Positions 1 through 64,000 of a stretch of DNA of 64,000 nucleotides are shown piece after piece. A model generated the notes under the pieces. That model saw nothing but the letters and a program-made list of their open reading frames with translations, was not told the origin of the DNA and ran no database searches. The stretch is from NCBI GenBank assembly GCA_964356795.1, contig CAYHIK010000005.1, positions 10,767 to 74,766 on the forward strand, given 5' to 3'. The stretch is from an uncultured Candidatus Saccharibacteria bacterium (lineage in GTDB: Bacteria > Patescibacteriota > Minisyncoccia > 2-02-FULL-40-12 > GWA2-44-9). Numbering within the stretch: position 1 is the first letter of the stretch; each line of letters starts with the position of its first letter. A program made the translations under genes and the position numbers.

Positions 1-677
1 CGCTTCGCAATTTCTTGAAGTATCTCGCAAAGCGTCAAATCAAATCGGTGGCACCCGAGCGGGTTGAGCTGGGCAAGCAAGAAGACAGGCAGGTGAGTTT
101 CCTGGAGCCTAGCGAGCTTGAGCGATTACTCGAGGCACCCGAGGGTGGCGACTTACCTGCGCTTCGCGACCGCGCAATGCTGGCTATGTTGTTCTCGACC
201 GGCATGCGCGTGTCGGAGTTGTGCTCACTTAATCGTGACATGGTGTCCATTGAGCGGGGAGAGGTGTCGGTGCGAGGAAAGGGTGGCAAGGTGCGCCCAG
301 TCTTCGTTTCCGAGGATGCCGCAGAGCACTTGAAGGCATACACGTCAGCGCGCGTCGATATAGACCCCGCGCTCTTCATCCGCATTCCGCGCAACAAGTC
401 ATTTGGGAAGTACGACAACCTGCGCCTCACTTCGCGCTCTATCCAGCGCATCGTGCATCAACACGCGACTGCTGCGGGCATCGTGGGCAAGCAGGTGAGC
501 CCACACACGCTGCGCCATTCATTTGCTACCGACCTTTTACGCAATGGCGCAGACATTCGCTCCGTGCAGGCAATGCTTGGCCACTCAAGCGTGACTACTA
601 CGCAAATTTACACCCATGTGACCGACAAAGGCCTCCGCGAAATCCACGCAAAGTTTCTAAAGGGACCGAAGAAATAA
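1..677 (+). CDS. Tyrosine site-specific recombinase, XerC/XerD-like. The frame is open to the window edge, so the gene is 5'-truncated and only the C-terminal ~220 aa are present.
   Basis: C-terminal catalytic region with conserved R...HxxR...Y spacing (LRHSFATDLLRNGADIRSVQAMLGHSSVTTTQIYTHV) and the LRDRAMLAMLFSTGMRVSEL core-binding motif. The frame continues to nt 1 with no stop. Confidence 0.8.
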   Translation, partial: LRNFLKYLAKRQIKSVAPERVELGKQEDRQVSFLEPSELERLLEAPEGGDLPALRDRAMLAMLFSTGMRVSELCSLNRDMVSIERGEVSVRGKGGKVRPVFVSEDAAEHLKAYTSARVDIDPALFIRIPRNKSFGKYDNLRLTSRSIQRIVHQHATAAGIVGKQVSPHTLRHSFATDLLRNGADIRSVQAMLGHSSVTTTQIYTHVTDKGLREIHAKFLKGPKK

Positions 678-707
678 AAAGCGAGCGCGTGAGGCGCTCG
701 CTGGGAG

Positions 708-1139
708 TCAGAGCTTCTTCATTTCTGTGGCGTAGAGAAGCATTTCTCGAGCGCCTCCACATATGCATCTGAAATGCACCTCGTATTGTCGCGCATGCAT
801 ACCGTTGAGTGCTCCGCCGAGCCACTTGCTGTTGTACTCCTCATCTGGCGGGTTCGGTGAAAGCACGCGGGCTACGACTGCCTCGATGCGGAATGAGCCC
901 TTCTTTTTGCTACACCTAGCCAGTTCGCGCCACGTAACCCTATCGCCAAGGGCAAACTTCTTTGGCTCTGTAGGCATTGCCGCGCATTTTTGTGCTTGCT
1001 TGAGAGTCGCATAGCCCGTACGGCAGATGTTGCAGAGGAACTCTACTTGCGTTCGCCTGCGTCGGATGATTTTACCGAGCTTCTTGTCCTGAATTTTGTC
1101 CATCTCCCACTCCCTTCGCCACCACTGCAATTTTATCAA
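708..1139 (-). CDS. Hypothetical protein with paired Cys motifs (CNIC..C, CICGG); possible zinc-binding protein.
   Basis: Long ORF in the gap between the recombinase and the amidotransferase; no recognisable family. Start uncertain (internal Met MDKIQDKK). Confidence 0.35.
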   Translation of the reverse strand: MIKLQWWRREWEMDKIQDKKLGKIIRRRRTQVEFLCNICRTGYATLKQAQKCAAMPTEPKKFALGDRVTWRELARCSKKKGSFRIEAVVARVLSPNPPDEEYNSKWLGGALNGMHARQYEVHFRCICGGAREMLLYATEMKKL

Positions 1140-1168
1140 GGTTCGTTCCTTGCGAAGTCGCGGAAAGT

Positions 1169-1927
1169 ATGCACAATATCTACTATATGTGCAAGGTACT
1201 CGTGCCTATGGCGACGCGGGGCGGGAAGGGGGAAGAAATTGGCGCGCTGAACTATGCGCGAATTCCATATGTGCGCCAACTCGTAGAGCGGGGGCTTGAG
1301 CCACGATTCGTGTCGATGCTGATGACGCCCGTAATGATCGCGCGGGCATACGATGAATCCGCTGGCATCCTCTGTATGGGTGGGGGCGATATTAATGCGC
1401 GCATGTATGGGCATACGAATCATGTACGGAATGACCGCGCAGAACCCGAACGCGACGTTATCGAAATCGCCCTGATTCGTATGGCGATGGCTGACCGGAA
1501 GCCAGTGCTCGGCATTTGTCGTGGCATGCAGGCAATTGCGGTAGCATCAGGCGGAACACTTCATCAACACATTCCAGATATCGTGCCCGACGAGGAGCAT
1601 GGTATTGGAGAGGGGAATGGCTACGATGCGCTTCGAGAGCGGGCATATCACGCGGTGCGTCTTGATGCCGACTCTCGCATTGCACGCATCATGGGTACGC
1701 ACGAGGTTCGTATGAATACGGGGCACCACCAGGCGGTGGCGTCGACGGGCGAGGTGGTCCGCGTATCGGGTCGCTCTCCGATGGGCATTGCTGAGTTCCT
1801 TGAGGGTGTCGATGATTCGTACTATTGTGTCGGTGTGCAGGGGCACCCCGAGGCGCAAGATGATATCGTCGCTCATGCGCTCTTTGATTCTTTTGCGAAC
1901 GCTGTACTAAATAATTCTTTTCGATGA
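1169..1927 (+). CDS. Class I glutamine amidotransferase-like / peptidase C26 (gamma-glutamyl hydrolase, PuuD-like).
   Basis: LGICRGMQ nucleophile-elbow Cys and C-terminal GVQGHPE His motif typical of GATase1/C26. Stop overlaps the next start (ATGA). Confidence 0.75.
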   Translation: MHNIYYMCKVLVPMATRGGKGEEIGALNYARIPYVRQLVERGLEPRFVSMLMTPVMIARAYDESAGILCMGGGDINARMYGHTNHVRNDRAEPERDVIEIALIRMAMADRKPVLGICRGMQAIAVASGGTLHQHIPDIVPDEEHGIGEGNGYDALRERAYHAVRLDADSRIARIMGTHEVRMNTGHHQAVASTGEVVRVSGRSPMGIAEFLEGVDDSYYCVGVQGHPEAQDDIVAHALFDSFANAVLNNSFR

Positions 1928-2439
1928 ATCAGAAAAAACTCATCATGATAGTTGTGGGATTGCTCGTGGTCGGTGCGGTGAGCTCCTATGGAAGCCGATA
2001 TTTTGCCGAGCGATCTATTGAGGGTTCGATCGAGGATGCGACTGGCGGTCGCGTGAACGTTGATAGCGATGGAGGTGATGTGACGATAAAGACTGATGAC
2101 GGTACCTGGACTTCAAGCGATGATTCGCTTCCCAAGGATTTTCCGAACGATGTTCCTGTGTATCCGGGCGCATCGATACAGGGTTCTATCGGCACGACAA
2201 GCGGAAGCGAGGGGAATGGAAACTATGTCGGACTCGAATCGACAGACGCATTTGCTGTCGTAGTCGCATGGTACCAGAAAGAGGTTGCTGAAAAGGGGTG
2301 GAGTATCGTGTCAAACCTCAACGTAGACAACGTTGTCAGCTTGAGTGCATCGAAGGATAATCGAACACTTGTGGTGAGTATCACCAAGGACGCTGATTCT
2401 GGAAAGGTTGGCATTGGCCTCTTTGTGTCGCAGAAGTAA
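1924..2439 (+). CDS. Hypothetical membrane-anchored/secreted protein.
   Basis: N-terminal hydrophobic segment (LIMIVVGLLVVGAV) followed by a Gly/Ser/Asp-rich ectodomain; translationally coupled to the upstream gene. Confidence 0.5.
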   Translation: MNQKKLIMIVVGLLVVGAVSSYGSRYFAERSIEGSIEDATGGRVNVDSDGGDVTIKTDDGTWTSSDDSLPKDFPNDVPVYPGASIQGSIGTTSGSEGNGNYVGLESTDAFAVVVAWYQKEVAEKGWSIVSNLNVDNVVSLSASKDNRTLVVSITKDADSGKVGIGLFVSQK

Positions 2440-2579
2440 TGGGGGCTCGAATAGGAGTGAGCTATTGCGTAGAGGGTCAAAAGTGTGTTACGGTGCAAGT
2501 GTATTGACTGGTATGCCGACTCTTTCGTGGTCATACGGCGCCTCTGGTGTCGTAGTCGTGCGGCGAGCGGTCATAAATC

Positions 2580-2738
2580 ATGGACGAGAAGAAATGTTCC
2601 TCATGCGAAGGCATTGAGTTCGCAGATGGTAAGTGTGCGAAGTGTGGCGCTGAAGAGCCAAAGGTAGAGGTTTCTGCACCAGCAGAGGTCTCTGAGCCTG
2701 TAGAGGCTCCTGCACCAGAAGAAACGCCCGCACAGTAG
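2580..2738 (+). CDS. Small zinc-ribbon protein (52 aa, CxxC-x9-CxxC) with a Pro/Glu/Ala-rich tail; absent from the ORF track because it is under 60 aa.
   Basis: ATG at 2580, stop TAG at 2736-2738, four Cys in zinc-ribbon spacing, immediately followed by an intrinsic terminator. Confidence 0.45.
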   Translation: MDEKKCSSCEGIEFADGKCAKCGAEEPKVEVSAPAEVSEPVEAPAPEETPAQ

Positions 2739-2750
2739 TCTGTAGCAAAA

Positions 2751-2779
2751 AACCGAGTTCATCCGAGCTCGGTTTTTTA
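2751..2779 (+). terminator. Rho-independent terminator downstream of the small zinc-ribbon ORF.
   Basis: AACCGAG...CTCGGTT stem (contains the palindrome CCGAGCTCGG) followed by TTTTTT. Confidence 0.6.
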
Positions 2780-2782
2780 ATG

Positions 2783-2979
2783 TGTGCTCTCGGCAGGAAT
2801 CACCCTCCACTCTCGGCGTCGCCAGTCGCGACGTCTCGGTTTCAGGCTCCCGCCCTCGCGGTGTCGGCTTCTACCGCCACATCGCTCCGGGCTTCGATTC
2901 CTGCCGACGGGATAGCATCTGCAAAACAACGCCGAGCCAAATGGCTCAGCATTGTTTTGATGTGCTCTCGGCAGGAATC
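2783..2979 (-). repeat. Repeats derived from the tRNA-Arg 3' end: 19-bp direct repeats at 2783-2801 and 2961-2979, plus an inverted 15-bp copy (TTCGATTCCTGCCGA) at 2893-2907.
   Basis: The identical string tgtgctctcggcaggaatc occurs twice in the same orientation; the second copy is the actual tRNA-Arg 3' end. The reverse-sense T-arm/acceptor fragment lies between them. Confidence 0.7.
2925..2957 (-). terminator. Hairpin terminator following the tRNA-Arg 3' end on the minus strand.
   Basis: Nested inverted repeat (CAAAACAA...GAGCCAaatGGCTC...TTGTTTTG) followed by a T-rich stretch in minus orientation. Confidence 0.45.
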
Positions 2980-3034
2980 GAACCTGCATTTCCGGCTTCG
3001 GAGGCTAGCGTCCTATCCATTGAACGACAAGAGC
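2963..3034 (-). tRNA. tRNA-Arg (anticodon CCG).
   Basis: Manual cloverleaf fold: acceptor GCTCTTG/CGAGAGC, D-arm GTTC/GGAC, anticodon loop CTCCGAA, T-arm GCAGG-TTCGATT-CCTGC. One A-C mismatch in the anticodon stem. CCA not encoded. Confidence 0.8.
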
Positions 3035-3045
3035 TGACATTGCGG

Positions 3046-3129
3046 TGCCTGGGGTCGGACTCGAACCGACACGGCCTTGCGGCCACAACATTTTAAGTGT
3101 TGCGAGTCTACCGATTTCTCCACCCAGGC
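3046..3129 (-). tRNA. tRNA-Leu (anticodon UAA), type II with a long variable arm.
   Basis: Acceptor GCCTGGG/CCCAGGC, anticodon stem CAACA/TGTTG with loop CTTAAAA, variable arm TGGCCGCAAGGCCGT, T-arm GTCGG-TTCGAGT-CCGAC, discriminator A. Confidence 0.85.
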
Positions 3130-3141
3130 AGAAATGAACTG

Positions 3142-3214
3142 AGGTGCCGGCGGGATTTGCACCCGCGAATGTCGGTTTTGCAGACCGATGTGTTAGCTAC
3201 TTCACCACGGCACC
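3142..3214 (-). tRNA. tRNA-Cys (anticodon GCA).
   Basis: Acceptor GGTGCCG/CGGCACC, anticodon stem TCGGT/ACCGA with loop CTGCAAA, T-arm GCGGG-TGCAAAT-CCCGC, discriminator U73 as expected for Cys. Confidence 0.85.
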
Positions 3215-3892
3215 ATTACGCATTCTCAAATACCTACGCATCACCGCTCTCTTTCTTTCAAGATATAGATGATGGGGCACTCTTCTGTACAAGAAGGTGC
3301 ACAATATAATACTATCATGAGTTGAATATCGCAATTGGAAGGATCGATGTGATACGCTGATCTTTCTCTTTTGTAGCTCAAGTCTCGCTCTTACGACCTC
3401 TTCAAGGCCGCAAAGGAAGTTTCGACTTCCTGAGGTGAAGATAGTCGACAGGCGTTTTAATATCCGCTGGCCTCTCTTTCCTGTGCCCATTTCTAGGTAA
3501 ATACATCCATCACCATCAAGATATCCTCGGATGAAATGAGCCAGATACGAGGATGGTACGTTTGGGAAGGGAATTGTCAGTGATTTATTTGGGTAAAGGC
3601 CCAACCTTGTAAGATCGTCGAAAATCTTATGACTCCCTATCCTTAGCGTATAGCGTGGCTTCCCAGGATATTTGACATCGTGTCGCAATGGCGTGATGGT
3701 ATGCTCGGAGCCCATCCACTCTCGCATGCGTTCAAGCATTATCCTGTCAGTGCTCGTTACGCTTGTATATTTCCCACGCATATACGGAGCATCCGTGAGG
3801 GATCCGTCGGCATAGAGGTAACCGAGAAGATAGGCCATTCTTGGGTGCCACCTGGAAAAGAAGTCCTCATTGACGGCATATTTTATCCCCAC
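3197..3892 (-). CDS. Free-standing double-motif LAGLIDADG homing endonuclease.
   Basis: Two LAGLIDADG motifs (LLGYLYADGS near residue 22; IRGYLDGDGC near residue 125) about 100 aa apart, as in monomeric I-SceI/I-DmoI-type enzymes. The last 6 codons (GAVVK*) are encoded by the first 18 nt of tRNA-Cys. Confidence 0.8.
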   Translation of the reverse strand: MGIKYAVNEDFFSRWHPRMAYLLGYLYADGSLTDAPYMRGKYTSVTSTDRIMLERMREWMGSEHTITPLRHDVKYPGKPRYTLRIGSHKIFDDLTRLGLYPNKSLTIPFPNVPSSYLAHFIRGYLDGDGCIYLEMGTGKRGQRILKRLSTIFTSGSRNFLCGLEEVVRARLELQKRKISVSHRSFQLRYSTHDSIILCTFLYRRVPHHLYLERKRAVMRRYLRMRNGAVVK

Positions 3893-3930
3893 GCACCAAT
3901 TATAGGTGGTAATAGGTAGCTATGTAAACT

Positions 3931-5478
3931 CTATAACGACTGCGCGACCTGCGCTTCGGTGATGAACTCTATTGTATCACCTTCCTGAATTTTGCCGTCG
4001 AATCCTGAGGTGTCAATGCGCATACCACACTCAACGCCTTGTCCAACTTCTGACACATCTTCTTTTTCCTGCTGAAGGCTCGTGATTTTCCCAATACGTG
4101 TGGGCGTCTCGCCGCGCATGAGATCAGCAATTGCACCCTTCTTCACGACACCCGAAACGACACGCCCTCCAAGGATAATCGTGCGAGCTTCGGTCTTGAA
4201 GATTGCAAGTACGCGGAGTTTTCCGACGACGGTGCGCTCGGTGGTGCTGGGTAAGAGTGTGGTGAGTTCATTTCGAACCGCTTCGATGAGTTCGTAGATG
4301 ATGTCGAATGAGCGGATGATGATTGCGTCGCGCTCGGCAAGTTTCTGTGCAGCGGATTCAGTTTGCACTCGGAACCCAATTACGATGGCTCCCTTCGCGG
4401 CGGCGGTCTTCACGTCTGCCTCGGAGATGTTGCCAATGCCAGAGCTGAGCACGCGTACGCCGACCTGCTCGCTCTTGATGGCGCCCAGTGACAACTCGAT
4501 TGCTTCCAGCGAGCTTGCAACGTCTGCTTTGAAGATAACATTCAGCGTGAGGCGCTTTGTATCGGCGGTGTATTCACCGCGGTAGGTATCAAATGCCACA
4601 GGCGGGGGAGTGACCGAATCCGCGGCGAGCTCTTCGGCTGCTTTCTTTGCGCCCGCGGTTCGGAATTGCTCGCCAACGCGTGGCGCCTCTTGCCATCCCG
4701 TAATCACTACGGGTTGCGAGGGGCGTGCCGTATCAATGATGACGCCATTAAAATCTTCCATACTCTTCACTTTGCCGACGACATGACCAACCACAATCCA
4801 GTCGCCGACGCGGAGGATGCCGTGTTGCACGAGTGCTGTTGCCACATATCCTCGACGCTTATCGAGATTTGATTCGATGATGATGCCATCAGCTGGCCCA
4901 CTCACGTGCTCCTTGAGTTCAGCGAGTTCAGCGACGAGGAGCACCATCTCGAGAAGTTCGGGTATTCCTGCACCAGTTTTTGCAGAGATTTCAATTGCGG
5001 GAGTTTGCCCGCCCCACTCTTCGACGAGCACATCTTCTTGGGCGAGGTCTTGCTTGACCTTGGCGGAGGTAGCGCCTTCTTTGTCTATTTTGTTGATTGC
5101 GACGATGCAGGGGATGCCAGCGTCTTTGATGATGCGGATTGCTTCTTTGGTCTGCGGTTTTACCGATTCATCGGCAGCGATGACGAGAATAGCAATATCG
5201 GCAACTTTCGCACCGCGGCTTCGGATTGCAGTAAACGCTTCGTGGCCCGGGGTGTCGAGGAACGTGATGAGTTTGCCATTCGCTTCTGCTTGATAGGCGC
5301 CGATGTGTTGAGTGATACCCCCTGATTCGCCCTCAATGACATTCGCTTTACGAATGGTATCGAGGAGCTTCGTTTTGCCATGGTCAACATGCCCCAACAC
5401 GACCACGACGGGAGGACGCAACGTTTCCGCTGATTTTTGAGTGGTTGAGGGTGCCATAGCGACGTTGAAGGATACCAC
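3931..5478 (-). CDS. infB: Translation initiation factor IF-2 (short form starting at the G domain).
   Basis: G1 motif VVVVLGHVDHGKTKLLD, DTPGHEAF, NKID, plus the conserved C-terminal beta-barrel domains. Confidence 0.9.
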   Translation of the reverse strand: MVSFNVAMAPSTTQKSAETLRPPVVVVLGHVDHGKTKLLDTIRKANVIEGESGGITQHIGAYQAEANGKLITFLDTPGHEAFTAIRSRGAKVADIAILVIAADESVKPQTKEAIRIIKDAGIPCIVAINKIDKEGATSAKVKQDLAQEDVLVEEWGGQTPAIEISAKTGAGIPELLEMVLLVAELAELKEHVSGPADGIIIESNLDKRRGYVATALVQHGILRVGDWIVVGHVVGKVKSMEDFNGVIIDTARPSQPVVITGWQEAPRVGEQFRTAGAKKAAEELAADSVTPPPVAFDTYRGEYTADTKRLTLNVIFKADVASSLEAIELSLGAIKSEQVGVRVLSSGIGNISEADVKTAAAKGAIVIGFRVQTESAAQKLAERDAIIIRSFDIIYELIEAVRNELTTLLPSTTERTVVGKLRVLAIFKTEARTIILGGRVVSGVVKKGAIADLMRGETPTRIGKITSLQQEKEDVSEVGQGVECGMRIDTSGFDGKIQEGDTIEFITEAQVAQSL

Positions 5479-5517
5479 AGAAAATGTGGTATAGCAACGA
5501 TTTGATTGTGCGGACGC

Positions 5518-5838
5518 TTAGAGAATTCCTTCCTTGCGAAGGGCGGCTACAATGGAGTAGTCGGTGCGACCCGACTCATGCCGGTGCTTTAAGTCAGCTT
5601 CAATGACGTCCCAGATGGATACTTTGACGATGTGATCGTTGTCGACTTGGATGGGGAGCTTTTCCATTTTGTGGACGTGTTCAGTGATGTGGTGGCCCTC
5701 GTTGTCTACGAGATCGTAGATGAAGTACTGAGTGTCTTCTCGAAGATTTGCATCGGGATAGCGTTCGCGCAACTCAGCCATACGAGTTTCGATCTTTTCA
5801 ATAGAACGTTCTCCGCTTGGTGTCTCGTGGTGTTTCAT
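5518..5838 (-). CDS. Hypothetical protein (106 aa). The track ORF was trimmed to the internal ATG that abuts the upstream gene.
   Basis: Begins MKHHETPSGERSIEK; it starts 9 nt after the stop of the upstream membrane-protein gene. The track's 188-aa version overlaps that gene. Confidence 0.5.
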   Translation of the reverse strand: MKHHETPSGERSIEKIETRMAELRERYPDANLREDTQYFIYDLVDNEGHHITEHVHKMEKLPIQVDNDHIVKVSIWDVIEADLKHRHESGRTDYSIVAALRKEGIL

Positions 5839-5846
5839 GGGTGACG

Positions 5847-6275
5847 CTATTTGTACGATGAACGAATCTGGAACAAGACGTACAGCGAAATGCCCGTGCC
5901 AATCAAGAATCCAAAGATGTCGAAGCGGATAAGCGAGCCAACTGCATTCAAGAGTGTGCTGTAGTATAGGAGCTTCCAGCCTGATGCGCGGTGAGCAAAG
6001 AGTCCAGAAACGGCGAGCGCAAGACATACCGCACTTGCAAGCGTGAGAACAGCGCCAAGAATGCCCCCGCCAGCGTACATCCATGCACCCGATGCAAGCA
6101 TCATCTTGCCCGCCATAGCGCTAAAGCCAAACAATGCCAGAATGAACGGCAATGCAAGCACGATACTTACGAGTGCGTAGTACGGAGCTACCTTTATGAG
6201 AAACGACTTAACGTTTGCAGGGAGACTGGGGAGGCCCGCAAACAGATCCGATAACATTTTTTCGAGTTCCTTCAT
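5847..6275 (-). CDS. Hypothetical integral membrane protein (about 4 TM helices).
   Basis: Strongly hydrophobic segments; likely in an operon with the 106-aa downstream gene. Confidence 0.55.
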   Translation of the reverse strand: MKELEKMLSDLFAGLPSLPANVKSFLIKVAPYYALVSIVLALPFILALFGFSAMAGKMMLASGAWMYAGGGILGAVLTLASAVCLALAVSGLFAHRASGWKLLYYSTLLNAVGSLIRFDIFGFLIGTGISLYVLFQIRSSYK

Positions 6276-6340
6276 ATAAATATGATATTAATACGTGCCA
6301 CTATGGTATCACGAGCGCGTGGGGGATGCTATGGAAACTG

Positions 6341-6981
6341 TGCGGAGAGGGTGGGATTCGCCCTCAATTCTTTCGGAAAAAATTTGGGGGCTATCCATAA
6401 AAACTAATTCAGTTTTGAGTAAACTATCTTAAGCATTTCTTGCGGAGATAATTTACTACTATCAATTATACAAAAGTCGTCAAAAGATTTCGACTGCTGT
6501 GCTTTGAAGGTGAAGTCGAAACGATTTTTGTCAAAATCTTTACCCCTGCTTTCGTCTCGCTCCTTCACTCGTGAATGTAATACATCATAAGGTGCAATGA
6601 GAGAAAACTTGTGGAATTGAACACCATACTCATTTGAAATCATTTCGAGCCTTTTCAAGCGTTCTTCTGAAATGCCACTATCAATTACAGCATTTTTATT
6701 TTGCTCAAAAACTCCTTTCAATTTTTCAGTTATAATCTCAAACGCTCTTTTGTTGTCGCTATCTATCGAATCGGTTCTTTCAAGAAGTTTTCTCTCATTG
6801 TCCAAACTGAAAAATTCTGTATTAGAAAGATTGTTTTTGAGCAATTCTGAAAGTGTAGATTTTCCTGAACCTTTTGGCCCATCAAGAAGAATTAGATAGT
6901 TTTTCATATTAAACTTTCAATATTTCTAGTTCTCATATAACTTTTCGTGCAACTCTCTATTTGCGGAGAGGGTGGGATTCG
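6341..6981 (-). mobile_element. tRNA-associated integrated islet: a ~600 bp AT-rich (~30% GC) segment carrying a P-loop kinase gene, bounded by 20-bp direct repeats of the tRNA 3' end (att-like).
   Basis: tgcggagagggtgggattcg occurs at 6341-6360 and again at 6962-6981 (the 3' end of the tRNA at 6964-7050). GC content of the intervening DNA is far below the window average. Confidence 0.55.
6404..6907 (-). CDS. P-loop NTPase / small-molecule kinase-like protein (Walker A GPKGSGKST).
   Basis: N-terminal Walker A motif followed by a kinase-like architecture; very low GC and AT-rich codon usage relative to neighbours. Confidence 0.6.
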   Translation of the reverse strand: MKNYLILLDGPKGSGKSTLSELLKNNLSNTEFFSLDNERKLLERTDSIDSDNKRAFEIITEKLKGVFEQNKNAVIDSGISEERLKRLEMISNEYGVQFHKFSLIAPYDVLHSRVKERDESRGKDFDKNRFDFTFKAQQSKSFDDFCIIDSSKLSPQEMLKIVYSKLN

Positions 6982-7050
6982 AACCCACGAGACTCGTGAG
7001 AGTCCGGCGGTTTAGTAAACCGCTGCTTTCAACCACTCAGCCACCTCTCC
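6964..7050 (-). tRNA. Type II (Ser-like) tRNA with anticodon loop TTACTAA, formally anticodon ACU (A34); discriminator G73.
   Basis: Acceptor GGAGAGG/CCTCTCC, D-arm GCT...AGC, anticodon stem GCGGT/ACCGC, 18-nt variable arm (GGACTC-TCAC-GAGTCT), T-arm GTGGG-TTCGAAT-CCCAC. Aligns position-by-position with bacterial tRNA-Ser but has A rather than G at position 34. Confidence 0.7.
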
Positions 7051-7084
7051 AGGGGTGAATACTAGACCACTCTATACAATCTTT

Positions 7085-7117
7085 CCGAATTTTAAAACCC
7101 CAACATCACGAAGATGT
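7085..7117 (-). terminator. Rho-independent terminator for the minus-strand gene at 7130-7561.
   Basis: CCCCAACATC...GATGTTGGGG 10-bp stem followed by a T-tract in minus orientation. Confidence 0.5.
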
Positions 7118-7129
7118 TGGGGTGGTTAA

Positions 7130-7561
7130 TTAGGGCCTGCTTGTTTGCGTAGACGCCGCTCGCAGTAGTGGGGCGAAGCGGGCGGTGAGCGATGGGAAGA
7201 TTCTGACCAAATTCGTCAAAATGTCCGGTAGTGCTTGATGGACCAGCTGGACGTGACTCATTTCGATCGCGCTGGATCCCCAGTCGGCCGAGTAGGCGTA
7301 CACACCACGACCTCCCACGTGAACAGAAGCGTTAATTCCGACGTGGTCTCGCTTACACATGATGATTTCCCAGCTGAGCCCGGGAGTGGTGAATGCGCAA
7401 ATGATCTCGTGATAGCGAAAATGGGCGACATCCTGTTTGGTGAGGAATCCTCGGGCGATCCCGATGATAGCATCGATTTCCCATTTCATCTGGTTAAGTC
7501 TTTGAGAGCCCGCCAGAATTTGCTGGATTTGCTTCATGTTAACTGCAATTTCGTTTTCCAC
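7130..7561 (-). CDS. Hypothetical protein (143 aa).
   Basis: ORF with normal GC and a downstream terminator; no recognisable motifs. Confidence 0.5.
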   Translation of the reverse strand: MENEIAVNMKQIQQILAGSQRLNQMKWEIDAIIGIARGFLTKQDVAHFRYHEIICAFTTPGLSWEIIMCKRDHVGINASVHVGGRGVYAYSADWGSSAIEMSHVQLVHQALPDILTNLVRIFPSLTARFAPLLRAASTQTSRP

Positions 7562-7735
7562 TGATTCGGCTCCTGTATCCAGGGCCCCCTATCGGGGTCG
7601 GTTGTGAACGTGCTGCTACTGGCGGGGACGATGTCCCGAAATTAGAACCAAAACGGCTTAATTTCAGGAGCGTTGATAAAATGGTACGGGATTTAAGGCG
7701 AATATTCAACGAAAATCCTGCCTTATTCGATATTC

Positions 7736-7930
7736 CTACTTTCGCGCAGAAACAGTATTAACTATCTGCTCAACTTCTTTATCTGTAACCTTTGAGCCCG
7801 AAAGGCGGGCAGATGCACCAGTGGAGGCTATAAGCGTGGCACGACGAAGTTCCGCCAGACGTTCTGATGAGATGCCAGTACTCTTCTTTATGTGCTTAGA
7901 TTTTGTCATAGAAATGTTCTTTTTAAGCAA
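7736..7930 (-). CDS. Small basic hypothetical protein (~57-64 aa).
   Basis: Start overlaps the stop of the upstream hydrolase gene by 8 nt (translational coupling); AT-rich. Weak support. Confidence 0.35.
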   Translation of the reverse strand: MLKKNISMTKSKHIKKSTGISSERLAELRRATLIASTGASARLSGSKVTDKEVEQIVNTVSARK

Positions 7931-8489
7931 CTATATCTTGAAACTCCTTAATTAATATTGGAGCTTCAATAAAGCCGTCACTTTCAGAAATATGTCCGGC
8001 ATCATGAAGCACTGTAATCTTTGATCCCAACTCTGCAAATTTCTCCTTATTTTCCTCAAATGCTCCGAACGGATCATTATCAGAAATAACCAATGTCGAT
8101 TTCGGAAGCACTGTCTTAACTTTCTGGATATTGATAGGAGTTTCTAACCAAGGTTTGGCTATTTCTTCTGTTTCTTCATCCTCCAAATTTTCTAGATTAA
8201 ACCAGCCAGCCACAAAGAGTGCTCCACCAACAGGAGTATTAATATTTTCTAGGTATCTTAAGATAGTCTGACAACCTATTGAGTGACCAATAAAATAAGT
8301 ATTGTTATCCGGAGTGCCGACAACTTCCGCAAGTTTAGCCACCCATTTTTCAATGACAGGTGTATCAATATCTGGCATGTCAGGCAACAAAACTTGGTAT
8401 CCTAATTTCTCCAACTCTGTTTTAAGCCAAGGTCTCCAATCGCCTTGTGCCCCTGCCATCCACTGATGAATAATAATTACTTTTTTCAT
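7923..8489 (-). CDS. Alpha/beta-fold serine hydrolase of the RBBP9/YdeN-like family.
   Basis: GHSIG nucleophile-elbow motif (GxSxG) in a ~190-aa alpha/beta hydrolase with Asp/His later in the sequence; low GC. Confidence 0.7.
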   Translation of the reverse strand: MKKVIIIHQWMAGAQGDWRPWLKTELEKLGYQVLLPDMPDIDTPVIEKWVAKLAEVVGTPDNNTYFIGHSIGCQTILRYLENINTPVGGALFVAGWFNLENLEDEETEEIAKPWLETPINIQKVKTVLPKSTLVISDNDPFGAFEENKEKFAELGSKITVLHDAGHISESDGFIEAPILIKEFQDIVA

Positions 8490-8550
8490 GTCAGTTCGAA
8501 TCCCTTTGGGGGTGTACCTAAAAAATCATTTATTTACTTAATAAAATCAC

Positions 8551-8642
8551 TGGCGGAGGCGGGAGGATTCGAACCTCCGAGGGGTTTTGAAGCCCCTGCC
8601 TCTTTAGCAAAGAGGTACATTAGACCACTCTGACACGCCTCC
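8551..8642 (-). tRNA. tRNA-Ser (anticodon GCU), type II, with encoded CCA.
   Basis: Acceptor GGAGGCG/CGCCTCC, anticodon stem CCTCT/AGAGG with loop TTGCTAA, long variable arm CAGGGGCTTCAAAACCCCTC, T-arm GGAGG-TTCGAAT-CCTCC, G73, CCA. Confidence 0.85.
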
Positions 8643-8698
8643 AGTATTATGTATTGCACTGACGGAACGTCATATTCTAGCACGTTTTTTGTGCCTCA

Positions 8699-9421
8699 TC
8701 AACCGTGCGCGATGGTGATGGCGGACACGGTGTGTGCGCCTGATTCCTTGAGTGCGGACGCACAGTTTTCCAGTGTGGCTCCGGTGGTGCGTACGTCGTC
8801 AATGATGACAAAGTTTTTTCCACGAACCTCCGAAGCATCGTTCACGCTAAATGCTCCCGACATATTTTGGATGCGCTCCTCGCGCGAGTGAGTTGTGACT
8901 TGAGAGTCGGTACGACGATTTCGAGTGAGGATGGTGTCGTCGAATGGCATCGCGGCGATTGCGGCAAATTCTTTTGCGATAAGAGATGCTTGGTTGTACC
9001 CGCGTTCACGGAGGCGTGCGCTGTGGAGGGGGACGGGGATGAATACCGGATTGTGGCCCAACAATAAATGAGGGCGAGATGATGAGATTCCGAGTGCGTA
9101 TGCTGTGGCACGCGCGAGGGGGACTGCTAATCCGCGGATTCCTCGGTATTTCAGATGATAGATTGCGGTTTCGACGACGCCGTCCATAAGAAATGCCGAT
9201 ACGCAGCGGTCGATGGTGGATTTCGGCGAGTGCTGATACGACGCGATTTTAAATCCTCGAACACACTCATTGCACAGGTCTATGCCGATGGTCGAGCATC
9301 CAACGCATCGCGCGGGCCAGAGCGTGTCGATGAGCCATGTTTGTAGTTCGCGTATATTCATCCACACATGAGATAAATTGATTGTCCATCGTGGTATACT
9401 TGAAATACGCATGGCATTCAA
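8699..9421 (-). CDS. comF: ComF family competence protein (phosphoribosyltransferase domain with N-terminal zinc finger).
   Basis: N-terminal Cys cluster (CVGCS...CNEC) and C-terminal PRTase motif VIIDDVRTTGATL. Confidence 0.8.
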   Translation of the reverse strand: MNAMRISSIPRWTINLSHVWMNIRELQTWLIDTLWPARCVGCSTIGIDLCNECVRGFKIASYQHSPKSTIDRCVSAFLMDGVVETAIYHLKYRGIRGLAVPLARATAYALGISSSRPHLLLGHNPVFIPVPLHSARLRERGYNQASLIAKEFAAIAAMPFDDTILTRNRRTDSQVTTHSREERIQNMSGAFSVNDASEVRGKNFVIIDDVRTTGATLENCASALKESGAHTVSAITIAHG

Positions 9422-10505
9422 CCTCTTCGGTTCAAAGAGTCACATTGGCATTGATATTGGAACTGCCTCTATTAAGATTGTCGAATTAAGCCAGGAGTCT
9501 GGTCGTTGGAAGGTTGAGAACTACGGTATGTATGAGCTGCACGCCCAAGGGGGGCAGGCAGATAGCGCGAAGACGGTCATGGACATGTCTGATGCAGAGG
9601 TGTCGCAGGCAATCAAAGATGTGCTCGCTACCGCAGGCATCAAAAGCCGAGATGCTGTCGCTTCTATTTCTTCGTTTAGCACATTCGCGACCGTCATCGA
9701 GCTTCCATATACAAGCGAAGAGGACCTCGCGAAGACGATTCCATTCGAGGCGCGCAAATACATTCCTGTTCCGCTCGATCAAGTTGTGCTCGACTGGTCT
9801 ATCGTTGGTGTCGTCGATGGCAAGGGTGGCACGTCACCGGTTCCGACGGGCCCTGTGCCCGCGGGCTCATCGGTGACGGTTGAGGTATTTCTTGCCGCAG
9901 TGCCCAAGGATGAAACGGCGCGGTACCAACGCATCATGAAGGCCGCGGGCGTCAACTTGCTCGCGCTCGAGCTTGAGAACTCAAGCCTTGTGCGGGCGCT
10001 GTTGGGAAACGACCTCTCGCCGACAGCAATATTAAATGTAGGGGGGAGGAGCACCTCTATCTTAGTGGTGAGCAAGGGGTATGAGCGTTTGAGCCATAAT
10101 TACGAGATTGGCGGGTACGAGATAACCAAAGCAGTTGCAACCGATTTAAACATCAGCCCCGAGCAAGCCGAAGGATTAAAGCGAACATACGGACTTATTG
10201 ATAGTGCCGAAAACAAAGCCCGCCCCGCGATGATGCCGCTCATTGACATGATGATTTTTGAGACTAAGAAAACGATTGAATCGTTCGAAGCTGCGCGCGC
10301 ACAGCGCATCAGTCGCGTTGTGCTCATTGGGGGATTGGCGAATATGCCTGGCCTTGCGCAGTACGTGAAGCAGCGCATTCCCCGCGACGTGCTCATTGGG
10401 AATGTATTCGCGCGCCTCGTGCATCCGCCCGAGCTTGAGCCGTTACTCCAGCAATTAAGCAATACATTGGCGGTAGCTGTTGGCTGTGCGATGCGCGAGA
10501 CGTGA
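9411..10505 (+). CDS. pilM: Type IV pilus assembly protein PilM (actin-like ATPase fold).
   Basis: N-terminus MAFNLFGSKSHIGIDIGTASIKIVEL is typical of PilM; first gene of a pilMNO-BC order. Track ORF trimmed from TTG 9378 to ATG 9411. Confidence 0.85.
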   Translation: MAFNLFGSKSHIGIDIGTASIKIVELSQESGRWKVENYGMYELHAQGGQADSAKTVMDMSDAEVSQAIKDVLATAGIKSRDAVASISSFSTFATVIELPYTSEEDLAKTIPFEARKYIPVPLDQVVLDWSIVGVVDGKGGTSPVPTGPVPAGSSVTVEVFLAAVPKDETARYQRIMKAAGVNLLALELENSSLVRALLGNDLSPTAILNVGGRSTSILVVSKGYERLSHNYEIGGYEITKAVATDLNISPEQAEGLKRTYGLIDSAENKARPAMMPLIDMMIFETKKTIESFEAARAQRISRVVLIGGLANMPGLAQYVKQRIPRDVLIGNVFARLVHPPELEPLLQQLSNTLAVAVGCAMRET

Positions 10506-10525
10506 TATACTTTTAGGAACGAGCA

Positions 10526-11098
10526 ATGCCATATAAAGGAGGGGTACAATTATTGCCAGAGACTCAGCGTCGTCCGACGCTTGCTTCGTATACGAGTGGG
10601 AATTCATATTTCTATGCAGCGGTTGTGATTATCATCGCCGTGCTCGCTCTCGGTGCGGTGATCTCCAGCTATTCATATAGCCTGAAAGATAAGATTGCGA
10701 CGATTGATGGACAAATGGGGGAGAGCGAAAAAGCGCGCACAAAAGAAATCGAACAAGAGCTTGTCGCCGCCTCGAGACAGTCGAAGATTATGAAGCAGCT
10801 ACTGGCGGGTAAGATGTACTGGACGCAGGCGCTCGATATGATGGAGCGCATGACGCAGTCATCTGTTTCGCTTACGCGTCTTGAGGCAAATGCTACAAAG
10901 GGCACCATCTCATTCCGCGCAAGCGCGGACTCCTATGCATCTGTTGCGCGTCAGATTGCCGCATTCGTATCGGTGACGGGTGTGGATGACATTACCGTGA
11001 AATCAATCAAAGCGAACGCGCGAGGGAGGGTAGAGTTCGATGGGGAGCTTCTCATTGATGCGCTGAAGCTATTAAAGAAAACAGAACCAACCAAATGA
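10526..11098 (+). CDS. pilN: PilN-like pilus assembly protein (single TM plus coiled coil).
   Basis: Position after pilM; N-terminal TM helix followed by a periplasmic coiled-coil region. Confidence 0.65.
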   Translation: MPYKGGVQLLPETQRRPTLASYTSGNSYFYAAVVIIIAVLALGAVISSYSYSLKDKIATIDGQMGESEKARTKEIEQELVAASRQSKIMKQLLAGKMYWTQALDMMERMTQSSVSLTRLEANATKGTISFRASADSYASVARQIAAFVSVTGVDDITVKSIKANARGRVEFDGELLIDALKLLKKTEPTK

Positions 11099-11631
11099 AC
11101 GGTAAAAAAATATTTGGAGCATTCACGCTTGCCGCCGCCCTCTTCTTCTTTTGGCCGGGCGTTGTAGGCTCGTGGCAAGAGATGCGCGCGTTACGCGCGG
11201 CGCTCGACGAGCGAACGGTGCTGAACGATGAGCGCACCAAGATTCTCGCAAACGCTGCAGAGGAGTATAAGAAATACAAAGAACTACTTGGGAGTAGCGA
11301 TGGGCGCACTTTCATATCGTTGGTGCCCGTGAAGAAAGATTCGGCCGAGCTTGTGTCTGCGGTGCAAGATATGGCATCGGGCGCTGGTGCGCAGCTCATC
11401 GAGCTTCGCATGCAAGAAGAGAAGAACGCCAAGGAGTCAGCGTACAAATCGCTCTCGCTTTCCATTGAGTTAAATGGTTCATATCGATCGTTGAACACGT
11501 TTCTCTCAAGCCTCGAGCAGTACGTGCGCATCCTGAACGTGACAGGAATTGAGGCGAGTAGCGCGAATGCGGATCGCGCGGGTGATGCATTGAGATTTAC
11601 CATTCAGGCGACAGCTTATTTCATTAAATAG
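11095..11631 (+). CDS. pilO: PilO-like pilus assembly protein.
   Basis: Overlaps the pilN stop; single N-terminal TM and coiled-coil periplasmic domain; position in the operon. Confidence 0.6.
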   Translation: MNGKKIFGAFTLAAALFFFWPGVVGSWQEMRALRAALDERTVLNDERTKILANAAEEYKKYKELLGSSDGRTFISLVPVKKDSAELVSAVQDMASGAGAQLIELRMQEEKNAKESAYKSLSLSIELNGSYRSLNTFLSSLEQYVRILNVTGIEASSANADRAGDALRFTIQATAYFIK

Positions 11632-11632
11632 A

Positions 11633-11899
11633 ATGGCACCCAACAAGCAAAACTCACTAATTCCACTCCTGATTGCATTTTTAGGCTTTGTCGTGGGCAT
11701 GCTCTATAACGGCCAGACAGATCCCGCTATTAATGTTCCACCGATTGAGACTCGTTTTCAACTCACCTCACTCCAGGGGCTTCGCGACGTGCGCATCGAC
11801 GACTCGGTGCTCATGAGCGCCCAATTTAAAGCATTACGCGTGTTTGGCTCGCTTCCGGTTGTGCCAGGTAGTGGCGGAAAGAGCGATCCATTCCAGTAA
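11633..11899 (+). CDS. Small membrane protein, possibly PilP-like.
   Basis: 88-aa ORF with an N-terminal TM segment, between pilO and pilB. Confidence 0.4.
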   Translation: MAPNKQNSLIPLLIAFLGFVVGMLYNGQTDPAINVPPIETRFQLTSLQGLRDVRIDDSVLMSAQFKALRVFGSLPVVPGSGGKSDPFQ

Positions 11900-11911
11900 T
11901 GCATAGACGCA

Positions 11912-13681
11912 ATGGCAACGAGAATTCCCCAAACACTCATCAATGAACTGGTGCGCGTCGGCCGCCTGAAGAAGGAGGATGCCGACGCTCTTATTGCGAG
12001 CGCGCAAAAAGATCAAAAAGATATTGGTGCAGCGCTCATCGAGGCGAACGTTCTGAGCGATGCGGAGCTGGTGAAGTTCAAGAGCGAGCTCTATCGACTT
12101 CCATCGGTTGACCTCGAGCAATCTGAGCCCGACCCGAATGCATTTCGAGAAATCAGTGAGGACGTCGCTGGATTTTATCACGTCGTGCCATTCGCGGTGG
12201 GGGATGGGGTGCTCAAGGTTGGCATTATAGATCCTGAAGATATCAACGCGCTCGAAGCGCTCAAGTTTATCGCGACCGATAAAGGTCTCAAGCTTGAGAA
12301 GTACGTTATTGCATATAAAGACTTCGGCGCCACACTCAAAAAGTTCAAATCACTCACCGGTGAAGTCGGCAAGGCACTTCAATCGATTGCGGAAGAGGCT
12401 GGGAAAGAGGTTGGTGGTCAAGAGGAGGTGCTTGCGCTTGATCAAATCACTGCCGAGAGTCCCGTTACAAAAGTCGTTTCTGCCATGTTGGGGAATGCAA
12501 TTGATAATCGCGCATCTGATATTCACCTCGAACCATTCGATGACCACACTCGCGTCAGATTCCGCGTGGACGGCGTTCTACAGGCGGTGTTGAATCTCCC
12601 CAAGAATCTTCATGCTTCAGTGGTGACGCGCATCAAGATTCTTTCGAATCTCAAGATTGATGAGACGCGCGTTCCACAGGATGGACGCTTCAGTATTTTT
12701 CAGGGAAAAACCAAGATTGATTTTCGTGTCAGCACCTTCCCCACGAAGGCGGGAGAGAAGGTGGTGATGCGTATCCTTGATCCGCTTTCGAGTCGAATCG
12801 ATTTGGCCGGATTGGGTATCACGGGGCGTAGCAACGAGATGCTTCAAGAGGCAATCGCACGACCGTTTGGAGTTATCCTTATCACGGGTCCTACGGGCTC
12901 CGGAAAATCAACCACGATTGCGGGCATCCTGAAGCAGATGAACACGGAACAGATAAATATCGTCACACTCGAGGATCCAATTGAGTACTTTATCGATGGG
13001 GTGAATCAATCCCAGGCGCACGAAGAAATCGGATACACATTTGCGAATGGACTCCGTTCGATCCTTCGCCAAGACCCCGACGTGATTATGGTTGGTGAAA
13101 TTCGAGACCGAGAAACGGCACAACTTGCGGTGCAGGCCGCGTTGACGGGGCACATTGTGCTCTCCACGCTCCACACGAATGACGCGCTCGGTGTGATTCC
13201 GCGTCTCGTTGATATGGGCGTTGAGAAGTACTTGCTTCCACCCGTGCTCAATCTTGCCGTTGCACAGCGGTTGCTGCGTCGGCTGTGCGCTACCTGTAAG
13301 GTGAAAGATGTTGCAAACGACGCAGAGTCCAAGATTATCTCAGATGCACTTGCGACGATGCCTGAAGCAATCGCAGCACCGCTTCGTGCGGCGTCGTACC
13401 AAGTCTACCGTCCCAGCAAGACGCCCTGCAAAGAGTGTGGCGGAAAAGCGTTCAAGGGTCGCATTGGTATCTTTGAGATGATTCGCATGACCGATACGCT
13501 TGAGCGGGTTATTCTCGGTGATCTCTCGGAGGCCGCAATGCGTGAAGAGTCGGAGCGACAGGGGATGGTAACCATGTTCCAAGACGGAGTCATCAAGGTG
13601 CTCGAAGGGACGTGTTCGCTACAGGAGCTCCTCGAGGTTGCGCAAGCAAAAGAAGAAGAGGAGAAGGTTCCAGCAAAATAA
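11912..13681 (+). CDS. pilB: Type IV pilus assembly ATPase PilB (GspE family).
   Basis: Walker A ILITGPTGSGKSTT, Asp box, His box and a C-terminal tetracysteine motif (CATC...CKECGG) typical of the GspE/PilB family. Confidence 0.9.
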   Translation: MATRIPQTLINELVRVGRLKKEDADALIASAQKDQKDIGAALIEANVLSDAELVKFKSELYRLPSVDLEQSEPDPNAFREISEDVAGFYHVVPFAVGDGVLKVGIIDPEDINALEALKFIATDKGLKLEKYVIAYKDFGATLKKFKSLTGEVGKALQSIAEEAGKEVGGQEEVLALDQITAESPVTKVVSAMLGNAIDNRASDIHLEPFDDHTRVRFRVDGVLQAVLNLPKNLHASVVTRIKILSNLKIDETRVPQDGRFSIFQGKTKIDFRVSTFPTKAGEKVVMRILDPLSSRIDLAGLGITGRSNEMLQEAIARPFGVILITGPTGSGKSTTIAGILKQMNTEQINIVTLEDPIEYFIDGVNQSQAHEEIGYTFANGLRSILRQDPDVIMVGEIRDRETAQLAVQAALTGHIVLSTLHTNDALGVIPRLVDMGVEKYLLPPVLNLAVAQRLLRRLCATCKVKDVANDAESKIISDALATMPEAIAAPLRAASYQVYRPSKTPCKECGGKAFKGRIGIFEMIRMTDTLERVILGDLSEAAMREESERQGMVTMFQDGVIKVLEGTCSLQELLEVAQAKEEEEKVPAK

Positions 13682-13684
13682 TCC

Positions 13685-14896
13685 ATGCAATTTAATTATC
13701 AAGTCAAAAGCACGGATGGAAAGGCGATCACAGGGCTCATCGAGGCCGTCGATGAGACTGCTGCGGTTGCAGAGCTTCACGGTCGTGGATTTGTGGTGCT
13801 TTCGCTTGGCGTTGTGCGGAAGGGTCTTTTGAGTGGCGACCTCCTCCAGTTCTTCAATCGTCCAAAGATGAAGGACGTGGTCGTGTTCACGCGACAACTC
13901 AGTACGCTTATTGAGGCAGATGTACCGCTTGCTGAGGGCATGCGGACGCTCGCGAATCAAACCGACAATCCAATCTTTTCCCACATCATTGGAGATATTA
14001 GCGATAAGATCGAGGGTGGCTCTTCGCTGTCTGCGGCTTTCGCAGCTCATCCGAAATTGTTTTCACAGTTTTATATTAAACTTGTCCGTTCAGGCGAAAT
14101 CTCTGGGCGTCTTCAGCAATCACTGCTCTATCTCGCAGATTACCTCGAGCGCAATCAGGCGATCACGAGCAAGGTTCGCAACGCGCTTGCATACCCAGTG
14201 TTCGTGATTTTTGCGATGGTCGTCGTCGCGCTTGTGATGGTGGTCTACGTGTTGCCGCAGTTGCTGGTGATTTTCAAAGAGTCTGGTGTGACCGAGCTTC
14301 CAATTACGACGCGTGCATTGATCGCGGTCACTGATTTTGTGAACGCCTACATCTTTCTCGTTCTTGGTGGAATCGTTATTACGGTGGTTGGTGTGTATCA
14401 GTGGATCCAATCGCCAGATGGGACGGCGTGGTGGGACCGCGCAAAGATTAAAATTCCTGGGTTTGGCATTATCCTCAAGTCGCTCTATCTCGCACGTGTT
14501 GCAGAAAATATGGCAACACTCATCAAGTCTGATATCGCCATCCTCGATGCACTTCGCGTGACGGGGGATATTGTCGACAATGTTGTGTATCGAGACATTC
14601 TCTTACACGCAGAAGAAGAGGTTCGTGGCGGAGGGAGTGTGTCGGATGTATTTCGTCAGTATAAGCAGGAAATTCCATCGCTCATGACGTCAATGATTGG
14701 CATCGGTGAGCGCACGGGGAAGATTGACTACATGCTCGGCCATGTATCTAAGTTTTATCGTACCGAGTCCGAGAATCGCATCGATTCTATCTCTTCCTTG
14801 ATTGAGCCGGTGTTAGTTGTGACACTCGGATTAGGTGTTGCAGTTTTGGTGTCGAGTGTACTCCTTCCGCTCTACTCGTTGGTGAATGTTGCGTAG
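13685..14896 (+). CDS. pilC: Type IV pilus inner-membrane platform protein PilC (GspF family).
   Basis: Two GspF repeats, ~400 aa polytopic membrane protein, directly after pilB. Confidence 0.9.
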   Translation: MQFNYQVKSTDGKAITGLIEAVDETAAVAELHGRGFVVLSLGVVRKGLLSGDLLQFFNRPKMKDVVVFTRQLSTLIEADVPLAEGMRTLANQTDNPIFSHIIGDISDKIEGGSSLSAAFAAHPKLFSQFYIKLVRSGEISGRLQQSLLYLADYLERNQAITSKVRNALAYPVFVIFAMVVVALVMVVYVLPQLLVIFKESGVTELPITTRALIAVTDFVNAYIFLVLGGIVITVVGVYQWIQSPDGTAWWDRAKIKIPGFGIILKSLYLARVAENMATLIKSDIAILDALRVTGDIVDNVVYRDILLHAEEEVRGGGSVSDVFRQYKQEIPSLMTSMIGIGERTGKIDYMLGHVSKFYRTESENRIDSISSLIEPVLVVTLGLGVAVLVSSVLLPLYSLVNVA

Positions 14897-14965
14897 TGTT
14901 GATAGGTTGCTATTGCACGCGCTCGGAAGTGTATATAATAGAAGGGTATTGCTAACGAACCTCTT

Positions 14966-15463
14966 ATGGTAAACGTAACTGATATCATGCATCGTCGGCG
15001 CTTGGGTTGGCAGAAAGGGTTTACCCTTGTGGAGTTGCTGGTGGTTATTGCCATCATCGGCGTACTCGCCACACTCGTATTGTTGCAGCTAGGAACCGCA
15101 CGTGGACGTGCTCGCGATACGAAGCGCATCACGGACGTGAACCAAATCCGCAGTGCTGTTGAACAGTATTTTGAGGATAATGGCGGCAAGTACCCAGCAG
15201 CAGCAGCATGGGAGACGGATATCGCGGGCTACATGACGCGCGTTCCGAAGGACCCCTTGTCGGATGTATCGTATGACTACAACGTAGATCCGACATTTCA
15301 GGCATTTCAGATTGTTGCGGAGCTTGAGAATAAGGCGGCGGCTCTCACCAATGATTCCGATATCGTATCAGGTGACTTTACTGGTGCAGTTGATGCGGGA
15401 GCGGCAAACGAAACATGTGCTGATCCTGCAACATGTCTCTATGACCAAGGTGTAAAGCTATAG
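14966..15463 (+). CDS. pilA: Type IV major pilin (prepilin with class III signal peptide).
   Basis: Prepilin motif ...GWQKG|FTLVELLVVIAIIGVLA with Glu5; a strong upstream promoter (TTGCAC...TGtATATAAT) and a downstream terminator. An alternative ATG exists at 14987. Confidence 0.85.
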   Translation: MVNVTDIMHRRRLGWQKGFTLVELLVVIAIIGVLATLVLLQLGTARGRARDTKRITDVNQIRSAVEQYFEDNGGKYPAAAAWETDIAGYMTRVPKDPLSDVSYDYNVDPTFQAFQIVAELENKAAALTNDSDIVSGDFTGAVDAGAANETCADPATCLYDQGVKL

Positions 15464-15474
15464 GCTTTGCAGAA

Positions 15475-15506
15475 CAGAAGACCCGCTTCGGCGGGTCTTC
15501 TGTTAT
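15475..15506 (+). terminator. Rho-independent terminator after the pilin gene.
   Basis: CAGAAGACCCGC-ttcg-GCGGGTCTTCTG followed by a T-rich stretch. Confidence 0.55.
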
Positions 15507-15514
15507 AATGGGGT

Positions 15515-16276
15515 ATGATGATTTTCGTCGTCGGAGTTGTTGGTCTTATGCTCGGAAGCTTCTTGAGCGTGCTCATTCAACGCTGGCCCTCGTGGCGCGG
15601 TGTCGCCATGGGGCGTTCGGAGTGCCCGCACTGCAAGCACGTGCTCGCATGGTATGACTTAATCCCGCTTTTGAGCTGGGTACAACTTCGTGGGAAGTGC
15701 CGATACTGTCGCGCGCCTATTTCTTGGTTCTATCCGATCCTCGAGGTAAGTGTTGCAAGCGCGCTCGTCGCTTCTACAATCATTCACGGAATTGGAACCG
15801 AGTGGTATATCGCTGATCTTGTGATGCTCTTTGGCCTTATCACGCTTTTCTTCTTCGATCTTCGGCACCATATGTTGCCCGATGCAATCATGGCGCCACT
15901 CGCGGGACTGGTGATTCTTCGACTTGGCATGCTTCGCCCTGATTTGCTTCTGAATAATGTTGCGATGGGCACTCTCCTTGCCGCGCTCGTAGGTTTGCTC
16001 TATCTCGTGTCGAATGGCCGGTGGATTGGATTCGGCGATGTGAAACTCGCGTTCGTTATCGGCTCACTATTTGGATATCCGGGAGCAATTGGTGTGACGC
16101 TCATTGCAATCTGGACTGGCGCGCTCGTGGGCGTCGCGCTCATCGCGCTTCGCCGAGCGTCGATGGAGACGGCGCTTCCGTTTGGTTCGTTCTGGACCGC
16201 TGCTGCGGTGATGATGATATTGTGGCCAGCACCTGTACATTTTCTGAGCGGACTTCTGATTCCAACATTCCAATGA
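15515..16276 (+). CDS. pilD: Prepilin peptidase PilD (A24 family).
   Basis: N-terminal tetra-Cys motif CPHC...CRYC and the polytopic membrane core typical of A24 peptidases. Confidence 0.85.
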   Translation: MMIFVVGVVGLMLGSFLSVLIQRWPSWRGVAMGRSECPHCKHVLAWYDLIPLLSWVQLRGKCRYCRAPISWFYPILEVSVASALVASTIIHGIGTEWYIADLVMLFGLITLFFFDLRHHMLPDAIMAPLAGLVILRLGMLRPDLLLNNVAMGTLLAALVGLLYLVSNGRWIGFGDVKLAFVIGSLFGYPGAIGVTLIAIWTGALVGVALIALRRASMETALPFGSFWTAAAVMMILWPAPVHFLSGLLIPTFQ

Positions 16277-16818
16277 AAGGGTTCACGCTTATCGAGGTGC
16301 TCGTGGTGGCAAGTATCACGGTCATGATTGGTGGGCTATTGATTTCCAATTTTTCACGGACGCGCCTTGATTTGAATCAGGCGACCCTCATCATTCAAGA
16401 CGCAATTCGCGAGGCACAATCCATGGCGCTTTCCGGAGCATTGTATGGCCGGCCGGGGACGTATCGGTGCGGATATGGGGTTCACTTTCTTCCCGATGGT
16501 GTTCAGATTTATGCGGGGCCTGACTCGAGTGGAGGCGCTTGCTCGTCGCAGGATAGGAACTACAATGGAGGGACTGACCAGATCGTTCGGGATATCATTC
16601 TTTCGAATACCGCGATTGAGATACCGAGCGCTCCCGATATATTCTTTGAGCCTCCGAATCCAAAGACATACATTAACGATGTGAGTACGCCGAATACGAG
16701 TGCGGTGATATCGGTGCGCAAGAAGGGAGCGCCATGCCCGGCGCTCTTCACTGATCCGCGAACACCTGATTGTCGACAAATCTATGTATCAACCGCAGGA
16801 CGCATACAAACGCAGTAG
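16273..16818 (+). CDS. Minor pilin / pseudopilin with an N-terminal methylation motif. Track ORF trimmed to the ATG overlapping the pilD stop.
   Basis: MKG|FTLIEVLVVASITVMIGG prepilin leader. Confidence 0.7.
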   Translation: MKGFTLIEVLVVASITVMIGGLLISNFSRTRLDLNQATLIIQDAIREAQSMALSGALYGRPGTYRCGYGVHFLPDGVQIYAGPDSSGGACSSQDRNYNGGTDQIVRDIILSNTAIEIPSAPDIFFEPPNPKTYINDVSTPNTSAVISVRKKGAPCPALFTDPRTPDCRQIYVSTAGRIQTQ

Positions 16819-17290
16819 GGGATTTACGCTTGTCGAGTCGCTCGTCGCACTGACGCTGTTGACGGTCGCGCTTGTGCCTGCATTTATCCAGGCCACATCG
16901 GCAATGCAGCTATCGACGACTATTCGAAACTCTTTGATTGCGGCCAATCTCGCACAGGAGGGCGTCGAGGTGACGCGTGCCATGCGAGACGCGAATTGGT
17001 TTGCCGGAGCTCCTTTTGGCTCTGGATTAGACGCGTGCGCATCGGGGTGCTTGGTGCAGTGGGATTCAGTGGCGCCCATGCCGTTCACACCCAACACACC
17101 ACTCCGCTTCGACGCGCTCACGGGTCTCTATCAATACAGTCAGGGTGACAACACATTGTTTTACCGCACCATCTACGTCACTGAGATTTCGGCGGGAGAG
17201 CTCGCAATCAAGAGTGAGGTGACATGGAAAGACCGCCGAAATGCAAAATCATTTTCTGTTGAGCATCATGTATTTGACTGGATACAATGA
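16784..17290 (+). CDS. Minor pilin / pseudopilin.
   Basis: Leader ...KRSRG|FTLVESLVALTLL; overlaps the upstream gene by 35 nt. Confidence 0.65.
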   Translation: MYQPQDAYKRSRGFTLVESLVALTLLTVALVPAFIQATSAMQLSTTIRNSLIAANLAQEGVEVTRAMRDANWFAGAPFGSGLDACASGCLVQWDSVAPMPFTPNTPLRFDALTGLYQYSQGDNTLFYRTIYVTEISAGELAIKSEVTWKDRRNAKSFSVEHHVFDWIQ

Positions 17291-17847
17291 AACGCTACGC
17301 ACCACAATCGGGATTTTCACTCATTGAGCTCCTCGTGGCAGCTTCTATATTTTCATTTGTCGTCACGGGTGTGACGGGACTTTTTATGCAGGCACTTGAT
17401 ATGCAGCGCCGTGCGAGCGGTATTCAGAAGATTCAAGAGAATGCACAATACACGCTCGAGTCGGTGACGCGCGAAGTGCGCGTGAGTCGAGTGGTGAGTG
17501 GCAACACGGGGGATTGTAATCCGGGAAATGCGGCAACGCAAACCATGACGCTCGATCACCCCGTAAATGGAACCGTTGTGTACGAATACGACCGTTCAGG
17601 GGGAATTGGTGTTATTCGCCGCTCATCATCGGTTGCGGGCAGTGTTACTGAGCCGATTACTTCGACGGATGTAGATATCACCAAGTTTGCGTTCTGTGTG
17701 AGTGGATCAGGGCCTGATGGCACACAGGCGCGCGTCACAATCCCTATGACGCTTGAGTCCAGATCGGGGCGTGCATCGACACGGGTCTCGGTGTCGGTTC
17801 AGTCTACTATTATATCCCGAGACGTAACCGAGGATTTACTTCAATAG
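17287..17847 (+). CDS. Minor pilin / pseudopilin.
   Basis: Leader MKRYAPQSG|FSLIELLVAASIF. Confidence 0.65.
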   Translation: MKRYAPQSGFSLIELLVAASIFSFVVTGVTGLFMQALDMQRRASGIQKIQENAQYTLESVTREVRVSRVVSGNTGDCNPGNAATQTMTLDHPVNGTVVYEYDRSGGIGVIRRSSSVAGSVTEPITSTDVDITKFAFCVSGSGPDGTQARVTIPMTLESRSGRASTRVSVSVQSTIISRDVTEDLLQ

Positions 17848-17849
17848 CT

Positions 17850-20254
<2,405 letters not shown>

Positions 20255-20256
20255 GC

Positions 20257-20339
20257 GGCGGCATGGCCGAGATTCTGGTCAGGTGGAGGGCCTGCAAGTC
20301 CTCAGACGCGGATACGTTCCAGTCCCGCTGTCGCCTCCA
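20257..20339 (+). ncRNA. Candidate 83-nt structured RNA with a tRNA-like 7-bp acceptor pairing, a tmRNA-TLD-like 3' end and a terminal NCCA; function unassigned.
   Basis: 5' GGCGGCA pairs with 3' TGTCGCC, followed by U-CCA. The 3' part GACGCGG..GUUCCAGUCCCGC resembles the tmRNA T-arm/acceptor, and GAUUCUGG resembles the tmRNA 5' region. No anticodon arm could be folded. An intrinsic terminator follows. Confidence 0.35.
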
Positions 20340-20364
20340 AGCCTCATTCGTGGGGCTTTTTTTA
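20340..20364 (+). terminator. Rho-independent terminator.
   Basis: AGCCTC-attcgt-GGGGCT stem followed by TTTTTTT. Confidence 0.6.
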
Positions 20365-20394
20365 TGCCGAAAATTATGCTAGTTTCACTTTACG

Positions 20395-20697
20395 ATGCTG
20401 ACTGAGAAAGAGATAGAACATATTGCAAAACTTGCGCGACTTGAGCTTACTCATGAGATGCGTGAGCGGATGCGCAAAGACTTATCGAGCGTCCTCGACT
20501 ATATTGCGCTCCTTGAAACTGCAGATACGAGCGGTGTTGAGCCGTTGTATCAGGTGACTGGCTTGCAGAATCAGACGCGTCCCGATGTGCGTCGAGGGGA
20601 TTTTTCCATGGATGCAGCGGCAACCGAGCGACTCATTGGGCAGGCGCCTGCACAGCAAGGGCGATTCGTGAAAGTAAAATCAGTCAAAGCAACATGA
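20395..20697 (+). CDS. gatC: Asp/Glu-tRNA amidotransferase subunit C.
   Basis: Conserved GatC N-terminus ([14 protein letters not shown]...) and ~100 aa size; overlaps the gatA start. Confidence 0.85.
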
Positions 20698-22109
20698 GTG
20701 ATATCGGATACACAATTTCATCAGCACGTGCGGCGCTTGAATCCGGCTCACTGACGCCGGAGCGTTTGTTTGAGCACTACCAGCGTCGTATCGCAGAGCA
20801 CGATGGAGACATTCACGCGTACCGTAATACGAAGTTTTCTTTTATTCCACACGAGCTCGAGACGTCGGCACTTTCAGGAATCCCATACGCACTCAAAGAC
20901 AACATGCTTGTGGCGGGGAGCGTTGCAACGGGAGGCTCAAAGATTTTAGAACACTACGTATCTTCATATGACTCGACCGCGTATCAGAAGTTACTTGCCG
21001 CAGGCGCGCAGTTGCTCGGCAAGACCAATATGGATGAGTTCGCGATGGGCTCTTCGGGTGAAAATAGTGCGTATGAAGTCGTGCGCAATCCCCGCGACAC
21101 ATCTCGCGTTCCGGGAGGAAGCTCTGCGGGGTCTGCTGCCGCTGTTGCGGGGGATTTATGCGTCTTCTCACTTGGCTCGGATACAGGCGGTTCGATTCGT
21201 CAGCCCGCTGCTCTGTGTGGTGTTGTTGGCTTGAAGCCAACGTATGGCCGTGTGTCGCGCCATGGCTTGATGGCGATGGCGTCATCGCTCGACCAGATTG
21301 GGCCCATCACAAAGACCGTGCACGATAGCGCGCATGTGCTTTCAGTGATTGCGGGGCACGACGTGATGGACTCTACAACTGCTCCACGGGAGACGCAGGA
21401 TTACACCGAATCGCTCGAGCAAGACATCACCGGTCTCCGCGTGGGTATTCCCGAGGAGTACTTCGGAGAAGGGCTCGCCGACGAGGTGCGCGAACGAGTT
21501 GAGGCGGGGATTGAAGTGCTTCGGAGTCGAGGCGCAATCATCACGCCCATCTCCCTTCCGCATTCAAAGTATGCGCTCGCGGTGTACTACATCATTCAAC
21601 CGTCAGAGGTTTCTGCAAACTTAAATCGCTATGACGGTATTCGGTATGGCTATTCTGCTCCCGACGCGGCGAACTTATTCGAGGTGTACACCAAGAGTCG
21701 CGGCTCGGGATTTGGTCCAGAGCCAATTCGTCGTATCATGCTCGGCACCTACGCGCTCTCAGCTGGGTACTTTGATGCCTACTATATAAAAGCACAGAAA
21801 GTGCGTGCGCTGATTCGTCGAGATTTTGACCGTGCATTTGAGCGGGTTGACGTTATCGCAGGCCCCACAGCGCCAACCGTCGCATTCCCAATTGGCGAGA
21901 AGAGCGATGATCCGCTCGCAATGTATCTCTCCGATATTTACACAGTGCCAGTCAATCTTGCCGGAGTTCCCGCCATCTCTGTTCCTTGCGGAGTGGGAGC
22001 CTCGTCTGGGTTGCCGGTCGGACTCCAATTCATCGGACCCATGTTTGGTGAGGCGGCTATCTTGCGCGCGGCATGGCACGTAGAGCAGGGTTTGATAGCG
22101 AATAAGTAA
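20694..22109 (+). CDS. gatA: Asp/Glu-tRNA amidotransferase subunit A (amidase signature family).
   Basis: Amidase signature [12 protein letters not shown] and Ser-cisSer-Lys catalytic context. Confidence 0.9.
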
Positions 22110-22714
22110 TGGTATACGAAAACATTCCTACAATTCTCAATTCGGTCGTGATGATGTTTTATAACAGCGGCAAGCTTGGCGTTGGCGAATATTCTCTTGC
22201 GCGTATGTGGGATATCTTCCGCACCGATGGCAACGTTTCAAGCGTGACCACAATTCTTTCGCAAATTGCGTTTGTGGTAAGCATTGCGCTCGCGCTGTTT
22301 ATTTTGTATGTACTCGCGCAAAAGCGCGCACTCAAGGCGGGCGCGCCAGCTCCCGTTGTGGCTCCTGTGGCATCGAGTGAGGCAGAGGCTCGCGCGGGGA
22401 TGCTCCGTGGGCGCTGGGGTGAGATTACGAAATTGCTCGATTCTCCTCGAGAGGCAGATTGGAAGGTTGCGGTGCTCGAATCCGACAAACTCATGGATGA
22501 TGCTCTTGCACGCTCTGGATTTTCTGGCGATACGTTTGGCGACCGCTTGAGCAATATTCAACCCGGCACTCTCTTGTCACTTGATGGTATCTGGTGGGCA
22601 CACAAGATACGAAATCGGCTCGCCCATGAGACGGATTACTTCCTTCGATATACTGAGGCCCGCCAGGCGGTGGGATATTTCGAAGCGGCGCTCGCTGAGT
22701 TACAATTGATCTAA
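22109..22714 (+). CDS. Hypothetical membrane protein.
   Basis: TM helix (IAFVVSIALALFILYVLA) plus a soluble domain; translationally coupled to gatA. Confidence 0.5.
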   Translation: MVYENIPTILNSVVMMFYNSGKLGVGEYSLARMWDIFRTDGNVSSVTTILSQIAFVVSIALALFILYVLAQKRALKAGAPAPVVAPVASSEAEARAGMLRGRWGEITKLLDSPREADWKVAVLESDKLMDDALARSGFSGDTFGDRLSNIQPGTLLSLDGIWWAHKIRNRLAHETDYFLRYTEARQAVGYFEAALAELQLI

Positions 22715-24552
22715 TGAGTCGATCGACTTTTTTTGCACATATGAGAGCTCGCGCTGCCTGGGTTGTTGTAGTTGCTTTTTTTGTTATCGCACTTGCGAGC
22801 ACGTCGGCATACGCGGGATATTTTTCGGAACGGATTGTGCGTAACGTGCGCATCGGGTCCGTTGACGTCGGAGGACTCACGCGCGACGCCGCGGTTGAGC
22901 GGTTGCAGATAGCGCTTGATACGTTTCATGTTGAAGATGTGAAGTTGATTATTGAAGGCTCCGAAGAGCTTATTCAGCTTGATGCGATTGGATTTGATTT
23001 AAATCTCGCAGAATCTGTTGAGCGGGCATTTCGCATCGGGCATGAGGATCGCTTGGTAGGGGATGTCTGGCGGCGTGTGAGCGGACTTTGGCGCGAGCAG
23101 TCGGTGGACGCTGCGGTGCGCGTCGATGAATCGGCGCTCCGTGCGAATATCTCCATGGTGGCTGGTGCAACGGATGTGGAGTTGCAAGATATTCGCCTGT
23201 CTGTCAACAAAACATCGGTCGCGCTTCTCGCTGACACGAAGCCGGGTCGCGCTATCAACGAATCGGAAGCTGAGCAGAAGATTCGTACACAAATCTCAAG
23301 CCTTCAGTTGGGGGCTATTGAGCTCTCACTGCACGACGTGGTCCCCAGCACTGATCCTGCAACTGGACAGAGTGCAGTCGCAGCCGCTCAGAAGTTTATA
23401 TCCCGCTCGATATTGTTGCAATACGAAGATCTCCAGTTTTATATTAGTCGAGAGCGTATTGGTTCGTGGACGATTTCGGCATACGAAGGAGCCGCACTTC
23501 AGGCAGGATTAGACCGTGAGAAGATTGCTGCCTATGTCACTACTATAGCGTCTGCAATTAATATTGCCCCCGAGCCGCCGCGCATCACAACGCAGGATGG
23601 GCGAGTGACTGGCTTTGAAATTCCGAAAGTTGGACGGGCGGTCGAAGAGGATGCGCTTGTGCAAATGATTATCGATACGATTACGTCTCGCGCTGGCACG
23701 GATAAGCTCGGTGACACCATTCTCGTTCCTGTGAAGTCAGCGAAGATGGCCGTCATTGGACTCAATGAAACATCCGGTATTGTGGAGCTTATTGGCCGCG
23801 CGACTACGCCATTTACGGGGAGTCCCAAGAATCGGATTAGCAATATCAAAAACGGTGTGAAGTTTTTGTCGGGAGTCGTAGTGCCAGCAGGGGAGGAGTT
23901 CAGCACGCTGGGTTCGCTTGGCACTATAGATAACACCACTGGATATTTGCCCGAGCTCGTCATCAAGGGTGACCGAACCATTCCTGAGTTTGGCGGTGGT
24001 CTTTGCCAGGTTTCAACCACACTGTTCCGCTCGGTTATGGACGCCGGTCTTCCGGTCACCGCGCGCCGGAACCATTCGTATCGTGTTTCGTACTACGAAA
24101 AGGATGGGAATGGAAAAGTTATCGGACCCGGTCTGGATGCAACGATTTATGAACCGGATGTTGATTTTAAATTTCGCAACGATATGGCAACCCCCGTGCT
24201 CATCATTGGATACGTCATTGGAGACAAGATTACGTTTGAGTTGTACGGCACAAAAGATGGGCGCACGAGCTCGATTGTTGGGCCCAAGATGCTTACCGAG
24301 ACATCCCCAGGAGAGCCGGTGTATATCGATGAGCCGACGCTTGCGGTTGGCGTGAAGAAGCAGGTTGAGACTCCGCATCCAGGAGGTTCTGCGATTGCTA
24401 CGTACCACGTGACGTATGCAAATGGGGAAAAGGTGACGACTGAATTTAAGAGCTGGTATCGTCGCTGGCCCGCGAAGTATCTCGTCGGCACCGGTGGCGC
24501 GACTCCTATGCCCGTCTCTCCTCCGATCCCGTCTGTACTCCCGACACCGTAG
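22714..24552 (+). CDS. VanW family protein with a C-terminal G5-like domain.
   Basis: N-terminal TM, VanW core motif GGGLCQVSTTLFRSVMDAGL, and a C-terminal G5-like segment (...PAKYLVGTGG). Confidence 0.75.
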   Translation: MSRSTFFAHMRARAAWVVVVAFFVIALASTSAYAGYFSERIVRNVRIGSVDVGGLTRDAAVERLQIALDTFHVEDVKLIIEGSEELIQLDAIGFDLNLAESVERAFRIGHEDRLVGDVWRRVSGLWREQSVDAAVRVDESALRANISMVAGATDVELQDIRLSVNKTSVALLADTKPGRAINESEAEQKIRTQISSLQLGAIELSLHDVVPSTDPATGQSAVAAAQKFISRSILLQYEDLQFYISRERIGSWTISAYEGAALQAGLDREKIAAYVTTIASAINIAPEPPRITTQDGRVTGFEIPKVGRAVEEDALVQMIIDTITSRAGTDKLGDTILVPVKSAKMAVIGLNETSGIVELIGRATTPFTGSPKNRISNIKNGVKFLSGVVVPAGEEFSTLGSLGTIDNTTGYLPELVIKGDRTIPEFGGGLCQVSTTLFRSVMDAGLPVTARRNHSYRVSYYEKDGNGKVIGPGLDATIYEPDVDFKFRNDMATPVLIIGYVIGDKITFELYGTKDGRTSSIVGPKMLTETSPGEPVYIDEPTLAVGVKKQVETPHPGGSAIATYHVTYANGEKVTTEFKSWYRRWPAKYLVGTGGATPMPVSPPIPSVLPTP

Positions 24553-24639
24553 TTGACTAAAATATTATAGCGTATTATAGTACGAACGTTTATTTTCGTT
24601 TGCTTCGTGTCGGATTCGCACATGAAAAAGGAGGGCGGT

Positions 24640-25443
24640 ATGGGCTGGGTGGTAGCGCTGTTCATTGCGCTTGGGGTGATCTATTGGATCATCGGCGCAG
24701 CTGTAGTCGCCGTATTTTTTGCCGTTGGCACGCCGGCATTCTGGCTGGTGTTTGCGATTGCGGTTGTGGGGGCGTGGTATCTCGTGTCCGCCGAAGAGGA
24801 TGGGGTGTTGGCGGTCCTCCCGATTGCAGCCTTCCTCGCCTTCACTCACTTTATCGCGAAATTCAACCTTGTTGAGTGGGTGAGGTGGAATATCCAGTTT
24901 ATCCTTCAGAACGTGGCGTGGTATCTGCTCGCAGCGTTCTGTTATGCGGTATTCCGTTTCTTGCTGCACCTGCGGACGAAGGCTCGCGAAATCGACAACC
25001 TCGAGAAGACATTCCGCAGAGACCACCCATTCGAGGGGTCGCTTGCACTTGCAGACGATGGTGTGAGGTTTAGATTCGGCGAGGTTCTACACAGTAGCTA
25101 TCACCCAGACATCAAGCCGGGCCGTTCATTCGATCCTTCCAGCGATGGAGTGGTCCCGACCTTCGACCGGAACAAGTACACCATCTTCCGGTGGTTCTGG
25201 TGGTGGCCCCTTTCGTTGCTCGGATGGATCTTCAATGATCTCATCCGCACCATCTGGGATGTCATCAAGCAGGGGCTTCGTGGCGTCATTGACTGGATGT
25301 CGTCCGCCGTGTTTGGGGATAGGGCGAAGTACACTCTCACGGGCGCCCAATATGCTGAAATGTGGAAGCGTAGGCAGGAGGAAGCTTCGCGCCAGCCCGA
25401 CGATTCCGGATACCGCAGGGGCCCGGGCAAGAAGGTTAGTTAG
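24640..25443 (+). CDS. Hypothetical polytopic membrane protein with a Trp-rich cytoplasmic domain.
   Basis: Strong RBS AAGGAGG before ATG 24640; four hydrophobic helices; slightly elevated GC. No recognisable family. Confidence 0.5.
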   Translation: MGWVVALFIALGVIYWIIGAAVVAVFFAVGTPAFWLVFAIAVVGAWYLVSAEEDGVLAVLPIAAFLAFTHFIAKFNLVEWVRWNIQFILQNVAWYLLAAFCYAVFRFLLHLRTKAREIDNLEKTFRRDHPFEGSLALADDGVRFRFGEVLHSSYHPDIKPGRSFDPSSDGVVPTFDRNKYTIFRWFWWWPLSLLGWIFNDLIRTIWDVIKQGLRGVIDWMSSAVFGDRAKYTLTGAQYAEMWKRRQEEASRQPDDSGYRRGPGKKVS

Positions 25444-25521
25444 TTCGCGGCTGGACGAGGGAGTAATCCCTCGTCCTTTTTTCTTGAAAAAATAGCAATA
25501 ATTCGCTAGAGTACAGAGACT

Positions 25522-28500
25522 ATGTTTGATTTCAAGCAGCTCGAAGAGCGTGTTCTCGCGTTTTGGGATGAGAGCGAAATCTTCAAGAAAAGCGTCGAAC
25601 AGCGCCGCGGTAACAAGCCTTTCGTGTTCTTCGAGGGCCCGCCAACGGCCAATGGAAGCCCCGGCATCCACCATTTCGTGGGGCGCATTTTTAAAGACAT
25701 CTTCAACCGATATCAGGCCATGCGCGGACGCTATGTGTTGCGCAAGGGGGGATGGGATACGCATGGTCTACCCGTAGAGCTTGGTGTGGAAAAAGAGCTC
25801 GGATTCAAGAGTAAGAAAGATATCGAGGCCTACGGCATTGCTGCGTACAATGCGAAGTGTCGTGAATCGGTGTGGAAATACAAGTCAGAGTGGGAGCAGT
25901 TCACGCGCCGCATCGGATACTGGGTTGACCTCGATGATCCGTATGTCACGTACGAAAGCGCATACATCGAGTCGCTCTGGAATGTTATTGGAAAAATATG
26001 GGACAAGAATTTGCTCTATCAAGCGCACCGCGTTGTCCCGTTTTGTACGCGTTGTGGAACCCCACTATCAAGCCATGAAGTTGCACAGGGATACAAAACG
26101 GTCACCGACACATCGGTGTTCTTGAAGTTCAAGGTCACGAAGTCCAAACTCAAACTTCCTCCGGAGACATATATCTTAGCTTGGACGACGACGCCGTGGA
26201 CGCTTCCGGGGAACATCGCCCTTGCCGTTGGGAAAAACATCCAGTATGTGCTCGCGCGTCGCAATGGTTCCGATGAGCACTTCATTCTTGCCGCTGACTT
26301 GGCGCAGACGGTGCTCGGCGCGCCTCTGGCGATTGTGCAAGAGTTTTCTGGAGCACAATTAGTGGGTACCGCGTACGAACCGCTCTTCCCAGTGCGTGCG
26401 CTGAAGAAGCCGAAATCGTACAAGGTATACGACGCCGACTTCGTATCGACAACCGACGGCACGGGCGTTGTGCATACGGCAGTTATGTACGGAGAGGATG
26501 ATTATCAGCTTGGCACAAAGCTTGGACTCGCAAAGGTCCATACTGTCGATGAGCAGGGGAAGTTTGTGGGCGTTTCCGGCGAGCTTGATGGGTGCTATGT
26601 GAAGTCGACAAAAACAGAAGAGCTTATTCTTACGTCGCTTGAATCGCGTGGGCTCCTCTTGAAGCGCTTGCCATTTGAGCACGAGTATCCATTTTGCTGG
26701 CGCTGTGAGACTCCGCTTTTGTACTACGCAAAGGATAGCTGGTTTATTCGCATGAGTGATGTGAATAAACAAATGATTGCGAATAACAACACGATTAACT
26801 GGATCCCATCCCACTTGAAAGATGGACGATTTGGGCAGTGGATTAAAGAGGGGAAAGACTGGGCATTCTCGCGAGAGCGATATTGGGCAACGCCACTTCC
26901 GATTTGGCAGGCGCGAGATAAGCATGGCCGAGGAACGGGAAAGTATCTCGTCGCCTCGTCACTTGAAGACCTCGACACCTATCGAGCCGACGCGCCCGCG
27001 ACATTCTGGACGATGCGTCATGGGGAGTCAAAGATTAATGTGGAGCAGGTGCTTGATTCTGGGCAGCAGGCGTCTCCATTGACTGACATTGGGCGCGAGC
27101 AGGCGCTCCGTACCGCGCAAGAATTAAAGAAAAAACTCAAGGCCTCTCGTGGAAAGATTGCAGCAATTATTGCTTCTCCGATTCAGCGCACAAAAGAAAC
27201 CGCAGAAATTGCTGCGCGGGAATTAGGAATCAAGACCGTTATATTCGATGAGCGACTCCGCGAGATTCATCTGGGACCATCGCTGAGCGGATGTCACGAC
27301 TCAACGTATCACGAGCAATACCCAACCTATGAGTCGAAATTCGCGAACCGTCCTCCTGGCGGAGAGTCTGTTGCCGACCTTAAGGCACGCGCGTGGAATT
27401 TCCTCAAAGAGCTGAATACGACCTATGCCGGCAAGCAGGTGCTCGTCGTGAGTCATGAATATTCAATCTGGGCGCTCGCTGATGCCGCCAATGCGTGGAG
27501 CGTGAAGCAGTCAATTGAGGAAAAGACGAAGCGTGGCGATGATTTTATCGGACTTGCGGGCCTTGAAAAGATTGTTGTTCGCAATGTGCCGAGGAATGAC
27601 CGAGGTGAGCTTGATATGCATCGACCCTATGTCGACGATATTATCCTCAAGCATCCGAAGTCGAAGGTTCCACTCTATCGTGTACCCGAGCTTTGCGATG
27701 TGTGGTTTGACTCGGGCGCGATGCCGTATGCTCAGTGGCATTGGCCGTTCGAGAATAATGAGACGTTCAAACAGCAGTTTCCTGCGGACTTTATTGCGGA
27801 AGGAATTGATCAAACACGCGGGTGGTTCTACACGCTTCTCGCTATTTCGACATTGCTCGGAAATCCGGCACCGTTTAAGACTGTGCTCTCATTCGGGCAT
27901 GTGCTCGATGAGAAGGGGCAAAAGATGTCGAAGTCGAAGGGAAATATCGTGAAGCCTGATGAGGTTATCGACGCCGTTGGCGTGGATACTGCGCGTTGGT
28001 ACTTCTATACACTCAATGCTCCGGGCGACTCGAAAAACTACTCCATGAAAGAAGTGCGCGAGCGATTGACGGGCTTTATGATGACGCTTCAGAATTGCAT
28101 TCGATTTTACGAATTGTATCAGGCGGAGCACCATGCCCCGGTGCGCGTTGACGTTCCTGATGCAACGAATCAGCTCGATGTGTGGATGATGTCCCGCCTT
28201 GAGCGTCTTACCGCGCTCGTGTTTGAGCGTCTCGAGCAATTCGACCTTACGGTTGCGTCTCGCGAGATTGAGCGATTTGTGGTGGATGATTTTAGTCAGT
28301 GGTGGCTACGGCGGAGCAGAAAGCGTGATGATGCCCTGCCGTTCATGCGCCACATCCTCCGAAGGCTCTCGCTTCTGTTGGCTCCATTCATCCCATTTAC
28401 TGCTGAAGATCTCTGGGGAAAGTTGCGGGGCAAAAATGATCCTGAATCTGTCCATCTCGCTGACTGGCCGAAAGCCCATACGAGTGCTGTGAACGAGTCT

Positions 28501-28992
28501 CTTGAGACGCAGATGGCGCAGGTTCGCGAATATATTCGTGCCGGACTTGCGATTCGAAAAGACCAGCAAATTAAAGTCCGCCAGCCACTCCAAAAGGTGA
28601 CCGTTCCCGGTACGCAACTGCACGAAGATATGGAGCAGTTGATTCGCGACGAGCTCAATGTGAAAGAAGTCACATATGCCGTGGGTGAGCCCGTGGCGCT
28701 CGATGTTCATATTGGCACCGAGCTTCGTGCGGAAGGGTTCGCGCGCGAAGCTATGCGTACCATTCAAGATATGCGCAAAGAGATTGGATGCCAGGTTTCT
28801 GACAAGGTATATTGCCAATGGCATAGTACCGATGACGAGGTTTCCCGGGCACTACGCTCATACGGGGGCGCAATCGCTGACGACACTGGCCTCACTGAAT
28901 TTGTAGAGCGGCCCGACGACAAAACGCTCACGATTGAGAAGAATTTTGACCTCGCAGCCGGAAAGCCTCTCTGGATTGGTATTCGGAAATAA
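25522..28992 (+). CDS. ileS: Isoleucyl-tRNA synthetase, eukaryote/archaeal-like type 2, carrying an in-frame ~200-aa histidine-phosphatase (PGAM-like) domain insertion and a non-canonical HIGH motif.
   Basis: IleRS hallmarks: GPPTANG..., GWDTHGLPVE, WTTTPWTLPGN editing motif, WAFSRERYWATPLPIW, DVWFDSG, KMSKS. Between PIW and LDMHR (normally ~35 aa) lie ~250 aa containing RHGES..N, LTDIGREQA, SPIQRTKETAEIA and VVSHE motifs of branch-1 histidine phosphatases. Confidence 0.85.
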   Translation: MFDFKQLEERVLAFWDESEIFKKSVEQRRGNKPFVFFEGPPTANGSPGIHHFVGRIFKDIFNRYQAMRGRYVLRKGGWDTHGLPVELGVEKELGFKSKKDIEAYGIAAYNAKCRESVWKYKSEWEQFTRRIGYWVDLDDPYVTYESAYIESLWNVIGKIWDKNLLYQAHRVVPFCTRCGTPLSSHEVAQGYKTVTDTSVFLKFKVTKSKLKLPPETYILAWTTTPWTLPGNIALAVGKNIQYVLARRNGSDEHFILAADLAQTVLGAPLAIVQEFSGAQLVGTAYEPLFPVRALKKPKSYKVYDADFVSTTDGTGVVHTAVMYGEDDYQLGTKLGLAKVHTVDEQGKFVGVSGELDGCYVKSTKTEELILTSLESRGLLLKRLPFEHEYPFCWRCETPLLYYAKDSWFIRMSDVNKQMIANNNTINWIPSHLKDGRFGQWIKEGKDWAFSRERYWATPLPIWQARDKHGRGTGKYLVASSLEDLDTYRADAPATFWTMRHGESKINVEQVLDSGQQASPLTDIGREQALRTAQELKKKLKASRGKIAAIIASPIQRTKETAEIAARELGIKTVIFDERLREIHLGPSLSGCHDSTYHEQYPTYESKFANRPPGGESVADLKARAWNFLKELNTTYAGKQVLVVSHEYSIWALADAANAWSVKQSIEEKTKRGDDFIGLAGLEKIVVRNVPRNDRGELDMHRPYVDDIILKHPKSKVPLYRVPELCDVWFDSGAMPYAQWHWPFENNETFKQQFPADFIAEGIDQTRGWFYTLLAISTLLGNPAPFKTVLSFGHVLDEKGQKMSKSKGNIVKPDEVIDAVGVDTARWYFYTLNAPGDSKNYSMKEVRERLTGFMMTLQNCIRFYELYQAEHHAPVRVDVPDATNQLDVWMMSRLERLTALVFERLEQFDLTVASREIERFVVDDFSQWWLRRSRKRDDALPFMRHILRRLSLLLAPFIPFTAEDLWGKLRGKNDPESVHLADWPKAHTSAVNESLETQMAQVREYIRAGLAIRKDQQIKVRQPLQKVTVPGTQLHEDMEQLIRDELNVKEVTYAVGEPVALDVHIGTELRAEGFAREAMRTIQDMRKEIGCQVSDKVYCQWHSTDDEVSRALRSYGGAIADDTGLTEFVERPDDKTLTIEKNFDLAAGKPLWIGIRK

Positions 28993-29003
28993 AAACGCTC
29001 GCC

Positions 29004-29516
29004 TTAATGGCGAGCGGGGCGGACACGAAGGAACGACTGGACCTCCTCGTAGTGTAGCCACGGGATTGGCATATTCGTGCCACGTTCATTGAATACACCA
29101 AAGTGGAGATGGGGATACGTTGCGTACCCCGTCTGTCCTGAGCGTGCGATGATGGTTCCTGCGGATACTCGGGTGTTGTCTGGGAACATACGCGATTGAT
29201 GCGCAAGGTGCGCATAGAAGCTCGTCTGCCCATCATTATGAGCTATGACAATGAAGTTGCTGTGTCGTCCTTGAGGGCCGGGCGTTCTCCAGGTGCGTTG
29301 TACGTCGAATCGCTGGGAAGTGATGACGCCACTCCGCGCTGCGATGATGGGCGTCCATTCCGGCATTGCGAAATCGATGCACCAGCGTGAGTTACGAAGC
29401 GTGCGGTGGTAAGGCGCAGGTCGCCGGGCGACGTGTCCACACCGCGCGAAGGGGAGTCGATACAAGCCAGTAGGCATACTACACTCCTTCATTCCGTGTC
29501 GGTATACCACATGCAT
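29004..29516 (-). CDS. M23 family metallopeptidase (LytM domain).
   Basis: IDF...GTPI...GNFVIIAHNDG..SFYAHL...GQTGYATYPHLHF motifs. Confidence 0.7.
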   Translation of the reverse strand: MHVVYRHGMKECSMPTGLYRLPFARCGHVARRPAPYHRTLRNSRWCIDFAMPEWTPIIAARSGVITSQRFDVQRTWRTPGPQGRHSNFIVIAHNDGQTSFYAHLAHQSRMFPDNTRVSAGTIIARSGQTGYATYPHLHFGVFNERGTNMPIPWLHYEEVQSFLRVRPARH

Positions 29517-29533
29517 TTGCTATACTCAATGGC

Positions 29534-30265
29534 ATGAGCGATTCACTGCAACACATACAGGAACGATTGCGCGCGCTCGCTCACCCCGAAAAAGCAAAGA
29601 TACTGAGCGGGTTTTTCAAGACTGGCCCGGGGGAGTACGGGGAGGGGGATCGATTTCTTGGCATTACCGTTCCTCAGATTCGGGACCTTGTGAAAAGGTA
29701 TGCCGATATACCGCTCGAATATCTGGCGGTTTTCGTGACGTCGGAATTTCACGAGGAGCGACTGTTTGCGCTTCTCGTTGCCGTGCATCAGTATGAAAAA
29801 GGATCTATTCGCGTACGGAATGCTACCTATCGATGGTACATTAAGCATCTCGCAACGATTAATAATTGGGACCTTATTGATTTGAGTGCTGATAAAATTA
29901 TTGGCAGGCATCTTATGGAGACGCGTGCCAGCGGTGGCGTTCTTGAGCAATTCGCGAAATCAAAAAATCTCTGGCGCCGACGCGTCGCAATCATGGCGAC
30001 GTTTGCATTCATCAAAAAGGGAAGACACGTCCCTACATTTAATATTGCGCGTATGCTGTTGAAGGATTCTGAGGATCTTATTCATAAAGCGGTTGGATGG
30101 ATGCTTCGCGAGGTGGGGAAGCGCATCGGGCAGGACGTGGAAGAAGACTTTCTTCGGGCGCACTACCAGGCAATGCCGCGAACGATGCTGCGCTATGCGA
30201 TTGAGCGGTTTCCTCGGCGTCTGTATCGCGCCTACCTCACGGGCCGAGTGGAGCCATTGACATGA
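29534..30265 (+). CDS. DNA alkylation repair enzyme (AlkC/AlkD-like HEAT-repeat glycosylase family).
   Basis: Overall similarity to the PF08713 family (LFALLVAVHQ..., NWDLIDLSA..., WRRRVAIMATFAF). Confidence 0.65.
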   Translation: MSDSLQHIQERLRALAHPEKAKILSGFFKTGPGEYGEGDRFLGITVPQIRDLVKRYADIPLEYLAVFVTSEFHEERLFALLVAVHQYEKGSIRVRNATYRWYIKHLATINNWDLIDLSADKIIGRHLMETRASGGVLEQFAKSKNLWRRRVAIMATFAFIKKGRHVPTFNIARMLLKDSEDLIHKAVGWMLREVGKRIGQDVEEDFLRAHYQAMPRTMLRYAIERFPRRLYRAYLTGRVEPLT

Positions 30266-30331
30266 AATGTGGGCGACGTATGATTTTTCAAGCGTGGCAC
30301 ACGTGGTGCTCGCTACTCGCTGGGGGATGAG

Positions 30332-30808
30332 ATGTTCGAAGTTATTTCGGAGAAGCCACCTTCGTTCGTGGCAAGGCACAAGGTCTTGGTGTTTGTGATG
30401 CTTGGCGTCATCGCGGCTATTGCGTACGTTGGCAATCAGTATCGGGTGGCGACGCTGCGGGCCGAGGAGTCTGCTCGCATTGAGCGGCAATGGCTTGTTG
30501 TTACCGAGCAGCGCGTTAGGGGTCTCTCCGGAGAGGTGCGTGGCCTTGCGGTAGAGGTTGATCGGATTGCGAAGGCAAACAGCGAGCCTCTCCGTCCTGG
30601 CGGGCGTGAGGTTCCGCGAGAGAAGTGGACCCAGCTCGGTGAGCTTGGGTACGTCGATGCGGTCTCAGCCCGAGATGCCGCGGCAAAAAAGCTCGACGCA
30701 CTTGTTGACGAGTACAGCGTTCGCCGTGCTGACTATCGTGGGGCATGGCCCGTTGGAGTGAATCCTCCCCCTGAGAAGTTGGGTGGCAGCGGAGTCGACT
30801 ACAAGTAG
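30332..30808 (+). CDS. Hypothetical protein with an N-terminal TM anchor.
   Basis: Hydrophobic N-terminus VLVFVMLGVIAAIAYV; followed by a terminator. Confidence 0.45.
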   Translation: MFEVISEKPPSFVARHKVLVFVMLGVIAAIAYVGNQYRVATLRAEESARIERQWLVVTEQRVRGLSGEVRGLAVEVDRIAKANSEPLRPGGREVPREKWTQLGELGYVDAVSARDAAAKKLDALVDEYSVRRADYRGAWPVGVNPPPEKLGGSGVDYK

Positions 30809-30815
30809 ACGCAAA

Positions 30816-30843
30816 ACGGAGAGCACCGCTCTCCGTTTTTCTT
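30816..30843 (+). terminator. Rho-independent terminator.
   Basis: ACGGAGAGC-acc-GCTCTCCGT followed by TTTTTCTTTT. Confidence 0.6.
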
Positions 30844-30871
30844 TTCCCTTATTCAGCGATACACTTAAGCG

Positions 30872-31615
30872 ATGGATCCATCGCTTATATACATTCTCAT
30901 TGCAACAGGAGTTATTGCCCTCGGGCATGCCGCAGGTCTTGTGACGCTCGCGATCAACGAACAACGGCTTCGGAGTTCGCTGTTGTACATGGTTGCGCTC
31001 TCTGCGGGCGCCCTCATGACGACGTCGCTCACGCATCTCTTGCCGGAGGCCGTGGCATTATCAGGCGATGCTATGACGCCATACTATATCGTCCTGGCCT
31101 CATTTGCAGGATTTTTCTTACTGGAGAAGATTATTCATTGGCATCACTGCCACGGCGGATTTTGTGAGACGAATACGCTTGGAGTTATGAATCTTATCGG
31201 GGATGTTATTCATAATATTATTGACGGGTTGATTGTCGCTGCGGCATTTCTTGCTGATGTGAAGCTCGGAGTACTTACCGCAACCGCGGTTGCGATGCAC
31301 GAGATACCTCAGGAGATAGGGGATTTCGGAGTACTTCTGTATTCGGGGTTTGGGAAGTGGCGCGCGCTTGCATCGATGATGTTTGTTTCGCTGGGGGCAA
31401 TTGGCGGTGGCGTGCTTGGCTGGTTTCTTTCATTTCGAGTTGAGCACCTTGTCGCATACCTTCTTCCTGTCGCGGCGGGGGGATTTATATACATAGCAGC
31501 ATCTGACCTTATGCCCGAAATTCGCCATGAGCGATCATTCCTGCGATCTGTTGCCGCGTTTCTTGTATTCTTACTTGGCAGCGGGGTCATCCTTGGCATC
31601 ACGAGCTTTATCTAG
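30872..31615 (+). CDS. ZIP family metal (zinc) transporter.
   Basis: Conserved HEIPQEIGDFGVLL motif and 8-TM topology of ZupT-like permeases. Confidence 0.8.
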   Translation: MDPSLIYILIATGVIALGHAAGLVTLAINEQRLRSSLLYMVALSAGALMTTSLTHLLPEAVALSGDAMTPYYIVLASFAGFFLLEKIIHWHHCHGGFCETNTLGVMNLIGDVIHNIIDGLIVAAAFLADVKLGVLTATAVAMHEIPQEIGDFGVLLYSGFGKWRALASMMFVSLGAIGGGVLGWFLSFRVEHLVAYLLPVAAGGFIYIAASDLMPEIRHERSFLRSVAAFLVFLLGSGVILGITSFI

Positions 31616-31618
31616 GGC

Positions 31619-32122
31619 ATGTCGCTTCGATCAATCCTACGTTCATTTCTGAAGCGCCGTCGACGTACTCGGCAGGTTGGTCGACGAGCATATGAGCGTT
31701 TTCGTGAGGATGCGCGAATAGTCATCGGCGCTCGCGTTGCATATTGGCGATCAGTCCAACCGTTTACTATTGGGCGCATTAGTATAAAAAATCACCAAAG
31801 ACTGTGGGGGAGTTGCTCGAGTCGTGGCAATCTTAACTTTAACTGGCGACTTCTTTGTCTTCCACAACATCTTGCCGATTATGTTGTTGTGCATGAGTTG
31901 TGCCATATTCGCGAAATGAATCATTCGCGGCAATTCTGGGCGCATGTAGAATCTCTCTTGCCTGAGTGGCGCACACATCGCGCCGAACTGCGTCGATATG
32001 CTCCCACGTTTTTCAATGCTCACTATTCGGCGTATACTACACAGCAACGGAAGGAATTTCTTCCAGACGTGGTTCCTCAGTCCGTATTAACGCTTCTAAC
32101 CTCAACTACGCATGAAACGTAA
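31619..32122 (+). CDS. YgjP-like metal-dependent hydrolase (DUF45 / M48-like, HExxH).
   Basis: YVVVHELCHIREMNHSRQFW motif characteristic of the YgjP/DUF45 family. Confidence 0.65.
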   Translation: MSLRSILRSFLKRRRRTRQVGRRAYERFREDARIVIGARVAYWRSVQPFTIGRISIKNHQRLWGSCSSRGNLNFNWRLLCLPQHLADYVVVHELCHIREMNHSRQFWAHVESLLPEWRTHRAELRRYAPTFFNAHYSAYTTQQRKEFLPDVVPQSVLTLLTSTTHET

Positions 32123-32705
32123 TCCATATTCATTGATGTTCCGTGTTGGCGTGATGTGTGCCAGCCTGTTTGTACTATCTCTCCTTATCGTGCTCCCCGT
32201 AAGCGCACGTGAGGTCGAAGAGCGAGCTGAAGCATCGGAAACTCCTGATCAATATAACGAACGGAGTGGCGATGACCTGTGGAGTGATCTCGAGAAGGAG
32301 GATCCAGAGATGAGCCGTGACGATTTGGATGAAGAAGATCTTGAGGAGGAGTCTGAGATTGAGGTTCCTGAAAATATCGAGGACGAGGCAAGCGATCTGA
32401 GCGATGATGACCATCAGATTCGGGGAATTGATATTGCCTCGGGAAGCGCAGACATCCGCGTTCGATATCAACAGCGCGCGCGATTATTTGGCTTTATTCC
32501 GGTGCCGTATTCTTTCGTTGCACGCGTGAACTTAGCGGATGATACCGTAGAGGTGTCGCGACCCTGGTGGCTATTTCTCGCATCTGATGGCGTCGACGAT
32601 ATCGAGGCAGGCCTGCAAGCTCAAAAGGATACACTCACCTCGTCTGATACGGCCTCGGTTGTGTTGAAAAAATTGAGTGCGCTTCTCAAGGCACTCTCGC
32701 AATAA
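32112..32705 (+). CDS. Hypothetical secreted, highly acidic protein.
   Basis: Signal-peptide-like N-terminus (CASLFVLSLLIVLPVSA) followed by a long Asp/Glu-rich tract. Confidence 0.45.
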   Translation: MKRNPYSLMFRVGVMCASLFVLSLLIVLPVSAREVEERAEASETPDQYNERSGDDLWSDLEKEDPEMSRDDLDEEDLEEESEIEVPENIEDEASDLSDDDHQIRGIDIASGSADIRVRYQQRARLFGFIPVPYSFVARVNLADDTVEVSRPWWLFLASDGVDDIEAGLQAQKDTLTSSDTASVVLKKLSALLKALSQ

Positions 32706-32762
32706 CCACTCAGCTGTTGACCTCATAGTTGTGTTCGGTATGCTCTCACTGGGAGTTGTGGT

Positions 32763-32945
32763 ATGGCCGATATCGACCGCGCTGTGCGCGCAGTTCGTAC
32801 ATTGCAGGATCTTAACTCTGCGTTTCCGGAAACCCAAGCCTTCCTTCGGGCGCGTGGACTGAGTAATGTTCGCGAGCTTGATGCGCGCGGGAAGCAAGAG
32901 CTCACCGAGTATCTTGTGAGGGTTCTTCGAAGAATGGCAAACTAG
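32763..32945 (+). CDS. Small hypothetical protein (60 aa).
   Basis: GGGAG about 10 nt upstream of the ATG and a bidirectional terminator immediately downstream; no homology recognisable. Confidence 0.3.
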   Translation: MADIDRAVRAVRTLQDLNSAFPETQAFLRARGLSNVRELDARGKQELTEYLVRVLRRMAN

Positions 32946-32954
32946 TCTTCGTCG

Positions 32955-32985
32955 AAAAAGCTGGCCCCGTGGCCAGTTTTTCTTT
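32955..32985. terminator. Bidirectional rho-independent terminator between convergent genes.
   Basis: GCTGGCC-ccgt-GGCCAG stem flanked by an A-tract upstream and a T-tract downstream. Confidence 0.5.
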
Positions 32986-33000
32986 GCCTACTGCCCATGC

Positions 33001-33606
33001 CTACTGGGCGGGAGTTGGTGTTGCTTGTTTACATGCCGCATCTTCGCTCGCGAATAACGTGCGAGCAGCTTTCACTGCAGCTTGGTAGGCGTCGATAGCT
33101 AACTTTTTCGCTACCTTATAGGCGTCATTTGCGCTTTTCTGTGATGAGCGAAATGCTTCATCAGCGGATTTCTTTGTGGTGCGATATGCCTCGTGTGCCG
33201 CTGTTCGTGCTGCATCATCAATTGCTGCTTTGAGCGCTACGTCTCGGACCGTGCGTGCATTCTTGACTGCGGTGTTTCGTGTCGTGCGCGCATGTTCAAC
33301 AACGGTTGAGCGGGCGCTCTTTGCAGAGCGGTACGCCTTCTGAAGTACGTCTTTTGCGGCCTTTACCGTAGCTACGCGCTTCTCTATAGAAGACTTTGTG
33401 CACACGAGAAGCGCTTCACGGCGTATGTTCTTTTCGTCGCGATTTTCTTTCCGATCTTCTTTGCGCTCTTCACGTTCTTCTCTTTTCTCAAGCTGCGGAC
33501 GCGTGCCTCCTGAAGGGGATGGGCGAGGGCTTTCTGATGCGCCTGCGGGCAATGCGAGGGCAAGCATTACCGCTCCGAGGACTGTCGTTTTAAGGAGTGT
33601 ATTCAT
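33001..33606 (-). CDS. Secreted protein with internal ~22-aa Ala/Lys-rich repeats.
   Basis: Signal peptide, then repeated units such as EAYRTTKKSADEAFRSSQKSANDAYKVAKKLAIDAYQAAVKAAR. Confidence 0.5.
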   Translation of the reverse strand: MNTLLKTTVLGAVMLALALPAGASESPRPSPSGGTRPQLEKREEREERKEDRKENRDEKNIRREALLVCTKSSIEKRVATVKAAKDVLQKAYRSAKSARSTVVEHARTTRNTAVKNARTVRDVALKAAIDDAARTAAHEAYRTTKKSADEAFRSSQKSANDAYKVAKKLAIDAYQAAVKAARTLFASEDAACKQATPTPAQ

Positions 33607-33706
33607 TGATTATTAATAGGGGAATCGTTTGTACAAGCAGTATGACGTGCATATGTGAACATTCTTTCACATCACGTCTCTGCATTAATGATATACTACA
33701 CGCAAC

Positions 33707-34261
33707 ATGGCGAAGCGTCACTATCAAATACAGGATTCACCTATCGAGCGGTTCCTATTTAATGATACGCGGACCGCGTGGTTCTGGCTCCTGGTGCGAT
33801 TGTATGCTGGTTGGGCATGGCTTGATGCTGGCTGGGGTAAGATAGGGAGCGACGTCTGGGTTGGAGCAAATGCCGGCAAGGCCTTGGGAGGTTTTGTGCA
33901 GGGGGCTCTCACAAAGACGGGTGGGTTGCATCCAGACGTCCAATCGTGGTATGCATGGTTCCTCTCACATGCCGTTGCGCCATACGCGGAGGTGTGGAGC
34001 TATGTCGTTGCGTGGGGAGAGGTTGCTGTCGGACTTGGCCTTATACTCGGCATATTCACGGGAATCGCGGCATTCTTTGGGGGGTTCATGAATATAAATT
34101 ATTTGTTCGCTGGAACGGTGAGCACGAACCCCATTCTTGGAATATGTGCACTTGGCCTCGTGCTTGCATGGAAAGTTGCTGGTACTATAGGTGGTGATCG
34201 GTGGATTCTTCCGATGCTGGGTACTCCATGGAGGCCTGGCACAGTATTGAAAAATATATAA
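33707..34261 (+). CDS. DoxX family membrane protein (DoxD-like).
   Basis: Four TM helices with Trp-rich loops typical of DoxX/DoxD. Confidence 0.55.
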   Translation: MAKRHYQIQDSPIERFLFNDTRTAWFWLLVRLYAGWAWLDAGWGKIGSDVWVGANAGKALGGFVQGALTKTGGLHPDVQSWYAWFLSHAVAPYAEVWSYVVAWGEVAVGLGLILGIFTGIAAFFGGFMNINYLFAGTVSTNPILGICALGLVLAWKVAGTIGGDRWILPMLGTPWRPGTVLKNI

Positions 34262-34268
34262 CGTATCT

Positions 34269-34577
34269 ATGAGCGATTCTGAACTTGTTCAGCAGGCAGT
34301 AGAGGAGGTGCAAAATGGTCTTGCCGTGCTTTTTGATGTTCGCACGGAAGATGAGTGGGTTGCTGAGCACGCAGTCGGCGCGCAGCATTTCGACGTCGGG
34401 CGTCTTATGGAGGGAGAGCTCCCAAGTACTCCGAGAGATATTCGGACGTACACGTACTGCGCTTCAGGTGGGCGTGCATTTGAGGCGGCTGAGATATTAC
34501 GAAGTAATGGATGGACTACGGTCGATTCACTGGGCGGTCTTTCTGATTGGGTAGAGGCAGGAGGGGAGAAGGAGTAG
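34269..34577 (+). CDS. Single-domain rhodanese (sulfurtransferase).
   Basis: LFDVRTEDEW...YCASGGRA active-site Cys loop. Confidence 0.8.
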   Translation: MSDSELVQQAVEEVQNGLAVLFDVRTEDEWVAEHAVGAQHFDVGRLMEGELPSTPRDIRTYTYCASGGRAFEAAEILRSNGWTTVDSLGGLSDWVEAGGEKE

Positions 34578-34590
34578 AAATGCACACACT

Positions 34591-35067
34591 ATGAAAACCG
34601 TACTTACCATAATCGGGATTCTCATCCTTCTTATTATTGCCGAGCTTGCCGGCTACTCATTTGCATCAAAGCGGGGACTTCTTCCAGGCGCCTCAACGTC
34701 AACACCGAGCGCATCACCTACGCCAACAAGTAGTAATCCGCTCGACGACCTCATCATCTTGGACGCACCGCTTGAGGGCGCCAGCATAAGCTCGCCGCTC
34801 AAGATTACCGGCCGAGCTCGGGGGACGTGGTATTTCGAGGCGAGCTTTCCCGTTGTACTTACGGACTGGGATGGATTAATTATTGCGGAAACACATGCTG
34901 ATGCAAAAAGTGACTGGATGACGACCGATTGGGTCCCGTTTGAGGCGACTATTACATTTTCGAAGCCAGCATACGGTTCTCGTGGTTCGCTCATTCTAAA
35001 AAAGGATAATCCATCGGGGCTTCCCGAGCATGACGCGGCTCGTGAGATAACTATTTTCTTTAAGTAA
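34591..35067 (+). CDS. Gmad2 immunoglobulin-like domain protein (membrane-anchored).
   Basis: GRARGTWYFEASFPVVLTDWDGLIIAE motif of the Gmad2 family after an N-terminal TM and a Pro/Ser/Thr linker. Confidence 0.6.
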   Translation: MKTVLTIIGILILLIIAELAGYSFASKRGLLPGASTSTPSASPTPTSSNPLDDLIILDAPLEGASISSPLKITGRARGTWYFEASFPVVLTDWDGLIIAETHADAKSDWMTTDWVPFEATITFSKPAYGSRGSLILKKDNPSGLPEHDAAREITIFFK

Positions 35068-35084
35068 TACTTAATTAATTACCC

Positions 35085-35477
35085 ATGAGTACACTCCTCA
35101 TTATTAAGGTGTTTGCGATTATCGGGCTTCTCGACACGATGTATCTTATGTGGCACAAGTTTCGAGGAACAGATGTTGCGTGTATCGGGTTTCCAAAAGA
35201 GTGGTGCCGTCGTGTGCAGTATAGCCCACAATCTAAAACATTGGGGATTCCAAATTCGATTGCCGGATTTGTGATGTACGCGCTTATTCTTATGCTTGCG
35301 GTGACTCAGATTTCTGGCGCGCTTTGGTGGCCGCTCTTATTCCTTATTGCATTCGGCTTTGCATTCTCGCTGTACTTCATGTTTGTACAGATATTTGTAT
35401 TGCGCGCGTTGTGCACGTGGTGTGTCGTTTCATTTGTAAATTTCTCAGTGATGGCGTGGGTCGCTTTTCTCAGGTAA
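35085..35477 (+). CDS. Vitamin K epoxide reductase (VKOR) family protein.
   Basis: Loop Cys pair (C..C) after TM1 and a CTWC active-site motif at the TM4 N-terminus. Confidence 0.6.
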   Translation: MSTLLIIKVFAIIGLLDTMYLMWHKFRGTDVACIGFPKEWCRRVQYSPQSKTLGIPNSIAGFVMYALILMLAVTQISGALWWPLLFLIAFGFAFSLYFMFVQIFVLRALCTWCVVSFVNFSVMAWVAFLR

Positions 35478-35536
35478 TGCTCACGCGGTGCACGTGATGG
35501 GTGCCGACCTATCAATTTTGTGATAGGAATGACGGT

Positions 35537-36106
35537 ATGCACATCGAGGCGATTGTGATACGAAAAATGCCCGTGCGCGAGCACGACCAGTGGGTCGTGC
35601 TATACACGCGCGAGGAGGGGAAAATTGGAGCTGTTGCTCGCGGCTCGCTCCGCGCGCATAGCAAGCAGTCTCCTGCATTGGATGAGGGGAATATGATTCA
35701 GTGTGAGTTGGTGTTTGGAAAATCAGCTCCTATTATCACGAGCGCGCATACCGTACGCTCGTGGAGCACAGCGAAGCGCTCGGGGGTGCGCTGGGCTGCA
35801 ATTTTATTTTTTCTCCAGGTGTTTGATACGGTGATATATGAGAGTCAATCTGATGAGAGGCTTTGGGCGTGCCTCCTTCAGACAATCCAGGATATTGACG
35901 TGAGCGCCGATGGCGATGCTGTTCGTGTGTTCCGGATGTGCCAGCTACGCATGCTGGATGTGCTGGGATACGGATCCGAGCTCGTAGGTGTCGCTTCGGA
36001 AAAAGTGGCTCGTTCAGATATTGATGATGCATTTGAGCAGATAGCGCAGCGGCGATTATCGTCGCTCGACCTATTTTATGGCATGGCCTCGAAGCATGTT
36101 TTGTGA
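35537..36106 (+). CDS. recO: DNA repair protein RecO.
   Basis: N-terminal OB-fold region (MHIEAIVIRKMPVREHDQWVVLYTREEGKIGAVARG) and size; track ORF trimmed to this ATG. Confidence 0.7.
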   Translation: MHIEAIVIRKMPVREHDQWVVLYTREEGKIGAVARGSLRAHSKQSPALDEGNMIQCELVFGKSAPIITSAHTVRSWSTAKRSGVRWAAILFFLQVFDTVIYESQSDERLWACLLQTIQDIDVSADGDAVRVFRMCQLRMLDVLGYGSELVGVASEKVARSDIDDAFEQIAQRRLSSLDLFYGMASKHVL

Positions 36107-36120
36107 TATATTGCAGTATT

Positions 36121-37968
36121 ATGCCTGTTGATTTTGAGATTTCACCGATTATTCCGCCGACCTCCGCTTCGCAGGTCCCACAGCAATCTGCGCCTCCGAA
36201 TCCTCCAGAAAACCCGATGTTCCCACGGACGTCGGATGTCATGCCCATGAAACGATCCAATAATACCCTAAAGTGGCTTATCTTGATCGCTGCTGGCTTG
36301 TTTGTTTTTGCCGTTGGCTCTCTCTGGTGGGGAGGAAGTTCATTCTCGGATAAGGGTGTGACGCTTACGCTTGAAGCGTCGGAGCGGGCAACCTCTGGGG
36401 ATGAGATTACGTATGTCATCACGTATCGAAACGACACTCGCGTCGAGCTGACCGATTTAAGTTTCCGGATGTTTTATCCGACGGGCTCAATTGTAATTAT
36501 TGACGGAGAAGCGACCCGTTCTGAGAGCGAGGGCTTTATCGTGGACAAGCTCGGCCCTGGTGAGTCTGGCGCAAAGGAACTTAAGGTGTTTATGGTGGGG
36601 GATAAGGGCATGATTCGGACGGCCCGAGTGAATCTCATTTTCAAGGCGGGTGATCTTAGGTCGTCATTTGAGAAAGAGGCAACCGTCAACACAACGATTA
36701 CGGCATTGCCCGTGGTGCTGACACTCGTTGCTCCTCCTCAATCAGTTTCAGGCCAGACCATCGAATACATTCTTGATGTACGAAACGAATCGGGTGAGGA
36801 TATGTCTGATTTGAAAGTCATGCTTACGTATCCTGATGGATTTAGTGTTCAAAAGATGGATCCTGTGCCGGGGTCGGGAAATACAGTTTGGAATCTTGCC
36901 AAGTTGAACGCGGGCGACGCAACGCGCATTAAGGTGACGGGCGGGCTTTCGGGAAATGAGCGGGAGACAAAGACCGTCACGGCTGTGCTCCAACATAATT
37001 TAAATGGGCAATACGTCGACTACGTGAGTACCGAGGCGTTTACAATGATTTCGAGTCCGCTTCTCTCGGTGACGGTTTCCCCCGAGGATGGTAGGGACTA
37101 TGTGGCATTTCCAGGAGACACACTCCGGTACGTGCTGACATATAAGAACAATTCACGATTCACACTGCTTGGGCTGTTGCTGGGCGTGCGATTCGAGGGC
37201 GATATGTATGACACGGCAAAGCTTCGTGCTGATGACGGATTCTACGATGATGCAACGCGCACACTTGTCTATGATTCTGCGGGGATTCCAAATTTTTCAT
37301 CACTCTCCCCGGGCGCATCAGGGAAAATTTTCTTTTCGATTCCATTAAAATCGGGGCTGAGTGGCTCATCTCTCGGTGGCGCGAAGAGCTTCTTCGTGAA
37401 AGCGACGGCGCGACTGAGCACGCCAAATGTTCCGTCGGGCGTCGATGGGGCTGAGGTTTCTGCGCTGGATAGCGTCATCACAAAGATTGGCTCACAGCCA
37501 ACGCTCTCTCAATCTGTGCTCTATGATGACGGAGCGGGAACGGGCCCACTTCCTCCAAAGGTTGGCGCGGAGACGGTCTTTACCATTCGTTGGCAGCTCA
37601 CAAATCCTGGCAATGACGTTCGTGATAGTGTTGTAACCGCGACACTTCCGCCGGGCGTCACATTCAAAGACGCCGCATCCGCAACTCACGGAACACCGCC
37701 AGTCTATAATCGTACACGTAACACGATAACGTGGAGTGTTGGGCTTCTTCCATTTGGAACTGGCAACGGCACTCCTCGATACGAGGCGCGATTCCAAATT
37801 TCAATTAAGCCCGCATCAAATCAAGTCGGTTCAAGTGTGTCACTGGTGGGCGCGGCAACATTGCAGGGGACGGACTCATTCACGGGTCAGGCAATTCTTT
37901 CGAAGTTACGAGATTGGAGCACTGATAGTATTGAGGGCCATCCAGACGATGGGCGCGTTCAGCAGTAA
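36121..37968 (+). CDS. Large cell-surface protein with DUF11-type (CARDB-like) repeat domains and an N-terminal TM anchor. Could start at GTG 36103, overlapping the recO stop.
   Basis: Repeated segments of the form xxITYxLxYxNxS..xLxDL (ITYVITYRNDTRVELTDLSF; IEYILDVRNESGEDMSDLKV; LRYVLTYKNNSRFTLLGL). Confidence 0.55.
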   Translation: MPVDFEISPIIPPTSASQVPQQSAPPNPPENPMFPRTSDVMPMKRSNNTLKWLILIAAGLFVFAVGSLWWGGSSFSDKGVTLTLEASERATSGDEITYVITYRNDTRVELTDLSFRMFYPTGSIVIIDGEATRSESEGFIVDKLGPGESGAKELKVFMVGDKGMIRTARVNLIFKAGDLRSSFEKEATVNTTITALPVVLTLVAPPQSVSGQTIEYILDVRNESGEDMSDLKVMLTYPDGFSVQKMDPVPGSGNTVWNLAKLNAGDATRIKVTGGLSGNERETKTVTAVLQHNLNGQYVDYVSTEAFTMISSPLLSVTVSPEDGRDYVAFPGDTLRYVLTYKNNSRFTLLGLLLGVRFEGDMYDTAKLRADDGFYDDATRTLVYDSAGIPNFSSLSPGASGKIFFSIPLKSGLSGSSLGGAKSFFVKATARLSTPNVPSGVDGAEVSALDSVITKIGSQPTLSQSVLYDDGAGTGPLPPKVGAETVFTIRWQLTNPGNDVRDSVVTATLPPGVTFKDAASATHGTPPVYNRTRNTITWSVGLLPFGTGNGTPRYEARFQISIKPASNQVGSSVSLVGAATLQGTDSFTGQAILSKLRDWSTDSIEGHPDDGRVQQ

Positions 37969-38009
37969 TATAAAAAAGAAAAAGAGGGAGCCACGGGGCT
38001 CCCTCGGTG

Positions 38010-39851
38010 TTACTTTATTTCAAGCTGATTCTCGAGGAGTCGCTGATATACAGAGCATCGGGCGGCGAGTTGCTCGTGCGTTCCGATATCAACCATGCGA
38101 CCCTCATCCATCACGAGGATGCGGTCAGCGCTGCGAATCGTGCTGAATCGATGGGCGATAATCAGTGTCGTTCGGTTTCGACTTACCTCTTCGAGTGCCT
38201 TTGAGATGAGCTGCTCGCTTTCGGAGTCGAGGCTATTGGTCGCCTCATCCAAGATGAGGATTGCCGGATTCTTGATGATCGCGCGTGCGATGCCTACGCG
38301 CTGACGCTGACCACCTGAGAGCTGAATGCCGCGCTCGCCAATGACGGTTTCGTAGCCGTGCTCAAGGCGGTGCATGAATTGGTCGATGCGACAGAGACGA
38401 CAAATACGATCAAGCTCATCATCGGTGATTTGGGACCGCGCATGATCATCGAGGCCGAAGATGATGTTGTAGCGAAGCGTGTTGTCGAAGAGTGTCACAT
38501 CTTGTTCTACAAGGCCGATGGCACCGCGCAGCTGTCCAATCGAGAGGCTTCGAATGTCGTAGCCGTCGATATCGATGTGGCCGCTGGTCACATCAGATGC
38601 TCGAAGTACGAGCTTGATGAGAGTTGATTTGCCTGCGCCTGATGGCCCCACAATGGCAACGCGTTCGCCGGGATGAATCGAAAACGAAACATCCGTTATC
38701 GATTCCTGCGTTTCGACGGGTCGCGATGGTGTTTCATCTTCTTCGTCCTCGTCACCGGCGTGTGGAGCGCCGCTTACGCGATCAGGGTACGCGAATGAGA
38801 CGTTTCGAAACTGTATCTTTCCTCGAATCGTTGGTGGCGCCACGGGCGTCGGAGCTTCGACGACATCGGGTTCGATTGCGAGCATGTCCCAGAATTTTTC
38901 GATACTGGACTGCATGGTGAGCACGCGACGCTGAATCGCGGTCAGGGACTCGATTCTGCCGATGGGGGAGAGCGACCACCAGATAAGGGTGACGAACTGC
39001 CCCATGGTGCATGCGTGTGTTGCGACTGCGTACCCAGCAGACACAACCACGGCGGCAGTAATGATGCCAATGACGACACCGTTTTTCAGCGCGGTTTGAA
39101 GCTGGTACACGAGCCAAATCTTCTTGGCGTATTCACCGAGGCTTGCGACGCTCGCATCGCATTCTGCGGCGATACGGCGCTCCTGCGCGTTGAACTGAAC
39201 AACGGGCAAGTTCCTGATGACCTCGTGTTGGAATCTGCTGTTTGCGTGCCATAGTTTTTCGTACCGCTTCAGCTTTGGCACGAATGGCGTGTTAATCATG
39301 ACCGTCGCAACGACATAGAGTGTGATTCCGCCGAGTACGACGAGTCCGATGCGCCAGTTGAGCCACAGAAGGCCGAGCACGAGGATGCTGCACTCCATGA
39401 TGATGGGCACGAGCTCGTAGACGGTGGTGTAGGCGAGCGTGTTGAGTGCATGCTGGCCCTTGTTGATAACGCTCTGCTTGAGTCCAGAGTTTTCTCCGAG
39501 GTGTTGTCCTGGGGAGAATGCGAGCAACCTCGCGAGCGTAGCGCCCTGGATATAGCGATCCATCTCATGATCAAGGTGCTTCACCTCAATCGCCTGACGA
39601 ATTGCCCAGAGGCCGTTTGATGCCATCGCGCTGAGCCAGACGATTCCCGCGATGAGGATAACCTCTTGCATCGTGTCGGGGAGTGACAGCTGACGCTGCT
39701 GAGCATCGATGAGCGTGTCGCTCGCCATACCGAAGAGCCAGGGGCGTGTCATCGAGATGATCTGTGTGACCATCATGATGAAGAACACCGCGAGCGCGGG
39801 GCGTCTGAACGTTTGATACGTCCGCACAATTCGTCCGAAGAACGCAATCAT
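38010..39851 (-). CDS. ABC transporter, fused permease/ATP-binding protein (exporter type) with an acidic insertion in the NBD.
   Basis: Six-TM domain plus NBD (GPSGAGKSTL Walker A, LSGGQRQRVGIARA signature, ILILDEATNSLD Walker B). A Glu/Asp-rich insert (HAGDEDEEDETPSRP) lies before the Walker A. Confidence 0.85.
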   Translation of the reverse strand: MIAFFGRIVRTYQTFRRPALAVFFIMMVTQIISMTRPWLFGMASDTLIDAQQRQLSLPDTMQEVILIAGIVWLSAMASNGLWAIRQAIEVKHLDHEMDRYIQGATLARLLAFSPGQHLGENSGLKQSVINKGQHALNTLAYTTVYELVPIIMECSILVLGLLWLNWRIGLVVLGGITLYVVATVMINTPFVPKLKRYEKLWHANSRFQHEVIRNLPVVQFNAQERRIAAECDASVASLGEYAKKIWLVYQLQTALKNGVVIGIITAAVVVSAGYAVATHACTMGQFVTLIWWSLSPIGRIESLTAIQRRVLTMQSSIEKFWDMLAIEPDVVEAPTPVAPPTIRGKIQFRNVSFAYPDRVSGAPHAGDEDEEDETPSRPVETQESITDVSFSIHPGERVAIVGPSGAGKSTLIKLVLRASDVTSGHIDIDGYDIRSLSIGQLRGAIGLVEQDVTLFDNTLRYNIIFGLDDHARSQITDDELDRICRLCRIDQFMHRLEHGYETVIGERGIQLSGGQRQRVGIARAIIKNPAILILDEATNSLDSESEQLISKALEEVSRNRTTLIIAHRFSTIRSADRILVMDEGRMVDIGTHEQLAARCSVYQRLLENQLEIK

Positions 39852-39952
39852 GGGGCGATACCTCCTAGTATTGGAAATGAACGTGGAACATATTATAGCA
39901 CGAAATATTGATAATGTAAAAGACTCGTGTCACGCTGGATTCTGGGTAAAAA

Positions 39953-41296
39953 GTGAGCTATGATGCCGTAACTATGGCGCACGAACAGGACATCATGGAT
40001 AAGGTTGTATCTCTCGCGAAGCGACGCGGTTTCGTGTATCCCGGCTCTGATATTTATGGGGGTCTCGCGAATAGCTGGGACTATGGTCCGCTTGGCGCAG
40101 AGCTTCGCAATAATATTAAGCGCGCATGGTGGCGACGACACGTGCAAAAGCGCGATGATGTCGTTGGTGTTGAAACAGCAATTGTCATGAATCCGCGTGT
40201 CTGGCAGGCGAGTGGGCACACGGGCGCTGGTTTTGCCGATCCACTCGTGGAATGCAAGAAGTGCCATGAACGATTTCGGGCCGACCAAATCGATGCAAGC
40301 GCGCCCTGTCCTAATTGCGAGGCAAAGGGTCAATTCACCGAGCCACGAGCGTTTAACATTCTCATGAAGACGTATCTTGGTGCGGTCGAGGGAGAAAAAT
40401 CGGAGGCGTATCTTCGCGGAGAGACTGCGCAGGGCATGTTTACCGATTTTAAGTTAATTGCCGATACGAATCGTGTGAGGGTTCCGTTTGGTGTCGCACA
40501 GATTGGAAAGGCGTTTAGAAATGAAATCACCCCGGGAAACTTTATTTTTCGCACGCGCGAGTTTGAACAGATGGAGATTGAGTATTTCATAAAGCCCCCA
40601 GCGGATGAAGCGCAGTGGCAGGAGGTGTTCGAGTCGTGGCGCGTAAATATGTACGCATGGATGGAAGAGGTCGGTATCGATACGTCTCTTGTGAGTGAGT
40701 ACGAGGTTCCCGAATCGGATCGGGCGCACTATTCGAAGCGCACGATAGATTTCATGTTTGCATTTCCTTTTGGCGTGAAAGAGCTCTATGGGCTTGCCTA
40801 TCGCACCGACTTCGACCTCAAGAATCACATGGAGCACAGCGGTCAGGATATGACCTACCTTGATCCCGAAACGAACGAGCGATACATTCCGCACTGTATC
40901 GAGCCGACCTGGGGCGTAGATCGTACGTTGCTCGCGATGTTGTTGTCTGCATATACGGAAGAGGGGGAGGGCGATGAGCGTCGAGTGGTGCTCAAGCTAA
41001 AGCCAGCTCTCGCGCCGTATCGTGCGGCCGTATTTCCACTCCTGAAGAATAAGCCCGAGCTCGTCGCAAAGGCGCGAACGATTCTTGGGGAGCTTCGTGA
41101 AGATTTTATGATTGCGTGGGATGAGCGTGGCAATATTGGAAAGCGATATCTTGCACAGGATGAAATCGGCACCCCCGCCTGCATTACGGTTGACTTCCAA
41201 ACCCTCGAAGACGATACGGTCACTATCCGTGATCGCGATACCAAGGAGCAGCGTCGCGTCGCAATTGGAGAGCTCGCATCGATTCTCCGTGGGTAA
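39953..41296 (+). CDS. glyQS: Glycyl-tRNA synthetase (alpha2 dimeric class II type).
   Basis: N-terminal VSLAKRRGFVYPGSDIYGGLANSWDYGPLG and class II motifs (FRNEITPG..., GxGxGxER). Confidence 0.9.
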   Translation: MSYDAVTMAHEQDIMDKVVSLAKRRGFVYPGSDIYGGLANSWDYGPLGAELRNNIKRAWWRRHVQKRDDVVGVETAIVMNPRVWQASGHTGAGFADPLVECKKCHERFRADQIDASAPCPNCEAKGQFTEPRAFNILMKTYLGAVEGEKSEAYLRGETAQGMFTDFKLIADTNRVRVPFGVAQIGKAFRNEITPGNFIFRTREFEQMEIEYFIKPPADEAQWQEVFESWRVNMYAWMEEVGIDTSLVSEYEVPESDRAHYSKRTIDFMFAFPFGVKELYGLAYRTDFDLKNHMEHSGQDMTYLDPETNERYIPHCIEPTWGVDRTLLAMLLSAYTEEGEGDERRVVLKLKPALAPYRAAVFPLLKNKPELVAKARTILGELREDFMIAWDERGNIGKRYLAQDEIGTPACITVDFQTLEDDTVTIRDRDTKEQRRVAIGELASILRG

Positions 41297-41366
41297 GCGC
41301 GTGTTCGTTTGACACGCTATCTCGATAAGTATAAAAATGCTTGTCCTTTAACATACTCAAGGAGGC

Positions 41367-42287
41367 GTGATGACTCTGAACGCGTTATCGCGACGGGGTA
41401 TGCTTTTCTCGTTGCCGGGCATTGCCCTTATGTGCGGGTCGTGCGATGGAGCGCCAACCCCTTCGATTACGGGCTCTGATTCGGTGCCTGATGCCGGTCC
41501 ACGAATTCTTTCGGGGTTAACCGGGCTACCCATCCTTCACGCGGATATCGTGCATGACGGTCAGTGGATGACGATTGGGGCTTCTGGCTACTTTTCGCTT
41601 CGCACGCAACGTGGCATGGGCGATGTGTATCTGTGGCCTGCAGACGATGGCTTCATTTCTTCTGCATACACGAGATTCTTCGTGTATCGAGGACTCGATC
41701 CGGGCACGCTGTATCGATTGCCATCGCGGGTGTGGCATGTTTCGGTTGTGCTCGATGATCACATCGCGGAGACTCCATGGGCGGTCCAGCGCGTCGAAGG
41801 CGCAACTCAATCGCTGACGCAGCTCCATGGCGTCCTATCGTTCGATATCAGTGGTCTTGGAGATGTTGTGATTCCCATCGTCCTCGACCCTCTTGATAGA
41901 GGATTTGAATTGCTTCCGCATGCCGCGATGCTTGCGTATACGATGACCAACGATCAGGGTGTTATTTTCGGGGGTCGAATCGTTGTGCGCTCGCTTGCTG
42001 TTGAATCGTTTTGGTATGGCGAGGAGAATTTCAAGACTGCAATTCTTCACGAACTCATACACATCACAGGGCTCGATCACCTTCAGTCGGGTGACCTCGG
42101 GATCATGTCTGGAAATTCTGAATCATATCGCTTCCCCGTGCCGACGGAGCGTGAGATTTTGGTGATGCGCATGCAGTATCGAAGGTCTGCGGGTACGGTG
42201 CTGAGTGGAATGATCGAGGCCGAGCGTGAGGTGGCCGCTACGTCTAGCCCTTCGAATGCAACGTGGCGTCTGGTGTGCGCTCGGTAG
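41367..42287 (+). CDS. Putative metzincin-like zinc metalloprotease lipoprotein.
   Basis: HELIHITGLDH (HExxHxxGxxH) zinc-binding motif; N-terminal signal peptide with a Cys-containing lipobox-like segment (IALMCGSC). Confidence 0.55.
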   Translation: MMTLNALSRRGMLFSLPGIALMCGSCDGAPTPSITGSDSVPDAGPRILSGLTGLPILHADIVHDGQWMTIGASGYFSLRTQRGMGDVYLWPADDGFISSAYTRFFVYRGLDPGTLYRLPSRVWHVSVVLDDHIAETPWAVQRVEGATQSLTQLHGVLSFDISGLGDVVIPIVLDPLDRGFELLPHAAMLAYTMTNDQGVIFGGRIVVRSLAVESFWYGEENFKTAILHELIHITGLDHLQSGDLGIMSGNSESYRFPVPTEREILVMRMQYRRSAGTVLSGMIEAEREVAATSSPSNATWRLVCAR

Positions 42288-42339
42288 TGGGTCGCGAGTA
42301 AGCCTCGCGACCTTTTTTATTTCGTGCTAGGATGCGCGC

Positions 42340-42822
42340 ATGAGGAACCCAAAGGTAGTACTTTGTAAAGCTGAGAACTATCTCGCGATGGTGCGCAATG
42401 CTGCCCGCGGAGAGAACCACATGTTTCAGAATCTCTTCGCAAACGTTGATGGCGTGCGCACGGATATCGTTGATGGCGGAGCTCTCGCGTGCTCATTCTT
42501 CCTTTCGGCCGTGCTCTACCTCAACAAGCTCATCGATGACATGCACTCCAACATGGCTGGTCTGGAGCGTGACCTCGAGCGGAATGGTTGGGTGCAAGTG
42601 GAGGAGCCCAAAGATGGAGCGGTCTTGATTTGGGAGCCGCGCCAATCTGCTAGGGAGCGCGCATTCGATCCTACCCAGCTTCACGCGGGTATCTACGTTG
42701 GCGATAATCGAGCCGTTTCCAATGGCTCAAATACGACACTGATGCCGGAAGAGCATCACTGGGCGTATGATGGCGCTCGCAAGGTGCTTCGCATCTGGTG
42801 GCACCCGGCGTTGGGGGAGTAA
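42340..42822 (+). CDS. Hypothetical protein, possibly an NlpC/P60- or papain-fold hydrolase.
   Basis: Cys in DGGALACSFF followed later by HAGIYVGDN, reminiscent of the Cys...His arrangement of NlpC/P60. Weak. Confidence 0.4.
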   Translation: MRNPKVVLCKAENYLAMVRNAARGENHMFQNLFANVDGVRTDIVDGGALACSFFLSAVLYLNKLIDDMHSNMAGLERDLERNGWVQVEEPKDGAVLIWEPRQSARERAFDPTQLHAGIYVGDNRAVSNGSNTTLMPEEHHWAYDGARKVLRIWWHPALGE

Positions 42823-42959
42823 GGACGGCTCATTCGTGAGCCGTTTTCTTTTTGATGGTGCGAATATCGGGGGTTGCAATGAAGTGGGTTCTGGGTTATT
42901 ATTCTTTTGCATTTTTGCCCGGTGACAGCGGGAAACTCTGTCAAAGTCCCGGGGATGAT

Positions 42960-43033
42960 GCGGGCGTAGCTCAGCTGGTTAGAGCGCTTCCCTGTCACGG
43001 AAGAGGTCACCGGTTCGAATCCGGCCGCCCGCG
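42960..43033 (+). tRNA. tRNA-Asp (anticodon GUC).
   Basis: Acceptor GCGGGCG/CGCCCGC, D-arm GCTC-AGCTGGTTA-GAGC, anticodon stem CTTCC/GGAAG with loop CTGTCAC, T-loop TTCGAAT, discriminator G. Confidence 0.85.
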
Positions 43034-43043
43034 CAATTAAGAA

Positions 43044-43067
43044 AAGAGCTCGAAAGGGCTCTTTTCT
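43044..43067 (+). terminator. Rho-independent terminator after tRNA-Asp.
   Basis: AAGAGC-tcgaaagg-GCTCTT stem followed by TTCT. Confidence 0.5.
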
Positions 43068-43081
43068 GGTATACTACCCTC

Positions 43082-43441
43082 ATGAGGATACGTCCCATAT
43101 TTGTTACATTGCTTACATCGGCGCTTTCTATTGCTGCCCTCGCCGCGGTGGTAAGCACAACTGAGCCAGAAAACGCGCAAGCATCAATCCGCGCGCTTTT
43201 ATGGGCTGCACTAGTCTTGTCGGTGTGGGGTGTCGCGACGACCCTGCTCTTGGGTGTTCGTTTTTCACTGGCGCAAGCATCTGGCGGGGGTCTCGCTATC
43301 ATGCTTGGTGCGGTAAGCGCATTGTTGTCTGCTCAGTATGGATTTACCGATAGACGATTGATGATTGGCATTATTTTGGCTACACTTGGCCTATTGATTT
43401 ATTTCTGGTGGCGTTTTATGCCACTGAAGCCGCATGACTGA
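43082..43441 (+). CDS. Hypothetical membrane protein.
   Basis: Three to four hydrophobic helices; overlaps the pheS start. Confidence 0.45.
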   Translation: MRIRPIFVTLLTSALSIAALAAVVSTTEPENAQASIRALLWAALVLSVWGVATTLLLGVRFSLAQASGGGLAIMLGAVSALLSAQYGFTDRRLMIGIILATLGLLIYFWWRFMPLKPHD

Positions 43442-44441
43442 CCATATTCAACGAATTCGAGATTTAGCACAGAAAGACTTAGAAAATCTTCAGTCATTGG
43501 CTGATTTGGAGTTGGCTCGCGTGCGTTCGCTGGGGAGGAATTCCGAGCTCTCTCAATTTTTGCGCTCGCTGAAGGAAAAGACAGAAGATGAACGTCGTGA
43601 GCTTGGGCGTATAGCCAATGAGTTGCGCGTAGAGCTCGAGGCGCAATTCGCCAAAGCGAAGGATCGTCTTGATGATATGGCGTATGCCGCACTCGGAGCT
43701 CTCGATGTGACCGCTCCCGCACAAAAAATTCGCCGTGGTCACGTGCACCCGCTCACGCTTGTGCAGGAAGATATCAACACGATTTTTTCTTCTATGGGAT
43801 TTCGTATTCTTGAGGGGCCAGAAGTTGAGACGGAGTGGGCCAATTTTGACGCGCTGAACACGCCACCCGATCACCCTGCGCGCGGCATGCAAGACACGTT
43901 CTGGCTGAAGGGTATGCAGCATCTCATGCGCACTCATACAAGTCCGATGCAGGTTCGGTTTATGCAGGCGCATCAGCCTCCATTCCGGATTATTGTTCCG
44001 GGTAGGGTCTATCGAAACGAGGCAACTGATGCAACGCATGAATTTCAATTTCATCAAATCGAGGGGCTCATGGTCACGCGAGTCGGCGAGCATGCGCCAT
44101 CGATTGCGAGCCTGAAGGGTGTTATGGAGCATTTTTATCAGCGCTTCTTCCGAGACCGGAATATCAAGGTTCGATTCAATGCGAGCTTCTTTCCGTTCGT
44201 TGAGCCTGGCGTGGAGGTGTTTATCCAGGGAAGTTCAGGCAAGCTTGCAGGTCGTTGGCTAGAGGTTGCTGGAGCTGGCATGGTGCACCAGAACGTATTT
44301 GAGAATGTTGGATATGTGCGCGGCGAGATGCAGGGGTTTGCATTTGGTATGGCGCTCGAGCGCATGGCGATGCTCAAGTATAAAATTGATGATATTCGCT
44401 TATTTAACGGGGGGGATGTGCGATTCCTCCAACAATTCTGA
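43434..44441 (+). CDS. pheS: Phenylalanyl-tRNA synthetase alpha subunit.
   Basis: Class II motifs including FQFHQIEG..., FPFVEPG..., GAGMVHQNV. Confidence 0.9.
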   Translation: MTDHIQRIRDLAQKDLENLQSLADLELARVRSLGRNSELSQFLRSLKEKTEDERRELGRIANELRVELEAQFAKAKDRLDDMAYAALGALDVTAPAQKIRRGHVHPLTLVQEDINTIFSSMGFRILEGPEVETEWANFDALNTPPDHPARGMQDTFWLKGMQHLMRTHTSPMQVRFMQAHQPPFRIIVPGRVYRNEATDATHEFQFHQIEGLMVTRVGEHAPSIASLKGVMEHFYQRFFRDRNIKVRFNASFFPFVEPGVEVFIQGSSGKLAGRWLEVAGAGMVHQNVFENVGYVRGEMQGFAFGMALERMAMLKYKIDDIRLFNGGDVRFLQQF

Positions 44442-45004
44442 TGAATCTCGACGCGGAACCGGTACAGGGAATGCAAGAGCTGCCGCCCAAGATATTCTTG
44501 GAAGTTGGGACTAGGTACTCGCCAGTTTTAGTGGTGGGCAATAAGAGATTGGGAGCGGACCAGCGATATGTCGGTATCGATATCAATTTGGATGATCTAA
44601 AGACAGCGCCTTCCGCTGCAGACATTGTTCAGCCCGAAGCAGCGGACCGCATGTTGTTTATCAATGCAGCCGGTCGGCGGCTTCCGTTATTGGGTGCATC
44701 TGTCCACGAGGCGCTTCTCAATAATGTATTGGGCGATCCGAAATCCTTTGACCGGGAGCTCATTATCCGTGAACTGTACCGCGTGCTCGCGAGTGGTGGA
44801 ACACTGACTGTCGCTGAGATGTACTCACCGCAGTATGCCGAAGAAAGCTCTGTCACCGCGATGTGTCAGGATGCGGGGTTTGCATTGCGTCGTCTCATTG
44901 TGCCCCGTGATGAAAACTGGAAGCAGGAGTCGTTGTTGTACGGGTATATTGGATCCGAAAGACCCGATACTGACGCATACATCGCTGAGTTTCTAAAGCC
45001 CTAA
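44441..45004 (+). CDS. Class I SAM-dependent methyltransferase-fold protein with a degenerate motif I, inserted between pheS and pheT.
   Basis: FLEVGTRYSPV (motif I-like, GxGxG degenerate), acidic residue after beta2 (YVGIDIN), LASGGTLTV (motif III-like). Start overlaps the pheS stop (ATGA). Confidence 0.45.
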   Translation: MNLDAEPVQGMQELPPKIFLEVGTRYSPVLVVGNKRLGADQRYVGIDINLDDLKTAPSAADIVQPEAADRMLFINAAGRRLPLLGASVHEALLNNVLGDPKSFDRELIIRELYRVLASGGTLTVAEMYSPQYAEESSVTAMCQDAGFALRRLIVPRDENWKQESLLYGYIGSERPDTDAYIAEFLKP

Positions 45005-45005
45005 T

Positions 45006-47084
45006 ATGAAATTTTCCTACGAATGGATACGAGAGCTGTCAGGCACAACCCTCACTCGAGATGAGGCTGCTTCGCTGTTGACTGCAAAAGCATTTGAGTC
45101 GGTACCAAGCGAAGTTTCCGAGGTGCTCGATATTGATATTCTTCCCAATCGCCCCGATGCGCTCTCGCATCTCGGTGTTGCGCGCGAGCTCGCCGCGCTT
45201 TCTGGCTCTCATGCAAGGCCGCAATCATTTGAGTGGCGTGTGAGCGAGCAGCCATCACGCGAGGTGGCAATCGAAGACGCTACCGCGTGTCCGCGATATA
45301 GTGCGCTCGTTGTACGGAATCTCACCGTTGGACCGTCGCCCGAATGGATGATTGAGCGGTTGCGTCAATGCGGTCTTCAGAGTATTAATAACGTCGTCGA
45401 TGTGACGAATTATGTGATGCTGGAGCTGGGTCAACCTATGCACGCATTCGATTTGGCTCGCGTTCAGCGCATCGAGGTGCGCCATGCGCGCGTGGGCGAA
45501 GAGCTCGTCGCTATCGATGAGGCGCGGACAACATATCAACTCGATGAATCAATGCTCGTCATCGCCGACGGCGATACGGCGGTTGCAATTGCAGGAATCA
45601 AGGGCGGCGCCGGTACCGGTATTAGCAACGATACGACGGAGGTGCTCCTTGAGGCTGCGAATTTCTCACCAGAATCAATACGGGCCACGAGTAGGAAGCT
45701 CGGGCTTCGCACGGATGCCTCGATACGGTTTAGCTATGGCGTAGACCCTAATCTTACGGCGCCCGTGCTGATGCGTGCCGCAGAGCTGTTGGCAAAAGTC
45801 GCAGGCGGTCACGCTGCAGATGGAATTATTGATGTCTATCCAGCGCCAACTCGCGAGCGCGAGGTTATGCTCTCGGCATCGTCTGTGAATAGTCTGCTGG
45901 GCGTTACGCTCAGCGAGGCGCAGATTCGAGGAATACTCGAATCTCTTGGATTTGAAGTTCATCATGATGGCGAGCGCATGCGGGTTGTGGTGCCAACGCG
46001 TCGAAGCGATGTTGTTTCCTCAGAGGATTTAATTGAAGAGGTTGGAAGGGTGTATGGATTCGATGTAATTCCCTCAGTGGCTCCTGTGACCCCGGTATAC
46101 GATGAGCATTCATGGGTTCAGGAAGATGAGTCGGTCGCATGGGATGAGTACTCATTCATGCGTGAGCGTGGGGTGATAGGCCGAGTGCTCGCCGGAGTTG
46201 GATATTCCGAGGTTTACAATTATGTATTTCTTTCCGACGAGCTCACGAGTGTGCTACGCCTGGAGGGCGCCCACGAGCTCGCCGCGCCACAGTCTCAGGA
46301 ATATCGTTGGCTGCGAACGTCACTCGTTCCGCGTCTTCTTGTGAATGCGCGTGATAATTTACGATTCTTCGATGAAGCTCATTTGTTTGAGACGGGGCAC
46401 GTGTTTGATCGTGTTGGTCAGGGGAAGGAATCGGCACGCGTGGGATTGATTATTACTCGGAAGAAGGGTGAAGATATTTTTTATGAATTAAAGGGTGCTA
46501 TTGATGTGTTGTGTGAAAAGCTCGGCATCCGCGATTACTACTTCGACGATGCGCCACCATTCACATGGGATGCGGGCGCGGTTAATGCTACCGCTCCTGG
46601 GCGACAGGCGATTATTCGCCTCGATTCTGGCGCAGTCATAGGATTCATCGGGGTTGTTCACGGACGCGTATCCGACGCACTCAAATTGAAGGGTGTCGCT
46701 GCGGTCGCGGAGCTCGATCTTCGGGCGCTCATCGTCCATGCCCAGCGTGAGCGCGAGTTTGCTCCGATTCCGAAGTATCCGTCTGTTATTCGGGATATTG
46801 CAGTTATGGTTTCTGATGCGACGAAAATCGATGCAATCCTCCAGGTCATCCAAGGCGCTGACGATTCGGGTATCATAGAAGACGTCGATGTGTTCGATGT
46901 CTTCGTGCCGACAGGCAAAGAGAAGCTCAAGGCAGAGGGGGATACTCCTGAGTACGGCAAGAGCGTTGCATTTCATGTGATATTCCGCTCAGGTGACCAT
47001 ACTCTAACTGACGACGAGGTCACCCAAGTTGAGTCGCATATTAAGGAGGCACTGCAAGAAAAAATAAGTGCTCAGATTCGCTAG
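45006..47084 (+). CDS. pheT: Phenylalanyl-tRNA synthetase beta subunit (compact form).
   Basis: B3/B4 and B5 domains, catalytic-like and C-terminal anticodon-binding (FDVF) regions in pheT order. Confidence 0.9.
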
Positions 47085-47154
47085 TATAAGCCCTCGGAAA
47101 TGCTCATATTTGCTTCATTTTTATGCACGAGCTGTGTATTGCGTTTCTCGTTAG

Positions 47155-49320
<2,166 letters not shown>

Positions 49321-49370
49321 TGTTCAGGGCCTGTTTATTGACATAATCGTTAGCTTCTGGTAGTGTGATT

Positions 49371-49391
49371 CGGTCGCCTGCGGGCGTTTTT
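49371..49391 (+). terminator. Rho-independent terminator / possible attenuator between gyrB and secE.
   Basis: CGCC-tgcg-GGCG stem followed by TTTTT, preceded by a -35/-10-like TTGACA-N17-TAGTGT at 49337-49365. Confidence 0.45.
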
Positions 49392-49392
49392 G

Positions 49393-49461
49393 ATTCCAAT
49401 TTGCATAGGCAAAATTGGAATCAGGCAGAATCGTAGCCCGAAGGGCTTGGACGATTCTGAG
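49393..49461 (+). promoter_or_regulatory. Two tandem strong hairpins / palindromes in the secE-nusG leader.
   Basis: Perfect 14-bp inverted repeat GATTCCAATTTTGC-atag-GCAAAATTGGAATC (49393-49424), then a nested hairpin CAGAATCGT[AGCCC-gaa-GGGCT]tggACGATTCTG (49428-49461). Confidence 0.3.
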
Positions 49462-49483
49462 TTACCATAGTATTCTACATCTG

Positions 49484-49666
49484 ATGGATCGCATCGTTAC
49501 ATTCTTAAAAGAAGTCCGCGTTGAGCTCACCAAGGTGAGCTGGCCTTCACGTTCTCAGCTCTTCATGTATTCAGGCGTTGTGATTGGTATCTCCCTCTTT
49601 TTTGCACTCTATCTTGGTGGACTCGATATGTTGTTTGCCTGGATTTTGGGATTGCTGGTTGTCTAA
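49484..49666 (+). CDS. secE: Preprotein translocase subunit SecE.
   Basis: 60-aa protein with a single C-terminal TM helix, immediately upstream of nusG; track ORF trimmed to ATG 49484. Confidence 0.75.
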   Translation: MDRIVTFLKEVRVELTKVSWPSRSQLFMYSGVVIGISLFFALYLGGLDMLFAWILGLLVV

Positions 49667-49678
49667 TAATTAATCGAT

Positions 49679-50224
49679 ATGCCTAAGCAAGTAAGCACGG
49701 GACAGCGAGAGTGGTATGCAATTCACACCTATTCAGGATATGAGGATAGTGTGTCGCGCAACCTTCAGCAGCGTATTGAATCTCTTGGTTTTGAAGACAA
49801 GATTTTCAGCGTACTCGTTCCCAAGGAGAAAAAGATTCGCGTAAAAGGTGGAAAGCGCGAAGTCGTCGAAGAGAAGATTTATCCCGGATACGTACTCGTT
49901 GAGATGATCGTCTCAGATGATAGCTGGTACGTTGTTCGTAATACACCGAGCGTGACCGGATTCATTGGGGCTGGCACCACGCCTACGCCGTTGGCGCGTG
50001 CCGAAATTGATGGCCTTCTTGCTCGTATGGGTGTAGACGAGCCGAAGTACAAGGTGGATGTGCAGGTGGGCGAGCGGGTCAAGATTTCCGACGGTCCGTT
50101 CAAGGATTTCGATGGCAAGGTTTCCGAGGTTGACATGGAGAAGGGCCGCATCAAGGTGCTCGTGACCATCTTTGGTCGTGAGACGCCGGTGGAGTTGGAC
50201 TTCCTTCAGATGAAAAAATTATAA
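49679..50224 (+). CDS. nusG: Transcription termination/antitermination factor NusG.
   Basis: NGN domain (WYAIHTYSGYE...) and a C-terminal KOW motif. Confidence 0.9.
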   Translation: MPKQVSTGQREWYAIHTYSGYEDSVSRNLQQRIESLGFEDKIFSVLVPKEKKIRVKGGKREVVEEKIYPGYVLVEMIVSDDSWYVVRNTPSVTGFIGAGTTPTPLARAEIDGLLARMGVDEPKYKVDVQVGERVKISDGPFKDFDGKVSEVDMEKGRIKVLVTIFGRETPVELDFLQMKKL

Positions 50225-50269
50225 TTTGACCGCTATCGGAGCGCTTCTCCCGATGGCGATTCACATGAC

Positions 50270-50692
50270 ATGGCAAAGAAAGTAAAAACAATAGTAAAGC
50301 TGCAAGTCGAAGGTGCTCGTGCAACGCCAGCGCCACCAGTGGGTGCCGCACTTGGACCGCACGGTATTAACTTGCAGCAGTTCGTACTTCAGTTCAATGA
50401 AGCTACCAAGGACAAGGCTGGCCAGGTGACTCCGGTTGAGATTACGATTTACGAAGATCGTACATTCGAATTCAAGCTGAAGACTCCTCCCGCAGCATAC
50501 CTCCTCCGTGTAGCCGCAGGATTGGAGAAGGGAAGCGGAGAGCCCAACAAAAAGAAAGTTGGCACCGTGACCAAAGAACAGCTTCGCAAAATCGCTGAGC
50601 AGAAGATGGAAGACCTCAATGCCAACGACGTCGAAGCCGCGATGCTCATCATCGGCGGTACAGCCCGCTCCATGGGAATCGAGATTAAGTAA
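50270..50692 (+). CDS. rplK: 50S ribosomal protein L11.
   Basis: [34 protein letters not shown] conserved N-terminus. Confidence 0.9.
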
Positions 50693-50712
50693 AGAATTGC
50701 CCCTGTGCAAAA

Positions 50713-50739
50713 CCCCTCCTTGTGGAGGGGTTTTGCTTT
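50713..50739 (+). terminator. Rho-independent terminator directly after rplK.
   Basis: CCCCTCC-ttgt-GGAGGGG stem followed by TTTTGCTTT. Confidence 0.6.
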
Positions 50740-50778
50740 GCTATGCTGATGGTCCAGTTCTTTTTTGTGGAGGCGAAA

Positions 50779-51417
50779 ATGTTCATCTTGTTCGAAGGAC
50801 AAGAGGGTGTCGGCAAGACAACGATTGCGAGGCGATTCGTCGAAGCATTGACGGTGCTTGGTATTACGCCCCTTGCGGTTCGTGAGCCCGGGGGTACCGA
50901 GGCTGGTGCGGCGATTCGTGAAGTTCTGCTGAATCCTACGAGCAAGCTGACAGCACTCGCAGAGTTCTTCCTGCTTCAGGCATCACGGGCACAGTTGCTG
51001 AAGGAAAGGGTTGAGCCAGAGCTCTTCCGTGGTGGCGTCGTCGTGATGGATCGCTACTCGCTTTCGACGCTGGCATATCAAGTCGCGGGCCGCGGGCTTC
51101 CGTTGGCCCCTGTGCTCTCGACGTTGGACTTCGCTACCGGTCGCCTCATTCCCGACATCACGATTCTGCTGACGGCAAGCGTTGATGTGGGGCACGCTCG
51201 TCAGGCACAGATGAAGAAGGTGGCAGACAGGTTCGAGGCCGAAGAGGAGGCGTTCCATCAGCGGGTGCACGATGGGTACCGTTCGTTTGCGGCCGTATTG
51301 CCCAAGTGGAATATCAGGACCATCGACACTAACTCGCTGAGCGAGGATGAAGTGTATTGGCGTGTGGTGCAGGAAATTGCCAAAGTCTGGCAGCCAGCGA
51401 TGAAGCTGGTGCGGTGA
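50779..51417 (+). CDS. tmk: Thymidylate kinase.
   Basis: P-loop FEGQEGVGKTT, DRY-like motif DRYSLS and lid region. Trimmed to ATG 50779, which has GGAGG 8 nt upstream. Confidence 0.85.
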   Translation: MFILFEGQEGVGKTTIARRFVEALTVLGITPLAVREPGGTEAGAAIREVLLNPTSKLTALAEFFLLQASRAQLLKERVEPELFRGGVVVMDRYSLSTLAYQVAGRGLPLAPVLSTLDFATGRLIPDITILLTASVDVGHARQAQMKKVADRFEAEEEAFHQRVHDGYRSFAAVLPKWNIRTIDTNSLSEDEVYWRVVQEIAKVWQPAMKLVR

Positions 51418-51475
51418 GCGGGGGCACGCGGCCCCCGTTTTTTTTCGGCAAAAAGCGTGCTACAGTACCCTGTAC

Positions 51476-52942
51476 ATGACTGAATACAGCACCACCATTG
51501 GACTTGAGATACATGCGGAGCTCAACACGAACACAAAGATGTTTTGTGATTGTGCGAATGATTCACTCGAGAAGACGCCAAATATGAACGTATGTCCCGT
51601 GTGTATGGCGCATCCAGGTGCGCTACCCGTGATGAACCGTGCGGCAATTCAGAAGATTGTCGCGGTTGGCCTTGCACTCGGATGTTCTATTGAGAAGGCA
51701 TCATTCTTTGAGCGTAAGAATTATTTTTACCCCGACCTTCCGAAGGGGTATCAAATCTCCCAATTTCAGGTGCCGTTTTGTCGTGAAGGCTCGCTGACCG
51801 TGAATGGGAAAAAGATTCGTATCGAGCGCATTCATATGGAAGAAGACGCCGGGAAGTTGATGCATGAACCAGGGAGTGATTATTCGCTCGCAGACTACAA
51901 CCGCGCAGGTGTTCCATTGATGGAGCTGGTGACGCACCCTGATTTATCAGAAGCAGAAGACGTGCGTCGATTCGCGACAGAGCTCCAGCTCATCCTTCGC
52001 TACCTTAAAGCATCAGATGCGGATATGGAAAAAGGCCAGATGCGCGTCGAGGTAAACCTCTCTATCCGTCCGAAGGGGCAAAAAGAATACGGCACCAAGG
52101 TTGAGGTGAAGAATATTAACTCTATTTCTGCTGCGGCAAAGTCAGCTGACTATGAAGTGAAGAGACAGATGGACGTCCTTGAGTCTGGTGGCGCACTCGT
52201 GCAAGAAACACGTGGCTGGGATGATGTGAATCAAAAGACGGTAAGTCAGCGCGTAAAGGAGGGAAGCGCTGATTATCGATACTTCCCAGAACCCGACCTT
52301 CCGCCCGTCGTTCTTACCGATGAAGAGATAGAAGCGATTCGCGCTTCACTTCCCGAGCTTCCCGCAGCCCGTCGTGAGCGATTCGTGCGTGAATATGGAG
52401 TCCCTGCGGCTGACGTAGAGATTCTCACGGTGTTTAAAGAATTAGGAGATTATTTTGAAATGGTGGTTTCGGAATTAAGATCAGAGCATAATCCCATTAC
52501 AGGTGAGGCGGCTGATTACGGAAAACTCGCGAAGACGGCGGCGAACTGGCTTATCACGCAGCTTCAGCCAAAACTTTTTGCGGTGTCTGCGAATCCACAG
52601 GATACCAAAATCACCCCCGCGCTCTTTGCTGACTTCGTGGTACGCGTCGCATCAGGGCAGATTGGAAGCACTGCTGCGCAAACAGTGTTGCAGGAGATGT
52701 GGGAGACGGGCGAGGATCCCGAGGACATCATCAAAGCAAAAGACCTCGCACAGGTATCTGATTCGGTTTCATTGAATGTATTCGTGGAAGATGCGATTGC
52801 GCAATCGGAGCGGGCTGTGGCCGATTTCAAGGCTGGCAAAGAGCCCGCACTCAAAGCAATCGTCGGCAAGGCGATGATGCTCTCCAAGGGCAAGGCAAAC
52901 CCGCAATCTGTGGAGCAACTCCTCCGAGAGAAGCTAAAGTAG
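51476..52942 (+). CDS. gatB: Asp/Glu-tRNA amidotransferase subunit B.
   Basis: N-terminal GLEIHAELNT...KMFC.C and the overall GatB/YqeY architecture. Confidence 0.9.
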   Translation: MTEYSTTIGLEIHAELNTNTKMFCDCANDSLEKTPNMNVCPVCMAHPGALPVMNRAAIQKIVAVGLALGCSIEKASFFERKNYFYPDLPKGYQISQFQVPFCREGSLTVNGKKIRIERIHMEEDAGKLMHEPGSDYSLADYNRAGVPLMELVTHPDLSEAEDVRRFATELQLILRYLKASDADMEKGQMRVEVNLSIRPKGQKEYGTKVEVKNINSISAAAKSADYEVKRQMDVLESGGALVQETRGWDDVNQKTVSQRVKEGSADYRYFPEPDLPPVVLTDEEIEAIRASLPELPAARRERFVREYGVPAADVEILTVFKELGDYFEMVVSELRSEHNPITGEAADYGKLAKTAANWLITQLQPKLFAVSANPQDTKITPALFADFVVRVASGQIGSTAAQTVLQEMWETGEDPEDIIKAKDLAQVSDSVSLNVFVEDAIAQSERAVADFKAGKEPALKAIVGKAMMLSKGKANPQSVEQLLREKLK

Positions 52943-52944
52943 CT

Positions 52945-53383
52945 TCTTCATCGCATTGGCGGAATGCCTTTGTTCGGTACGACTATCGCTCGCTGGTGCG
53001 AGCGCGTCTCACCCTCGGCTCGTCAGCCTGCGAGAGCCCTCCCAAAGGCACTCCGCCACTGCTCTTCAGTCTCTCGTTTTTCTCTGGGAGGAATCTTTTG
53101 CCGGCGTACCTTTACGAGGACTTTCGGAGGCCGACTGGGCCGAGAACGAGACGGCCCGCCAGTAAGGCGGGAACGTCGTGCCGAGTAGGGGTATGCCGGC
53201 GGAAAGATTCCTAATGTGTGGCTGTGGATAACTTTTATTGAACTTAGCTGCGAGGGGCGTAGGGTGTAGGTGGGATTCAGAAGACGGAAGGTCAGCCGTA
53301 AGGGGAAGCCGATAGTGTGCAACAAAACTATATTGCTTCTGGGTCCCACACAAAGAACCACGCTCGTGGCTCTTTGTGTTTTT
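52945..53383 (+). ncRNA. Candidate ~430-nt noncoding structured RNA region (no plausible ORF) ending in a strong intrinsic terminator; identity unassigned.
   Basis: All ORFs in this region are short and low-complexity. Several local hairpins are present (CCCGCC-agtaa-GGCGGG; CTCGC-tggt-GCGAG), with long-range complementarity GGAATCTTTT-GCCGGC ... GCCGGC-GGAAAGATTCC spanning ~130 nt. Terminator CACAAAGAaCCACG..CGTGGcTCTTTGTG+TTTTT at 53349-53383. Confidence 0.25.
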
Positions 53384-54317
53384 ATAGGGAATTTTCTACA
53401 CGCCTCACCGCATCTTCTGCTGTCTTAACCCACTGAATGTCTTTGTTTTTGCGCCACCAGGTGAGCTGGCGTTTGGCGTAGGCGATGATGTCGTGGAGAA
53501 GTGCGGTGCGCATTTCGGTGCGTGTGATGTTGCGCTGCAGGAATCGTGCGACCCAGCGATACTCAAGTCCGAATCCTTCGAGTCGTTTCCAGCTTACGCC
53601 GTTGGCACGGAGTTCTTTGATTTCAGCTATCATGCCGATGCGGAGGCGCGCATCGAGGCGTTTTTCAATGCGAGTTTTCAACTCATCCATGGGGCGAGAG
53701 ACGCCGAGATACAGAAGTTCGTAGCTCGTAGCTGGCAGGCGGATAGGGGGGACGGGTTTGCCTGTAGTCATGACAATCTCTAGCGCACGAATGAGTCGTA
53801 CATGATTATGACGATCAATTGAGCGGGCACGAGCTGGGTCGAGTTTTTTGAGTTTAGAAAAAAGTTGGGGTGCGGAGAATTTTTGGAGTTGCGCTCGGAG
53901 CTTTGCATTCGGTTTTACTTCTGGGATTGATTGCCCGTATACAAGCGCATCAATCCAGAATCCTGTGCCACCGCAAATGATTGGAGTCTTACCGCGTCGT
54001 GTGATATCGCGAATTGCCTTTTTGGCATCGCGCACGAAATGGGCCACCGTGTATTGGCGCGTAGGGGAGGCGACGTCGAGGAGCCAGTGTCGCGCGAGTT
54101 TTTGCTCGCGCTTGGTAACTTTTCCGGTACCGATATCCATGCCACGGTAAACCTGCCGGGAATCGGCGGAAATGATTTCGCCATTGCAGTTTCGAGCAAT
54201 CTGAATTGCCATATCTGATTTTCCAGATGCGGTCGGCCCAGATACTACAATAAGTTTTACTTTTTTGCCTTCTTTACCTTTTTGCATAAGCGTGGCATAG
54301 TATAGCTCTTCGTTCAT
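53382..54317 (-). CDS. miaA: tRNA dimethylallyltransferase.
   Basis: P-loop VVSGPTASGKS and the conserved ISADSRQVYRGMDIGT motif. Confidence 0.9.
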   Translation of the reverse strand: MNEELYYATLMQKGKEGKKVKLIVVSGPTASGKSDMAIQIARNCNGEIISADSRQVYRGMDIGTGKVTKREQKLARHWLLDVASPTRQYTVAHFVRDAKKAIRDITRRGKTPIICGGTGFWIDALVYGQSIPEVKPNAKLRAQLQKFSAPQLFSKLKKLDPARARSIDRHNHVRLIRALEIVMTTGKPVPPIRLPATSYELLYLGVSRPMDELKTRIEKRLDARLRIGMIAEIKELRANGVSWKRLEGFGLEYRWVARFLQRNITRTEMRTALLHDIIAYAKRQLTWWRKNKDIQWVKTAEDAVRRVENSL

Positions 54318-54336
54318 TGAACTTCAAGGAGGCGCT

Positions 54337-54936
54337 ATGCAGAGATGGTGGGTGTCGTGGCCAATCGCCGCGGCAGCAGTCATCACGCTCGTAAACGTCG
54401 AATTGATTCTTATCCCCCTGCTCGTTGGTGTTGGGGTGACTGGCCTCACGCTGTTTGCTATCACATCGGTTGCGTCGGCGGCGGAAGTGACGTACTGGTA
54501 CTGGTTTGCGGGATGGATTGGAAGGCAGGCGTCATTCATTCCCGTCGTTCAGTCCACAGTATCCGATTTCACGGGGCAGGGGCTCACAGGGCTTGTGCGC
54601 GCGCAGTTTGCCCGAGTCCATATGCTCATGCTTGAGATTTGGAATTGGTTCGTGGGCCATGTTCAGTCGCAAATGCAGGCGAGTAGCCCCATTCCGCGTT
54701 GGCTCTTAGCCTGCGCGCTGGACATCATCCGAACGAGTCCCATTTGGATGATGTATCCATTGATGATTGGATTGGGGCTGTGTCCGCTCGGATGGATTCC
54801 CGGGATTCTGATTTGCAGAAAACATCGAGTGCGTGGAGCGTTCACTACGCTTCTCGTGCTTAACGCAATTAAGACCTATGGAATCGGTCTCGGATGGACG
54901 GCGCTCCTCGACGTCGTACGACAACTGTTCGCCTGA
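54337..54936 (+). CDS. Hypothetical polytopic membrane protein.
   Basis: Multiple hydrophobic helices, Trp-rich. Confidence 0.45.
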   Translation: MQRWWVSWPIAAAAVITLVNVELILIPLLVGVGVTGLTLFAITSVASAAEVTYWYWFAGWIGRQASFIPVVQSTVSDFTGQGLTGLVRAQFARVHMLMLEIWNWFVGHVQSQMQASSPIPRWLLACALDIIRTSPIWMMYPLMIGLGLCPLGWIPGILICRKHRVRGAFTTLLVLNAIKTYGIGLGWTALLDVVRQLFA

Positions 54937-54971
54937 TAACTCAAGAGCCCACTCGTGGGCTCTTTTTACGT

Positions 54972-56756
54972 TTATGCGTGACTCGTAATTTCTTGATTGA
55001 GCATTGAGAGGAATGCCTCGATAGGCATTTGTCCCAAATCTTCGCCACCACGCTTTCGCACGGAGACGACGCCAGCTGCGATATCTTTATCGCCGATGAT
55101 GAGTGCGTAGGGGACTTTCATCGTCTCGGATGCACGAATCTTTTTTCCGATGGTGTCGTTGTCTGCGCGCACCTCTACGCGAATACCTGCAACCTTGAGC
55201 TCGCGTGCAATGCTCGCTGTGTGCTCGATGTGTTTCTCGGAGATAGGGAGTACGGAGACCTGCACGGGAGAGAGCCAGAGGGGGAATACGCCAGCGGTGT
55301 GCTCGATGAGGAGTGCCATGAATCGCTCAATTGAGCCCATGATAGCTGCGTGAATCATCACGATGCGTTCCTTCTCGCCCTTTTCATTTGCGCAGGTGAG
55401 ATCGAATCGCTCCGGCATGTTCATGTCGAGCTGGATGGTTGCGACCTGATGCTCTCGTCCGATGGCGTCTCGTCCCATGAAGTCTAGCTTCGGACCGTAG
55501 AATGCAGCCTCGCCGAGGCCGTCGAGTGCTTCAACTTGCTTATCTGCGATAATTGAGCGAAGGATGTCTTCTGCTGAATCCCAGTTGCTCGCATCACCAA
55601 GATACTTCTCAGGATGTGCCGGATCGCGGAGCGAAAGTCGAACTCGAAGCGGAATTTTGAACGCACCGTAGAACTCATGGATAATATCCCACACATGCAG
55701 GGCTTCCTCTTTCACTTGGTTCATTCGGCAGAAGACGTGTGCATCGTCCTGTGTAATTGAAAGGACTCGCGTGATACCAGAGAGCTCACCTGACTGCTCA
55801 TCGCGGTAGACCATTGTGGTGTTCGCGTAGCGCTGGGGGAGTTCACGATAGCTATGAGGGCGTCGTGCATAAATCTGCGTATGATGGGGGCAGTTCATCG
55901 GCTTCATCGCAAACTCATGCTTCTCGCGCGTGGTAATCTTGAACAAGTCGTCTTTGTATTTGTCCCAGTGGCCACTCTTCATGTAGAGCTCTTTTTTGGT
56001 GATGTGCGGAATTTCGACTCGCTCATATCCGCGTGCGCTTCGAAGTGACCACACGAAGTTGTCGAGAAGATTACGCACGAGCGTGCCCCGAGGCGTCCAG
56101 AGGGTGAGACCCGAGCCAATTAATTCGGAGAACGTGAAAAGGTCGAGCTGGATACCGAGCACTTTGTGGTCGCGCTTCTTCGCCTCTTCGAGCATAGTTG
56201 CGTGCTGTGTGAGCGATTCGGCAGTCTCGAATGCAAAGCCGTAGATGCGGGTGAGCATTTTGTTCTTCTCATCTCCGCGCCAGTATGCGCCCGCGAGCTT
56301 GTCGAGCTTGAATGAATTCGGATCTATCTCGGACGGATTCTCGACGTGGCCACCACGGCACAGGTCGGTGAACTCACCCGATGTGTAGAGGGTAATCTTC
56401 TCGCCCTTTGCTACGATTTCATCGACGAGCTCGAGTTTGTAGGGGTTATTGGCAAATACCTCGCGCGCTTCATCGGCGGAGACTTCTTTGTGTGCAAACT
56501 CCTTCCATGTGGGGAGCATCTTTTTCATCTCCGCTTCGATGGCGGGGAGCGCTTCATCAGAGATGGGGGACGAGAATTCGAAATCGTAGTAAAAGCCCGT
56601 ATCAATGGCAGGTCCAATTGTGCGCTTGGCATCGGGATACTGCTTAAGTACTGCTGCCGCGAGGAGGTGGGCAAGTGAATGCCGGATATGCTCGATATTC
56701 TGTGTCATGGGCGCAGAATACCAGATATTGCGGCCAACGGAAAGCCCTATTGACAT
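54972..56756 (-). CDS. thrS: Threonyl-tRNA synthetase (form lacking the N-terminal TGS domain).
   Basis: N2/editing-domain start (HIRHSLAHLLAAAV), class II core motifs and a C-terminal anticodon-binding domain. The true start may be ATG 56708 (MTQNIEH). Confidence 0.9.
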   Translation of the reverse strand: MSIGLSVGRNIWYSAPMTQNIEHIRHSLAHLLAAAVLKQYPDAKRTIGPAIDTGFYYDFEFSSPISDEALPAIEAEMKKMLPTWKEFAHKEVSADEAREVFANNPYKLELVDEIVAKGEKITLYTSGEFTDLCRGGHVENPSEIDPNSFKLDKLAGAYWRGDEKNKMLTRIYGFAFETAESLTQHATMLEEAKKRDHKVLGIQLDLFTFSELIGSGLTLWTPRGTLVRNLLDNFVWSLRSARGYERVEIPHITKKELYMKSGHWDKYKDDLFKITTREKHEFAMKPMNCPHHTQIYARRPHSYRELPQRYANTTMVYRDEQSGELSGITRVLSITQDDAHVFCRMNQVKEEALHVWDIIHEFYGAFKIPLRVRLSLRDPAHPEKYLGDASNWDSAEDILRSIIADKQVEALDGLGEAAFYGPKLDFMGRDAIGREHQVATIQLDMNMPERFDLTCANEKGEKERIVMIHAAIMGSIERFMALLIEHTAGVFPLWLSPVQVSVLPISEKHIEHTASIARELKVAGIRVEVRADNDTIGKKIRASETMKVPYALIIGDKDIAAGVVSVRKRGGEDLGQMPIEAFLSMLNQEITSHA

Positions 56757-56778
56757 TGTATCAACTATATGATAATAT
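56750..56778 (+). promoter_or_regulatory. Sigma70-like promoter consensus (TTGACA-N17-TAATAT) on the plus strand between thrS and dnaE.
   Basis: Near-consensus -35/-10 with 17-bp spacing; the -35 overlaps the annotated thrS start codon on the opposite strand. Confidence 0.3.
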
Positions 56779-56899
56779 TAATTCCAGTAGCACGCATAGG
56801 CGTCGGTCGCCCCGCGCGCCACGGGGCATCATTAGTAACCCTAGAACTCAGAGGAGGACAAGGGAATGGTGCCAGATCCCGGCAGTCCGCCGCGTGTGA

Positions 56900-56936
56900 G
56901 CGGGAGTAGCAACGAATCGCTACTCCCGCTTTTTGT
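56900..56936 (+). terminator. Strong plus-strand intrinsic terminator, also immediately 3' of dnaE on the minus strand.
   Basis: GCGGGAGTAGC-aacgaat-GCTACTCCCGC followed by TTTTTGTTT on the plus strand; A-tract on the other side. Confidence 0.5.
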
Positions 56937-56938
56937 TT

Positions 56939-59900
56939 CTACGCCACAATAGCGATGGGCTTCGCGGTATCGCAGAGGAACTTCATCGAGCCGTCGCGGT
57001 TATCGATTTTGCCAGCCAGTACGACGACGGTATTTGGCGCCCACGCATTGGGCGTTTTTTCGAGCACGGAGGGGAAGACCACAACTTCAATCTTTGCGGA
57101 GAGATCTTCAATAACGGAGAAGAGCATCGGCTTGCCAGTTTTGGTGACGATGCGCTTGGTGCTGGTAACGATTCCTGCAATTTTTGCCTGTACTCCCTGG
57201 AGGGGTTTCAAATTTTTAATTGGAGTTGGCCGCTCAAGTGCAAGCCGCGCCTCATACTCTGAAAGTGGGTGATCGCTCACGTACAAGCCGATGAGTTCTT
57301 TTTCCCAGCGGAGGCGGTCGGGCTTGGTCGCTGGTTCGGCGAATGCGAGTTTCACGGGCGGGAGCTCCGCTTCCATGGCATCACCGAAGAGACTAACCTG
57401 CCCAGCGGTGGAGTGCCTCTGCTTTTCCTTCGCATGAAGTATGAGTGTGTCGACGTTCGCAACGAGCATTGCGCGCTCGCCCATTGAATCGAGTGCGCCA
57501 CATTTTGCGAGCGTCTCAAGGGCTTTGCGCGTCATGTCTTTGTGTTGGACGCGCGTGATGAGTTCATCGATGCCAGCAAACGGACCGCTCCCGCGTCGCT
57601 CCGTGATAATCGCTGATACGACAGTCGCTCCGATATTTTTAACCGCAGTTAGACCGAATCGAAGTGATGGCTTCTCAGCGCGCTGAATGACCGTGAAACG
57701 CTCAAAGCTTTCATTGATGTCGGGGGGTAAGACAGCGATTCCCATTTGGCGCGCCTCATCTACGAGAAATGCGATACGTTCGATGTCGCCCGTTTCCGAA
57801 TTCATGAATGCCGCCATGAATTCACTTGGATAATTTGCCTTCAAGTACGCGGTTTGATACGCAACCATCGCATAGCATGCGGCATGACTTCGGTTGAATG
57901 CATAGCGGTTGAACGGTTCGACGAGCTCCCAGAATTTATTCGCCACTGCTTCGGGGGTTCCCATGGTGGCGCATCCGCTTTTGAACTTTCCCTCTTGTTC
58001 GTCGAGAAGTGATTTAATCTTTTTCCCGACCGCTTTTCTCATGACGTCCGCTTCTGCGAGCGTGAATCCTGCGAGTGCGCGCACTGCTGCCATGAGTTGC
58101 TCTTGATACACCATGACGCCGTAGGTGTTCTTCATGATTGGTTCGAGCGCCGAATGGAGATACTCAACGCGTTGGCGACCGTGTTTGCGCTCGACGTAGT
58201 CGGGGATAAGGTCCATCGGGCCTGGGCGATACAGTGCGACCATTGCGATGATATCTTCGATATCGGTAGGTTTGAGCTCTTTGAGATATCGCTTCATGCC
58301 CGATGATTCGAGCTGGAATACGCCAGTGGTATTGGCGCGCTGAAGGAGTTTGAACGTGGGGGCGTCGTTGAGCGGTATTGTGTCGATGTTGACGTCGATG
58401 TCGTGGTTTTCGCGCACCATATTGAGCGTGTCTTCGATGATGGTGAGGTTTGCAAGCCCGAGGAAGTCCATCTTGAGGAGTCCCAAGTCTTCGACGGCGT
58501 GCATTTCGTATTGCGAGATGATGTCGCCTTCATGGGTGCCCTGCTGGAGGGGAACATAGTGCGAGAGCGGTTCGGGGGTAATCACAACTGCGCACGCGTG
58601 CGTGCTGGCGTGCCGCGCAACACCCTCGAGTTTGCACGCGGCATCAATGAGGGCCTTTGCTTGCGGATCTGATTGGTAGAGCTGTTTTACTTCATCTTGC
58701 GTCTCGACACAGTGGAGAAGGAATGGCTTCCCATCGCGTTTGCCGGGATAATCGGGCACGGGGCCGCCAGGAATGACTTTCGCAATCTTGTCGCAGAAGT
58801 CATAGGTGTATCCGAGCGCACGTCCTGCATCGCGGAGGCTTCCGCGTGCCGCCATTGTTCCGAATGTGATGATTTGAGCGACGTGGTCTGCTCCATATTT
58901 CTGGGATACGTATTTCAAGACCTCACCACGACGAGCGTCGGCGAAATCGAGGTCGATATCAGGCATCGAGATGCGAGCAGGATTGAGGAATCGCTCAAAC
59001 AGGAGGTTGTACTTGAGGGGGTCGACGTTGGTGATATTGAGAAGGAATGAGAGGAGTGAGCCGGCTGCAGATCCGCGTCCTGGCCCCACAAAGATGCCTT
59101 GTGACTTCGCCCAATTCACAAAGTCTTGCACAATGAGGAAGTAGCCCGAGAATCCCGTTTCCTTGATGACTCCGAGTTCGTATTCAAGTCGCTCGATGGT
59201 TGCCGAATCTGGTTCGACACCATATCGGCGTGTCAGTCCCTGATATGCAAGTGCCCGTACGTATTCAAATGCGTCAGTGTATTCCTTGGGGAGGGGGAAG
59301 CTTGGGAGTTGGAGCGTGCCAAGCTCGAGCTTCACATCGCATCGGTCGGCGATTGCGAGGGTGTTTGCGAATGATTCCTCGATGACATCCGCAGGGAGTG
59401 AGCTGAACTTTTCGCGCATAGTATCTCCTGAGCAGAATGAGAAATCATCTTGGTTCATGGAGAACCGCTTCTCATCGTGAATAGTGTTGCCCGTTTGCAC
59501 CGCAAGCAGAATGTCTTGCGCAGTGGCGTCCTCGGGCGTGCAGTAGTGAGAGTCTTGGGTGGCAACAAGCGGAATGCCGAGCTCTCGTGCGAGGGCCACG
59601 AGTTTCGGCGTCATTTCGTTTTGTTCGGGCATCTTGGTGTGCTGTTGGAGCTCGATGAAGAAATTTCCTTCTCCCATGATGTCGACGTATTCTCGGGCGA
59701 TTGTCTTCGCCTTATCTTCGGCGCCCACCATAAGTGCTTGAGATATTTCTCCTCCGAGACACGATGAGAGCGCGATGAGGCCATCGTGATGCTCGCGAAG
59801 AATTGCCTTATCGATGCGGGGCTTGTAGTAGAATCCTTCCAGATGCGCCGCAGTCACGAGCTTGATGAGATTGCGGTATCCCACCATGTCTTTGGCAAGC

Positions 59901-60181
59901 AAGATGAGGTGCCAGCGCTTGTCGCCATCGATACCTGGTTGTTTGTCGTGTCGAGATTTATCGGTGATATACATCTCGCATCCGATGATTGGCTTGATGC
60001 CGGCTTTGGTGGCTTTTTTGTAAAACTCAATCGCACCATACAGCACTCCATGATCGGTAAGTGCCATGGAGGTCATGCCATGCTCCTTGGCGCGCTTCAC
60101 GAGCGCGTCAATTTTGCTCAATCCATCGAGGAGCGAGTAGTGAGAGTGTGTGTGTAGGTGGACGAAGGGTGTGGCGGTCAT
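56939..60181 (-). CDS. dnaE: DNA polymerase III alpha subunit.
   Basis: N-terminal PHP domain (HLHTHSHYSLLDG), polymerase core motifs and OB fold; 1080 aa. Confidence 0.9.
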   Translation of the reverse strand: MTATPFVHLHTHSHYSLLDGLSKIDALVKRAKEHGMTSMALTDHGVLYGAIEFYKKATKAGIKPIIGCEMYITDKSRHDKQPGIDGDKRWHLILLAKDMVGYRNLIKLVTAAHLEGFYYKPRIDKAILREHHDGLIALSSCLGGEISQALMVGAEDKAKTIAREYVDIMGEGNFFIELQQHTKMPEQNEMTPKLVALARELGIPLVATQDSHYCTPEDATAQDILLAVQTGNTIHDEKRFSMNQDDFSFCSGDTMREKFSSLPADVIEESFANTLAIADRCDVKLELGTLQLPSFPLPKEYTDAFEYVRALAYQGLTRRYGVEPDSATIERLEYELGVIKETGFSGYFLIVQDFVNWAKSQGIFVGPGRGSAAGSLLSFLLNITNVDPLKYNLLFERFLNPARISMPDIDLDFADARRGEVLKYVSQKYGADHVAQIITFGTMAARGSLRDAGRALGYTYDFCDKIAKVIPGGPVPDYPGKRDGKPFLLHCVETQDEVKQLYQSDPQAKALIDAACKLEGVARHASTHACAVVITPEPLSHYVPLQQGTHEGDIISQYEMHAVEDLGLLKMDFLGLANLTIIEDTLNMVRENHDIDVNIDTIPLNDAPTFKLLQRANTTGVFQLESSGMKRYLKELKPTDIEDIIAMVALYRPGPMDLIPDYVERKHGRQRVEYLHSALEPIMKNTYGVMVYQEQLMAAVRALAGFTLAEADVMRKAVGKKIKSLLDEQEGKFKSGCATMGTPEAVANKFWELVEPFNRYAFNRSHAACYAMVAYQTAYLKANYPSEFMAAFMNSETGDIERIAFLVDEARQMGIAVLPPDINESFERFTVIQRAEKPSLRFGLTAVKNIGATVVSAIITERRGSGPFAGIDELITRVQHKDMTRKALETLAKCGALDSMGERAMLVANVDTLILHAKEKQRHSTAGQVSLFGDAMEAELPPVKLAFAEPATKPDRLRWEKELIGLYVSDHPLSEYEARLALERPTPIKNLKPLQGVQAKIAGIVTSTKRIVTKTGKPMLFSVIEDLSAKIEVVVFPSVLEKTPNAWAPNTVVVLAGKIDNRDGSMKFLCDTAKPIAIVA

Positions 60182-60348
60182 GGCATAATAAAACCCCTCG
60201 TAAGGGGAATATGAAATTGGCAGGGGCGGCGGTCCATGGGGGCATTGTAGCCCTATGTGGCCGGGGGCTCAATGTTGACAGTGTGGGGATTGCAAATAAA
60301 TGTTTTTGTGGTATAACTTGTCTGTTCGTTTCACGAAAGGAGTCGACC

Positions 60349-60960
60349 ATGGTTTCCATGCTCGACGAAGACGCTCTGGCCTCTGTGGCTGGACCGCTCA
60401 AGACGTTTTTCGAACGACTCGCGGGAGATGATGGTGAGCAGTGGTTTGAGGGATTCAAGCGGTTCCTCCGCAAAGAGCGCCCCTGGCCACGTCCCAAAAT
60501 CTGGAGGCCTGTAACGCTCGGGCGCTACAAGACCCAACAAAAGCTCGCGGAGGCGCTCGGTACGCGTACTGGTGTGTATGCTGCTTCCATATTGAGCGTG
60601 ATGGCTGTCAGCCCCAAGAGGGTTGGAGTCGACATTGCCGTCATGTCTGGGCTCGACCTCGGAATCACCTGGGAAGCGCGCCGATCAGACATCTACGCAA
60701 AGGCATGGGGGTTTGGCTATCGTCCGTGTCCGGCAGAAGTCGGAGCTGTACTCGCCCTGAAGCACTACGGCAAGAAGACTTCACAGGTGGATCTTACGAT
60801 TGCCATGCAGCCGATCACCCTGCCGCATGCGGCACAGACGAGCTGGATTTTCCGAGTATTGGGTAATCCCAATGGCGTACAACTTCTCGGCAACTACGCG
60901 GACCCCGACGTTGGTTGGAGTCCGAGGACGCGCTGGGTGTTCATGGTGCCACGAGGCTAG
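60349..60960 (+). CDS. Hypothetical protein (203 aa), GC-rich; first gene of a two-gene cassette.
   Basis: AAGGAG RBS before ATG 60349 (track ORF N-terminus overlaps dnaE and was trimmed); promoter-like TTGCAA-N16-TGgTATAAC upstream; terminator downstream. Confidence 0.5.
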   Translation: MVSMLDEDALASVAGPLKTFFERLAGDDGEQWFEGFKRFLRKERPWPRPKIWRPVTLGRYKTQQKLAEALGTRTGVYAASILSVMAVSPKRVGVDIAVMSGLDLGITWEARRSDIYAKAWGFGYRPCPAEVGAVLALKHYGKKTSQVDLTIAMQPITLPHAAQTSWIFRVLGNPNGVQLLGNYADPDVGWSPRTRWVFMVPRG

Positions 60961-60976
60961 GTATTCAGTAGGCGTA

Positions 60977-61009
60977 GGGACGCTCACGCTTCGCGTGTGC
61001 GTCCTTTTT
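60977..61009 (+). terminator. Rho-independent terminator.
   Basis: GGGACGC...GCGTCC stem followed by TTTTTC. Confidence 0.55.
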
Positions 61010-61081
61010 CATTCTATTGCATGAATTGTGCGGTATCTTGATTTTATAAATTTATATTGCATAATAATTTAGGTAGTGATG

Positions 61082-61116
61082 GACCCGTTTCGGGTACCCA
61101 AAGACCGCGGTCTTTG
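61082..61116 (+). promoter_or_regulatory. Tandem palindromes in the leader of the second cassette gene, including an 18-bp perfect palindrome CAAAGACCGCGGTCTTTG.
   Basis: GGACCCG-ttt-CGGGTaCC hairpin (61082-61098) directly followed by the perfect palindrome at 61099-61116, ~27 nt upstream of ATG 61144. Confidence 0.35.
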
Positions 61117-61143
61117 AAAACAAATGTCAGAAAGGAACTGCTG

Positions 61144-61899
61144 ATGGCTTCCCCAAAGAAGAAGACCAATCAGACTGTCCGCTCGGCGACCACTCGACAG
61201 CTCAAGCAGGTGTGGGCGCTTGCCCTACAAGCGTTTCCTGAGCGCCTCTCATGGCAACAGGCGCAGTACTGGATTGGGCATGGCTCCGAGTTGGGCGCAA
61301 AAATCCGCGCTATCTTCTCCGCCCCTGCTTCTCCCATCCCAAACTTCGATGCCCTCACGCCGTGGGTCAACTTCTACTGCGACGAGTTCGGCGTCGAGCT
61401 AGACCCCGCCACGGTCCACGTCCCAGATCCAAGGCCCGGCTTCGGCCAGCTGATCGTGGTTGTCCCCAGCATCACCGTCGAGCGTGTGCTCGAGCATTGT
61501 GGCAAGTACTTCAGGGTCTGGCGCTGGACCGACGCCAACCTCGACGAGTGCGTCGAATCCACCCGCAAGGCGGTCACGGCCCCGTACGCTGTCTGGGCGC
61601 GTTGCCGTATCGAAGCGGACTCGGAGCACCAGAACAAGTCCTACGACGTGCTTCAGCGGGAAGGCATCGTCGGTATCACCATTCTGGAGTACCTTCTCTA
61701 CCACCTAATCCATCTCCTCGTCATCTCCACGCATCTGGACCCCGCGACCGCTGTGCTCTGCACCGGGTCGTTGTATCGCGGTGGCGACGTTGCGCTCGCG
61801 GGCTGGAACGCCGACGACGGCGTGCTGTGCGTGGATCGGGACGGCCGTGACAGTACGGGCGGCATTGTGCGTGTGCGTGAGGTAGTTCCGATGCCGTAA
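61144..61899 (+). CDS. Hypothetical protein (251 aa), GC-rich.
   Basis: RBS GAAAGGA before ATG 61144 (MASPKKKTNQ...); followed by a terminator. No recognisable family. Confidence 0.5.
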   Translation: MASPKKKTNQTVRSATTRQLKQVWALALQAFPERLSWQQAQYWIGHGSELGAKIRAIFSAPASPIPNFDALTPWVNFYCDEFGVELDPATVHVPDPRPGFGQLIVVVPSITVERVLEHCGKYFRVWRWTDANLDECVESTRKAVTAPYAVWARCRIEADSEHQNKSYDVLQREGIVGITILEYLLYHLIHLLVISTHLDPATAVLCTGSLYRGGDVALAGWNADDGVLCVDRDGRDSTGGIVRVREVVPMP

Positions 61900-61904
61900 C
61901 CCTC

Positions 61905-61937
61905 GTCCCGCCATAATTCCATGGCGGGACGTTTTCT
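61905..61937 (+). terminator. Rho-independent terminator.
   Basis: GTCCCGCC...GGCGGGAC stem followed by GTTTTCT. Confidence 0.55.
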
Positions 61938-62037
61938 ATTGCAAAACCAGTTGTTTCGTGGTACTATCAGTCGTCAGTTTTGCCCACACGGGAGTACTAA
62001 TATATACTGAAACGAAATGGGAGTTCCACGACATCAC

Positions 62038-62241
62038 ATGGCCAAGGGCAAGCAACTGCGCCGTCGCAGTCACTTGGCATTAAAGAAGCAGTCCCTCACC
62101 GCATGCAGTCAGTGTAAGAAAATGATTAAGGCGCACATGGTGTGCAAGTATTGCGGCTTCTACAAGGGTCGCGAGGTGGTCAACGTTGTTGCCAAGCAGA
62201 TGAAGAAGGCAGAAAAGAAAAAGCAGCGGTCCGCGAAGTAA
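62038..62241 (+). CDS. rpmF: 50S ribosomal protein L32 (zinc-ribbon type).
   Basis: MAKGKQLRRRSHLALK... with CxxC...CxxC (CSQCKK...CKYCG) and YKGREV, typical of L32. Trimmed to ATG 62038. Confidence 0.8.
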   Translation: MAKGKQLRRRSHLALKKQSLTACSQCKKMIKAHMVCKYCGFYKGREVVNVVAKQMKKAEKKKQRSAK

Positions 62242-62272
62242 TTGTACGTTTCATTAGCTCTACTACAACGCT

Positions 62273-62791
62273 ATGGCATCTCGGCATCTAGCCCGATCGG
62301 TTGCGATGCAGTCCCTCTATGAGTGGGACTTCAAAGGTCGCAAGGATGAAGTTTTGCCAGGTATTTTGGAGCACATGATTAAAGAGTTCGGAGAGGGACT
62401 CGACGAGCCTGAGTTTATCTTACAGCTCGTCAAGGGAACACTTGAGCACGTGGAAGAAATTGATGCAATCATCGTGCGTGCCGCTCCACAGTGGCCGATT
62501 GATCAGATTGCCATGGTAGACCGCAACGTCTTGCGCCTCGGCCTCTATGAGCTCATGTGGGGCGATCGAGAAGCGGTACCACCCAAGGTTGCCATCAACG
62601 AAGCTATCGAGCTTGCGAAGTCGTTTGGCGGAGAGTCCAGCGGCCGCTTCATCAATGGTGTGTTGGGTACGGTATACAAGGAAATGGGAGAGCCCGGGAA
62701 AGATGATGCACCGCCTCGCGATACCAAAGAGGGCGGCGAGGTGAGTGAGGCACCAGTCACAGAGCCAGTAGAGCCCGTTATCGGAGAGTAA
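62273..62791 (+). CDS. nusB: Transcription antitermination factor NusB with an acidic C-terminal extension.
   Basis: RHLARSVAMQSLYEWDF N-terminus and all-helical NusB fold signature. Confidence 0.85.
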   Translation: MASRHLARSVAMQSLYEWDFKGRKDEVLPGILEHMIKEFGEGLDEPEFILQLVKGTLEHVEEIDAIIVRAAPQWPIDQIAMVDRNVLRLGLYELMWGDREAVPPKVAINEAIELAKSFGGESSGRFINGVLGTVYKEMGEPGKDDAPPRDTKEGGEVSEAPVTEPVEPVIGE

Positions 62792-62836
62792 TAATTATTT
62801 TCTTGGCCATAGATCAGGCATGGTGGTTCCACCGTC

Positions 62837-63571
62837 GTGCATGCTGTGTGGCTGGGCATCAGAACGATGTCGAATCAGTCGCTCGCGTCCTTACAGGAAC
62901 GCATTCAGTATACATTTAAAGATGTGAAGCTCTTGGAGCAAGCGGTCACGCACCGCTCATACCTCAACGAGCACCCGGATTTGCAAACAGGGCACAATGA
63001 ACGCCTTGAGTTTTTGGGTGACGCGGTGCTTGAGTTGGTAGTTACGGAGTATCTCTACGAGCACTATCCGTCGCACCCCGAAGGTGAGATGACGAACTGG
63101 CGCGCGGCACTCGTGAATGCAAACATGCTCTCGAGCATCACGAATGTATTTGATTTGAATGCCCACATGCTCCTCTCGCGCGGAGAGGCGCGTGATATGG
63201 GGAGAGCTCGCCAGTATATTTTGGCGAATGCGATTGAGGCGCTCATCGGTGCAATGTATTTGGATGGCGGATACGAGCCGTGCAAGCAATTCATTGGAGA
63301 GTTTGTGCTCATGCATCTGCCCGACATTATTTCAAAGCGTCTCTACCGAGACCCGAAGTCGCTTCTTCAAGAAGAGGCACAGGATCGCATCAGTGTGACG
63401 CCCACGTATCATGTGATGGAAGAGTGGGGGCCCGATCATGCGCGTCAATTTAAGATTGGAGTGTATCTGGGCAAAGAACTCGCAGGCGAGGGGCAGGGGG
63501 AGTCAAAGCAGGACGCCCAGCAGGCCGCCGCAGAGGACGCGCTCGCCAACAAGCATTGGGCAGGGAGATAA
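62837..63571 (+). CDS. rnc: Ribonuclease III.
   Basis: Catalytic signature ERLEFLGDAVLELV and a C-terminal dsRBD. Confidence 0.9.
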   Translation: MHAVWLGIRTMSNQSLASLQERIQYTFKDVKLLEQAVTHRSYLNEHPDLQTGHNERLEFLGDAVLELVVTEYLYEHYPSHPEGEMTNWRAALVNANMLSSITNVFDLNAHMLLSRGEARDMGRARQYILANAIEALIGAMYLDGGYEPCKQFIGEFVLMHLPDIISKRLYRDPKSLLQEEAQDRISVTPTYHVMEEWGPDHARQFKIGVYLGKELAGEGQGESKQDAQQAAAEDALANKHWAGR

Positions 63572-63632
63572 TACGGCGCACGCCCGTACAGACTCTTGCC
63601 AGATTTCTGCTTATGTAGTAGGATAGTGCACT

Positions 63633-63920
63633 ATGTTGAAGATTCGACTACAGCGTATCGGAAAGAAAAAGCAGGCTCACTTCCGCATTGCGGTTATGGA
63701 GCACACCAAGAAGCCCCAGGGCGAATACTTGGAGTTGTTGGGCACCTATGATCCCCACGCAAAGGCGTTCAAGGTGGATCGTGAGCGCGTCGAGCACTTC
63801 ATGAAGAATGGAGCACAAATCAGCCCCACCGTGAACAACCTTATGGTGAACTACAAGGTGTGGGATCGGCCAAAGATGGAGAGCTGGAAGCCCAAGAAGA
63901 AAAAGGAAGAGGGTAAATAA
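63633..63920 (+). CDS. rpsP: 30S ribosomal protein S16.
   Basis: MLKIRLQRIGKKKQAHFRIAVMEH conserved N-terminus. Confidence 0.9.
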   Translation: MLKIRLQRIGKKKQAHFRIAVMEHTKKPQGEYLELLGTYDPHAKAFKVDRERVEHFMKNGAQISPTVNNLMVNYKVWDRPKMESWKPKKKKEEGK

Positions 63921-64000
63921 GGATGTCATCAACAAGGAGCCATACGGCTCCTTGTTGCTATAAATCCATGCAAATCCTCAAAATTGATTTAAGCGACGAC

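Follow-up and report, generated by a model that had tools for sequence, protein, structure and literature searches.

On the minus strand of a 64,000-nucleotide stretch of DNA (hereafter the window) from an uncultured Candidatus Saccharibacteria bacterium, an open reading frame (ORF) encoding 231 residues (3197..3892, GTG start) lies between infB and a cluster of three tRNA genes. The genome belongs to the Patescibacteria (CPR) and originates from Hainich groundwater. The left flank is formed by infB, which encodes an IF-2 of 515 residues (3931..5478; Pfam GTP_EFTU, IF-2 and EF-G_D2), and by the spacer that follows it (3893..3930). Beyond the ORF lie tRNA-Cys(GCA) (3141..3214; ARAGORN and Rfam, 64.5 bits), tRNA-Leu(TAA) (3044..3129; ARAGORN) and, last of the cluster, tRNA-Arg(CCG) (2962..3034; ARAGORN), all on the minus strand. 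Two details of a preliminary description of this locus hold exactly: the ORF coordinates leave 38 nt between the infB stop and the start of the ORF, and the ARAGORN and Rfam boundaries of tRNA-Cys show that the last 18 nt of the ORF (3197..3214, GGTGCCGTGGTGAAGTAG, translated G-A-V-V-K-stop) are the first 18 nt of the tRNA. The TAG stop codon sits within the tRNA-Cys D-loop. The tRNA itself has an A at the usual G18 position and a G at the usual U55 position.

The ORF is free-standing: it is accompanied by no ribozyme or splicing domains, is preceded by a promoter-like motif and has intact neighbours. The preliminary description had likewise placed it outside any recognisable intron or intein and had proposed searching the flanks for group I intron structure. 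An Rfam scan of positions 1..9000 at E ≤ 1 returned tRNAs only, with no group I or group II intron and no other structured RNA, and infB and tRNA-Cys are both complete.

A double-motif LAGLIDADG protein

Two LAGLIDADG motifs occur in the same chain, about 99 residues apart in the translation: motif 1, AYLLGYLYADGS (3800..3835, minus strand), contains catalytic Asp29, and motif 2, FIRGYLDGDGC (3503..3535, minus strand), contains catalytic Asp128. They had been picked out earlier as LLGYLYADGS and IRGYLDGDGC at the spacing of a monomeric enzyme, and the ORF translation bears this out. The profile search suggested at the same time, with a failure of LAGLIDADG models named as evidence against such an assignment, matched the protein to Pfam LAGLIDADG_3 (PF14528) at 34.1 bits, above the cut-off of 22.5 (E = 3.4e-8). 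The phrog_4645 'endonuclease' profile matched at E = 1.5e-40, and NCBIfam gave no match to the protein.

As a sequence search of the PDB produced only weak matches (E = 0.025–0.065), a fold search was needed. The AlphaFold2 model, built with 64 homologues, has a pLDDT of 92 and a pTM of 0.89 and is confident through residue 228. It consists of two helix–strand domains, with the LAGLIDADG helices at residues 17–29 and 114–128 and β-hairpins after each. A Foldseek search of the PDB with this model returned LAGLIDADG enzymes only, headed by I-Tsp061I and followed by the TliVMA intein endonuclease domain, I-AniI, I-SmaMI and I-SceI, so that both the predicted model and its structural matches display the two-domain α–β architecture of LAGLIDADG enzymes. 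Profile match, predicted fold, catalytic residues and the lack of an intron or intein thus agree with the original proposal of a free-standing monomeric homing endonuclease, and they support the prediction that the protein is a monomeric, double-motif LAGLIDADG homing endonuclease.

The residues expected of such an enzyme are retained. A28, D29 and G30 of motif 1 and G123, Y124, D126, G127, D128, G129 and C130 of motif 2 are invariant in 64 family sequences. In alignments of 16 and of 64 homologues, D29, D128 and about 35 further positions do not vary, and the window protein keeps every family-invariant residue, both catalytic aspartates included. Conservation also bears on the N terminus. The public gene call (P0001) is 213 residues long and starts from an ATG at residue 19, but residues 1–18 are conserved across the family, with G2, K4, F12 and W15 invariant in the 64 sequences; this supports the GTG at 3892 as the true start. 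The public call would thus begin 18 codons late, and the gene is nameless in the source databases. At its other end the window protein is without about 12–15 C-terminal residues found in most relatives.

A large family next to tRNA-Cys

Homologues at E ≤ 1e-3 number more than 1,300 (>1,355) 90%-identity protein clusters (database entries). The best 120 of these >1,355 are 48–69% identical to the window protein (mostly about 50%) and nearly full length, and all taxon-level names that the sources give for them are Patescibacteria. In a 50%-clustered library, 94 clusters score below 1e-30 and 4,696 below 1e-10. Scanning a single genome for each GTDB species yielded up to 412 loci with a gene for a relative; the best 80 of these went into the analysis.

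At all 79 of the best 80 of 412 loci for which downstream sequence is available, drawn from many Patescibacteria lineages, the gene is the immediate 5′ neighbour of tRNA-Cys(GCA) and shares its strand; the ORF stop falls anywhere from 128 nt inside or beyond the tRNA-Cys start to 25 nt before it. With the window included, the ORF terminates inside or beyond the tRNA in 59 of 80 loci, and the 18-nt overlap seen here is the commonest class (30/80). tRNA-Leu(TAA) usually comes next. On the other side, infB, infB–rbfA, the gene for L19 and genes for a 3D-domain protein, an M23 peptidase or a flavoprotein may be found, and since this upstream neighbour is not constant, tRNA-Cys is the constant partner. 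The preliminary description had noted the adjacency to tRNA genes, which can now be stated more sharply: the position at tRNA-Cys is not incidental. Its remark that free-standing LAGLIDADG genes are uncommon in bacteria does not carry over to the Patescibacteria, where the clusters and loci counted above show that they are not rare.

That the ORF has no stop of its own and ends at the D-loop TAG is a by-product of tight packing; the host gene rbfA of L107 likewise ends in the tRNA (...NGAVAK-stop).

The family appears to be large, Patescibacteria-wide and undescribed; in the full-text literature on LAGLIDADG proteins with CPR, Patescibacteria or tRNA-Cys we found no description of it. A fixed natural address at the 5′ edge of a tRNA gene, kept by the 79 assessable members, is unusual among cellular LAGLIDADG genes, and the family offers a ready-made set of related meganucleases whose target region is shared and guessable.

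An upstream motif shared by carriers

A promoter scan found a promoter-like motif in the spacer upstream of the ORF (TTTACA, 18 nt, TATAAT; 3899..3928, minus strand), which at 11 of 12 matches is the best in the region. It ends 6 nt ahead of the GTG, and no Shine–Dalgarno sequence is present there. Most carriers share the sequence TTGCAGTATAnnnnATTACCACYTATAAT, which ends about 6 nt before their GTG or ATG start. Its core, ACCAC[CT]TA[TC]AAT, occurs upstream of the endonuclease in 29 loci and nowhere else in 0.8 Mb searched on both strands.

We considered whether the motif is the resident promoter of tRNA-Cys and rejected this, as it is missing upstream of tRNA-Cys in loci without the endonuclease; judged by this distribution, it is part of the element. 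The endonuclease mRNA is probably leaderless, because no Shine–Dalgarno sequence is found and only 6 nt separate the motif from the start codon, and it may be co-transcribed with the three tRNAs. A search for terminal repeats or a target duplication, comparing the 5′ motif with the 5′ half of tRNA-Cys, gave a marginal result: the match exceeded the 95th percentile of shuffled sequences in 10 of 80 loci for inverted and 3 of 80 for direct repeats.

Presence, absence and exchange at the locus

The preliminary description had suggested comparing the infB–tRNA spacer among relatives, and this was done in eight relatives picked only by the similarity of their IF-2 (62–80% identical to that of the window). 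None of the eight has a LAGLIDADG gene 5′ of tRNA-Cys. Four of them (L084, L085, L289 and L290) have empty sites in which infB is followed after 3–125 nt by tRNA-Cys. Two more (L087 and L291) are also empty 5′ of tRNA-Cys and carry a gene between tRNA-Cys and tRNA-Leu: an HNH gene in L087, and in L291 a LAGLIDADG gene whose product is 33% identical to the window protein. The HNH ORF of L087 extends 15 nt into tRNA-Leu, and the LAGLIDADG gene of L291 ends 46 nt short of it. In the remaining two (L086 and L288), a gene for a GIY-YIG protein of 76–80 residues occupies the exact site of the endonuclease. The interval from infB through tRNA-Cys to tRNA-Leu in these relatives thus holds GIY-YIG, HNH or a second type of LAGLIDADG gene, or a serine recombinase or acetyltransferase gene. 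This agrees with the earlier description of the locus as a small hotspot of mobile DNA and supports the infB/tRNA cluster as a genuine hotspot for such elements.

A second sample, drawn from metagenome contigs by tRNA pattern, had the endonuclease upstream of tRNA-Cys at a single locus (L140); 38 other tRNA-Cys loci, all covered for 750 nt or more on the upstream side and about ten of them Patescibacteria-like, are without it. In a neighbour-joining tree of IF-2, three carriers (the window, L003 and L004) form a clade together with six non-carriers at a bootstrap of 200/200, and carriers are never monophyletic. Within the species of the window itself, 3 of 3 contigs carry the gene and no presence/absence polymorphism was found. 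No decayed copies were seen in a sampling that is biased towards intact genes.

The clearest record of exchange comes from L003, a carrier, and L288, which has the GIY-YIG gene; the two are sister taxa on the IF-2 tree. Their IF-2 proteins are 88% and their infB genes 79% identical, and over its final 87 nt infB shows 100% identity, for which the chance at a 79% background is 0.79^87, or about 1e-9. Similarity breaks off right after the infB stop and returns at tRNA-Leu (84 of 85 positions identical), and the block exchanged in L003 consists of the 5′ motif, the endonuclease gene and tRNA-Cys. By analogy with this pair, the left boundary of the window cassette would lie directly after the infB stop. 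A fixed site in 79 of 79 carriers, absence from all eight relatives and the L003/L288 replacement together give the sporadic presence expected of a mobile gene.

The tRNA-Cys sequences show a related pattern. Among the window, L003 and L004 they are 97–99% identical, and they are of a different type from those of close non-carrier relatives, to which they are about 70% identical. The tRNA-Leu genes of the same three carriers are only 74–83% identical. On these comparisons, tRNA-Cys probably travels as one block with the endonuclease gene. The A18/G55 elbow of tRNA-Cys is unusual and perfectly covarying, and we asked whether it marks an immunity allele. This was not supported: the variant also occurs in L095, L117, L190, L203 and L204, which are without the gene, and near-identical endonucleases adjoin both tRNA types (L012 versus L014).

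Divergence and selection

The identity of the endonuclease was compared, by distance methods, with that of four to six syntenic flanking housekeeping genes. The ratios contradict each other. In L012 and L014 the endonucleases are 77% identical, against 49% for IF-2 and 46% for rbfA, and in L015 and L021 the values are 82% for the endonuclease and 54% for IF-2. The order is reversed in L009 and L074 (endonuclease 48%, IF-2 69%) and in L048 and L065 (63% and 82%). Such ratios are more readily explained by horizontal movement than by vertical descent at a steady rate, although rate variation could account for part of the incongruence. The endonuclease tree tracks the host at shallow depth, with 83–86% of clear triplets in agreement, and none of 2000 permutations reached the observed value in a Mantel test of endonuclease against IF-2; much of the inheritance would hence be vertical. 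Pairwise incongruence combined with shallow tracking of the host suggests mixed inheritance, as expected of a homing element that descends vertically once it has reached fixation.

Codon comparisons point to purifying selection on the endonuclease: finite dN/dS estimates lie at 0.04–0.19 in 38 of the 40 closest pairs, with dS above 1 and near saturation in most of them. Between the window and L004, dN/dS is 0.10 at a saturated dS of 2.3. The mean p-distance is 0.49 for the endonuclease and 0.55 for IF-2; within the window clade it is 0.29–0.40 for the endonuclease and 0.20–0.23 for IF-2.

LAGLIDADG proteins have been domesticated before, WhiA and the LAGLIDADG maturases being precedents. Strong purifying selection, linkage to tRNA-Cys at 79 of 79 loci, an average conservation equal to or above that of IF-2 and concordance with the IF-2 tree at shallow depth are all what one would expect of a domesticated protein with a host role tied to tRNA-Cys, as a maturation factor or operon regulator, inherited vertically with losses. 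We favoured a core gene of this kind at first, on the strength of the synteny and the IF-2-like conservation, and rejected it because sampling by IF-2 revealed that the gene is missing in 8 of 8 relatives, some of them interleaved with carriers on the IF-2 tree, and that an unrelated GIY-YIG gene fills the site in the sister genome. Other observations also speak against a host role: the rates relative to flanking genes are inconsistent, ranging from 77% versus 49% to 48% versus 69%; both catalytic aspartates are kept, unlike in WhiA or pure maturases; and tRNA-Cys of either elbow type is found with and without the gene. Loss of catalytic residues, uniform presence and association with an intron, the marks of a domesticated protein, were not found. 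We now regard domestication as improbable.

Still less probable is that the gene is cargo, not autonomous, of a larger integrative element at the tRNA cluster. The 3′ end of tRNA-Arg is repeated exactly and in direct orientation over 19 nt (2783..2801 and 2961..2979) and also has an inverted copy within 180 nt downstream of tRNA-Arg; a tyrosine recombinase ORF is nearby (15..677), and a serine recombinase gene adjoins the cluster in L086. Att-like repeats beside the tRNA genes, to which the preliminary description drew attention, are therefore present, but they belong to tRNA-Arg, on the far side of the cluster from the endonuclease, with no link to the endonuclease found. The replaced block runs from the infB stop to tRNA-Leu and stops short of tRNA-Arg. 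A gene of the Phage_integrase type lies a few kilobases downstream of infB in the endonuclease-free relatives L084, L087, L288 and L289, and thus the integrase is not linked to the endonuclease. The endonuclease/tRNA-Cys pair, for its part, recurs in unrelated contexts in other lineages.

We find it about equally hard to believe that the window copy has become inactive and is decaying as a relic released from selection. Its ORF is intact and has all the family-invariant residues with both catalytic aspartates, the predicted fold is confident up to residue 228, and a dN/dS of 0.10 against L004, albeit at saturated dS, speaks for constraint; the faster divergence of the window clade relative to IF-2 and the loss of the C-terminal residues are the points that suggest decay. 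Lastly, the chance that a host gene contains the ORF inside an intron or intein that went unrecognised is close to nil. Only the tendency of LAGLIDADG genes at large to occupy such places, those of the CPR rRNA insertions (PMC11270868) among them, speaks for it. Against it stand the lack of any intron family match at E ≤ 1, the ORF's own promoter-like motif and start codon, the complete infB and complete tRNA-Cys on either side and the relatives' empty sites, which are simple spacers of 3–125 nt.

A proposed homing cassette

We consider it likely that the ORF belongs to a family of free-standing LAGLIDADG homing endonucleases, monomeric and spread across the Patescibacteria, that has the 5′ flank of tRNA-Cys(GCA) as its address and homes there as a mobile cassette. 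The gene is best read as a selfish, horizontally moving cassette, as opposed to a host gene, and as one that is active or recently active, with the 5′ flank of tRNA-Cys as its putative target; this assessment draws on comparative sequence data and on the predicted fold.

The mobile unit would comprise the promoter-like motif, which makes transcription likely to begin at the start codon itself, the endonuclease ORF and often tRNA-Cys. The enzyme is expected to cut cassette-free genomes at or near the 5′ boundary of tRNA-Cys, and the break would be repaired from a cassette-bearing copy, with the upstream gene (here the 3′ end of infB) and the tRNA-Cys/tRNA-Leu region serving as arms. Repair would copy in the endonuclease gene and frequently co-convert tRNA-Cys, over tracts of variable length. 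The target probably spans the 5′ boundary of tRNA-Cys, since tRNA-Cys is nearly the same in L012, a carrier, and L095, a non-carrier, and a site wholly inside the tRNA would be self-cleaved. In a carrier, the 3′ end of the ORF would stand in place of the upstream half of the target and would thereby give the carrier immunity. No target could be derived from the empty sites, in which the sequence upstream of tRNA-Cys is not conserved.

A more far-reaching extension of the homing cassette reading is possible, and we put it forward tentatively, as rather unlikely. LAGLIDADG cassettes, and the GIY-YIG cassettes at the same spot, may be gene drives on the essential and probably single-copy tRNA-Cys of Patescibacteria, repeatedly swapping the resident allele for the one they carry. 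The A18/G55 elbow could then have spread, or arisen, as a hitch-hiking or cleavage-resistant allele. With the stop codon situated in the tRNA sequence, a co-transcript would lose it on cleavage by RNase P, and expression of the endonuclease would be coupled to tRNA maturation and tmRNA rescue.

The family would clearly illustrate how selfish elements move, and how tRNA alleles are replaced, among ultra-small bacteria, for which DNA exchange through natural competence has been proposed.

Comparison with known systems

By fold, the window protein is closest to I-Tsp061I (PDB 2dch, I-DmoI type) and TliVMA, with which the model shares the same two-domain fold (Foldseek E = 1e-9, TM 0.61–0.68), two LAGLIDADG helices with conserved acidic residues and a similar size. 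Sequence identity to this group is just 16–19%, and its members lie within archaeal rRNA introns or inteins, whereas the window gene is bacterial and free-standing, borders directly on a tRNA gene and is preceded by a promoter-like motif of its own.

The nearest relatives outside the family are phage LAGLIDADG proteins of PHROG 4645 on IMG/VR contigs, which are 27–37% (mostly 28–35%) identical and for the most part nearly full length; many of them have an extra N-terminal segment of about 90 residues. We considered these phage relatives as vectors and rejected the idea, given their identity of about 30% and their location away from tRNAs: at none of the 80 phage loci does the gene lie within 300 nt of a tRNA.

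Within the same phylum, CPR rRNA insertion sequences include LAGLIDADG genes inside 16S and 23S rRNA genes, often in group I introns (Tsurumaki et al. 2024, PMC11270868). Phylum and superfamily are shared with the window gene, as is a sporadic, homing-like spread at conserved RNA-gene sites; the window gene differs in having no intron and in its address, the 5′ flank of tRNA-Cys. Tsurumaki and colleagues do not mention tRNA-linked or free-standing LAGLIDADG copies.

The closest functional analogue is SegB, a free-standing GIY-YIG homing endonuclease of the phage T4/T6 tRNA region (PMC13096335, citing Brok-Volchanskaya et al.). As described there, SegB breaks tRNA-containing DNA, and neighbouring tRNA genes are co-converted as it spreads; like the window gene it is free-standing and encoded beside tRNA genes. 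It differs in being a GIY-YIG and not a LAGLIDADG enzyme, in belonging to a phage and not to a cellular genome, and in not being fused end to end with a tRNA gene.

The endonuclease reading frame and the tRNA-Cys it overlaps

The public gene call for the endonuclease (P0001, 213 amino acids) begins at an internal ATG, residue 19, and thereby omits an N-terminal segment of 18 residues (positions 3839–3892). The conservation of these residues across the family shows the GTG at 3892 to be the true start. The overlap of the reading frame with the tRNA gene at its other end is not specific to the endonuclease, since a host gene overlaps tRNA-Cys likewise: in a related locus, L107, the rbfA ORF (L107:113–469) lacks its own stop codon; it terminates at the TAG of the tRNA-Cys D-loop, ending in NGAVAK-stop, in the same manner as the endonuclease of the window.

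The tRNA-Cys(GCA) itself (positions 3141–3214) has a non-canonical elbow, with an A in the usual place of G18 in the D-loop (AAG-TAG-C) and a G in the usual place of U55 in the T-loop (TGCAAAT), a variant also seen among the related loci L003–L083. The two positions covary perfectly (xAG with TGC in 44 of 80 loci, the window included, and xGG with TTC in the remaining 36), and the variant is also present in Patescibacteria loci without the endonuclease.

A variable site between infB and tRNA-Cys

Two relatives, L288 and L086, carry a GIY-YIG gene of 76–80 amino acids at the infB/tRNA-Cys site (L288:4528–4858 and L086:4537–4895). A remnant of tRNA-Cys, its 5′ half ending in TCTG within the anticodon loop, precedes the gene, and a complete tRNA-Cys follows it; in L086 the D-loop of the remnant is broken by an insertion. 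This order of half and complete copies suggests a second type of cassette, which would have inserted at the anticodon loop and brought along its own tRNA-Cys. L288 and the endonuclease carrier L003 agree at every position of the final 87 nt of infB (L003:5878–5964 and L288:4441–4527), compared with 79% identity for the rest of the gene. This stretch, which adjoins the variable cassette site, resembles a tract of recent recombination (co-conversion).

Neighbouring tRNA genes

The 3′ end of the tRNA-Arg(CCG) gene (positions 2961–2979) recurs 178 nt downstream as a 19-nt exact direct repeat (2783–2801), with a 15-nt inverted copy between them (2893–2907). The repeats resemble an att-type remnant of integration or excision at tRNA-Arg. 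The window also encodes a XerC/D-like tyrosine recombinase (15–677, plus strand). Separately, ARAGORN calls a tRNA-Ser with the unusual anticodon ACT at 6963–7050; two relatives, L084 and L085, give the same call in the region upstream of their infB genes.

Other endonuclease genes occupy the interval between tRNA-Cys and tRNA-Leu(TAA) in three relatives: an HNH gene whose ORF enters tRNA-Leu by 15 nt (L087:4742–5230), a second type of LAGLIDADG gene, 33% identical to the window protein (L291:4754–5398), and the counterpart of the latter in L107 (553–1052), for which the sole comparison made, with the endonuclease of L013, gave 42% identity. An address directly 5′ of a tRNA gene may be general for such endonuclease genes in the phylum.

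Follow-up and report, generated by a model that had tools for sequence, protein, structure and literature searches.

Does a perfect copy of a tRNA 3' end, found on the far side of a foreign gene, record the integration of that gene? The question is raised by a 0.6-kb AT-rich islet in a 64,000-nucleotide stretch of Saccharibacteria DNA (hereafter the window), in which a P-loop kinase gene lies downstream of a tRNA-Ser gene and is followed by a second, exact copy of the end of that tRNA. The first-pass annotation saw here the footprint of site-specific integration into a tRNA gene, with a minimal cargo, and proposed that the kinase may be a toxin, a resistance determinant or a nucleotide-modifying enzyme.

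A tRNA-end repeat around AT-rich DNA

The repeated 20-mer, TGCGGAGAGGGTGGGATTCG, is present in exactly two copies (Table 1), whose identity ends abruptly at both edges. No third copy was found on either strand when up to three mismatches were allowed, and none of 100 dinucleotide shuffles produced two matches. One copy forms the 3' end of a tRNA-Ser(ACU) gene; the other, which we call the ghost, repeats this end directly. The description of a segment lodged at the 3' end of a serine tRNA, between true copies of that end, is thus borne out. A 14-nt exact repeat, GATTCGCCCTCAAT, shared by infB (5324-5337) and the edge of the ghost (6355-6368), was judged to be due to chance.

The 601 bp between the two copies (6361-6961) have a GC content of 33.6%, the window as a whole having 52.5% and the flanks 52-53%, and GC3 is 0.315 in the kinase gene against 0.56-0.61 in neighbouring genes. 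The contrast that had been reported is therefore real, although its figures (about 30% against about 56%) were slightly off. A scan for promoters and terminators between 5800 and 8700 was uninformative, since matches were no commoner than in shuffled sequences.

Table 1. Features of the tRNA-Ser(ACU) locus and related elements in the window
Feature	Position	Strand	Remarks
Intact tRNA-flanking unit U1	2778..2912	-	Downstream of tRNA-Arg(CCG) 2962-3034; 87.7 bits
Membrane-protein gene, native	5847..6275	-	Followed by a 106-aa ORF and infB
Repeat copy 2 (ghost)	6341..6360	-	Direct copy of the tRNA 3' end; start codon of the membrane-protein gene about 65 nt downstream
CCGAAAGAATTGAGGG, possible last remnant of a tRNA-flanking unit	6361..6376	-	GAGGG before the tRNA-end copy; short similarity, tentative
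Kinase 3' flank	6377..6403	-	Homologous to the kinase flank in L012 and partly in L023
P-loop kinase gene, intact, 167 aa	6404..6907	-	Walker A GPKGSGKST; Pfam AAA_33 7e-13; GC 0.34
IMPase', 3'-end remnant of an inositol-monophosphatase-family gene	6908..6967	-	Reads ..SANRELHEK, then a 1-nt deletion
Repeat copy 1	6962..6981	-	Runs from C56 in the T-loop through the 3' strands of T-stem and acceptor and the discriminator to 2 nt beyond
tRNA-Ser, anticodon ACU (A34)	6963..7050	-	Well-formed; ARAGORN; Rfam tRNA 60.6 bits
Second AT-rich islet	7618..8550	-	GC 0.39; directly after tRNA-Ser(GCU) 8551-8642

Content and ends of the islet

The islet was said to hold exactly one gene. It does hold a single intact gene, that of the kinase; however, the 55-nt stretch between kinase and tRNA (6908-6961), which had passed for a spacer, is the remnant of a second one, namely the last 19 or so codons, frameshifted, of a gene of the inositol-monophosphatase (IMPase) family. 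The remnant reads TLSANRELHEKLYEN before its stop codon in the window, against ASANRELHEKIIEELALLKV at the corresponding gene end in loci L023 and L005, with a 1-nt deletion. As first noted, the segment has no integrase: the kinase ORF and the IMPase-family remnant are all that lies between the repeats.

In L005 and in L023-L028, a gene of the Inositol_P family stops 1 nt ahead of the kinase ATG. Nucleotide identity with the islet is 84% for L023-L028 and 77% for L005, and the homology spans window positions 6967 to 6399. Homology to other kinase loci begins within the truncated upstream gene and ends 5-33 nt past the stop codon; about 30-45 nt of the donor-operon 3' flank are retained in the islet. 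At the opposite edge, the first bases of the remnant (TCCGCA) overlap the tRNA end and constitute a junction microhomology. A self-contained cassette, as envisaged initially, does not agree with these limits: homology to the kinase loci starts inside a broken IMPase-family gene, at a point of microhomology (TC-GCA) to the end of the tRNA, so that the ends of the islet are breakpoints in a donor operon rather than the ends of an element.

The foreign origin of the islet, in turn, is supported by its deviant composition and by the distribution of its relatives. Kinase homologues with 66-87% amino acid identity occur in unrelated neighbourhoods: after IMPase genes (L005, L023-L028), with a 2H/LigT gene (L003, L008) or alone (L012). 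The homologous genes have a GC content of 0.30-0.37 regardless of that of the host, which ranges from 0.26 to 0.60. The kinase gene lies beside a tRNA-Ser in three genomes, and the two nearest homologues, at 87% and 74% identity, come after IMPase genes and have no tRNA-Ser beside them. Neither a relative of the kinase nor the structured unit described below was found on viral contigs in IMG/VR, and a phage vector was rejected on these grounds.

The orthologous locus without the kinase

Using the membrane-protein gene as an orthology anchor for L018-L022 and L065-L067, we found a syntenic locus in L020-L022, where tRNA-Ser(ACU), the membrane-protein gene, infB, tRNA-Cys, tRNA-Leu and tRNA-Arg follow each other as in the window. 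The tRNA-Ser(ACU) is native to the locus, and its anticodon loop is unchanged in the syntenic relative. The kinase is absent from L020-L022. The expectation that such a relative would show the tRNA directly followed by the membrane-protein gene is thus only half confirmed: the kinase-less relative exists, but at the same position upstream of its membrane-protein gene it carries a 28-nt direct copy of its own tRNA end, and this copy closes a GC-rich segment of about 130 nt with a fold z-score of -6.8.

In each lineage the ghost equals the local tRNA, CCCTCTCCGCA in the window and CCCTTCCCGCCA in L020. Such a lineage-matched ghost requires gene conversion if it is ancestral; otherwise it was made independently in each lineage. 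The exact junction of an empty site (tRNA T-arm plus the distal flank CAGTTTCCATAG) is absent from the metagenome collection. The search for an unoccupied site compared distant relatives only, none above about 49-60% membrane-protein identity. Closer membrane-protein homologues are found in L065-L067; the content of their site is not visible because the contigs break right at the repeat. The L067 contig begins in a sequence resembling a tRNA 3' end about 77 nt before the membrane-gene ATG, which could be the tRNA itself.

A structured unit at tRNA 3' flanks

The segment closed by the ghost in L020-L022 belongs to a family of GC-rich, hairpin-forming, multi-copy intergenic units of about 130 nt that are tied to tRNA 3' flanks. 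The left end of the unit is an inverted copy of the local T-loop and T-stem, and its right end repeats 13-28 nt of the tRNA 3' end in direct orientation. In metagenomes, copies are located 51-86 nt downstream of Ser, Leu, Arg, Lys, Val, Glu, Asp, Ala and Ile tRNAs, and repeats of this kind occur at many non-Ser tRNAs without any cargo. Numerous tRNA genes of these very small groundwater bacteria are flanked by such units. The window itself has an intact copy, U1, made of an inverted T-arm copy, the conserved core and, in direct orientation, 19 nt copied from the 3' end of tRNA-Arg. Furthermore, the orthologous tRNA-Leu and tRNA-Arg genes of the window and of L020 differ in whether unit and ghost are present. 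An apparent tRNA-Leu ghost at about 2241 was discarded as a chance match because it falls within a 171-aa ORF.

The unit has three invariant blocks, AGCGAUG, CCGCGAGG and UCGCGAC-GGCGA, and a consensus structure of 31 pairs; double changes are seen at 20 pairs. In the alignment, 92.6% of cells are paired, against 33-41% in slid controls; the covariation score is 0.594, against at most 0.12 in controls, and none of 500 shuffles reaches the observed value. A closing stem between the unit flanks, tried as a universal feature, is strong only in the subset with T-arm-derived flanks (7 of 24 with z < -2).

A search of L020 positions 1-450 against Rfam 15 (E<=5) returned only the tRNA itself above noise, and a literature search on tRNA-flanking units found nothing relevant. 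The unit may be new. Like REP/BIME sequences, Correia and RPE MITEs and attC sites, it is small (about 130 nt), GC-rich, multi-copy, hairpin-forming, intergenic and variably present at orthologous sites, and its structure is maintained by covariation as in integron attC sites. It differs from all of these by its association with tRNA 3' flanks, its tRNA-copy ends and its long invariant blocks. The unit could be either a new kind of non-autonomous mobile element, its ends taken from the target, or a new small RNA gene linked to tRNAs. We tentatively suggest, with rather less than even confidence, that undescribed elements of this size, be they mobile elements or RNA genes, settle 3' of tRNAs, come and go at orthologous tRNAs, account for the 20-bp repeat as their footprint and serve as landing pads for foreign genes such as the kinase, the kinase-LigT pair and the hydrolase.

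The repeat of the islet had been taken for the footprint of the segment's own integration, a reading not supported by L020-L022, which lack the kinase and yet carry a tRNA-end copy that closes a structured unit. Since this unit covaries and varies by presence and absence, the repeat most likely predates the kinase.

Origin of the islet

The explanation we favour, and to which we would give about an even chance, is that part of a donor operon took the place of the inner portion of a unit already present at tRNA-Ser(ACU). We infer the order of events and the recombination mechanism as follows. The islet would have been acquired horizontally from a low-GC relative within the candidate phyla radiation (CPR, Patescibacteria), as a piece comprising the tail of an IMPase-family gene, the kinase gene following it in the operon and a short 3' flank. 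It would have landed in a hot spot immediately 3' of the native tRNA-Ser(ACU), where it substituted for the interior of an older structured unit that closes with a directly repeated tRNA 3' end. The left joint would be the product of illegitimate, microhomology-mediated recombination, the tRNA sequence ..CTCCGCA having been joined to the donor sequence ..TTCTGCA. As the replaced unit ends in a tRNA 3'-end copy, the 20-bp repeat would be inherited from it and would not represent the attL and attR of the kinase.

The motif GAGGG stands directly 5' of the ghost in the islet and in its three closest units (U1 after the window tRNA-Arg and two in L020), while other units end in GACC, AAGGGT or AAAGGT. 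No unit core is left in the islet (covariance model score 4.2 bits). The match between 6361-6376 and the 3' ends of units is short; this, like the lost core, speaks against a replacement.

A second islet lies at the next tRNA-Ser gene of the window. It contains a Ser_hydrolase gene (7923-8489) and a 64-aa ORF, together with an inverted T-loop motif (8494-8504) and, at about 7618-7655, a degenerate copy of the tRNA end. Altogether, kinase or hydrolase cargo that directly follows the 3' end of a tRNA and terminates at a tRNA-end copy is observed in four cases, all at tRNA-Ser genes (ACU and GCU in the window, GCU in L003, UGA in L008). Units being found at many tRNAs and cargo at tRNA-Ser only, an integrase specific for tRNA-Ser fits this pattern better than random capture. 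We may thus consider a decayed tRNA-integrated island, in which a tyrosine integrase targeting the T-loop and 3' end of tRNA-Ser made attL and attR, and deletions, one of them ending at the tRNA/attL boundary, left only the IMPase remnant and the kinase. The geometry is classical, the repeat running from T-loop to 3' end, the four cargo islets span three genomes, and CPR genomes readily lose DNA. In L001, an alternative left junction falls exactly at the 3' end of tRNA-Ser(GCU) and is followed by 4.2 kb at 100% identity, which suggests tandem accretion at this tRNA. This junction resembles the accretion seen in tycheposon islands (10.1101/2020.12.28.424599) and in Dehalococcoides ssrA islands (PMC3146451). 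However, neither an integrase nor a fragment of one was found in any of the islets, and the only recombinase detected in the 64-kb window, by comparison with a set of reference sequences, is an Xer-like gene at 15-677. Element ends are not conserved among kinase loci, the kinase is not found on viral contigs, similar repeats stand cargo-free at many non-Ser tRNAs and the kinase-less syntenic locus shows a repeat with a structured, RNA-like unit instead of an empty attB. We consider a decayed island rather unlikely.

A mobilisable cassette lacking an integrase, comparable to a CIME or an integron cassette, would use tRNA-end repeats or units as sites for a recombinase encoded elsewhere. A CIME is by definition an att-flanked segment without recombination genes (PMC5704250). 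In L003 the kinase-LigT pair indeed has a reduced unit around it in three copies (58-145-nt repeats starting in the tRNA 3' end), and both window islets occupy the position of the unit core, from an X'-like motif or the tRNA end to the ghost. But the left end is a broken neighbouring gene with no conserved boundary, gene order changes from kinase-LigT in L003 to LigT-kinase in L008, the kinase genes of L012 and L023 stand without repeats, and a dedicated recombinase was not identified. Such a cassette appears improbable, and the replacement of a unit interior by a donor-operon fragment remains our preferred account.

A predicted RNA end-healing kinase

The kinase is assigned by its sequence to the polynucleotide 5'-kinase/PSTK clade of the AAA_33 family, and its AF2 model has a pLDDT of 94. 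A family profile compared with the PDB gave the kinase domain of Clostridium thermocellum Pnk (CthPnk) as best match (1e-7), with Pnkp1 also matched. Foldseek ranked PSTK, a putative gluconate kinase and a bacterial polynucleotide 5'-kinase about equal, APS kinases being likewise inseparable. Residues K16, S17, D36, R39, R113 and R117 align with CthPnk Lys21, Ser22, Asp38, Arg41, Arg116 and Arg120, D36 and R39 being invariant in an alignment of 21 homologues and R113 and R117 invariant as well. In CthPnk, Asp38 is the general base, Arg41 its partner, and Arg116 and Arg120 are lid arginines contacting the NTP (PMC3902929). The match to TIGR04075 reaches 30 bits, against a cut-off of 750 set for the whole protein.

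Relatives of the kinase are paired with 2',3'-cyclic or 3'-phosphoesterases, and their 2H (LigT-type) partners have two HxT motifs. The protein is most probably a 5'-hydroxyl polynucleotide kinase acting in RNA end healing; given the IMPase-family genes found beside some relatives, a kinase of small molecules or nucleotides would fit equally well. It has the P-loop fold, the P-loop Lys and Ser, the Asp base, its partner Arg and the two lid Arg in common with the kinase domains of T4 Pnk, CthPnk and Pnkp1, and translational coupling links some of its homologues to 2H phosphoesterases, which supply the second half of end healing. In contrast with these RNA-repair enzymes, the window kinase is a stand-alone protein of 167 aa with about 21% identity and no ligase or Hen1 partner in sight; unlike RNA-repair Pnk, other homologues are coupled to IMPase-family phosphatases.

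The toxin or resistance function proposed initially finds no echo in profile searches, where every score falls under the family cut-off (Zeta_toxin 17.7 against 22.3, CPT 13.5 against 22, Gar/GrdA 22 against 170), and no antitoxin-like gene was found among the neighbouring ORFs. We therefore discard zeta toxins, CPT and Gar resistance kinases.

The proximity of a PSTK-like kinase to a tRNA-Ser gene invites the idea of a functional linkage, whereby the kinase would act on the neighbouring seryl-tRNA and be placed for co-expression with the unusual tRNA-Ser(ACU). The top Foldseek match is the archaeal O-phosphoseryl-tRNA(Sec) kinase 3a4l (E 2.7e-8), TIGR03574 is weakly matched (E 0.003), and this adjacency recurs in three genomes. 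Yet the protein, at 167 aa, lacks the C-terminal tRNA-binding domain of PSTK (the structural targets have 236-251 residues, with target-normalised TM-scores of 0.45-0.52), and its TIGR03574 score of 17 bits lies far below the cut-off of 290. Furthermore, tRNA-Ser(ACU) does without the kinase in L020-L022, the two closest homologues follow IMPase genes away from any tRNA-Ser, and composition marks the kinase gene as foreign to tRNA-Ser(ACU). On length, genomic contexts and the kinase-less locus we reject this coupling, which seems highly improbable.

Relation to known systems and implications

Islands anchored at tRNA or tmRNA genes and bounded by partial-tRNA repeats are known from Prochlorococcus tycheposons (10.1101/2020.12.28.424599) and Dehalococcoides ssrA islands (PMC3146451). 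The islet resembles them in its deviant foreign cargo 3' of a tRNA, bounded by a direct tRNA 3'-end copy, and likewise in the hints of tandem accretion, the second islet at the next tRNA-Ser and the streamlined host. It differs in having neither integrase nor replication module, nor fragments of them, in its size of 0.6 kb, in starting within a broken gene and in an orthologous kinase-less site that holds unit and repeat rather than an empty attB. CIMEs, which derive from ICEs or IMEs and are mobilised by them, are att-flanked and devoid of recombination and transfer genes (PMC5704250). The islet shares with them attL/attR-like direct repeats and the lack of an integrase, whereas its left end is an illegitimate joint; no parental ICE or IME was found in the window, at related loci or on viral contigs.

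The islet itself is an ordinary, small example of gene gain beside a tRNA, in a streamlined CPR bacterium that is probably naturally competent. Its lesson is that, even where foreign DNA is framed by a flawless tRNA-end repeat, the repeat may have another origin than the integration of this DNA. The stand-alone Pnk-like kinase, together with the 2H- and IMPase-type phosphoesterases of its relatives, suggests that CPR bacteria have a mobile module for RNA end healing. Of greater value is the owner of the repeat, a strongly covarying multi-copy element that duplicates part of a tRNA. If this unit is mobile, the way in which it copies its target in both orientations calls for an explanation; as an RNA gene, it would represent a new class of tRNA-linked RNA. 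Either way, the unit may mark the sites where these bacteria take up new genes.

The islet and its flanking repeat

Searching the 64-kb window for the 20-mer TGCGGAGAGGGTGGGATTCG gives exactly two copies (6341-6360 and 6962-6981) and no third one at up to three mismatches; two matches were obtained by chance in 0 of 100 shuffles. The second copy is the 3' part of a tRNA-Ser, for which both ARAGORN and the Rfam tRNA model read the anticodon loop UUACUAA, that is, anticodon ACU. It runs from C56 of the T-loop through the 3' strands of T-stem and acceptor to the discriminator plus 2 nt, and identity is lost sharply at both edges. The first-pass annotation had rightly described an exact pair of which one member is a tRNA 3' end. 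It had also described a low-GC islet with one gene. The islet (601 bp) is AT-rich, with 33.6% GC against 52.5% in the window rather than the ~30% and ~56% proposed. Its single intact gene, encoding a Walker A kinase, has a GC3 of 0.315 against 0.56-0.61 in adjoining genes, but the 55-nt spacer is the 3' end of another gene, of the inositol-monophosphatase (IMPase) family. The repeat and the foreign islet are thus real. The tRNA-Ser(ACU) has A34, which is unusual in bacteria apart from tRNA-Arg(ACG); the window also holds a normal tRNA-Ser(GCU).

Features of the window and of related loci (L numbers: fetched related or metagenome loci)
Feature	Sequence	Position	Strand	Description
Xer-like tyrosine recombinase, C-terminal part	window	15-677	plus	E 1e-39 to approximate E. 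coli XerD
Structured unit U1	window	2778-2912	minus	after tRNA-Arg(CCG); inverted copy TCGGCAGGAATCGAA, 19-nt direct copy GATTCCTGCCGAGAGCACA
Kinase gene	window	6404-6907	minus	167 aa, Walker A GPKGSGKST; sole intact gene of islet
tRNA-Ser(ACU)	window	6963-7050	minus	class II; ARAGORN, Rfam tRNA model 60.6 bits
Second AT-rich islet	window	7618-8550		GC 0.39; directly 3' of tRNA-Ser(GCU) (8551-8642)
tRNA-Ser(ACU) in relatives	L020, L021, L022	92-181, 1437-1526, 681-770
Structured units	L020	226-358, 2762-2894		one follows tRNA-Leu(UAA)
Reduced units	L003	5652-5941, 7155-7267		145-nt tandem pair and third copy of at least 58 nt
Metagenome units	23 loci among L029-L063

A fragment of a donor operon

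Blastn against all fetched loci extends islet homology (84% nucleotide identity to L023-L028, 77% to L005) from window position 6967 to 6399; it therefore begins in the last tRNA bases and spans the spacer, which aligns with the donors' IMPase-family gene at its 3' end. In these loci (kinase 87% and 74% identical at the amino acid level, respectively) an Inositol_P gene is followed, after a 1-nt gap, by the kinase. The donor gene ends in ..ASANRELHEKIIEELALLKV and a stop; the window has ..SANRELHEK, a 1-nt deletion, then LYEN and a stop. The left joint lies in microhomology (tRNA ..CTCTCCGCA/AATAGAG, donor ..GCTTCTGCA/AATAGAG), and past the kinase stop codon homology ends at 5 nt in L023 and at ~33 nt in L012. 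Judging from these alignments, the left end would be either an illegitimate junction or the point where a deletion stopped, not the border of an element with its own ends, because homology starts in the middle of a neighbor's coding sequence. The islet is not a self-contained mobile cassette, and the earlier suggestion of a mobilisable one is not supported in view of the same truncated IMPase-family gene. A loose TTTTTAGGTACACCCCCAAAG-like motif recurs after the kinase stop (6383-6403), in the gap between tRNA-Ser(GCU) and a hydrolase gene (8504-8524) and in 5' flanks of structured units from the same aquifer (L001 117-137, L040 ~40-65); with 71-79% identity, it may be due to chance.

Identical or near-identical contigs (L001, L002) come from metagenomes of Hainich aquifer well H41, and the strain L018, ~97% identical, shares both the kinase and the tRNA-end copy. 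The kinase has 39 cluster-level homologues, those labelled being Candidatus Kaiserbacteria, Parcubacteria, Patescibacteria, Gracilibacteria, Nomurabacteria and Magasanikbacteria; the kinase-bearing lineage is CPR. The neighborhoods of the close homologues are wholly different. Besides the Inositol_P loci above, in L003 (83%) and L008 (66%) the kinase has as partner a 2H/LigT phosphoesterase that contains two HxT motifs; the two genes are translationally coupled, and their order in L003 is the reverse of that in L008. The L012 kinase gene (70%) is solitary: it forms an AT-rich island in a genome of ~50% GC, and its locus has neither a tRNA nor repeats. Kinase gene GC stays at 30-37% in hosts of 26-60% GC, which is strong sequence evidence that a low-GC gene has been repeatedly transferred horizontally.

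Putative function of the kinase

The kinase matches Pfam AAA_33 and AAA_18. A profile built from 21 family members matches the Clostridium thermocellum Pnkp kinase domain (CthPnk, E 1.3e-7) and Pnkp1 of the Pnkp1/Rnl/Hen1 repair complex. Residues K16, S17, D36, R39, R113 and R117 are invariant in the family and align with CthPnk Lys21, Ser22, Asp38, Arg41, Arg116 and Arg120, whose roles have been described, Asp38 being the general base (PMC3902929). In relatives the kinase is paired with either a 2H phosphoesterase or a phosphatase of the IMPase family, and both kinds of enzyme act on 2'/3' phosphates. Because of these partners and the residue pattern, our best guess, to which we would give an even chance, is a putative 5'-OH polynucleotide (end-healing) kinase; a nucleotide or small-molecule kinase is possible. 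The AlphaFold model is confident (pLDDT 94), and Foldseek does not separate PSTK, CthPnk, gluconate kinases and APS kinases. A toxin or resistance enzyme, as first proposed, found no support in the profile check, where zeta-toxin, CPT and Gar-type kinases all fell below family cut-offs. A PSTK-like role was rejected: the C-terminal domain is missing, and there are tRNA-Ser(ACU) loci without the kinase.

The kinase-less site in relatives

Homologues of the membrane protein beside the islet led to L020-L022, a MAG labelled Pacebacteria (membrane protein 49% identical). These loci share with the window the order tRNA-Ser(ACU), membrane gene, infB, tRNA-Cys, tRNA-Leu(UAA), tRNA-Arg(CCG). Despite the modest identity of the membrane proteins, the anticodon stem-loop of tRNA-Ser(ACU) is identical in the two lineages. 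No kinase is present at the tRNA-Ser(ACU) site of L020-L022. This kinase-less syntenic locus is not the expected empty site, as the tRNA is not directly followed by the membrane gene. In L020, a terminator hairpin, an inverted T-loop/T-stem copy GGTGGGATTCGAAC, a GC-rich segment and a "ghost", that is, a direct copy of the tRNA 3' end lying apart from the tRNA, follow in turn. This ghost is a 28-nt copy of the site's own tRNA end, CGAATCCCACCCTTCCCGCCATTACAAA, ending ~49 nt before the membrane gene ATG, and the stretch is far more stably folded than its shuffled versions (z = -6.8). L067 (60%) starts in ..CACTCTCTCCGCA, 77 nt before the ATG, a sequence that may belong either to the tRNA or to a ghost. 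In the lineage that lacks the kinase, a tRNA-end copy at this position is thus characteristic of the locus, with which L067 is consistent. Since L020-L022 have ghost and unit without the kinase, the reading of the repeat as a footprint of the islet's own integration is not supported.

A family of structured units 3' of tRNA genes

The GC-rich segment belongs to a family of ~130-nt units with invariant blocks AGCGAUG, CCGCGAGG and UCGCGAC-GGCGA, flanked by an inverted local T-loop/T-stem copy and a 13-28-nt direct tRNA 3'-end copy. A search with the pattern AGCGATG..CCGCGAGG..TCGCGAC returned 36 metagenome loci (~23 true members, 13 GC-rich coding false positives) and no match on viral contigs. 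A same-strand tRNA (Ser, Leu, Asp, Ala, Arg, Lys, Val, Glu or Ile) ends 51-86 nt upstream in 18 of 24 distinct copies; of the remaining six, three begin no more than ~100 nt from the end of a contig. A covariance model found additional copies, some in tandem (L039, L047). A weak match at 52951-53078 on the minus strand (15.6 bits, E 4e-4), between convergent ORFs with no tRNA near, could be a diverged copy or noise.

Comparative sequence evidence strongly supports a conserved structure. Its 31 pairs, 20 with compensatory double changes, have 92.6% paired cells against 33-41% with slid partners, and a covariation score (0.594 against at most 0.12) reached in 0 of 500 shuffles. The count of 26 G-U pairs against 9 A-C mismatches favors the tRNA-sense strand. 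No Rfam match was found for the unit, and no relevant description in the literature searched. Occupancy differs at orthologous tRNAs: unit and ghost are present at tRNA-Leu in L020, not in the window, and at tRNA-Arg in the window, not in L020. Unit and tRNA-end duplication are therefore gained and lost together.

Other cargo at tRNA-Ser genes

The islet 3' of tRNA-Ser(GCU) looks like a second case of this kind. Its layout matches that of the kinase islet: ~45 nt after the tRNA comes an inverted T-loop motif GGGATTCGAAC (minus strand, 8494-8504), directly past it a Ser_hydrolase (PF06821) gene of GC3 0.307 and a 64-aa ORF, and finally a degenerate tRNA-end copy (~7618-7655), where GC returns to normal. 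L008 has the order tRNA-Ser(UGA), LigT, kinase, degenerate ghost, its tRNA 3' end being identical to that of the window's tRNA-Ser(ACU) over 28 nt. In L003, kinase-LigT lies downstream of tRNA-Ser(GCU) and is bracketed by reduced units, two before it and one after it, which begin in the tRNA 3' end. An HTH-reverse transcriptase (RVT_1) gene pair lies ~1 kb beyond this bracket.

All four cargo-bearing cases are at tRNA-Ser, while cargo-less units occur at many tRNA types, a bias more in line with a tRNA-Ser-specific integrase that left att repeats than with random capture. L001 matches the window at 100% identity for 4.2 kb, but all similarity is lost upstream of ..CTCCGCCAGTG, exactly at the tRNA-Ser(GCU) 3' end, the pattern expected from tandem integration at a tRNA. 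However, none of the islets contains an integrase or integrase fragment, as the first-pass annotation had noted for the kinase islet, and a scan of the window with approximate XerD and resolvase queries detected just one recombinase-like ORF, the Xer-like one. This gene is cut by the window start, lies at a distance of 2.1 kb from the tRNA-Arg unit and is probably a housekeeping Xer. We consider classical integration the less likely reading, and a cassette inserted in trans unlikely. Comparison of L001 1-344 with the window from 8559 onward shows identity from the last 8 nt of tRNA-Ser(GCU) to infB; upstream, unrelated AT-rich DNA (..CCACCCCCCT/CTCCGCCAGTG) stands in place of the tRNA and comF. 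The junction is either a strain-level rearrangement or a tandem insertion at the tRNA end. On its left side, L001 is similar to the sequence 5' of a unit in L040.

Origin of the islet

In the kinase islet the ghost comes immediately after GAGGG (..CCGAAAGAATTGAGGG/CGAATCC..), as it does in the intact L020 units and in U1; of the unit core, none is left in the islet (covariance model, 4.2 bits). The simplest account has two steps. A unit with its ghost would first have settled 3' of tRNA-Ser(ACU), the arrangement that L020 still has. A fragment carrying the truncated IMPase gene and the kinase, from a low-GC relative, would then have displaced the unit interior, from the last tRNA base to ~16 nt before the ghost. 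It is most probable that the "att-like" repeat is part of this older tRNA-flanking unit, the interior of which was replaced. In itself the islet is a neat but ordinary example of a gene gained horizontally next to a tRNA; the unit family is what makes the locus worth following up.

Follow-up and report, generated by a model that had tools for sequence, protein, structure and literature searches.

A conserved tRNA-Ser(ACU) of Patescibacteria as a probable AGU decoder, with a wobble adenosine that is likely unmodified

The near-absence of tRNAs with adenosine at the wobble position is a long-standing question. A34 has been described as 'universally missing' from the Ser/Arg split box (PMC8007984), and ANN tRNAs of split boxes as universally absent or extremely rare (10.64898/2026.05.15.725136). 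An earlier note on the DNA analysed here, a stretch of 64,000 nucleotides that we call the window, stated in accordance with the accepted view that A34 in bacteria is essentially restricted to tRNA-Arg(ACG), and pointed to a serine-type tRNA gene in the window that has A34 in an ACU anticodon. It offered three options for this gene: that it decodes AGU only, that it is a decaying paralogue, or that its decoding is altered. The questions raised by the locus are therefore whether gene and A34 are real, whether the gene functions, and what its wobble base reads.

The ACU gene, its relatives and its partner

The gene is 87 nt long and lies on the minus strand at 6964..7050, with no encoded CCA, as is also the case for four of the five other tRNAs in the window, the exception being tRNA-Ser(GCU). 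ARAGORN called it as tRNA-Ser(act) (6963-7050, minus strand) and with the Rfam tRNA model RF00005, whose gathering score is 29, the segment 7050..6964 reached 60.6 bits. Its minimum free energy fold was the cloverleaf (z = -3.45), with a 7 bp acceptor stem, a D stem of 3 bp plus G13/A22, a 5 bp anticodon stem (GCGGU/ACCGC), a 7-nt loop UUACUAA with U33 and a purine at position 37, the paired long variable arm (6 bp) of a bacterial type II tRNA-Ser, the T arm GUGGG-UUCGAAU-CCCAC, and G73; membership of a family of 28 such sequences, described below, agreed with this identification. The anticodon A34-C35-U36, which pairs with the serine codon AGU and had no accepted place in this tRNA family before (PMC8007984), occupies 7014..7016 (AGT on the plus strand) within the loop U-U-A-C-U-A-A (7012-7018), as placed by the sequence and by the Rfam alignment columns. 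In E. coli the identity set of seryl-tRNA synthetase (SerRS) consists of G73, G1-C72, G2-C71, A3-U70 and C11-G24, and every one of these elements is present in the window tRNA.

The description in the earlier note of a type II tRNA-Ser with long variable arm, G73 and A34 was thus borne out by ARAGORN, Rfam and the fold, and the different fold that it had considered was answered by the standard tRNA-Ser(act) fold that ARAGORN, the check it proposed, returned. Another loop register, in which an extended stem with a loop of 3-5 nt would give a UUA or CUA suppressor, was rejected because both ARAGORN and Rfam gave the 5-bp stem and 7-nt loop, and because an otherwise identical loop, with G34, is present in the GCU tRNA nearby. 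The same ACT anticodon was found in an assembly from a replicate sample (ERZ1292619, locus L001), which is 99.95% identical to the window over 4.3 kb, with 2 differences. As this assembly was made separately from one and the same groundwater population, and as at least 27 other genomes have A34, the error at this single position that the earlier note had allowed for, in sequencing or in assembly, was ruled out. A contig of ERZ1292624 (L244) has the same arrangement and is 100% identical over 12.9 kb, and may be the window's own source. A simple sigma-70 scan, which says little for Patescibacteria (CPR), found no promoter-like site upstream of the gene. The window gene is an intact serine tRNA with an ACU anticodon.

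Species-representative genomes were scanned with the pattern of one exact anticodon arm, GCAGCGGTTTNCTAAACCGCC, and at least 120 loci were obtained. Position 34, the N of this pattern, was G in 71, A in 27, T in 17 and C in 5 of the matches listed. All 27 listed A34 matches were type II tRNAs with G73, and 26 of the 27 loci were called as tRNA-Ser(act) by ARAGORN; the remaining one (L030) is cut at a contig end, lacks its 5' part and could not be placed. CPR taxon labels were carried by 15 of these loci, a further nine shared proteins mainly with CPR-labelled loci, and about 25 of the 27 listed A34 genomes belong to Patescibacteria, in several CPR classes; none of the 71 listed G34 matches bore a CPR label. 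When 28 ACU tRNAs were aligned, 98.4% of cells were paired compared to 84.3% in shuffles, compensatory changes were observed in 15 of 25 pairs, and all four variable-arm pairs tested covaried. The pairs G1-C72, G2-C71, A3-U70 and C11-G24 were invariant in the 28 sequences, as were G73 and the whole anticodon loop, although the invariance of UUACUAA in these 28 genomic copies, and in 52 viral copies described below, was imposed by the search pattern except in one gene (L052a). The comparison with orthologues suggested in the earlier note therefore gave the same A34 arm in at least 27 genomes with the helices kept, and the marks of a pseudogene (broken helices, lost identity elements, a restricted lineage) were absent. 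Many genomes of the ultra-small Patescibacteria have thus conserved the ACU gene.

The neighbouring tRNA-Ser(GCU) (minus strand, 8551..8642; called by ARAGORN, 51 bits with Rfam) has a divergent body with a U10/U25 mismatch and an encoded CCA, and its loop UUGCUAA carries G34, just as the earlier note had read it (TTGCTAA). The encoded CCA had hinted at a foreign copy, which was discounted on finding a close orthologue, mismatch included, at a Saccharibacteria locus (L063). Upstream of the Ser tRNA pair lies a comF-like phosphoribosyltransferase gene (minus strand, 8699..9421; Pfam Pribosyltran is recorded for it in L244), which serves as a synteny anchor. Homologues of comF were found by tblastn at 30-35% identity in seven ACU loci (L032, L048, L052, L063, L068, L079 and L099), in most of which comF adjoins the Ser tRNAs, and in 7 of the 27 listed loci, as in the window, a tRNA-Ser(GCU) was located no more than 8 kb from the ACU gene, often beside comF. 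Two loci of unestablished lineage (L278 and L306) showed the adjacency of comF and tRNA-Ser(GCU), with no ACU gene within 4-8 kb. Sampling by comF, which is independent of tRNA sequence, gave a best 80 loci that were mostly contigs whose lineage is uncertain and which have no tRNA adjacent. The ACU/GCU pair is probably ancient and lineage-wide, its ACU copy retains the body of the canonical bacterial tRNA-Ser(GCU), and the window gene is no isolated variant of the GCU gene next to it.

Proposed decoding of AGU and the likely state of A34

We propose, with a probability of roughly 0.68, that the gene encodes a functional tRNA-Ser whose A34 is likely unmodified and which decodes AGU as one member of a vertically inherited ACU/GCU pair, in a host lineage with no A-to-I system. 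The same gene is conserved in CPR and is also found in uncultured phages, which argues for a working AGU decoder, not a mutation or a dying copy. The ACU tRNA would be charged by SerRS, which is taken not to read the anticodon, and its wobble base, the genomically encoded adenosine most likely left as it is, would decode AGU through a Watson-Crick A34:U3 pair. The divergent tRNA-Ser(GCU), 1.5 kb away, would cover AGC, and AGU also by wobble. The ACU gene would have descended directly from a canonical bacterial tRNA-Ser(GCU) by a single G34-to-A change, and the pair, widespread in Patescibacteria, would have been passed on vertically. A34 may be tolerated in the split AGN box because there is no A-to-I wobble system, and hence no inosine to misread the Arg codon AGA, while the 3' end of the tRNA would separately have served as the attachment site of a small AT-rich islet.

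Codon usage was compared, as the earlier note had suggested: AGU accounted for 65% of the AGY codons of the CPR loci, compared to 25% in the non-CPR loci, and was in the minority in the window itself (124 AGU and 195 AGC; 39% AGU). An orthogonal tRNA with an ACU anticodon in E. coli gave 9.4% at AGU and 0.36% at AGG, with AGC and AGA below detection (PMC11066159). From the gene and its relatives, the most likely conclusion is that tRNA-Ser(ACU) reads AGU by an unmodified A34; decoding of AGU only is the best supported of the three options in the earlier note, with the exclusive reading of AGU and the unmodified state of A34 being what we infer. The option of altered decoding, with AGA read as serine, was not supported, because AGA was found at conserved Arg positions: R230 of GatB in the window, encoded by AGA, matches a conserved Arg when aligned to three solved structures of GatB, and the AGA sites in PilB and in a ligase-like protein presumably fit conserved Arg motifs. 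An AGA to Ser reassignment was accordingly rejected for this genome.

Among the alternatives, the one that survives best, though we judge it improbable, is that TadA or some other deaminase converts A34 to inosine, giving an ICU anticodon that would read AGU, AGC and partly AGA. Bacterial A34 normally occurs only as the precursor of I34 in tRNA-Arg(ACG), and even a split-box A34 tRNA, Phe-AAA, was inferred to be at least partly I34 in E. coli (2026 preprint, 10.64898/2026.05.15.725136). The related CPR loci point the other way, in that tRNA-Arg(GCG) was found in four of them and tRNA-Arg(ACG) in none, suggesting that these relatives do not use inosine. TadA needs a UACG motif, as in tRNA-Arg(ACG), and the window tRNA presents UACU, with U at position 36. 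With an ICU anticodon there would also be no need for the GCU partner that has been kept, and AGA would be misread; this codon specifies conserved Arg in the window and is common in the CPR loci (13 per 1000 codons), so that inosine misreading would be costly. According to Shulgina and Eddy (2021, PMC8629427), CPR seem to have no tRNA-Arg(ACG) and some deep-branching bacteria make no use of inosine, and the absence of detectable AGC reading by the ACU tRNA in E. coli, which has TadA, argues against I34 on this anticodon (PMC11066159). A motif scan found no deaminase in the window or the loci, a result that covers only 64 kb of the genome and is uninformative for whole genomes.

A broader proposal is held with less confidence, although we lean slightly towards it: that Patescibacteria as a lineage and a family of uncultured tRNA-array phages routinely use, for AGU in a two-fold split box, a tRNA-Ser(ACU) with a probably unmodified A34, an anticodon that current reviews list as missing from all life. 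Its fixation would be tied to the loss or absence of TadA and inosine, of which tRNA-Arg(GCG) in place of ACG would be the sign here.

Integration site, phage copies and origin

The earlier note had also named the tRNA as the integration target of an AT-rich islet, and this was supported by an exact repeat of the tRNA 3' end. The 19-nt sequence CGAATCCCACCCTCTCCGC, which comprises the 3' half of the T arm, the 3' strand of the acceptor, G73 and one further nucleotide (attL-like, 6963..6981, minus strand), is repeated with 19/19 matches at 6342..6360 (attR-like distal copy, minus strand); these are the only two copies in the window, compared to 0.02 expected by chance. The islet, delimited by its composition and by the bounding repeat, lies directly 3' of tRNA-Ser(ACU) at 6361..6962 (minus strand), measures 602 bp and has 33-36% GC compared to about 52% for the window. 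Its one ORF (6404..6907, minus strand) encodes a 167-aa P-loop kinase-like protein of the AAA_33/AAA_18 type (PF13671, 7.4e-13; PF13238, 1.2e-11), and no integrase or recombinase was found in the islet by ORF list and Pfam. Its small size, single kinase-like ORF and absence of an integrase suggest a remnant or a satellite-like passenger. The junction pattern of an empty site gave 0 matches in the metagenome contigs. A second AT-rich islet (7631..8550, minus strand), 3' of tRNA-Ser(GCU), was recognised by composition and a weak bounding repeat (11/13 nt, at 7618-7630 and 8549-8561), and contains a Ser_hydrolase ORF (7923-8489; PF06821, 2.2e-25) and a 64-aa ORF (7736-7930). The replicate assembly L001 departs from the window exactly at the last 8 nt of tRNA-Ser(GCU), and the 3' junctions of both Ser tRNAs differ between co-occurring strains.

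Within tRNA arrays, 52 uncultured viral contigs of IMG/VR carried a tRNA-Ser(ACU) with exactly the same anticodon arm, placed alongside ordinary tRNAs that decode codons ending in A/U, and the phage genes form a body family that begins GGAATCTTGGCCGAG. The arm had no exact match in 50,697 GenBank phage records, and an apparent match in Felix O1 was actually a UCU-type arm.

These viral copies, the flanking islets and the strain differences at both tRNA 3' junctions could suggest that the gene is a foreign tRNA from a phage or mobile element, carried as cargo of the islets and standing outside the host's own set. We consider this very unlikely, as the tRNA lies outside the islet and itself supplies, with its 3' end, the boundary repeat, its body matches that of ACU genes on the chromosomes of Saccharibacteria and further Patescibacteria (L120, L063, L029 and L090) and differs from the phage family, it has no encoded CCA, like most of the window's other tRNAs, and its comF synteny is common to distant CPR.

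The chances are equally slight that this tRNA-Ser works outside translation, as a seryl donor for cell wall or lipid or as a mere attachment site, with its anticodon irrelevant. Peptidoglycan synthesis in Gram-positive bacteria is known to employ non-proteinogenic tRNA isoacceptors, the decoding appears redundant in that GCU can read both AGY codons, and the ACU gene has been used as an integration site. Set against this are the loop, invariant in genomic and viral copies alike (with the restriction on the search pattern given above), the grouping of the ACU gene with ordinary decoder tRNAs by phages, the preference for AGU among AGY codons in CPR loci, and the absence of any Fem/MurM-type gene from the ORF list around the gene. 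The least credible alternative, and the remaining option of the earlier note, is a paralogue that is neutral or in decay, in which a superfluous copy of tRNA-Ser(GCU) acquired G34A and is turning into a pseudogene, and while a functional GCU gene 1.5 kb away, a single difference from the canonical GCU body and a position among inserted islets would fit it, it is refuted by A34 fixed in at least 27 species-level genomes of several CPR classes (about 25 of those listed being CPR), by helices all maintained through compensatory substitutions, by invariant serine identity elements and by conserved comF and GCU synteny.

Comparison with known systems

No paper describing tRNA-Ser(ACU) in CPR was found in literature searches. 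The gene offers a natural counter-example to the near-absence of wobble-A tRNAs, being conserved, structurally selected and syntenic in Patescibacteria and recurrent in phage tRNA arrays. If the broader proposal is true, CPR would be a natural test case for the avoidance of A-starting anticodons elsewhere. The state of A34, the predicted reading of AGU only and the possible role of TadA absence could be tested in cultivable Saccharibacteria co-cultures. For annotation, an ACU Ser tRNA in a CPR genome or a phage bin is not to be discarded as an error or a pseudogene, and the engineering of orthogonal AGU-specific decoding is a possible use.

The closest known relative is the canonical tRNA-Ser(GCU) of serV type, which agrees with it in architecture and in SerRS identity elements. 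Two GCU tRNAs, one from a Kiritimatiellae MAG (L004) and one from a Verrucomicrobia MAG (L072), are identical to positions 1-45 of the window tRNA except for position 34, and a second CPR ACU body type is similarly near-identical, in its 5' half, to a Chloroflexota (Limnocylindria-labelled) GCU, with 1-2 differences in the D-loop in addition to position 34. The window gene differs from the canonical GCU in having A34 in place of G34, so that by wobble rules it should read AGU and not AGC, and in having a divergent GCU gene at its side, where the canonical tRNA is the only one to decode AGY.

With tRNA-Arg(ACG), which becomes ICG via TadA, the window tRNA has in common an encoded A34 and the sequence U33-A34-C35 in a 7-nt loop. 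It differs in having U36 and not G36, in lying in a split box, where inosine would mean Ser/Arg misreading, and in belonging to a lineage that appears to be without the ACG/inosine system. The tRNA-Thr(AGU) of Mycoplasma and the tRNA-Leu(AAG) of Lactobacillales belong to reduced genomes and are likewise lineage-fixed non-Arg ANN tRNAs with unmodified A34 (summarised in PMC8007984, PMC11066159 and 10.64898/2026.05.15.725136), but these serve four-fold boxes, in which superwobble does no harm, and have usually taken the place of the GNN gene, whereas tRNA-Ser(ACU) serves the two-fold Ser/Arg split box with the GNN gene also present. The islet, finally, resembles tRNA-targeting islands in the duplication of 19 nt of the tRNA 3' end that brackets a compositionally foreign segment 3' of the gene, and departs from them in being only 602 bp long, with one kinase-like ORF and no integrase.

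The tRNA-Ser(ACU) gene and its genomic setting

Two of the six tRNAs that ARAGORN called in the window are minus-strand serine tRNAs: tRNA-Ser(act), at 6963-7050, scores 60.6 bits with the Rfam tRNA model (gathering score 29), and tRNA-Ser(gct), at 8551-8642, scores 51 bits. The ACU tRNA (GGAGAGGUGGCUGAGUGGUUGAAAGCAGCGGUUUACUAAACCGCCGGACUCUCACGAGUCUCGUGGGUUCGAAUCCCACCCUCUCCG) folds as a clean cloverleaf with a variable arm of 6 bp and G73, and its anticodon stem (GCGGU/ACCGC) closes the loop UUACUAA, in which A34-C35-U36 occupy 7016-7014 (minus strand); the loop of the neighbouring GCU gene reads UUGCUAA. ARAGORN, Rfam, the cloverleaf and the loops thus bore out the earlier note, which had described a type II serine tRNA with A34 against its neighbour's G34 and had proposed the ARAGORN check. 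By every sequence criterion tested, the ACU tRNA classes as a member of the tRNA-Ser family. Sequencing error at A34 was ruled out, as the ACT anticodon was also present in L001, a contig from a different replicate assembly with 99.95% identity to the window over 4267 bp. This contig and L244 were reached via the kinase protein encoded beside the ACU tRNA, and both derive from the 0.1 µm fraction of groundwater at Hainich well H41; L244, which represents a third replicate, carries both Ser tRNAs and is 100% identical to the window, of which it may be the source. The feature is real.

The window encodes a short IF-2, PilM/N/O/B, ComF, GatB and a free-standing LAGLIDADG ORF, and the closest tRNA and PilM matches lay in MAGs with a Candidatus Saccharibacteria or Patescibacteria label. 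This set of genes suggests a Patescibacteria (CPR) genome, with which the 0.1 µm groundwater source and these closest matches agree. The LAGLIDADG-type homing endonuclease ORF (3197-3892, minus strand) lies between tRNA-Cys and infB, its end overlapping the tRNA-Cys 5' end, and has a lower GC content (46%) and strongly atypical codon usage (10 AGA and 5 AGG in 231, versus approximately 3 per 1000 each window-wide). The tRNA-Cys(GCA) itself (3141-3214, minus strand; Rfam 64.5 bits) has the T loop UGCAAAU, in which G replaces the near-universal U55, while its D loop reads GC where G18-G19 is usual, changes which could reflect covariation of the D-loop/T-loop tertiary contact.

AT-rich islets and tRNA 3' ends

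The 3'-terminal 19 nt of the ACU tRNA (CGAATCCCACCCTCTCCGC) are repeated exactly at 6360..6342 (two copies in the window versus 0.02 expected by chance), bracketing a 602-bp segment of 33-36% GC, compared to approximately 52% for the window, which encodes only one protein, a 167-aa AAA_33/AAA_18 kinase-like product. Such an arrangement is the hallmark of an insertion at the 3' end of a tRNA gene, in agreement with the earlier suggestion that the tRNA was the integration target of an AT-rich islet; no integrase was found in the islet, and an empty site was sought and not found. A second AT-rich segment (7631-8550), containing a Ser_hydrolase ORF, lies 3' of tRNA-Ser(GCU) with a weak bounding repeat (11/13 nt). 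Between the two islets is a GC-rich 143-aa ORF (7130-7561, minus strand), with no Pfam match, followed by a strong hairpin and T-run (7096-7128) that lie a short way upstream of the ACU gene. Only tRNA-Ser(GCU) among the six window tRNAs has an encoded 3' CCA, which is lacking from tRNA-Arg(CCG), Leu(UAA), Cys(GCA), Asp(GUC) and Ser(ACU), and the 3' end of the GCU gene, with its CCA at the hydrolase-islet boundary, may derive from an integrated element.

Contig L001 departs from the window within the last 8 nt of tRNA-Ser(GCU): in L001:1-344, relative to window 8558 onward, this gene and comF are replaced by unrelated AT-rich DNA ending in a tRNA-3'-like remnant (CCCCTCTCCGCCA). In a further contig (L002:1-21, relative to window 6995) an apparent tRNA-Ser(GGA) anticodon arm is joined to the ACU tRNA's 3'-terminal 32 nt and the kinase islet. 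These junctions are either strain or mobile-element variants at integration hot spots or chimeric low-coverage (2-3x) contigs.

Distribution and ancestry of tRNA-Ser(ACU)

Scanning one genome per GTDB species with the anticodon arm, position 34 left free (GCAGCGGTTTNCTAAACCGCC), gave at least 120 matches, and among those listed position 34 was G in 71, A in 27, T in 17 and C in 5, with the T34 and C34 matches being ordinary tRNA-Arg(UCU/CCU) genes or unrelated. The 27 A34 matches listed were all type II tRNAs with G73, and tRNA-Ser(act) was called by ARAGORN in 26 of the 27 loci listed, the L030 copy being cut at a contig end. Fifteen of these 27 came from CPR-labelled MAGs (Saccharibacteria, Gottesman-, Levy-, Woese- and Pacebacteria, Minisyncoccia and 'Patescibacteria group'); nine were labelled only 'bacterium', Gammaproteobacteria, Pseudomonadales or Acidiferrales, with tblastx similarity mainly or only to CPR-labelled loci; two (L009, L033) were in high-GC Planctomycetota bins, and the 5'-truncated L030 was unplaced. 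None of the 71 G34 matches listed carried a CPR label, these being from Chloroflexota, Verrucomicrobiota, Nitrospira, Bacteroidota and others. Comparison with orthologues, as the earlier note had advised, thus found A34 common to at least 27 species-level genomes; across this survey of one anticodon arm and at least 120 matches, A34 of tRNA-Ser(ACU) is a conserved, lineage-wide trait and no private mutation.

Aligning the window gene with 27 ACU genes (including L052a, an ARAGORN-only find with a different anticodon stem) gave standard pairs in 98.4% of cells, versus 84.3% for shuffles and 37-64% for slid partners, with compensatory double changes in 15 of 25 pairs and G1-C72, G2-C71, A3-U70, C11-G24, G73 and the anticodon loop invariant. 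The ACU genes thus behave as a functional tRNA family, which excludes the decaying paralogue that had been one of the options raised.

In the window and in seven of the 27 A34 loci listed, the ACU gene shares a stretch of 8 kb with a tRNA-Ser(GCU). Homologues of the window comF (30-35% identity) occur in seven ACU loci, and several (e.g. L032, L048, L068) have the order comF, tRNA-Ser(GCU), tRNA-Ser(ACU); the Saccharibacteria locus L063 resembles the window further in the divergent placement of pilM. A peculiar U10/U25 mismatch in the window GCU gene recurs in its close orthologue in L063. Both window genes are therefore native, and ACU and GCU form an ancient pair. Over positions 1-45 the window ACU gene differs only at position 34 from tRNA-Ser(GCU) of two MAGs, one Kiritimatiellae (L004) and one Verrucomicrobia (L072), and a second CPR ACU body type (GGAGAGGUCGCAUAGUGGCCUAGUGC...) has a 5' half near-identical (1-2 D-loop differences) to a Chloroflexota (Limnocylindria-labelled) GCU gene. 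Judged by these matches, the ACU gene has kept the canonical bacterial tRNA-Ser(GCU) body and the CPR GCU genes are the divergent partners.

Other tRNA arrangements were also observed. In L008, L012, L015, L018 and approximately 30 further Chloroflexota-labelled loci (Chloroflexia, Limnocylindrales/Limnocylindria), tRNA-Arg(GCG), whose anticodon a review puts down as missing in bacteria, directly follows a tRNA-Ser(GCU) with a 5' half near-identical to the CPR 'type 2' ACU gene, position 34 apart; these loci fit a CPR-Chloroflexota relationship and a shared non-use of inosine. A Levyibacteriota MAG (L052:1-3507) has seven tRNAs in 3.5 kb, namely Ser(CGA), Arg(GCG), two Ser(UGA), Ser(GCU) and two different Ser(ACU), one with the stem ACGGU/ACCGU, so the ACU anticodon is not bound to a single stem sequence. 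A metagenome contig (L321, Ga0209986_10000968) has a suppressor-type tRNA called by ARAGORN (anticodon UUA, reading UAA) beside tRNA-Gly(GCC), approximately 3.4 kb downstream of a comF homologue, a possible sign that this organism or element recodes a stop codon.

The exact ACU arm was also present in 52 IMG/VR viral contigs (L123-L174; up to 323 kb), nearly always in tRNA arrays such as Thr(UGU)-Gln(UUG)-Asn(GUU)-Ser(ACU)-Ile(UAU)-Glu(UUC)-Lys(UUU) (example arrays at L144:880-1830 and L128:3600-4700). These copies form their own conserved body family (GGAAUCUUGGCCGAG...), in which G73 and a long variable arm are retained; where copies differ from one another in the acceptor and T stems, some of the changes look compensatory by eye. 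The G34 version of the arm was in 66 viral contigs, and tRNA-Arg(ACG) lay alongside 26 of 64 viral GCU arrays versus 0 of 52 ACU arrays. The exact ACU arm was absent from 50,697 GenBank phage records, and no close GenBank relative of the 52 uncultured contigs was found. The two Planctomycetota-bin ACU genes (L009:2976-3066, L033:7429-7519), with a U50/U64 T-stem mismatch, resemble the phage body of L162 and may be prophage-borne or mis-binned phage DNA.

Probable decoding by A34 and comparison with known tRNAs

SerRS does not use the anticodon; because of this, and as all checked serine identity elements are present, the ACU tRNA is expected to be serylated. The best-supported mechanism, for which we infer both modification state and decoding range, is an AGU-specific tRNA-Ser in which unmodified A34 would pair with AGU, working beside tRNA-Ser(GCU). 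The evidence argues against A34 instead being converted to inosine (ICU). TadA requires UACG, as in tRNA-Arg(ACG), whereas the ACU tRNA loop reads UACU. ICU would read AGA, yet AGA is found at conserved Arg positions in the window: R230 of GatB, encoded by AGA, lines up with an Arg in each of three solved GatB structures, and in PilB and a ligase-like protein AGA falls in motifs that we take to have conserved Arg. CPR loci use AGA often (13 per 1000 codons), and a retained GCU partner would be redundant with ICU. In the CPR loci tRNA-Arg(GCG) occurs in four cases and Arg(ACG) in none, and the ACG gene is reported as apparently lacking in CPR, with some deep-branching bacteria not using inosine (Shulgina and Eddy, PMC8629427).

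AGU-specific reading has direct experimental support from E. coli, where an orthogonal ACU-anticodon tRNA read AGU at 9.4%, AGG at 0.36% and AGC and AGA below detection (PMC11066159). AGU made up 65% of AGY codons in CPR loci versus 25% in non-CPR loci, which fits a demand for AGU decoding; the AGU-to-AGC comparison that the earlier note had put forward gave an AGU majority in CPR loci and a minority (39%) in the window, which is unusually GC-rich. Of the remaining options of the earlier note, AGU-only decoding is the best supported, and altered decoding, taken as AGA read as Ser, is opposed by AGA at conserved Arg positions.

A 2026 preprint holds seven split-box ANN tRNAs to be universally absent and ANN tRNAs to be absent from phages, its GtRNAdb-based survey finding split-box ANN genes extremely rare; the word 'Patescibacteria' is absent from its text (10.64898/2026.05.15.725136), and a 2021 review that calls A34 in the Ser/Arg split box 'universally missing' has a taxon list without any CPR phylum (PMC8007984). 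No published description of tRNA-Ser(ACU) in CPR was found in the literature searched. Lineage-wide A34 in tRNA-Ser(ACU) contradicts a textbook-level generalisation. Among the closest known tRNAs, the canonical tRNA-Ser(GCU) has the same body as the ACU gene but G34, and tRNA-Arg(ACG)/ICG likewise encodes A34 but is deaminated and serves a family box, while the A34 tRNAs of Mollicutes and Lactobacillales are in family boxes, where they usually replace the GNN gene.

Follow-up and report, generated by a model that had tools for sequence, protein, structure and literature searches.

A tRNA-Cys-like RNA element upstream of gatC, conserved in a clade of Paceibacteria and probably non-decoding

What is the structured element that lies between ligA and gatC in the 64,000-nucleotide stretch of Patescibacteriota DNA analysed here (the window)? 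It spans 83 nt of the forward strand (20257-20339). Its nucleotide 1 is located 2 nt past the ligA stop codon (last base 20254), and the start of gatC is at 20395. A preliminary description had pointed out a 7-bp acceptor pairing, a discriminator U, a terminal CCA and an intrinsic terminator at this position between the two genes, and all of these features were recovered. One of the seven acceptor pairs is G-U, the 3′ strand UGUCGCC (20329-20335) is followed by U and CCA (20336-20339), and a terminator scan detected a hairpin (20339-20358) with a T-run after the CCA. The same description had reported that an anticodon arm was missing. Such an arm is in fact present at 20286-20303, where a 5-bp stem carries the loop CCUGCAAG with the triplet GCA, and it shows compensatory changes across the family of related elements. 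The folding-energy z-score of the region was an unremarkable and uninformative -0.86; the distinctness of the element follows from comparative evidence and not from folding energy. We consider it somewhat better than an even chance that a Paceibacteria clade (Yanofskybacteria-like CPR) carries, in this element, a non-canonical tRNA-Cys paralogue that is functional, transcribed independently and probably non-decoding. Coordinates of all features are given in Table 1.

Table 1. Features of the element, its surroundings and its orthologues (window coordinates unless a locus is named)
Feature	Position	Strand	Remarks
Extended -10 box TGcTATGCT	20242..20250	+	in last ligA codons, 6 nt upstream of nucleotide 1
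Acceptor stem, 5′ strand GGCGGCA	20257..20263	+	pairs with 20329-20335
D arm: 3-bp stem GCC/GGU, 13-nt loop with GG	20266..20284	+	columns 10-12 with 26-28
Anticodon arm: 5-bp stem GAGGG/UCCUC, 8-nt loop CCUGCAAG	20286..20303	+	GCA at 20294-20296
T arm: GCGG/CCGC plus G:C, loop UUCCAGU	20308..20328	+	4-nt bulge AUAC at 20312-20315
Acceptor stem, 3′ strand UGUCGCC, then discriminator U and encoded CCA	20329..20339	+	U73 and CCA kept in 9/9 orthologues
Intrinsic terminator, 8-bp hairpin and T-run	20339..20365	+	terminator scan
Extended -10 box of gatC, TGcTAGTTT	20377..20385	+	10 nt before gatC start codon; outside the element
Canonical tRNA-Cys(GCA), without encoded CCA	3141..3214	-	ARAGORN; Rfam 64.5 bits; R1 52 bits
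Orthologue, window	20257-20339	+	
Orthologue, L016	4516-4598		
Orthologue, L018	5592-5669		
Orthologue, L004	5064-5141		L105 and L068 identical in sequence
Orthologue, L019	5105-5182		
Orthologue, L117	4551-4628		L118 same
Orthologue, L120	4942-5018		
Orthologue, L116	5131-5205		
Orthologue, L119	4992-5065		

Standard RNA detection left the element unannotated. Rfam was run on the whole window at the gathering threshold, where it returned six ordinary tRNAs, all away from the element, and on 20150-20450 (301 nt) at E≤10, where no match to the tRNA model (RF00005), to tmRNA or to SRP RNA was obtained. ARAGORN called neither a tRNA nor a tmRNA at the window element, and with default settings it missed all nine members of the family. 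A single orthologue (L018) reached the RF00005 threshold of 29 bits, with a score of 43.8 bits; the other eight had no match to this model even at E≤10. The best Rfam match at the element, Atu_C8, was rejected as its identity, scoring 20.6 bits against a threshold of 50 and being driven by the terminator. Two short open reading frames across the element (20251-20382 and 20283-20405) were also rejected as genes, since compensatory stem changes are a non-coding pattern.

Deleting five bases in silico (the AUAC bulge and one C of the anticodon loop) made ARAGORN call tRNA-Cys(GCA) at default settings, and the variant of the family with anticodon GAA, when relieved of one loop base, was read as tRNA-Phe at an 80% threshold. 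By formal tRNA membership, the window element falls short of the detector thresholds and lacks a 7-nt anticodon loop; its T stem is not continuous, but its T loop and D-loop GG are near normal. It does have the cloverleaf and the identity elements of tRNA-Cys.

These searches also bear on two origins proposed in the preliminary description, namely a relic of ssrA or of the tRNA-like domain of tmRNA, and a minimal SRP RNA-like hairpin. The tRNA-like character of the structure stood up; the kinship with tmRNA or SRP RNA did not, and we regard it as almost certainly wrong. The likeness is superficial: like the tRNA-like domain of tmRNA, the element has an acceptor stem, a T-arm-like hairpin with a GUUC-like loop, and a CCA end. 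Alanine charging of tmRNA requires G3:U70. The element instead has C3:G70 together with U73, and within its 83 nt neither the tag reading frame nor the pseudoknots of tmRNA are found, nor is the anticodon arm absent as it is in tmRNA. In SRP RNA, helix 8 has a GNAR tetraloop as well as conserved loops, symmetric and asymmetric; the GCAA previously taken for a hairpin apex sits in the element's anticodon loop, within a full cloverleaf of four arms that is homologous to tRNA-Cys.

Orthologues were sought at loci around LigA homologues (66-95% identity), which yielded nine distinct versions including that of the window. Annotations of the nearest LigA relatives read Candidatus Paceibacterota, Yanofskybacteria or Patescibacteria, and the family evidence consists of nine sequences from one clade with shared ancestry. 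Every orthologue lies on the same strand as, and directly upstream of, gatC. Insertions, which are either extra genes or a non-coding insert of about 400 nt, are always found between ligA and the element and never between the element and gatC. In three relatives (L005, L017 and L115) ligA is directly followed by gatC, so that the element is either dispensable or relocated there. When metagenomes were scanned with a DNA pattern that combined the element's acceptor, YTGCAA loop and CRCCTCCA end, most matches were canonical bacterial tRNA-Cys genes, besides chance matches in coding regions; family members were limited to two further copies of the L004 type, so that the scan informed on homology but was a poor source of new members. 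When all tRNA-Cys loci were searched by tblastn for LigA, GatC and GatA, the ligA-gatC context turned up at true family members alone. Viral contigs scanned with an anticodon-arm pattern gave no match. The window GatC is identical to proteins from contigs of the Hainich groundwater metagenome. Two loci additionally contain odd tRNA-like neighbours, one Gly-like (L018, 5694-5771) and one Gln-like (L116, 5233-5304).

Conservation and covariation in these relatives were evaluated on an alignment of the nine members (A2, computed with MAFFT). All 180 stem cells, i.e. the 20 pairs of the cloverleaf in each of nine sequences, were paired; when the 3′ partners were slid, pairing dropped to 38-59%. 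Changes on both sides were detected for 12 of the 20 pairs, distributed over the acceptor (5/7), D (2/3), anticodon (2/5) and T (3/4) stems, and none of 500 shuffles matched the observed covariation. For most members, the minimum free energy structure of the single sequence was already the cloverleaf. A similar picture emerged from pairwise comparisons. The elements of L004 and L068, which come from different species, are identical at 78 of 78 positions, with a nucleotide identity of 78-80% for the flanking genes. A comparison of the window with the L018 genome gave 71.1% identity for the element and 70.7% for canonical tRNA-Cys. L117 and L120, which share the anticodon GAA, are three compensatory acceptor pairs apart; the structure thus remained under selection after the anticodon had switched. 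From these substitution patterns, we conclude that the cloverleaf is maintained by selection.

What is conserved besides the stems is unevenly distributed over the molecule. Invariant in all nine members are the core positions A14, G15, A21 and G26, the anticodon-loop positions G34, A36 and A37, the discriminator U73, and the CCA end; the anticodon stem is mostly invariant. Position 35 is C or A, giving GCA in seven members and GAA in two (L117 and L120). The anticodon loop has 8 nt in eight members (CCUGCAAR, UCUGCAAG, CGUGCAAA, GCGGCAAU and CCUGAAAA among the forms observed) and 7 nt in L018 (UUGCAAC), which also has a 5-bp T stem. In L119, U33 is replaced by G. The D and T loops vary between subfamilies. 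GG is missing from the D loop of six members, and the T loops comprise UUCCAGU, UCCCAGU, CCCCAGC, CUGAAAUU-type loops, UCGAAGU and UAAGU. The window and L016 forms keep the D-loop GG and a near-normal T loop (U54, U55 or C55, C56 and A58), but in the window element the T stem is interrupted by the bulge.

Judged by its sequence, the element is a divergent paralogue descended from tRNA-Cys(GCA). Like canonical tRNA-Cys (RF00005), it has a 7-bp acceptor of the form GGCGGCN/NGCCGCC, U73, GCA, a four-arm cloverleaf and the core bases A14, G15, A21 and G26, and its T stem, GCGG(G)/CCCGC, is that of the organism's own tRNA-Cys. What sets the window element apart from canonical tRNA-Cys is an anticodon loop of 8 nt and a T stem with a bulge of 4 nt, and the family has T and D loops that are off the tRNA consensus and specific to subfamilies. 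A covariance model built from the nine members (R1) placed canonical tRNA-Cys (49-73 bits) next to the members themselves (69-86 bits), while other tRNAs scored at most 33 bits. In both genomes checked, a canonical tRNA-Cys exists alongside the element: in the window at 3141-3214, which makes the element an additional paralogue, and on the 562-kb contig of L018 beside infB (L122, 7656-7729). CCA is encoded in all nine members, as against one of the six canonical tRNA genes of the window and neither canonical tRNA-Cys.

The element appears to form a transcription unit of its own. An extended -10 box (TGn followed by NAnnnT) is found 6-8 nt before nucleotide 1 in all nine members, although the surroundings cannot be aligned: in the window, L016 and L004 it lies within the last ligA codons, elsewhere in unrelated intergenic DNA. 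A stricter form of the box, TGNTANNNT, is present in eight members (L119 has TGcGATGGT) and occurs 75 times over both strands of the window (128,000 positions), frequently a short way before genes. A scan of 20100-20500 for a two-hexamer consensus returned no sigma-70 promoter; the promoter call is based on the conservation of the -10 box. Downstream, a hairpin with a T-run follows the element or an adjoining tRNA in eight of the nine loci, and in L004 a T-run alone comes after the CCA; outside the window these sequences were read by eye. Boxes resembling TGnTAATTT (TGnTAnTTT) precede gatC at the other loci, too, and the box is found 10-15 nt from the start codon. Having its own -10 box, gatC constitutes a separate transcription unit. 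Transcription of the element would accordingly begin at or near nucleotide 1 and end at its own terminator, and the predicted product, an RNA ending in CCA, is roughly 80 nt long.

What might such an RNA do? In E. coli, the identity set of CysRS consists of the discriminator U73 and the anticodon G34-C35-A36. Both U73 and GCA are present in the window element, and by these rules its RNA is most likely still aminoacylated. The GAA variants (L117 and L120) would not be CysRS substrates by the same rules, so that charging with cysteine is not universal in the family. Synthetases read the acceptor end and the anticodon; the elbow is read by the ribosome, RNase P, the CCA-adding enzyme and the enzymes that modify the T loop. 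The altered elbow may make the RNA a poor substrate of the CCA-adding enzyme, which would explain why CCA is encoded. Ordinary elongator duty would have been lost, and the RNA would act as a non-proteinogenic tRNA or as a tRNA mimic, and would either donate its aminoacyl group to a process off the ribosome or sense or titrate a protein that binds tRNA. A role outside decoding is favoured by the combination of a kept acceptor and anticodon arm with a diverged elbow, and by the altered D and T loops that are the signature of the cell-wall tRNA-Gly of S. aureus (PMC8007984). The window copy, with its near-normal T loop and its D-loop GG, might nevertheless still function on the ribosome.

A search for possible partners with Pfam and NCBIfam, covering 35 proteins from the tiling of the 64-kb window into 68 ORFs, detected no candidate: the annotated ORFs included neither a transferase using aminoacyl-tRNA, Fem-like or other, nor a second CysRS. 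A conserved protein of 201 aa encoded after gatA was discarded as a partner: it had no family match and is also present in genomes that lack the element. SepRS/SepCysS has been described from no more than a couple of bins of Parcubacteria, whose tRNA-Cys species are ordinary (Mukai et al., PMC5424206); nothing connects these enzymes to the element, and this link was dropped as well.

Several tRNA-derived RNAs offer close but partial parallels. One is the non-proteinogenic tRNA-Gly of Staphylococcus, which serves cell-wall pentaglycine synthesis (Giannouli et al. 2009, reviewed in PMC8007984). It, too, is an extra isoacceptor paralogue with altered D and T loops, a low tRNA-finder score and evidence of selection, and in the window and on the L018 contig the paralogue likewise stands beside a canonical isoacceptor, with elbow loops that diverge between subfamilies. 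For the staphylococcal tRNA-Gly, however, charging, weak EF-Tu binding and delivery to Fem transferases have been established, whereas the element is known from its sequence; the staphylococcal anticodon loop has 7 nt, and both the amino acid and the phylum are different. tRNA-Other, a pseudo-tRNA of Bacillus cereus, is another tRNA-derived, non-translational gene recruited to a different role (PMC3399842), with a similarly poor tRNA-finder score. It forms part of larger regulatory transcripts and borders a genomic island, whereas the element has a putative promoter placed for its first base, its own terminator and covariation across species. Finally, tRNA-Thr1 of yeast mitochondria is a natural case of an anticodon loop enlarged to 8 nt, in a tRNA derived from one of different identity (PMC3113583). 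In contrast to the element, which is a redundant paralogue whose elbow has degenerated, it is a proven, organellar decoder that reassigns CUN codons. The literature on non-canonical tRNAs of CPR bacteria, 8-nt loops and pseudo-tRNAs, as far as our incomplete coverage reached, held these analogues and no account of the family.

The main competitor of a non-decoding role is that the element still decodes as a minor isoacceptor, reading Cys codons or, in the GAA lineages after a one-base switch of the anticodon, Phe codons. The 8-nt loop would then either read triplets, as documented for tRNA-Thr1 (PMC3113583), or promote +1 or quadruplet reading at UGC-N. The retained cloverleaf with U73, CCA, G34, A36 and A37 is consistent with decoding, as are the T stem shared with canonical tRNA-Cys, the D-loop GG and near-normal T loop of the window copy, the normal 7-nt loop and above-threshold Rfam score of the L018 orthologue, and the reading of a GAA form relieved of one loop base as tRNA-Phe by ARAGORN at the 80% threshold. 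Yet the canonical tRNA-Cys in both genomes checked renders the element redundant for UGY codons. Moreover, the subfamilies have radically different elbow loops, in contrast to the six standard tRNAs of the window, and the variation in anticodon-loop length (7 or 8 nt), at U33 and at position 35 is hard to fit to one decoding task. A73 is the typical discriminator of tRNA-Phe, and the GAA variants have U73 in its place. On balance, we consider decoding plausible but the less likely role.

Two further explanations were weighed. As a cis-acting tRNA-like structure, the element would form the 3′ end, terminator or stabilizer of the ligA mRNA, or a processing or leader element of gatCAB. Its start immediately past the ligA stop codon in the window, the invariable presence of gatC downstream with insertions on the ligA side exclusively, and the direct succession of CCA, T-run and gatC in L004 point in this direction. 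The element keeps its own -10 box, however, even where genes intervene after ligA (L018, L019, L116, L119 and L120), and a terminator and a separate gatC promoter follow it; related genomes retain ligA-gatC without it, and neither a terminator nor a processing hairpin needs a conserved U73, CCA or anticodon loop. We therefore judge a cis-acting role quite improbable. Alternatively, a tRNA-Cys gene could have been duplicated and now be decaying as a functionless pseudogene. Indels that break the models of tRNA finders and the absence from the locus in three relatives are what decay would produce, and the odd tRNA-like neighbours in L018 and L116 could form a graveyard of such genes. Against this stand the 180 stem cells, none of which is unpaired, the 12 compensatory pairs, the complete identity of the L004 and L068 elements within flanks that have diverged by about 20%, a rate of divergence equal to that of genuine tRNA-Cys, and the retention of promoter box, CCA and terminator or T-run across lineages. 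Covariation and the L004/L068 identity essentially exclude a pseudogene.

The preferred reading, a functional paralogue of tRNA-Cys that probably does not decode, would turn the family into a natural experiment on what persists and what is free to change in a tRNA paralogue released from standard duty. Fixed are the acceptor helix, U73, CCA, the core bases and the anticodon stem; drifting are the elbow loops, the size of the anticodon loop and the middle base of the anticodon. Charging of the RNA and its use away from the ribosome, if true, would point to an unknown tRNA-dependent pathway in organisms of minimal metabolism. If it decodes after all, it would be a rare natural bacterial tRNA with an 8-nt loop, of interest for frameshift and quadruplet decoding. 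A bolder proposal, which we advance tentatively and with considerable doubt, is that this CPR clade possesses a dedicated class of tRNA-derived RNAs that keep no more than the acceptor end and an anticodon-like arm, have abandoned the elbow, possess a non-standard anticodon loop, and serve a new tRNA-dependent process or frameshift/quadruplet decoding. Members of such a class might be used for non-ribosomal aminoacyl transfer, as tRNA-mimic regulators or as natural frameshift or quadruplet decoders. This proposal cites the Cys-type RNA with its 8-nt loop together with the Gly-like and Gln-like neighbours in L018 and L116.

Irrespective of its role, the element marks an annotation gap, being a conserved RNA gene that is seen neither by ARAGORN nor by the Rfam tRNA model, and tRNA inventories of CPR genomes may miss genes of this type. 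In one public gene call at least, that of L119, an over-extended gatC reading frame overwrites the element.

In some related loci, the orthologue of the Cys-like element upstream of gatC is accompanied by a further tRNA-like gene. The cloverleaf of the one in locus L018 is good and its T arm canonical, and the Rfam tRNA model scored this gene at 51.5 bits. Its acceptor is Gly-like (GCGGGUG...CGCCCGC-U), and its anticodon loop comprises 8 nt (UAGAACGG) or, in an alternative pairing, 6 nt closed by a stem of 6 bp; ARAGORN labeled the gene 'tRNA-??? (gaac)'. The gene in L116, labeled 'tRNA-??? (ct)', starts with UGGGGCC... and has CUG within an anticodon loop cut to 6 nt (UUCUGA), together with the T loop UCCGAAU. 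It is curious that this aberrant relative of tRNA-Gln adjoins the amidotransferase genes. Irregular anticodon regions were also detected in two otherwise canonical tRNA-Cys genes with normal T arms, located on unrelated metagenome contigs (L060 and L071), and enlarged loops may be more widely spread among Cys-type tRNAs.

Features detected in the window and in related or metagenomic loci
Feature	Location	Strand	Remarks
Second odd tRNA	L018 5694-5771	+	24 nt 3′ of Cys-like element, ahead of terminator and gatC
tRNA-Gln-like gene	L116 5233-5304	+	3′ of Cys-like element, directly 5′ of gatC
tRNA-Cys gene	L060 455-527	+	irregular enlarged anticodon region CCUGCAAG; ARAGORN 'tRNA-??? (gc)'
tRNA-Cys gene	L071 2108-2184	-	irregular enlarged anticodon region CCUUGCAAU; ARAGORN tRNA-Ala(tgc)
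Non-coding insert, ~400 nt	L120 4534-4941		between ligA and Cys-like element
Canonical tRNA genes	window 2962-3214, 6963-7050, 8551-8642, 42960-43034		
tRNA-Ser, anticodon ACU (A34)	window 6963-7050	-	adjoins normal tRNA-Ser(GCU)
tRNA-Ser, anticodon ACU (A34)	L122 3659-3746	+	
LAGLIDADG-like ORF, 231 aa	window 3197-3892	-	between infB and tRNA-Cys/Leu/Arg cluster
Extended -10 boxes TGnTAnnnT	window 20377-20385, 29518-29526, 33689-33697, 43067-43075, 51458-51466		
201-aa protein	window 22109-22714	+	between gatA and VanW/PG_binding_4 protein
Isoleucyl-tRNA-synthetase-like protein, 1156 aa	window 25522-28992	+	

The region separating ligA from the element contains different cargo genes in L018, L019, L116, and L119. 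The insert occupying this region in L120 carries long inverted repeats (GGCAGGC/GCCTGCC motifs, CCCTCACTTATATAAGTGAGGG) and is possibly a small mobile element. In L119, the public gene call for GatC (4980-5456) amounts to 158 aa versus about 100 aa elsewhere; it begins 5′ of the Cys-like element and spans it entirely, so that the RNA gene is masked by the over-extended ORF.

Among the six canonical tRNA genes of the window, CCA is encoded in just one. A -10-like hexamer lies 7-8 nt 5′ of nucleotide 1 in the genes for tRNA-Cys and tRNA-Ser(ACU), which points to tRNA transcripts without leaders. The five extended -10 boxes are situated approximately 10-18 nt 5′ of the start codons of gatC, gatB, and other genes, implying that this organism has mRNAs that are leaderless or have very short leaders. 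A34 is uncommon in bacterial tRNAs, with the exception of tRNA-Arg(ACG); tRNA-Ser(ACU), adjoining a normal tRNA-Ser(GCU), is conserved in two lineages, represented by the window and by L122 (part of the 562-kb contig bearing the L018 element). The LAGLIDADG-like ORF, as listed, shares 18 nt with the 5′ end of the canonical tRNA-Cys gene, and is absent from the syntenic position in L122.

With respect to the neighboring protein-coding genes, the 201-aa protein had no Pfam or NCBIfam match and is conserved at the same position in every related locus, whether or not the Cys-like element is present. Finally, the class I catalytic domain of the isoleucyl-tRNA-synthetase-like protein is interrupted midway by an inserted histidine-phosphatase domain (His_Phos_1), which occupies residues 496-662.
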